A stretch of DNA of 14,909 bases from Armatimonadia bacterium (GTDB taxonomy: Bacteria > Armatimonadota > Zipacnadia > Zipacnadales > UBA11051), in the NCBI GenBank assembly GCA_039683575.1, contig JBDKRC010000099.1, positions 1 to 14,909 of the forward strand, given 5' to 3'. The translations under genes and the position numbers were made by a program. Shown here one piece after another: positions 1 to 14,909 of this stretch (position 1 is the first letter of the stretch; every line of letters starts with the position of its first letter). The notes below the pieces were generated by a model, which had not been told where the DNA came from, did no database searches, and was given only the letters and a program-made list of their open reading frames with translations.

Positions 1-710
1 CCGTCAACGACTACGCCGCCGATGATCCGGCGACGCTCGCCCGCCTGCAATCACTGGCCCGCGAAATGCGCGCGACACTGGTTCTTGGCTGCAAGTCGCA
101 CGTGCCAGAGGGCACTTCCACCGACTGGCTCCGCCGCCGGGCGATGCTGCAGGCCGAGGGGGCGCTGTACTACAACAGCGCGCTCATCATCGGCCCGTCC
201 GGGAACGTCATCGGCCGCTACCACAAGCGCCACCCGATTCAGTTCTTCTCCGACGGCGTGCCTGGGCCGGGATACCCCGTGTTTCCCATGCCTTCGGCGG
301 GGCGCATGGTGTCGCTCGGGGTCGCGATATGCTATGACCTCGACTTCGCGGACACGGCGCTCTCGCTGGCGCGCAACGGGGCTCAGCTACTGGTCGTCCC
401 CACCTACGACGCCCGCGACTGGGGGCCAGTCCAGCAGATGCAGCACGCGCGTCTGGCACTCGCCCGCGCTGCCGAAGTGGGCCGCTGTGTGGTTCGACCT
501 ACCTCCTCGGGGGTTAGCCAGATCATCGCGCCGGGCGGCGAGCAGCTTCGCTTCATTCCCTCCGGCGACGGCGGGCAGATGCTGGGCGTCGTGGAGGCGC
601 GCTCGTACCGCACGCTCTATGTTCGGGGCATGTGGCTACTTCCCTATCTCTGTCTCGGTCTCGCTATCCTGGGATTGCTCTACTGTGGGGTACGCAAACA
701 GAGCCGCTAG
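1..710 (+). CDS. lnt: Apolipoprotein N-acyltransferase (nitrilase/CN-hydrolase fold), 5'-truncated by the window edge
   Basis: The frame of ORF 66..710 stays open back to base 3. It has YYNSA, GRYHKRHP (catalytic Lys), AICYDLDF (catalytic Cys), QH..LA..RAAEVGRCVVRPTSSGVSQII, RTLYVR and a C-terminal transmembrane helix, all typical of Lnt. Confidence 0.85.
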   Translation, partial: VNDYAADDPATLARLQSLAREMRATLVLGCKSHVPEGTSTDWLRRRAMLQAEGALYYNSALIIGPSGNVIGRYHKRHPIQFFSDGVPGPGYPVFPMPSAGRMVSLGVAICYDLDFADTALSLARNGAQLLVVPTYDARDWGPVQQMQHARLALARAAEVGRCVVRPTSSGVSQIIAPGGEQLRFIPSGDGGQMLGVVEARSYRTLYVRGMWLLPYLCLGLAILGLLYCGVRKQSR

Positions 711-3700
711 ACTGTGAGCTGCCCGCCTTCGCCTGCCTCAATTCGCGGCAGCCGCAGACGGAACGTCGCGCCCTGTCCCGGCGCCGATTCGACCTCCATC
801 TTACCTCCCAGGAGCTCTACGCGCTCACGGATGCTGAACAGACCAAAGCTGTCGGGCTTGCCTTGCAGCTTCTCCGGGTCAAAGCCCGCCCCTAGATCAC
901 TGACCGTCAGCGTGGTGTCTCCTCCCGGCTCAACCTGCAGGGTTAGCGCTGCCTGCTTTAGCCCGCTGTGCTTGACGCTGTTGAAGAGCAGCTCACGGGC
1001 GGCATCGAATAGAATGACCTTCACAACCTGCTGCGCGGGTTCGGCGGCGGGGTCAAGCTCAGTCGCCACCGTCAGGCCGTGCTGCGCCCGCATGGTTGTG
1101 ACAAGCCAATCAAGCCCTGCCACCAGCCCGTGGCTGCTCAACACCGGCGGGCTGAGCTGCATCGTCAGGTCCCGCGAGGCGGCAATCGCAGCGACCAGAT
1201 CCTCACGCACCCCACTCAACTGCTCAACGCAATCGGGCATCGCCGTGGCAACAATCCCCAGCTTCAGGCTGGCTGCGGCCAGTAGTTGCTGGAGGTTCTC
1301 GTGCAGCAGTTGCGCCAGGCGCCGCCGCTCGCGCTGTTCACTCTGCGTAAGTTGCAGCGCCAGAGAACGCTGCAGCGTCATGCGGTGCTCCAAGGCCGCC
1401 CGCACCTGCTCCAGATCCGTAATGTCCACGAAGGTGATGACGACGCCCTGGAGTTCGGCGGTCTCGGTCAGGTACGGCTGCGTCCAGTGCAGGTACCGCC
1501 GCCCGTCGCCCGCCGTCACCTGGTGCGACACCGGCTGCCCCGTGTCCAACACGCGCCGCGCCGCGCCCGGCAGGTCCAGCCCCTGTAGCTTCAGCGACAG
1601 GTCCGTGATGGGCCGCTCCAGATCGGTCGGCAGCAAGTTGAAAAGCTCCAGGGCCGGCGGCGTGAACATCTTCAGCCGCAGTTCCTGATCCAGGAAGATC
1701 GTCGGGATGTTCGTGCTGCGCAGCAGATTATCGCGGTCGTCGTTGGCCCGCTCCAGCTGCTCTACTTTCTCAGCCAACTCCGTATTGACCGTCCGCAACT
1801 CCTCATTGAGCGACTGCAGTTCCTCCCGCGAGGTCTCAAGCTCCTCGTTGGCGGCCTGCAACTCCTCGTTCATCGAGGCCATCTCTTCGTTGCTGGCCGT
1901 CAATTCCTCGTTGGAGCTTTCGAGCTGCTCTACCACGCCCTGCATGTCCGCCCGCGCGCCCTCCAGTTCGGCTTCCAACTCGTGCGTCTTCGGTAGATCC
2001 TCCTCGCCAGCCTGAACCTTCACCGTCAGCGGATCGTGCCCGCGCAGCACCAGCAGCAGCAGTTCATCCCGCCGCCCCGCGCGCAACGGTGTCACCTCGA
2101 TCTCAACCGGTTTGCGTCCCTGCGGGGTCGGGACGGTCGTCACCGTCCTGTGCTTCGGCCCCCCGGCCCTTACTCGCCGCATGAGCGACCGCACGGCGGG
2201 CCGCAAGGCCTCGTTCAGGCGCAGAAACAACTGGTCGGTCGGCTCGCCGCGTGGTTGGCGCAGAAACTCCGCCACATTCCCCAGGTAGTAGACAATCCGG
2301 TCCCTGCTATCGACCACCAGCGAGGCCGGGGCGAATTGCTCCAGGACGACTTTCTCCACCAACCGGCTCAGACCCGCGTCTACACCGAACTGTGCCACCC
2401 CCGGCCCGGCCACTGCGGGCCCTCTCCCCGGCTCGACTCGCAGCGGGGGCCGTAGTTCCGGGAGCGCCGTCTGCGGGGTCTCCATCTTCCGGAAGACCCG
2501 GAATTGCTTCGACAGCGTCTCGAAGAGGTGCTGTGGCCCCACCGCCTCCGAGCCGCCGAGAAACAGGTAGCCGCCCGGCTTCAGCGCGAAATGGAAGATC
2601 CGGACGAGCCGATCCTGCGTCTCCGGCTCCAGATAGATCAGCAGGTTGCGGCAGCTCACCAGGTCCAGGTTTGAGAAGGGGGGATCGGACAGCGAGTTCT
2701 GAGGAGCAAACACAATCGCCTTGCGCAGCTTCTGAATAATCCGAAAACCCGTTTCCTCCCCGATGAAGAAGCGCTGCAGATATTCCGGCGGCACCTCCCC
2801 GACGATGTCGAGCGGGAACAGCCCGGCGCGCGCCTGGTTGAGCGCCTCGACGTCAACATCCGTGCCGAATATCTGCAGGTCAATGGGCCGCCCCAGTTCC
2901 TCGCTCACCGCGAAGAACAGCATCGCAACCGTATACGCTTCCTTGCCGTTCGAGCAGCCCGGCACCCACACCCGCAGCGGCGCCTCCGACTGACGCTCCA
3001 CCAGTGGCCGCACCACCTGCTGTTCCAGCATCTTCCAAGCCTCGGGCTCGCGGAAGAACTTGGTGACGCCGATCAGGAAGTCAGCAAATAGCGCCGGAAC
3101 CTCGTCTGGCTTCGTTAGCAGGTACTGCTCATACTCTTTCGTGCTCCGGATGCCGCGGAAACCCATCCGCCGGTTGATGCGGCGCAACAGCATGGACTTG
3201 CGGTAGCCCTGGAAATCGTGGCCGGTGCGGGCGCTGATGATCCCCAGAACCGATCGCAGCAACGCGTCTACGTCCCCCTCGACCTCAAGCTCCGCGGCGG
3301 CCACATAGGGATGCTGCTGGTAGTCCAGTAGTGCCGCCGGTATCTCCTCGACGTTCAGCACCAGGTCGACTACACCGGCCGCTACCGCGTTCCGCGGCAT
3401 CCATTCGTGCTCCGCCTGCTCAGGCGATTGCACGATCGTCAGGCCGCCGTTGGCCTTGATCTCCCGCAGCCCCTCCGTGCCGTCCGAGGCGGTGCCCGAA
3501 AGCACGATCCCCACCGCCCGTTTCTCGCTGGCCGCGGCCAACGAGGTGAAGAACGCGTCAATGGGCAGGCGCAGGGCCCGAGGCTCCTCCGGAGCGCACA
3601 GGTGCAGCGTCTCTTTCTCGACCGTCATTGTCTGCCCGGGGGGGATGAAATGCACGCGATTGGGCTGCAGGGGCATCCCCTCGGTGACTTCCACCACCGG

Positions 3701-3982
3701 CATCGCCGTATGCTGGGCCAGCAGCCAAACCATGAGACTCTCGCGCTCGGGGTCCAGATGCTGGATAACCACAAAGGCCATCCCCGCATCCGCGGGCATG
3801 GCCTGAAAGAACCCTTTGAGCGCGTTCAGCCCCCCCGCCGAAGCGCCGAGGGCTACCGTCAGAAAACCGTCTTCATCGTGTCTGGCAGGCCCCCCCGCCA
3901 CCGGGGGCGAACTGTCGCGATTGCCCTGGGTGACATCTCCGCTCTCAGCGCCTGCTTCCAAAACACCGCTGTCATCCACCAT
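707..3982 (-). CDS. CheB methylesterase / CheR methyltransferase / coiled coil / PAS / HisKA_3-type histidine kinase fusion
   Basis: CheB motifs GASAGG, IQHLDP, LSGTASDG. CheR motifs IGVTKFFRE, RVWVPGCSNGKEAY, GTDVD, DLVSCRNLLIY. Coiled coil EELQAANEELETSREELQSLNEEL. H-box ERRRLAQLLHENLQQLL. HATPase ELLFNSVKHS, VSDLGAGF, FGLFSIRER. ATG at 3982 follows AGGGAGAG; the ORF track start at 4027 is an alternative. Confidence 0.92.
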   Translation of the reverse strand: MVDDSGVLEAGAESGDVTQGNRDSSPPVAGGPARHDEDGFLTVALGASAGGLNALKGFFQAMPADAGMAFVVIQHLDPERESLMVWLLAQHTAMPVVEVTEGMPLQPNRVHFIPPGQTMTVEKETLHLCAPEEPRALRLPIDAFFTSLAAASEKRAVGIVLSGTASDGTEGLREIKANGGLTIVQSPEQAEHEWMPRNAVAAGVVDLVLNVEEIPAALLDYQQHPYVAAAELEVEGDVDALLRSVLGIISARTGHDFQGYRKSMLLRRINRRMGFRGIRSTKEYEQYLLTKPDEVPALFADFLIGVTKFFREPEAWKMLEQQVVRPLVERQSEAPLRVWVPGCSNGKEAYTVAMLFFAVSEELGRPIDLQIFGTDVDVEALNQARAGLFPLDIVGEVPPEYLQRFFIGEETGFRIIQKLRKAIVFAPQNSLSDPPFSNLDLVSCRNLLIYLEPETQDRLVRIFHFALKPGGYLFLGGSEAVGPQHLFETLSKQFRVFRKMETPQTALPELRPPLRVEPGRGPAVAGPGVAQFGVDAGLSRLVEKVVLEQFAPASLVVDSRDRIVYYLGNVAEFLRQPRGEPTDQLFLRLNEALRPAVRSLMRRVRAGGPKHRTVTTVPTPQGRKPVEIEVTPLRAGRRDELLLLVLRGHDPLTVKVQAGEEDLPKTHELEAELEGARADMQGVVEQLESSNEELTASNEEMASMNEELQAANEELETSREELQSLNEELRTVNTELAEKVEQLERANDDRDNLLRSTNIPTIFLDQELRLKMFTPPALELFNLLPTDLERPITDLSLKLQGLDLPGAARRVLDTGQPVSHQVTAGDGRRYLHWTQPYLTETAELQGVVITFVDITDLEQVRAALEHRMTLQRSLALQLTQSEQRERRRLAQLLHENLQQLLAAASLKLGIVATAMPDCVEQLSGVREDLVAAIAASRDLTMQLSPPVLSSHGLVAGLDWLVTTMRAQHGLTVATELDPAAEPAQQVVKVILFDAARELLFNSVKHSGLKQAALTLQVEPGGDTTLTVSDLGAGFDPEKLQGKPDSFGLFSIRERVELLGGKMEVESAPGQGATFRLRLPRIEAGEGGQLTV

Positions 3983-4075
3983 GCTCTCTCCCTGACCCGC
4001 TGACTTCAGTGCGCTCTCATACCACATTCGTTACCTTCGCGACTGCCCCACCGCCCACCTGCCACTGGGCCCACC

Positions 4076-4630
4076 TCACTCGTCCCACTTCTGCACCACA
4101 ATGCCCTTCCCCGCTGCCTTCATCGTGTCGATCTTGTAGAGCTTGCTGCGGCGGGTGACCGTGATCAAGTCGGCCAGCCGCATGCCCATGTGGCCCACGA
4201 ACCGCTCGAGCACCTCGCCGCAGGTGCCGATGCCTCGGCCGGAGCCGCCCGCCGCGCAGATGCCGATCAGGTCCTTGCCGCTGAGCTGCCCGCCCAGCGG
4301 CCCGGTGTTGCAGCGCCGGAGCCGGTCGAGGACCGCCCGCGCCACCTCACTCGGCTCCCCGAAGTAGACGGGCGTGGCCATAGCCCACGCGTCCGCAGCG
4401 AGGATGCTGCTCCTGATGTCGGCGAAGTCGTCATCCTGCACGCACTCGCCCTCGCGCCGGCACTTGCCCCACCCGTTCTCGCACATCGCACACCGACGCA
4501 GGTCCTTGTCGCACAGGTGGATCAGTTCGACCTCCGCTCCCGCCTCCTGCGCTCCTGCCAAAAACGCCTCTGCCGACAGCGCCGTCAACCCATCCTTGTT
4601 CGGACTCGCATTCAGAGCCAATACCTTCAT
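4076..4630 (-). CDS. Flavodoxin-fold NAD(P)H-dependent FMN reductase / iron-sulfur flavoprotein
   Basis: MKVLALNASPNKDGLT N-terminus, Cys cluster CAMCENGWGKCRREGEC, DDF, ATPVYFGE, AAGGSGRG. RBS CAGGAG lies upstream of the ATG at 4630. Confidence 0.88.
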   Translation of the reverse strand: MKVLALNASPNKDGLTALSAEAFLAGAQEAGAEVELIHLCDKDLRRCAMCENGWGKCRREGECVQDDDFADIRSSILAADAWAMATPVYFGEPSEVARAVLDRLRRCNTGPLGGQLSGKDLIGICAAGGSGRGIGTCGEVLERFVGHMGMRLADLITVTRRSKLYKIDTMKAAGKGIVVQKWDE

Positions 4631-4663
4631 CTCAACTCTCCTGTGCCCCCCAGGAATCGCCTC

Positions 4664-4684
4664 GTGCGGGCTGCACGCCCGCAC
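4664..4684. repeat. REP-like short palindrome
   Basis: GTGCGGGC-tgcac-GCCCGCAC, an intergenic perfect 8-bp stem. Confidence 0.55.
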
Positions 4685-4817
4685 TGGGGACGTCACTGTC
4701 TCCCCCTTCGGTCGGCTACTCGTATGGGCAACAGGGAACAGGCGCTATGGTGGGTCCGCCGGGGTTACACCTGTGCGCGTGCGCCTGCGGCGCGCGTTTG
4801 AAGCTATCCGTGGCCAC

Positions 4818-5036
4818 TCACTTCTCCGCCATGGATGCCTTCGCCTGCCACCGGTGTCCGCATTCCTTGCACTCCCACGTCGTCTCCACGTCGGCGTCCG
4901 CCTTGGTACACTGCCCGAACGGCATGCGCCCGAGGTCCGCCGTGTCATACGGAGCAAACCCCGGCAATACTGACAGCAGCGGTATGACCTCACACGACTT
5001 GCAGCCCGGACAATGCGGATCGGGGTTCTTCCCCAT
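4818..5036 (-). CDS. Small zinc-ribbon-like protein (72 aa)
   Basis: CPGCKS...WECKECGHRW gives two CxxC pairs. A strong RBS GAGGAGG precedes the ATG. Co-oriented immediately downstream of the DUF72 gene. Confidence 0.75.
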   Translation of the reverse strand: MGKNPDPHCPGCKSCEVIPLLSVLPGFAPYDTADLGRMPFGQCTKADADVETTWECKECGHRWQAKASMAEK

Positions 5037-5060
5037 GGCGATACCTCCTCAGACTTTGCC

Positions 5061-5792
5061 TCAGACAACCGCGCGCAGAAGCTCTCGCAGCCTCAGCGCA
5101 TCCCACGGCGCGTGGCCGTGGGCGTCATTATCGAAATACGCGAACAGGTCCCTCTTCCCCTCCCCCGCCTCAGTCAGCAGGTCGCGCCACCACGCCAGTT
5201 GCTCGTCGCTGTACCGGCTCGCGTAGAACTCCTCGTGCCCGTGCAACCGCGCGTAGAGGAAATCCGCCGTCACCTCGGCCGCGAACGGATAGTTCGGCGT
5301 GTCCGCCCATACCAGCGCCACATTGTAGCGCCGGAACAGTTCATAGACCTCCGGGCAAAAGCAGGTTTGGCTGCGGAACTCAAAACACCACCGCTGGGTG
5401 GCCGGGCGCAGCGCCAAGAACTGTTCGAGCCGGTCCAAATCCAGGTGCCACTTTTCCGGCAACTGCCACAGGACCGGCCCGAGCTTCTCTTTCAGGTGCA
5501 CCAGTGGCGCGTCCTGGCGCTGCAGCGACTCCTGCACCGGCCCGAGGCGCTTCATGTGGGTGATATAGCGCGCGCCCTTAACCGCGAACAGAAAGCCGGG
5601 CGGCGTCTTCTCATACCAGCCGGTCACCGTGCCCTCACGCGGAGTGGCGTAGAACGTGTTATTCAGCTCGACGGTGTCGAACACAGTGGCATAGTGCTCG
5701 AACCACCGCGTCTTGGGCAGCTTCTCAGGATAGAAGCTGCCCCGCCAGTAGTCGTACATCCAGCCCGAAGTTCCGACCCGGATCTCTGGCAT
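5061..5792 (-). CDS. DUF72 (YecE-like) protein
   Basis: RVGTSGW, FDTVELNNTFY, FAVKG.RYITH.KRL, LGPVLWQLP, FEFR, YARLHG, YFDND motifs. Confidence 0.93.
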   Translation of the reverse strand: MPEIRVGTSGWMYDYWRGSFYPEKLPKTRWFEHYATVFDTVELNNTFYATPREGTVTGWYEKTPPGFLFAVKGARYITHMKRLGPVQESLQRQDAPLVHLKEKLGPVLWQLPEKWHLDLDRLEQFLALRPATQRWCFEFRSQTCFCPEVYELFRRYNVALVWADTPNYPFAAEVTADFLYARLHGHEEFYASRYSDEQLAWWRDLLTEAGEGKRDLFAYFDNDAHGHAPWDALRLRELLRAVV

Positions 5793-5816
5793 GCACCAGA
5801 CCCCACAAAGGCCGTC

Positions 5817-5838
5817 GTGGTACGGGCGTCTCGCCCGT
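5817..5838 (+). repeat. REP-like element (GTGG + palindrome)
   Basis: GTGGT-ACGGGCG-TCT-CGCCCGT in the gap between the DUF72 and NmrA genes. Confidence 0.6.
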
Positions 5839-5852
5839 CTCCGGCCGCATCA

Positions 5853-6743
5853 TCAGTAGACCGATACCGCCGCTGCCTCCGGCACTTCCACCACGTTCAG
5901 CCACTGCTCGAACCGCAGTAGCGCCGGGTGGATGACTCGCAGGTGCTCGATGTCGGCCTGGTAGCCGGACTTGATGAACCACTCGAACATCCTGGCGTTC
6001 TCTTCGCTCTTGGCGCGCACCTGGTCCATGGGCACCTGCTGGTAGTCCACCGGGTGTTCCAATCGCCGCGACAGCAGCTTCGCGACCTCGGGCATCGTCA
6101 GCTCATCACCCGCAATCTCCAGGGCCTTGCCAGTGTGCTCACCGGGGTGCTTGAAAGCCTGCGCGGCGAAGAACCCGATGTCATCCACGGCGATCATCTG
6201 CAGTGGCACATCCGGCGGTAGCGGTATGGCCAGCACACCATTTCTGATGCCCTCCAGCATCTCGCCACGGAAGAAGTTCTCCATGAACCATACCGGCCGC
6301 AGGACCGCTGCCTTCAGGCGCAGTTCGCTGATCCGGCCCTCGATCACGAACTTGGTTTCGAAATGCGGAATGTTGCTGGACCGCTCCGCCCCGCCGACCG
6401 AGCTGTACACCATGAACGGGATGTTCAGCGTGTGGACAACCTCGGCCACCCGGATGCCCTGCTCGATCTCAAGCTCGGCGCCCGTCTTCCAGAAGTTCTG
6501 CACACTGAAGACTCCGCGGCAGCCGTGCATCGCGTGCTCGAGGCTCTCGATCTGGTCAAGGTCACCATGGATCACCTGCGCCCCCAGGCGCCGCAGCACG
6601 TCGGCGGCGGGTTGCGTGACATCCCTCGTGAGTGCGCGCACGATGAAGCCGTGTCGCAGAAGCTCGCGCGCCACTGCCCCGCCCTGCTGCCCGGTGGCGC
6701 CAATCACCAGAATCGGTCCATTCAGCAAATCCATGTAGTTCAT
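5853..6743 (-). CDS. NmrA/HSCARG-family NAD(P)-binding protein
   Basis: ILVIGATGQQGGAVA Rossmann motif, VRALTRD, GDLD, VYSSVGGA, PHFETK, LRPVWFMEN, IAVDDIG. RBS GGGGAGAGG. Confidence 0.93.
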   Translation of the reverse strand: MNYMDLLNGPILVIGATGQQGGAVARELLRHGFIVRALTRDVTQPAADVLRRLGAQVIHGDLDQIESLEHAMHGCRGVFSVQNFWKTGAELEIEQGIRVAEVVHTLNIPFMVYSSVGGAERSSNIPHFETKFVIEGRISELRLKAAVLRPVWFMENFFRGEMLEGIRNGVLAIPLPPDVPLQMIAVDDIGFFAAQAFKHPGEHTGKALEIAGDELTMPEVAKLLSRRLEHPVDYQQVPMDQVRAKSEENARMFEWFIKSGYQADIEHLRVIHPALLRFEQWLNVVEVPEAAAVSVY

Positions 6744-6852
6744 CCTCTCCCCGGCGCCGTCTCTCCCCCACCGCCAACGCGCCGGACCAAGGTTTCTGAC
6801 GTCCGGCGGCGTCCGGAGTCCTCATTGGACAGTTTTCCCGCCACGTTTGTCG

Positions 6853-6997
6853 TCATGACGTCATCCTTGTTTGCCCGCCTGCCGTCTTGCCGTCCTAGTG
6901 GCATGTCTCGCACACCGCAACCAGTCTTACGTGCATAACGTCGCTTCCCGCTTGCCTTTATGCCCCTTTGCAGTCATGCGTGCATACCGTCAGCCGT
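6853..6997. repeat. Degenerate 8-bp tandem array 1 (candidate centromere-like/operator site)
   Basis: In-phase units TCATGACG TCATCCTT GTTTGCCC GCCTGCCG TCTTGCCG TCCTAGTG GCATGTCT CGCACACC GCAACCAG TCTTACGT GCATAACG (6853-6940). After a 1-nt shift: GCTTGCCT TTATGCCC CTTTGCAG TCATGCGT GCATACCG TCAGCCGT (6950-6997). Confidence 0.6.
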
Positions 6998-7100
6998 TGC
7001 AGCAAAAGGCGCTCCTCTCCCCCACCTCCAGCCTCATCCCCGGCCCTGACCCGCCCCGCAAACGCGCGAGAAGCTTCAATAATCGGCTCGCCGTGCCCAA

Positions 7101-7146
7101 GTGGGCCGGGAGCCCATCCCGGCAGGTACCAGGCCTGAAACAGGCC
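7101..7146. repeat. Two short hairpins, REP-like
   Basis: GTGG-GCCGGGA-gccca-TCCCGGC (7101-7123) and GGCCTG-AAA-CAGGCC (7132-7146). Confidence 0.4.
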
Positions 7147-7164
7147 CGTTCCGCATCGCGCACC

Positions 7165-7284
7165 TTTTGCAGTCATGCCTGCTTCACTGCTTCCTGTCTT
7201 GCCCCTAAGCCCGCCTGCTGTGATTACCGCTTGACAACAAGATGCTGAACATGCTTGACTATGTGCACTCGTGACGGCATGACT
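7165..7284. repeat. Degenerate 8-bp tandem array 2 ending at the parA RBS (candidate centromere-like/operator site)
   Basis: 15 in-phase units: TTTTGCAG TCATGCCT GCTTCACT GCTTCCTG TCTTGCCC CTAAGCCC GCCTGCTG TGATTACC GCTTGACA ACAAGATG CTGAACAT GCTTGACT ATGTGCAC TCGTGACG GCATGACT. T at position 4 in 12/15 and G at position 5 in 11/15. GGAGGA follows immediately. Confidence 0.65.
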
Positions 7285-7294
7285 GGAGGACACT

Positions 7295-8053
7295 ATGAAG
7301 ACTATTGCCGTTGCCAACCAAAAAGGTGGCGTCGGAAAGACCGCCACCGTCGCCAGCCTCGCAGCCGCCCTCGCCGCCACCGGCCAGCGCGTGCTCGTCG
7401 TTGATGGCGACCCACAAGGCAACCTCTCGATGGCTCTCGGCGTCGAAGCCGCGCCCGACGCGCTCACCACCTACGACCTGCTCCTGCAACCCGACGTGGA
7501 GGTCCAGCACTGCCAGATCACCGTGCCGTGGGGCAAGGTGGCCGTCGTCCCCACCGACGTTCGTCTCGCCGCGGCTGAAGTCGAACTCGCGAACGCCGAT
7601 GACCGCCACCTCCGCCTGAAGGCCAAGCTCGGCCACAAGCTCCCGTACGACTTCGTGCTGCTCGATACTCCGCCGAGCCTCGGCTTTCTCACCCTCAACG
7701 CCCTGGCCGCCGCCGACGCCGTGCTGATTCCGGTCCAGTGCTCGTACCTTGCGATGCAGGGCCTGCGCCAACTGCTCGAGACCATCGAGGCCGTCCGCGC
7801 GCACGGCAACCCAGGCCTGCGCATCCTCGGCGTGCTCATGACCATGTACGATCCGCGCACCCTGCACACCCAGCAGGTCGAGGAACTCCTGCGCGAGAAC
7901 TTCGGCGACCTCGTCTTTGACATACCGATCCGCCGGAGCGTCGTGTTCGACTACGCCACCGTCGCCGGCGAGCCCGTCACCGTCCATCGCCCCGAGAGCG
8001 CTGGCGCTGAAGCCTATATGCAGATTGCCCAGGAGGTGCTGGCACGTGCGTAA
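7295..8053 (+). CDS. parA: ParA/Soj-family deviant Walker A ATPase (orphan, no N-terminal HTH)
   Basis: ANQKGGVGKT, VDGDPQGNLS, DFVLLDTPPSLG, LIPVQC, TMYDPRT. RBS GGAGGA at 7285-7290. Confidence 0.95.
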   Translation: MKTIAVANQKGGVGKTATVASLAAALAATGQRVLVVDGDPQGNLSMALGVEAAPDALTTYDLLLQPDVEVQHCQITVPWGKVAVVPTDVRLAAAEVELANADDRHLRLKAKLGHKLPYDFVLLDTPPSLGFLTLNALAAADAVLIPVQCSYLAMQGLRQLLETIEAVRAHGNPGLRILGVLMTMYDPRTLHTQQVEELLRENFGDLVFDIPIRRSVVFDYATVAGEPVTVHRPESAGAEAYMQIAQEVLARA

Positions 8054-8369
8054 GACCCCCCAGATCCCGCGAGATGTATTCTTCGGCGGCTCGACTCCTG
8101 CAGCCCCCGCCGCGGCCCCCGATGAGCCGGTGGTGGCCGGTATCGCGGCACCGCCGCTCGTGCCGGTGGCTCCGGTGGAGGAGGACAAGGTCCAGGTAAC
8201 GGTCTATCTGTCGCCCGCCGCCGCCAAGCGCCTGGAGGCCCTGCGCTTCCACCTGTTCAACGAGCACAACGTCAAAGTCTCCAAGTCGGCCATCGCCGAG
8301 TATGGCATCGCCAACCTAGGCGAGGACCTCGCGCCGATAGCCGAGTATTTCAGAGTGGGGGAGAGGTAG
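8046..8369 (+). CDS. Small ParA-partner protein, predicted ribbon-helix-helix DNA-binding domain (107 aa)
   Basis: GTG at 8046 follows AGGAGG and overlaps the parA stop. Basic N-terminal peptide MRKTPQIPRDVFFGG, Pro/Ala linker, then strand KVQVTVYLS, helix PAAAKRLEALRFHL and helix SKSAIAEYGIANL. Confidence 0.75.
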   Translation: MRKTPQIPRDVFFGGSTPAAPAAAPDEPVVAGIAAPPLVPVAPVEEDKVQVTVYLSPAAAKRLEALRFHLFNEHNVKVSKSAIAEYGIANLGEDLAPIAEYFRVGER

Positions 8370-8375
8370 CGCTTC

Positions 8376-9056
8376 ATGGTGCGTATTCGGGGTTGGATCA
8401 CTGACGCCTGGGACCTGGTCGGCGAGGACTTGCCGGCCTTCTCCATCGCGGCCTTCATCACCATCTCACTTTCGGCCCTCAGCCTGTTCATCCTCGCCTT
8501 GCCGCTGGCCGCCGGCCTCTGCATCATGTTCTCGGAGAAGCTGCAGGGCAACAAGCCGACCGTCAGCCACCTGTGGGAGGGCGTCACCGCCCGTTTCCCC
8601 GCGTCGATTACGGTCTGGATCATCTACCTGGTTGCCAGCCTGCCGGCCTACACCCTCTCGAGTTACCTGCAGTACATACACCGAAGCTGGTGGGCCGTGG
8701 CCATGCTGGCCCTGTCGTCCATGATCATCTGGACCCCGCTGTTCTTCGTCATGCAGCTCATCGCCGACCGCGACCTGAGCGCCCGCGAGGCCATGAAACT
8801 TTCCTGGCTGAGAGTGCGTCCGCATCTGGGAGGCATTTTTGCCTGCGTGGTGGCATATAGCATAGTAATGGTCTTCGGACTGTTCGCCTGCGGTTTCGGC
8901 CTGATCATCACGCTCCCGCTCGTAACCGGCGCGGGGATGCTGGCCTACCGCGACCTGATCGGGGATTATGCTGTGCCGCAGATGATCCCCATCAAGGAAC
9001 CAGAACTGGATGAACAATCTGGATTGCACGAGGGTGATGAAGATGAGGAAGGTTAG
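8376..9056 (+). CDS. Integral membrane protein with acidic C-terminal tail
   Basis: Several hydrophobic segments, GWITDAWDL start, GLFACGFGLIITLP...AYRDL near the end, acidic tail EPELDEQSGLHEGDEDEEG. Starts 6 nt after the upstream stop. Confidence 0.85.
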   Translation: MVRIRGWITDAWDLVGEDLPAFSIAAFITISLSALSLFILALPLAAGLCIMFSEKLQGNKPTVSHLWEGVTARFPASITVWIIYLVASLPAYTLSSYLQYIHRSWWAVAMLALSSMIIWTPLFFVMQLIADRDLSAREAMKLSWLRVRPHLGGIFACVVAYSIVMVFGLFACGFGLIITLPLVTGAGMLAYRDLIGDYAVPQMIPIKEPELDEQSGLHEGDEDEEG

Positions 9057-9411
9057 CCTGACTATCATCGCAGCTTTGCTGCTCAGCCTGAGCGCCGCTT
9101 TGGCCGCGGACTTGCTGGTCAACGTCTACGTCGGCGGAAAGCAGGTCAACTGCAACCCCCAGGCGCGCGTGCGCAACGGCGTGACGTACGCCCCGCTTCG
9201 AGCCGCCGCCGAGGCCGTCGGCGCCCACGTGCAGTGGAGCGCCGCTACCCGTGTCGCGACCATCTGCACCGAGGACCGCTGCGCCCCCATCAAGCAGAGC
9301 CAGGCCATCATGGTCAACGGTTCGATGCTGATCCCGGTCCGCCTGATGAGCCAGGCTCTCGGACGCGAGATAACCTGGGACGCCAACGCGAGCGCGGTGC
9401 GGATCAAGTAG
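9043..9411 (+). CDS. Secreted copper amine oxidase N-terminal (stalk) domain protein
   Basis: Signal peptide MRKVSLTIIAALLLSLSAALA. Repeated motifs NGVTYAPLRAAAEAVGAHVQW and NGSMLIPVRLMSQALGREITWD. Overlaps the previous gene by 14 nt. Confidence 0.85.
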   Translation: MRKVSLTIIAALLLSLSAALAADLLVNVYVGGKQVNCNPQARVRNGVTYAPLRAAAEAVGAHVQWSAATRVATICTEDRCAPIKQSQAIMVNGSMLIPVRLMSQALGREITWDANASAVRIK

Positions 9412-9421
9412 TTGTGGTCTT

Positions 9422-9492
9422 CGGAGGGGCCGAGCTTTAGCCGGCCCAGTCGTTATCACCGACCGCGGGCCGGCTAAAACTCGGCCCCTCCG
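9422..9492. repeat. REPIN-like inverted REP doublet (long hairpin)
   Basis: CGGAGGGGCCGAGCTTTAGCCGGCCC (9422-9447) and its reverse complement at 9467-9492 (25/26 match) with a 19-nt spacer. Each arm is itself a GGGCCG...CGGCCC hairpin preceded by GGAG. Confidence 0.8.
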
Positions 9493-9519
9493 TCCGATGA
9501 GGAACCTTCGTTCACTGCA

Positions 9520-9548
9520 TCCGGCATGCGGAGCATGCCTGCCACGCG
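9520..9548 (-). repeat. REP-like element, inverted copy of 10369-10397
   Basis: The - strand reads CGCGTGGCAGGCATGCTCCGCATGCCGGA, with stem GGCATGC-TCC-GCATGCC. Confidence 0.75.
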
Positions 9549-9574
9549 TAGCCGAGGTGGGGGAGAGGACCTCG

Positions 9575-10378
9575 ATGCCGCCCTACTTCGACGCCCACAA
9601 CCACCTGCAGGAAGAAGTCCTCATCCCACACCTGTACGGCGTCATGCAGCGCGCCCGTGAGGCCGGAGTCGCGCGCATGCTCTGCAACGGCACCCACGAG
9701 GGCGACTGGCAGCGCGTACTCGACCTTTCCCGCCAGTACGAGGAAATCATCCCCTGTTTTGGCCTGCATCCCTGGTTTGTCAAAGACCGCTCCCCCGACT
9801 GGCTCCAGCGCCTTGAGAGCTTCCTCGACCAGACACCCTCTGCCGTGGGCGAGATCGGCCTCGACCGCTACGTCTCGGACCGCGACGAAGTGGCGCAGGA
9901 AGAGGTCTTCCGCGCGCAGCTTGCTCTCGCCAGACGCCGCAATCTCCCGGTCATGATCCACTGTCTCAAAGCATGGGGCTGGCTGCTCAAGGTCCTCGAA
10001 ACCGAGGGCCCGCCGCCCGCCGGCATGGTCATCCACGCCTACGGGGGCGCCGCCGAGCTTCTCCCGCAACTCGCCGCGATGGGCGCGTGGTTCTCATTCG
10101 CCGGCAGCGTCCTCGACGAGCGCCACACCCGCGCGCGGACGGCCCTGCAGCACGTCAGCCTGGAGCGCCTGCTGGTAGAGAGCGACGCCCCGGCCATGCC
10201 GCCGCCGCACGAGTTCCGCGATCACGTCATAGTGGGGGACGGGGGAGAGGAGTACAACGAACCGGCCAACCTGCCAGCGATTCTGCGGGGCATCGCAGCC
10301 GTGAAGGGGGAGAGGGAAGAGGGCCTACAACAAGTCTGCTGGGAGAACGGACAGCGGTTCCTCTCCACCGCGTGGTAG
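9575..10378 (+). CDS. tatD: TatD-family metal-dependent DNase
   Basis: FDAHNHL, GLHPW, VGEIGLD, MIHC, HAYGG, LVESDAP, NEPANL. ATG at 9575 follows GGAGAGG. Confidence 0.92.
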   Translation: MPPYFDAHNHLQEEVLIPHLYGVMQRAREAGVARMLCNGTHEGDWQRVLDLSRQYEEIIPCFGLHPWFVKDRSPDWLQRLESFLDQTPSAVGEIGLDRYVSDRDEVAQEEVFRAQLALARRRNLPVMIHCLKAWGWLLKVLETEGPPPAGMVIHAYGGAAELLPQLAAMGAWFSFAGSVLDERHTRARTALQHVSLERLLVESDAPAMPPPHEFRDHVIVGDGGEEYNEPANLPAILRGIAAVKGEREEGLQQVCWENGQRFLSTAW

Positions 10379-10397
10379 GCATGCTCCGCATGCCGGA
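10369..10397 (+). repeat. GTAG-type REP overlapping the tatD stop codon
   Basis: CGCGTG-GTAG-GCATGCTCCGCATGCCGGA; the TAG of GTAG is the tatD stop (10376-10378). Confidence 0.75.
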
Positions 10398-10412
10398 ACT
10401 CGTGCCGTAATA

Positions 10413-10446
10413 TTGGCAGGGCGCAGTAAACATTATTATGTATAAT
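10413..10446 (+). promoter_or_regulatory. Possible sigma-70 promoter for tcdA
   Basis: AT-rich patch with a perfect TATAAT at 10441-10446. TTGGCA at 10413-10418 is not at canonical spacing to it. Confidence 0.35.
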
Positions 10447-10496
10447 CGTATCCTGTCTATCCCGCCGTTCATCCTGTCCATCCTGACAAGTACCTC

Positions 10497-11276
10497 ATGA
10501 CCACCCCGGAACAATTCCGCCGCCTCGAAATGATGGTCGGTGAGGCCGGCCTCGCCCGCCTCCGCGCCGCCTTCGTCTGCGTCATCGGCCTCGGCGCCGT
10601 AGGCAGCTATGCCACCGAGGCCCTCGCCCGGGCCGGGATCGGCCGACTGCGCCTCGTGGACTTCGACCTCCTCCGGGCCAGCAACCTCAACCGCCAGCTC
10701 TATGCGCTGCACTCAACCATCGGCCGCCCAAAATGCGAAGTCGCCGCCGAACGCGTCCTCGACATCAACCCGGACTGCCAGGTCGAGCCGCTGAAGGTCT
10801 TCGTCCATGCCGAGACCATGGACGAGGTTCTGCAGGGACCGCCCGACCTCGTCATTGACGCCATCGACTCCTACGCGCCGAAGCTCGAGCTACTCTGCGC
10901 CTTGTGCGAACGCGGCATCCCGCTGCTGTCGTCCATGGGCGCGGCCCTGCGTACAGAGCCTTCGCGGGTTCAGGTCGCCACGATCGAGCAGACCCAGGTC
11001 TGCCCACTCGCCCGGCGCCTGCGCAAGGGTCTCCGCCAGCGCGGTGTCACCACCGACCTCCCGTGCGTCTACAGCGACGAGCCCGTCGACAAATCGCGCA
11101 TCCACCCGCCCGAACCCCGGCAGGCAGACGACCTCGACCGCGGGCGGGAACGCCGCTCCCTGGGCAGCCTGCCGACGATGACCGGCCTCTTCGGATTGAC
11201 CGTAGCAAACGAAGCTCTGCAGATGATTTTGGGGAATAGGGGAGAGGGGGCTCGTGGCGTTGAGAAGTGTCGGTAG
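10497..11276 (+). CDS. tcdA: tRNA threonylcarbamoyladenosine dehydratase (ThiF family)
   Basis: VIGLGAVGS, LVDFD...SNLNRQ, VIDAID, SSMGAA, CPLARRLRKGLR, VYSDE, GSLPTMTGLFG. Confidence 0.9.
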   Translation: MTTPEQFRRLEMMVGEAGLARLRAAFVCVIGLGAVGSYATEALARAGIGRLRLVDFDLLRASNLNRQLYALHSTIGRPKCEVAAERVLDINPDCQVEPLKVFVHAETMDEVLQGPPDLVIDAIDSYAPKLELLCALCERGIPLLSSMGAALRTEPSRVQVATIEQTQVCPLARRLRKGLRQRGVTTDLPCVYSDEPVDKSRIHPPEPRQADDLDRGRERRSLGSLPTMTGLFGLTVANEALQMILGNRGEGARGVEKCR

Positions 11277-11309
11277 GGCCGGGCTGCGAGTAGTGTCCGC
11301 TGTAGAGTT

Positions 11310-11367
11310 GTACGAGCGGCTTCCAGCCGCGAGGGTAGCCCCGACGGAGTGGGGCTTCCAGCCCCAC
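11310..11367 (+). repeat. Two tandem REP-like palindromes between convergent genes
   Basis: GTACGA-GCGGCT-TCC-AGCCGC-GA (11310-11332) and GGA-GTGGGGCT-TCC-AGCCCCAC (11346-11367). Confidence 0.65.
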
Positions 11368-11441
11368 GGGCACCATCATCCGCTCTTCGCATGAATCAGG
11401 CACGTATGTCAACCGCCGCCTGCCCTACTGTGGCGACGGCC

Positions 11442-12098
11442 TCAGAGCTCCAACCGGTACCCCACGCCGTGCACCGTCACGATCGTCTCTGCCACCTCCG
11501 GCAGCTTCGTCCGCAGCCGCCGGATGTGCACATCCACCGTTCGCGGACCGCCATAGTAGTCCGGCCCCCAGATCGCGTCGAGGATGTACTGCCGCGTGAG
11601 CACCTGTCCGCTCCGCCGCAGGAGCAGACACAGGAGCTCGTACTCCTTGTACGTCAGCGTCGTCGGCACGCCGTCCACCATCACGCGCAGGTTGGCGAGG
11701 TCTACGACAATTGGCCCCGCGCGCAGTACCCCTTCGGAGTCGATCTGCTCCCGCCGCCACCGCCACAGCGTGACCCGGCCCGCCAGCTCTTCCGGGTCGA
11801 GCGGCAGCGTCAGAAAATCATCACACATGCCTGGCAAGTTGGCCGCGGCCAACTCCCCCCGCACGATCAGCAGGCAGTGCACGGCCTGTAGATGTGGGGG
11901 AATGCGCCGCAGCCGGCCCGATGTTGCAGGGGGGCACTTGTGCAGGAATATGACCTCCGGCCGCGCCGTCGCCTTCAGCTCAACCGCCCGCTCCTCATCC
12001 TTCGCAACGAAGACGTCGCACCCGGCCGCGCGCAGCCCCGGCAGAACCTCTGCCGGAGCAGGCGAGAACAAAATGGCGCGACAAGGCGGGCGCAGCAT
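11442..12098 (-). CDS. OmpR/PhoB-family winged-helix regulator with degenerate receiver domain
   Basis: C-terminal LTYKEYELL...GQVLTR..ILDAIWGPDYYGGPRTVDVHIRRLRTKL...IVTVHGVGY. Receiver remnant DDFLTLPLDPEELAGRV. Confidence 0.9.
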   Translation of the reverse strand: MLRPPCRAILFSPAPAEVLPGLRAAGCDVFVAKDEERAVELKATARPEVIFLHKCPPATSGRLRRIPPHLQAVHCLLIVRGELAAANLPGMCDDFLTLPLDPEELAGRVTLWRWRREQIDSEGVLRAGPIVVDLANLRVMVDGVPTTLTYKEYELLCLLLRRSGQVLTRQYILDAIWGPDYYGGPRTVDVHIRRLRTKLPEVAETIVTVHGVGYRLEL

Positions 12099-13137
12099 GG
12101 CAACTATTCACTAACCTTGTGGGAGGGCTCTCCAGAGCCCGGTGATGAGCCACCGTCCCATGTGCCACCCTCTCCCTCATCAGCAACCGCACATCCTCCG
12201 CCTCCAGCCCCTCCAACACATGGCACAGCAGCTTGCCCGTCTCTGACAGACTCCTCAGACTCAGGTTCCCGGGCAGGTCCTGCGCGGTATGGTACGACGG
12301 ATCAGGCAGCCGCTGCAACCACAGACTCGGCACTCCGGCCCTCGCAAACGCCTCATGATCGCTGTTGGCCCGTCCTCGCCGCGTACGCACGCTCAATCCC
12401 AGCCGCGTGGCGCTGCGGGACACCAGGGCTTCCAGATATGTCTCCTGTTTCCCCCGCCGCCACGCGTACAGACGCTCACCACGTCCCACCATGTCCACCG
12501 AGATCATGCCCACCACCGGCCTCGTTCCCCTCGCCAGCCCGCTTGCCACATAGTGCCGCGACCCAAACTTGCACCCGTAGCGCCGGAACTGCTCTTCGCC
12601 CCCGAAGAACACCACCTCGAGCGTGCAGGGCAGCTTCTTGCGCGCCTGCACCCGGGCCAGCTCCAGCAGCACCCCGACCCCCGAGGCGTTGTCATTCGCC
12701 CCGCGACACCCCGCGCCGCGGCAGCAGTCCATATGCGCCCCCAAGACCACCCGCGGCGCCGCCGGGACGCGCACGAGCCGCCCGATCACGTTGCAGGTAG
12801 TCAGCCCACTCCTCCCCAGCCGCACCCCCTTCTGCACCGTCACCTCATACCCCCAGCCGCGCAGCCGCCCGGCGATCCACCCCGCCGTCCGCCGCTCCGC
12901 CTCGCCGCCACTGGGCCGCGGCCCAACCTCCTCGCAAAGATACCGCACAGCGGCCAGAGCCCGCCCCGCCTCAAAGGCGCTGTGGTCTTCGGAGGGGCCG
13001 AGCTTCAGCCGGCCCGCCGTTATCACCGACCCTCCTCTGCACATCGCCGAGGTGGGGGAGAGGCCTCCCCGCGCCACCCCAAATCCTGCCACGCACAGCC
13101 CAATGATCACTATATGGAAATGGTCCCGCAGTTTCAC
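11995..13137 (-). CDS. Secreted M28-family zinc aminopeptidase
   Basis: GTG start after GGAGG, hydrophobic N-terminus, GPRPSG, LGAHMD, GANDNASG, FFGGEE, SVDMVG, SDHEAF, YHTAQD. The C-terminal ~70 aa run on into the downstream gene. Confidence 0.88.
   Translation of the reverse strand: MKLRDHFHIVIIGLCVAGFGVARGGLSPTSAMCRGGSVITAGRLKLGPSEDHSAFEAGRALAAVRYLCEEVGPRPSGGEAERRTAGWIAGRLRGWGYEVTVQKGVRLGRSGLTTCNVIGRLVRVPAAPRVVLGAHMDCCRGAGCRGANDNASGVGVLLELARVQARKKLPCTLEVVFFGGEEQFRRYGCKFGSRHYVASGLARGTRPVVGMISVDMVGRGERLYAWRRGKQETYLEALVSRSATRLGLSVRTRRGRANSDHEAFARAGVPSLWLQRLPDPSYHTAQDLPGNLSLRSLSETGKLLCHVLEGLEAEDVRLLMRERVAHGTVAHHRALESPPTRLVNSCHAAPALSRHFVLACSGRGSAGAARGRVRRLRCEG
12119..12141 (+). repeat. REP-like element (GTGG + palindrome)
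   Basis: GTGGGA-GGGCTC-TCCA-GAGCCC-G. Confidence 0.6.
12981..13063 (+). repeat. Shorter direct copy of the 9413-9568 repeat block, lying inside the peptidase CDS
   Basis: 12981-13015 matches 9413-9447 at 34/35. CGTTATCACCGACC is shared. 13046-13063 is identical to 9551-9568 (18/18). Confidence 0.85.
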
Positions 13138-13181
13138 AAGGCCCTCCTACCACCTCCTAATCGGCCACTCCACAACTTTAC

Positions 13182-13209
13182 TAAAACCCCCTCGTCATAG
13201 TGCCAATAT
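13182..13209 (+). promoter_or_regulatory. Putative sigma-28 (FliA/SigD) promoter
   Basis: TAAA (13182-13185), 16-nt spacer, GCCAATAT (13202-13209): one mismatch to the SigD consensus TAAA-N14-16-GCCGATAT, upstream of motility-related genes. Confidence 0.55.
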
Positions 13210-13293
13210 CATCTACAGGCGCGCCTCTCCGCCTCTACCGTCAACGATCAACCATCAACGCCGGCTTCTCTTACTCGGCACGAATCTTGCAGC

Positions 13294-13821
13294 ATGACCC
13301 TCAAAGTGAAGGCCGAACACGCAAATGCATTCCTGGTTGGCGCCTACGAGGTCCTGCGCCTGCAGCTTGACGCCCGCCCCCTGCGCGGGTCGCCGTTGCT
13401 GCGCAGCGGCAGCGCCACTTCTGCACGCGACCTCGTCGCGCTCATTGCCCTGCGTGGCGATCTCACCGGCGACCTGTTCTACAGCATGTCCCAGGCCACT
13501 GCTACCAAGGTGCAGGAAGTGCTCAACCGCAACTGCCGCGATGAGGCCGGCAGGGGGGACGTGGTGACGCAGCTATCGCGGCTCATGGCCACCAAGGCAG
13601 GCGAACTGCTCGCCGAGCAGGGCCTCACTTGCGAGTTGGCGGAGCCCCGCCTGATTCTCGGCGCCGGCCACACGGTCACCGACCTCGGCCCGGTGCTGAT
13701 CGTGCCCTTCTCCACCGAGTTCGGCGACATAGACATTGGGCTGGCGCTGAGCGACGGCGCGCGCGCCGCCCACGCCCTGACGCTCGACAACTCCGCCGAG
13801 GCCGACGAGGATGCCGCATGA
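13294..13821 (+). CDS. CheX-like protein lacking the catalytic ExxN motif
   Basis: KAEHANAF (cf. xEYINPF), DLVALIALRGDLTGDLFYSMS, CELAEPRLILG (cf. ISPPxLIxG), LIVPFSTEFGDIDIGLAL. The catalytic helix reads VVTQLSRLMATKA. An alternative GTG start lies at 13306. Confidence 0.8.
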   Translation: MTLKVKAEHANAFLVGAYEVLRLQLDARPLRGSPLLRSGSATSARDLVALIALRGDLTGDLFYSMSQATATKVQEVLNRNCRDEAGRGDVVTQLSRLMATKAGELLAEQGLTCELAEPRLILGAGHTVTDLGPVLIVPFSTEFGDIDIGLALSDGARAAHALTLDNSAEADEDAA

Positions 13822-14768
13822 CTGACAGCGCTGCGCCCACCACCACGCTCCGCAAAGCCGCCATCGTCCTGACCACGCTCGGCGAGGACCTCGCCGCGCG
13901 CGTCTGCTGCGATCTGCCTGCCGAGCAGACCCGGCTTCTGCAACAGGAGCTGGCGACCCTCGACCAGGTACCGCCCGAGGAGCACAACGCTGTCCTCGAC
14001 GAGTTCCTCGCCCTCGCCTGGGCCGACCGGAACAAGCCCGCCACCCGCACGCCCGATCCCGCCGCCGAAGACCTGCGCTTTCTCACTCGCCTCAACGACC
14101 TCGAACCGGTGGTGCTCTGGCGGGCCCTGCGTGAGGAGCGCTTGCAGACCGTCGCCGCAGTCCTGAGCCACCTCACGCCGTCGCGCGCGGGGCAGTTGCT
14201 TGCCCACTATGACCAGGACATCGCCGCCGACATCGCCTACCGCGCCGCGCATCTCGGCAGCCCCTCGCCGGGCGCCCTCGAAGCCCTCGGCGGCGCGCTC
14301 AGCCGCGAACTGGGCGGCATTCAGGGCCGTGGCGCGAGCAGCCCCGAGATCTCGCTGCAGTTCGTCGTGGACCTCATCGGCAGCATGCCCACCGATCGGG
14401 GCAAACTCGTCCTCCGCGCCCTGCAAGCCCGCGATCCGGAATTCGGCGATGGCGTGGCCGAACAGGTCTTCACCTTCGAGGACGTCTCCAAGCTCGGGGA
14501 CGACGACCTCCAGCGCGTCCTGCGCACTCTCGACATGAGCATCCTCGTAGTCGCGCTCAAGGGCACGCCGCCGGAACTCAAGGAGCGCTTCAGGCAGAAC
14601 CTCTCCCAGCGTGGGCGCGAACGCCTCGAGGAGGAGATGGACATGCTGGGCCGCGTGCCGCTGTCGCAAGTGCAGGAAGCGCAGAAGCAGGTCTGCCAGG
14701 AGATAAGAAACCTCGCCGAAACCGGCGACATCCGCCTCGACAGCGCCGGCACTCAATACGTCGAATAG
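13818..14768 (+). CDS. fliG: Divergent flagellar motor switch protein FliG paralog (316 aa)
   Basis: ATGA overlap with the upstream gene and RBS GAGGA. LRKAAIVLTTLGED, QTVAAVLSHL, VFTFEDV, LVVALKG, NLSQRG..LEEEM, QVQEAQ, GDIRL. Confidence 0.88.
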   Translation: MTDSAAPTTTLRKAAIVLTTLGEDLAARVCCDLPAEQTRLLQQELATLDQVPPEEHNAVLDEFLALAWADRNKPATRTPDPAAEDLRFLTRLNDLEPVVLWRALREERLQTVAAVLSHLTPSRAGQLLAHYDQDIAADIAYRAAHLGSPSPGALEALGGALSRELGGIQGRGASSPEISLQFVVDLIGSMPTDRGKLVLRALQARDPEFGDGVAEQVFTFEDVSKLGDDDLQRVLRTLDMSILVVALKGTPPELKERFRQNLSQRGRERLEEEMDMLGRVPLSQVQEAQKQVCQEIRNLAETGDIRLDSAGTQYVE

Positions 14769-14783
14769 CCTTCCCACCACCGA

Positions 14784-14802
14784 GTAGGGCGGGCGGCTCG
14801 CC
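14784..14802 (+). repeat. GTAG-type REP-like element
   Basis: GTAG-GGCGGG-CGG-CTCGCC just after fliG. 14783-14797 matches the reverse complement of 11415-11429 at 14/15. Confidence 0.5.
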
Positions 14803-14909
14803 AGTAGTGCCTCACAAAAAACCTAGACACCTTAGCTGGGCCTTTGTGGGCTGCTCCCAGAGCCGTTCGCGCAGTTTTAGCCAGACATTTCTTAGACCGG
14901 TCACGCGGC

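Follow-up and report, generated by a model that had tools for sequence, protein, structure and literature searches.

A probable CheX-derived pseudo-phosphatase encoded directly upstream of the sole fliG in an Armatimonadia genome

The window analysed here comprises 14,909 bp and is an entire contig of a draft genome. Close to its 3' end lie a cheX-like gene and fliG (Table 1). Our data suggest that this fliG is the sole and ordinary one of the genome, and that the upstream gene encodes a pseudo-phosphatase derived from CheX which has probably been retained in the flagellar switch operon for a non-catalytic role. Both open reading frames are real and share the ATGA at 13818-13821, as described in the first-pass annotation. 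An SD-like GAGGA ahead of the fliG start (13807-13811) is located within the 3' end of the cheX-like gene.

Table 1. Features of the cheX-like/fliG region. Positions refer to the window.
Feature	Position	Strand	Basis
cheX-like gene, predicted cheX-derived pseudo-phosphatase	13294..13821	+	175 aa from ATG; CheX fold, synteny with CheX of sister genera, dN/dS 0.15
fliG, sole flagellar rotor/switch gene of the genome	13818..14768	+	316 aa; FliG_N, FliG_M and FliG_C domains, single FliG_C match
QLSR, predicted degenerate remnant of the catalytic ExxN	13570..13581	+	aligned to solved CheX chains and Armatimonadia orthologs
ERLQ, variant of EHPQ in the FliG middle domain	14136..14147	+	alignment to Salmonella and T. 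maritima FliG
Putative sigma-54-type -24/-12 promoter motif, GGCAC-N5-TTGCA	13277..13291	+	exact match; recurs in dead-clade loci
Multi-copy repeat end (IS/MITE-like) closing the contig	14783..14909		blastn; starts 14 bp past the fliG stop

Fold, active site and constraint of the CheX-like protein

The CheX-like protein scores 24.1 bits against the Pfam family CheX (PF13690, cut-off 27) and 29 bits against NF041094 (cut-off 280), and a protein homologue search returned only P0003. Using phmmer, the solved CheX chains are matched with E-values from 9e-12 (3hm4, the best) to 2e-3. The AlphaFold model (pLDDT 82) superimposes on T. maritima CheX with a TM score of 0.74-0.86, and Foldseek against seven solved CheX/CheC-like entries gave E-values of 4e-14 to 3e-10 at TMq 0.66-0.77. 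The model is closer to CheX (TMq 0.69-0.77) than to the FliM middle domain (0.47-0.59). According to this prediction the protein has the CheX fold and not that of the FliM middle domain, which speaks against the FliM-like protein that had been proposed. Residues 157-175 form an acidic C-terminal tail predicted to be disordered (pLDDT <50).

The CheX active-site consensus is given as D/S-x3-E-x2-N-x21-P in PMC12887009. The CheX-like protein reads D89-x3-Q93-x2-R96-x21-P118 and departs from this consensus, D89 and P118 being kept. In HMMER alignments to the solved CheX chains, Q93 and R96 of QLSR stand exactly opposite E and N of ExxN, and the same four residues align to ELAN or ELGN in 16 Armatimonadia orthologs. 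The replacement of ExxN noticed in the first-pass annotation is thereby corroborated. Of 22 aligned orthologs, 16 have an intact ExxN and 6 have lost it. Moreover, none of the 13 nearest cluster representatives (50% identity, dead clade) has its Asn; among them position 93 is Q, R, E, H, A, G, D, Y or W and position 96 is R, G, Q, C, T, L or A. Judged from these alignments, the CheX-like protein is devoid of the catalytic E and N and is probably a pseudo-phosphatase.

The pair is conserved in relatives. For the dead cheX we obtained a dN/dS of 0.15 against locus L048 (170 codons, dS 0.51), a value that comes from one close pair, deeper pairs (this genome versus G001, G003 and G004) being saturated or uninformative; pairs of live cheX genes gave 0.14 and 0.04. 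Of 83 strain differences in four metagenome runs, 33 are listed: 5 fall in the cheX-like gene, 4 of them synonymous, and 28 in fliG, 27 of them synonymous. Constraint is unevenly distributed. The active-site helix has a mean pairwise identity of 0.25 in dead versus 0.61 in live proteins (ratio 0.41), and the ratio is 0.50 in the short loop preceding it (residues 81-86) and 0.76-0.85 in the other helix and strand segments. The 13 dead-clade representatives share many clade-specific conserved residues, e.g. R37, R45, K72, D145, D147 and G149. At the sequence level these data show that the dead CheX is under purifying selection with constraint relaxed mainly on the active-site helix.

Such a pattern is hard to reconcile with a functionless relic, the reading frame of which would stay open only through the high GC content and the dependence of fliG translation on it. 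The pathway is gone (see below), the CheX-like protein diverges fast within the family (27-45% identity vs 50-54% for FliG), a GC content of 65% favours long spurious ORFs, and both the ATGA coupling and the SD of fliG involve the 3' end of the cheX-like gene. A relic is nevertheless unlikely given the dN/dS, the mostly synonymous strain differences listed, the many invariant clade-specific residues of the 13 representatives, the confidently predicted fold and a relaxation that is focused on one helix instead of being even. In addition, the ATGA overlap is present in 3 of 5 dead-clade loci and absent from G001 and G004, where the cheX-like gene is intact despite the lack of coupling. A universal ATGA overlap behind the 'AA' C-termini of many relatives had also been considered; it was dropped with the overlap found in just these three loci.

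Only 2 nt separate the putative promoter motif from the ATG at 13294. We take it to be a sigma-54 -24/-12 promoter by its consensus. As a single exact match in the window it is not above chance (~2.3 expected at ≤1 mismatch). GGCAY-N5-TTGCA is however found 17-38 nt 5' of the cheX-like start in 5 of 5 dead-clade loci (this genome, L048, G003, G001 and G004), with the surrounding intergenic DNA being otherwise dissimilar as judged by eye without an alignment. Within 200 nt 5' of cheY no such motif was found in 5 loci of genus g4. Genes for rpoN and a sigma-54 activator are present on the flagellar contig C44. Based on this, cheX-like and fliG are apparently co-transcribed from a predicted sigma-54 promoter. 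Relatives as well as P0003 begin at the position of V5, hence the true start is probably the GTG at 13306, resulting in a protein of 171 aa.

Operon ancestry and chemotaxis genes

In 15 of 25 loci of the class, the gene immediately downstream of a cheX-like gene is fliG, one further locus being cut by a contig end, and cheY is located directly upstream in 12 of 25. Sister genera exhibit the order cheY-cheX-fliG-fliM with intact ExxN, an order seen in several families. In family f1, FliG occurs in 10 of 15 genomes, and exactly these also have CheX. By synteny, the cheX-like gene is shown to be orthologous to the catalytic CheX of the sister genera.

CheW domains are found in 15 of 16 genomes with intact ExxN and in 1 of 6 with the lost motif, these being related genomes and not independent samples. 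A domain search gave no CheW match in this genome nor in G001-G004 (all four genomes of genus g1, and g2), and no CheA/CheW-type domain in any searched genome of g1 or the neighbouring genus g2. CheC and CheZ were searched for with no match. In g1 and g2 the operon cheY is missing and the CheX motif is lost. A close CheY ortholog was not found in this genome: the best match to CheY of g4 is 27-34% identical, compared to 49-91% for operon orthologs. The link between loss of chemotaxis and loss of the motif is not absolute, since CheW domains coexist with a CheX lacking the Asn in G043, and an intact CheX is accompanied by no CheW match in G022.

FliM of this genome retains a CheY-binding-type N-terminal motif (LITQDELDTLF). 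Hence the motor may still take input from some receiver protein, and this receiver would be a candidate substrate or partner of the CheX-like protein. The latter might then still be an active phosphatase, working through other residues on a receiver that obtains its phosphate from a kinase other than CheA. The retained D89 and P118 and several single-domain receivers in the genome would fit this assumption, and CheX scaffolds tolerate some variation of the active site according to PMC12887009. We consider it quite improbable, because the replacement residues at positions 93 and 96 are both unconserved among the 13 nearest representatives, the CheY-docking helix is the least constrained of the helix and strand segments, and none of the five single-domain response regulators inspected as CheY substitutes is encoded near motility genes.

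The fliG gene and its neighbourhood

FliG matches all three Pfam domains above their cut-offs (FliG_C 121, FliG_M 73, FliG_N 63 bits). The FliG_N match spans only profile positions 4-61 of 104, with ~20 residues missing at the end of this domain compared to relatives, and the score against TIGR00207 (172 bits) is below the equivalog cut-off of 227. In its middle domain, FliG contacts FliM through EHPQ(R). Alignment to Salmonella and T. maritima FliG places ERLQ opposite EHPQ and confirms the altered motif reported before: E107 and Q110 are kept, His is replaced by Arg and Pro by Leu. Both kept residues are invariant in 9 Armatimonadia FliGs, and at this site the relatives read ELPQ (5), EHPQ (1), ELTQ (1) or ERPQ (1). 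Aligned to Salmonella FliG, the C-terminal torque helix retains the residues presumed to matter there, namely ALKG, SQR and an acidic pair (EE in place of DD), and the last Arg is shifted (GRVP vs GPVR).

The first-pass annotation regarded this FliG as a paralog and proposed to look for canonical fliG, fliM and cheX genes elsewhere in the genome. fliM was indeed found on contig C44. For FliG_C there is one match only, that of the window, in a draft of 352 contigs and 96% completeness in which a gene may be missed. A sole fliG is among the outcomes that the first-pass annotation itself had named as refuting its proposal. Exactly one FliG match is likewise found in each FliG-bearing genome (51 of 79 in the class). 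C44 carries rpoN, flgB, flgC, fliE, fliF, fliH and fliI, then flhA, flgF/G/A/H/I, flgK/L, flagellin, fliD, a sigma-54 activator and fliM. With MotA and FliN encoded on contig C239, FliF, FliM, FlhA, FliN and MotA are all found in this genome. The order fliF-fliG-fliH is typical of the FliG family, not defining for it. It was not encountered here: fliH comes directly after fliF, then fliI, and no fliG separates them. fliG-fliM is also separated from fliF in G019, G020, G024 and G067, and two genomes of other orders (G041 and G048) show fliE-fliF-fliG...fliI. A single fliG next to fliM, moved out of fliF-fliG-fliH, is the order-wide arrangement.

Upstream of the cheX-like gene the window contains genes for an M28 peptidase and an OmpR-type regulator, both on the minus strand, and no fliF, in agreement with the first-pass annotation. 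Its further claim that no fliH starts downstream holds insofar as no ORF starts in the 141 bp 3' of fliG; this is due to the contig, and with it the window, ending there in a repeat. These last 127 bp are also found at the ends of seven other contigs (C101, C40, C80, C303, C90, C2 and C172; blastn, copies of 97-127 bp with 97-100% identity). Over 38 bp the repeat of the window also aligns, in inverted orientation, to the repeat type at the C44 end upstream of fliM, which starts ~290 bp from this end. From synteny we infer a fliG-repeat-fliM join of the two contigs, but every other contig ending in a matching repeat is a candidate for the same position. The missing fliF and fliH neighbours follow from the order-wide fliG-fliM arrangement together with the contig break. 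Short contigs derived from metagenome reads leave the window at 14774 or 14802.

The first-pass proposal was a FliG paralog that builds an alternative rotor, or one outside the flagellum, and has the dead CheX as a FliM-like partner of its own. The distance of the pair from fliF/fliH, the altered EHPQ, the score below the TIGR00207 cut-off and the partial FliG_N would fit such a reading. It is hardly credible in view of an only fliG per genome throughout the class including this one, no fliG between fliF and fliH, an ordinary fliM at the probable continuation, ELPQ-type variants being the norm in the order, and the CheX instead of FliM_M fold of the upstream protein. The gene is the single canonical rotor/switch fliG of the genome's one flagellar system. 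fliG itself is ordinary, and the impression of a stand-alone module can arise from an odd neighbourhood combined with a contig end.

Proposed role and comparison with known systems

Taken together, we propose an ancestral operon cheY-cheX-fliG-fliM, of which the cheX-like gene would be the descendant of the CheY-P phosphatase gene cheX. In g1 and g2 three things coincide, i.e. no CheA/CheW-type domain, no operon cheY and a degenerate active-site helix of CheX (ExxN to QLSR). The protein appears to have been kept, with transcription together with fliG (apparently from sigma-54), putative translational coupling by ATGA and a conserved signature outside the old active site. Its present role would be non-catalytic and tied to the flagellar switch or its assembly or expression, by binding, scaffolding or regulation. 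A more specific and tentative possibility is that the operon CheX was repurposed after the loss of chemotaxis signalling as a non-catalytic subunit or regulator of the switch. It might then be an accessory of the C ring, function as a brake or clutch, or help in assembly, with FliG, FliM or FliN as its target. Complex prediction of FliG with the CheX-like protein gave an ipSAE of 0.00 in two runs without controls and counts neither for nor against binding.

What stands out is a diverse CheX clade in which the catalytic Glu and Asn are gone together with CheA, CheW and CheY, yet which is fliG-linked, under purifying selection and predicted to have a conserved surface of its own. In the open-access papers and bioRxiv preprints searched, we found no description of this arrangement, nor of any free-standing CheX that is catalytically dead. 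Should the clade act on the motor, it would illustrate how a signalling enzyme becomes a motor component and would hint at flagellar control in bacteria that swim without chemotaxis kinases. Repurposing would then be a present-day case of the step from a CheC-fold phosphatase to a structural motor part, the FliM middle domain and inactive FliY being parts of this kind.

Canonical FliG (Salmonella 8UMD, T. maritima 1LKV/4FHR, A. aeolicus 3HJL) resembles the protein studied here in its three-domain architecture, the E and Q of EHPQ and the aligned torque-helix residues, and here too a single copy accompanies a full flagellar gene set. Differences are ERLQ for EHPQ, the shorter FliG_N end and the position of the gene next to fliM instead of between fliF and fliH. 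With CheX phosphatases (T. maritima 1XKO/1SQU, B. burgdorferi 3HZH, D. desulfuricans 3HM4, V. vulnificus 6VPW) the CheX-like protein shares length, predicted fold (TM 0.69-0.86), D and P of the consensus, and apparent ancestry from the operon CheX that bears ExxN in sister genera. It differs by the replaced catalytic E and N (Q93, R96), the unconstrained active-site helix, a genome without CheA/CheW and operon cheY, the acidic tail predicted to be disordered and the coupling to fliG.

FliY proteins without phosphatase active sites in epsilon-proteobacteria and Leptospira, and CheC- or CheX-like genes beside fliN in Campylobacter, are described in PMC6946799 and PMC12887009. These and the FliM middle domain are comparable to the dead CheX in belonging to the CheC/CheX/FliY superfamily, in having lost catalysis and in being encoded among switch genes. 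They are, however, fused to or partnered with a SpoA (FliN-type) domain and are shown C-ring components, whereas the dead CheX is a free-standing CheX-type protein encoded upstream of fliG in a lineage without chemotaxis kinases, and would at most be a putative C-ring component. Motor clutches and brakes such as EpsE, MotI, YcgR, FlgZ, MotL and FtgA (PMC11522434) are likewise small and accessory to the motor, with FliG, FliN or MotA as their targets; the dead CheX has no homology to any of them and may at most be their functional analogue.

Copy number and gene order of fliG

The draft genome under study (6.2 Mb in 352 contigs, 96% complete, 2% contaminated) carries the cheX-like and fliG ORFs as the two-gene unit described in the first-pass annotation, joined by an ATGA overlap, with GAGGA 7 nt 5' of the fliG start codon. 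Pfam finds FliG_N, FliG_M and FliG_C in the encoded FliG, which aligns along its length with solved FliG chains. Its torque-helix residues, presumed here to have their functional roles in FliG, line up with those of Salmonella FliG. The gene had been proposed as a paralog, with a canonical fliG to be confirmed elsewhere in the genome. This is not borne out, as PF01706 has a single match in the genome, and FliG_C, found in 51 of 79 genomes of the class, has exactly one match in each of the 51. The window fliG is a canonical rotor gene, and the only one in the genome. The altered FliM-binding motif was confirmed, with ERLQ opposite EHPQ of Salmonella and Thermotoga. Among nine aligned Armatimonadia FliGs E107 and Q110 are invariant, the second position is L in five, R in two and H in one, and the proline is missing in our FliG (replaced by L) and in one other (T). 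Our FliG also lacks about 20 residues at the FliG_N end that are present in all eight aligned relatives; the Pfam FliG_N match spans only profile positions 4-61 of 104.

Contig C44 carries a series of flagellar genes (table) including fliM, whose presence elsewhere in the genome had been in question. Here fliH follows fliF directly with no fliG between them, and MotA and FliN are encoded on C239. That the window fliG has no fliF upstream and no fliH downstream is correct; its reading as an alternative module does not hold. In G019, G020, G024 and G067, four genomes that belong to two further families of this order, fliM lies immediately 3' of fliG and fliF does not adjoin, so that the odd neighbourhood reflects a rearrangement of the only fliG, shared across the order, and not paralogy. 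The order fliE-fliF-fliG...fliI is retained in G041 and G048, which come from other orders. In FliM a GG.G stretch is kept, as is LITQDELDTLF at the N-terminus, a CheY-binding-type motif (compare EIDAL in the excerpts of PMC6946799). C137 carries a second type III secretion set, apparently either non-flagellar (injectisome-type) or another export apparatus.

The window spans the entire contig C99. Copies of the repeat that ends it, 97-100% identical, also terminate seven other contigs, and a second repeat type terminates C44 and five further contigs. Both share a 38-bp stretch in inverted orientation; these inverted termini are imperfect. fliM starts ~290 bp inside the C44 end and is transcribed away from it. 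Since both contig ends carry repeats and fliM directly follows fliG in 11 related loci, we infer as the simplest reading the order fliG, multi-copy IS/MITE-like element, fliM; no metagenome contig bridging the junction was found. The repeat probably marks an element inserted between the two genes, in which case fliM would be cut off from the promoter 5' of cheX-like.

Features of the window (plain coordinates), of other contigs of the genome and of the CheX-like proteins
Feature	Location	Strand	Detail
CheB/CheR/kinase fusion	707-4027	-	1106 aa; CheB methylesterase, CheR methyltransferase, PAS domains, histidine kinase
ParA-type ATPase gene	7295-8053		
ORF	7917-8369	+	downstream of ParA-type gene; no Pfam match
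ORF	8376-9056	+	downstream of ParA-type gene; no Pfam match
OmpR-type regulator	11442-12098	-	
M28 peptidase ORF	11995-13137	-	
45-bp repeat	about 12987-13031		
Sigma-54-type motif	13277-13291		GGCAC-N5-TTGCA; upstream of cheX-like
cheX-like ORF	13294-13821	+	175 aa
fliG ORF	13818-14768	+	316 aa
FliG_N gap	13998-14060		residues about 61-81
Multi-copy repeat	14783-14909		last 127 bp; recurs at other contig ends
Flagellar genes	C44		in order: rpoN, flgB, flgC, fliE, fliF, fliH, fliI; flhA; flgF, flgG, flgA, flgH, flgI; flgK, flgL, flagellin, fliD; sigma-54 activator
fliM	very end of C44		FliM + FliN-type domain
Second secretion set	C137, about 61-72 kb		FHIPEP protein, YscJ-family protein, two SpoA/FliN-type genes
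Dead-clade signature	positions 7-9		AEH
Dead-clade signature	positions 31-39		RGSP.LRSG
Dead-clade signature	positions 43-48		S.RELT
Dead-clade signature	positions 64-73		SMS.ATA.KL
Dead-clade signature	positions 144-149		GD.DIG
Motif loss, genome under study (G000)			QLSR
Motif loss, G003			QTAR
Motif loss, G001			neither E nor N
Motif loss, G004			ELVR
Motif loss, G043	L038, C237		ELAQ; upstream of fliG; genome still with CheW domains
Motif loss, G051	L039, G051:C61:74844-78305		DLAT; genome without FliG and CheW matches

Conservation of the CheX-like protein

The CheX-like protein scores 24.1 bits against Pfam CheX, slightly below the cut-off of 27; sequence comparison links it to solved CheX chains (E 9e-12). 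Its AlphaFold model (pLDDT 82) reaches TM scores of 0.69-0.86 with CheX structures, compared to only 0.47-0.60 with FliY, CheC or the FliM middle domain. This predicted fold, nearer to CheX, argues against the FliM-like protein proposed earlier. The replacement of ExxN by QLSR was upheld: in HMMER alignments with solved CheX chains, Q93 and R96 occupy the positions of the catalytic E and N. Of the family consensus D/S-x3-E-x2-N-x21-P (excerpts of PMC12887009), D89 and P118 are still present.

A search with the protein (P0001) matched 13 of 41 relatives, our genome counted, and fliG is directly downstream in 10 of the 11 foreign loci, the 11th being interrupted by a contig end; hence the pair is conserved. 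With a profile of the CheX-like alignment (A1), 25 of 79 class genomes match, fliG being 3' of cheX in 15, cheY directly 5' of cheX in 12 and fliM 3' of fliG in 11. These neighbour counts point to cheY-cheX-fliG-fliM, often adjoining rpoN, as the typical operon. Three weak partial matches were excluded, and 16 of the 22 aligned orthologs have ELAN, ELGN, EVAN or ELSN while six have lost the motif ("dead" as opposed to "live" CheX). G051 and G043 represent two further, separate losses of the Asn. The gene upstream of fliG in the window is an ortholog of catalytic CheX minus the catalytic pair, in genomes without CheA/CheW.

Between the dead cheX and a metagenome copy (L048, 86% identical) dN/dS is 0.15 (170 codons, dS 0.51), similar to live pairs at similar distance (0.14 and 0.04); deeper dead pairs are saturated. 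Four wastewater metagenome runs contain near-identical strains, and among the 33 differences listed (of 83), 4 of 5 in cheX-like and 27 of 28 in fliG are synonymous. The single nonsynonymous cheX-like difference falls in the disordered tail. Across the active-site helix, four dead proteins have a mean pairwise identity of 0.25 and eight live ones 0.61 (ratio 0.41); the ratio is 0.50 in the short loop 81-86 immediately preceding the helix and 0.76-0.85 in the remaining helix and strand segments. Constraint is thus relaxed locally rather than protein-wide.

A full-library search yielded 284 CheX-like relatives, and E..N is present in 108 among the query and the best 150 of these. The Asn is absent in all 13 nearest representatives (37-87% identical, one per 50%-identity cluster), with no conserved substitute. 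In the query and 12 of these 13 representatives, many positions are invariant or almost so and differ from the live consensus (examples in the table). Moreover, CheX is present in exactly those 10 of 15 genomes of its family that carry FliG, and neither occurs in G002, a genome of the query's genus. Taken together, these comparisons show that the dead CheX is not decaying: selection has kept it, and it has gained a conserved signature of its own.

Candidate promoter motif and the chemotaxis pathway

The motif upstream of cheX-like, which we take to be of sigma-54 type, has one match in the window, no more than expected by chance. It lies 17-38 nt 5' of the cheX-like start in five of five dead-clade loci; in five loci of g4, a genus with the live operon, the 200 nt preceding cheY yielded no copy. 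Since the motif ends only 2 nt before ATG 13294, the true start is probably GTG 13306, where a homologous protein (P0003) and relatives begin. The ATGA overlap is common to our genome, L048 and G003 and absent from G001, G004 and the two g4 loci inspected.

CheW domains were not found in our genome, in three further genomes that make up the rest of its genus or in the single one of the neighbour genus (completeness 85-96%); CheC and CheZ were not found either. The CheY of the g4 operon has best tblastn matches of 27-34% identity, versus 49-91% for operon orthologs elsewhere. CheW domains occur in 15 of 16 genomes with intact ExxN versus 1 of 6 with the motif lost (exceptions: G022, intact without CheW; G043, dead with CheW). 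Because the genomes are related and thus not independent, these counts describe a pattern, built on perhaps three events, and should not be read as a statistic. cheY adjoins none of the six dead loci. As a pattern, CheX motif loss seems to accompany pathway loss.

As the genome has no CheW/CheA domain, chemoreceptor arrays are presumably not the target of the CheB/CheR/kinase fusion in the window. The OmpR-type regulator has a clear Trans_reg_C and an N-terminal half without Pfam Response_reg match; its receiver domain may be degenerate. A short, widespread repeat, with a summed metagenome contig depth of 250-515 against about 5-8 nearby and with numerous loose ends and joints, lies inside the long M28 peptidase ORF, in its 5' part, so the true start of that gene may be further in. 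For one of the two ORFs downstream of the ParA-type gene, a multi-pass membrane protein is predicted; it has an acidic tail.

Possible role and precedents

We infer for the dead CheX a role that does not involve catalysis and is tied to the switch operon. In open-access papers and bioRxiv we found no report of Armatimonadota switch operons or of a catalytically dead free-standing CheX. According to the excerpts of PMC6946799 and PMC12887009, CheC-fold proteins have become motor parts after losing catalysis, namely the FliM middle domain and the inactive FliY of epsilon-proteobacteria and Leptospira, and in Campylobacter CheC/CheX-like genes adjoin fliN.
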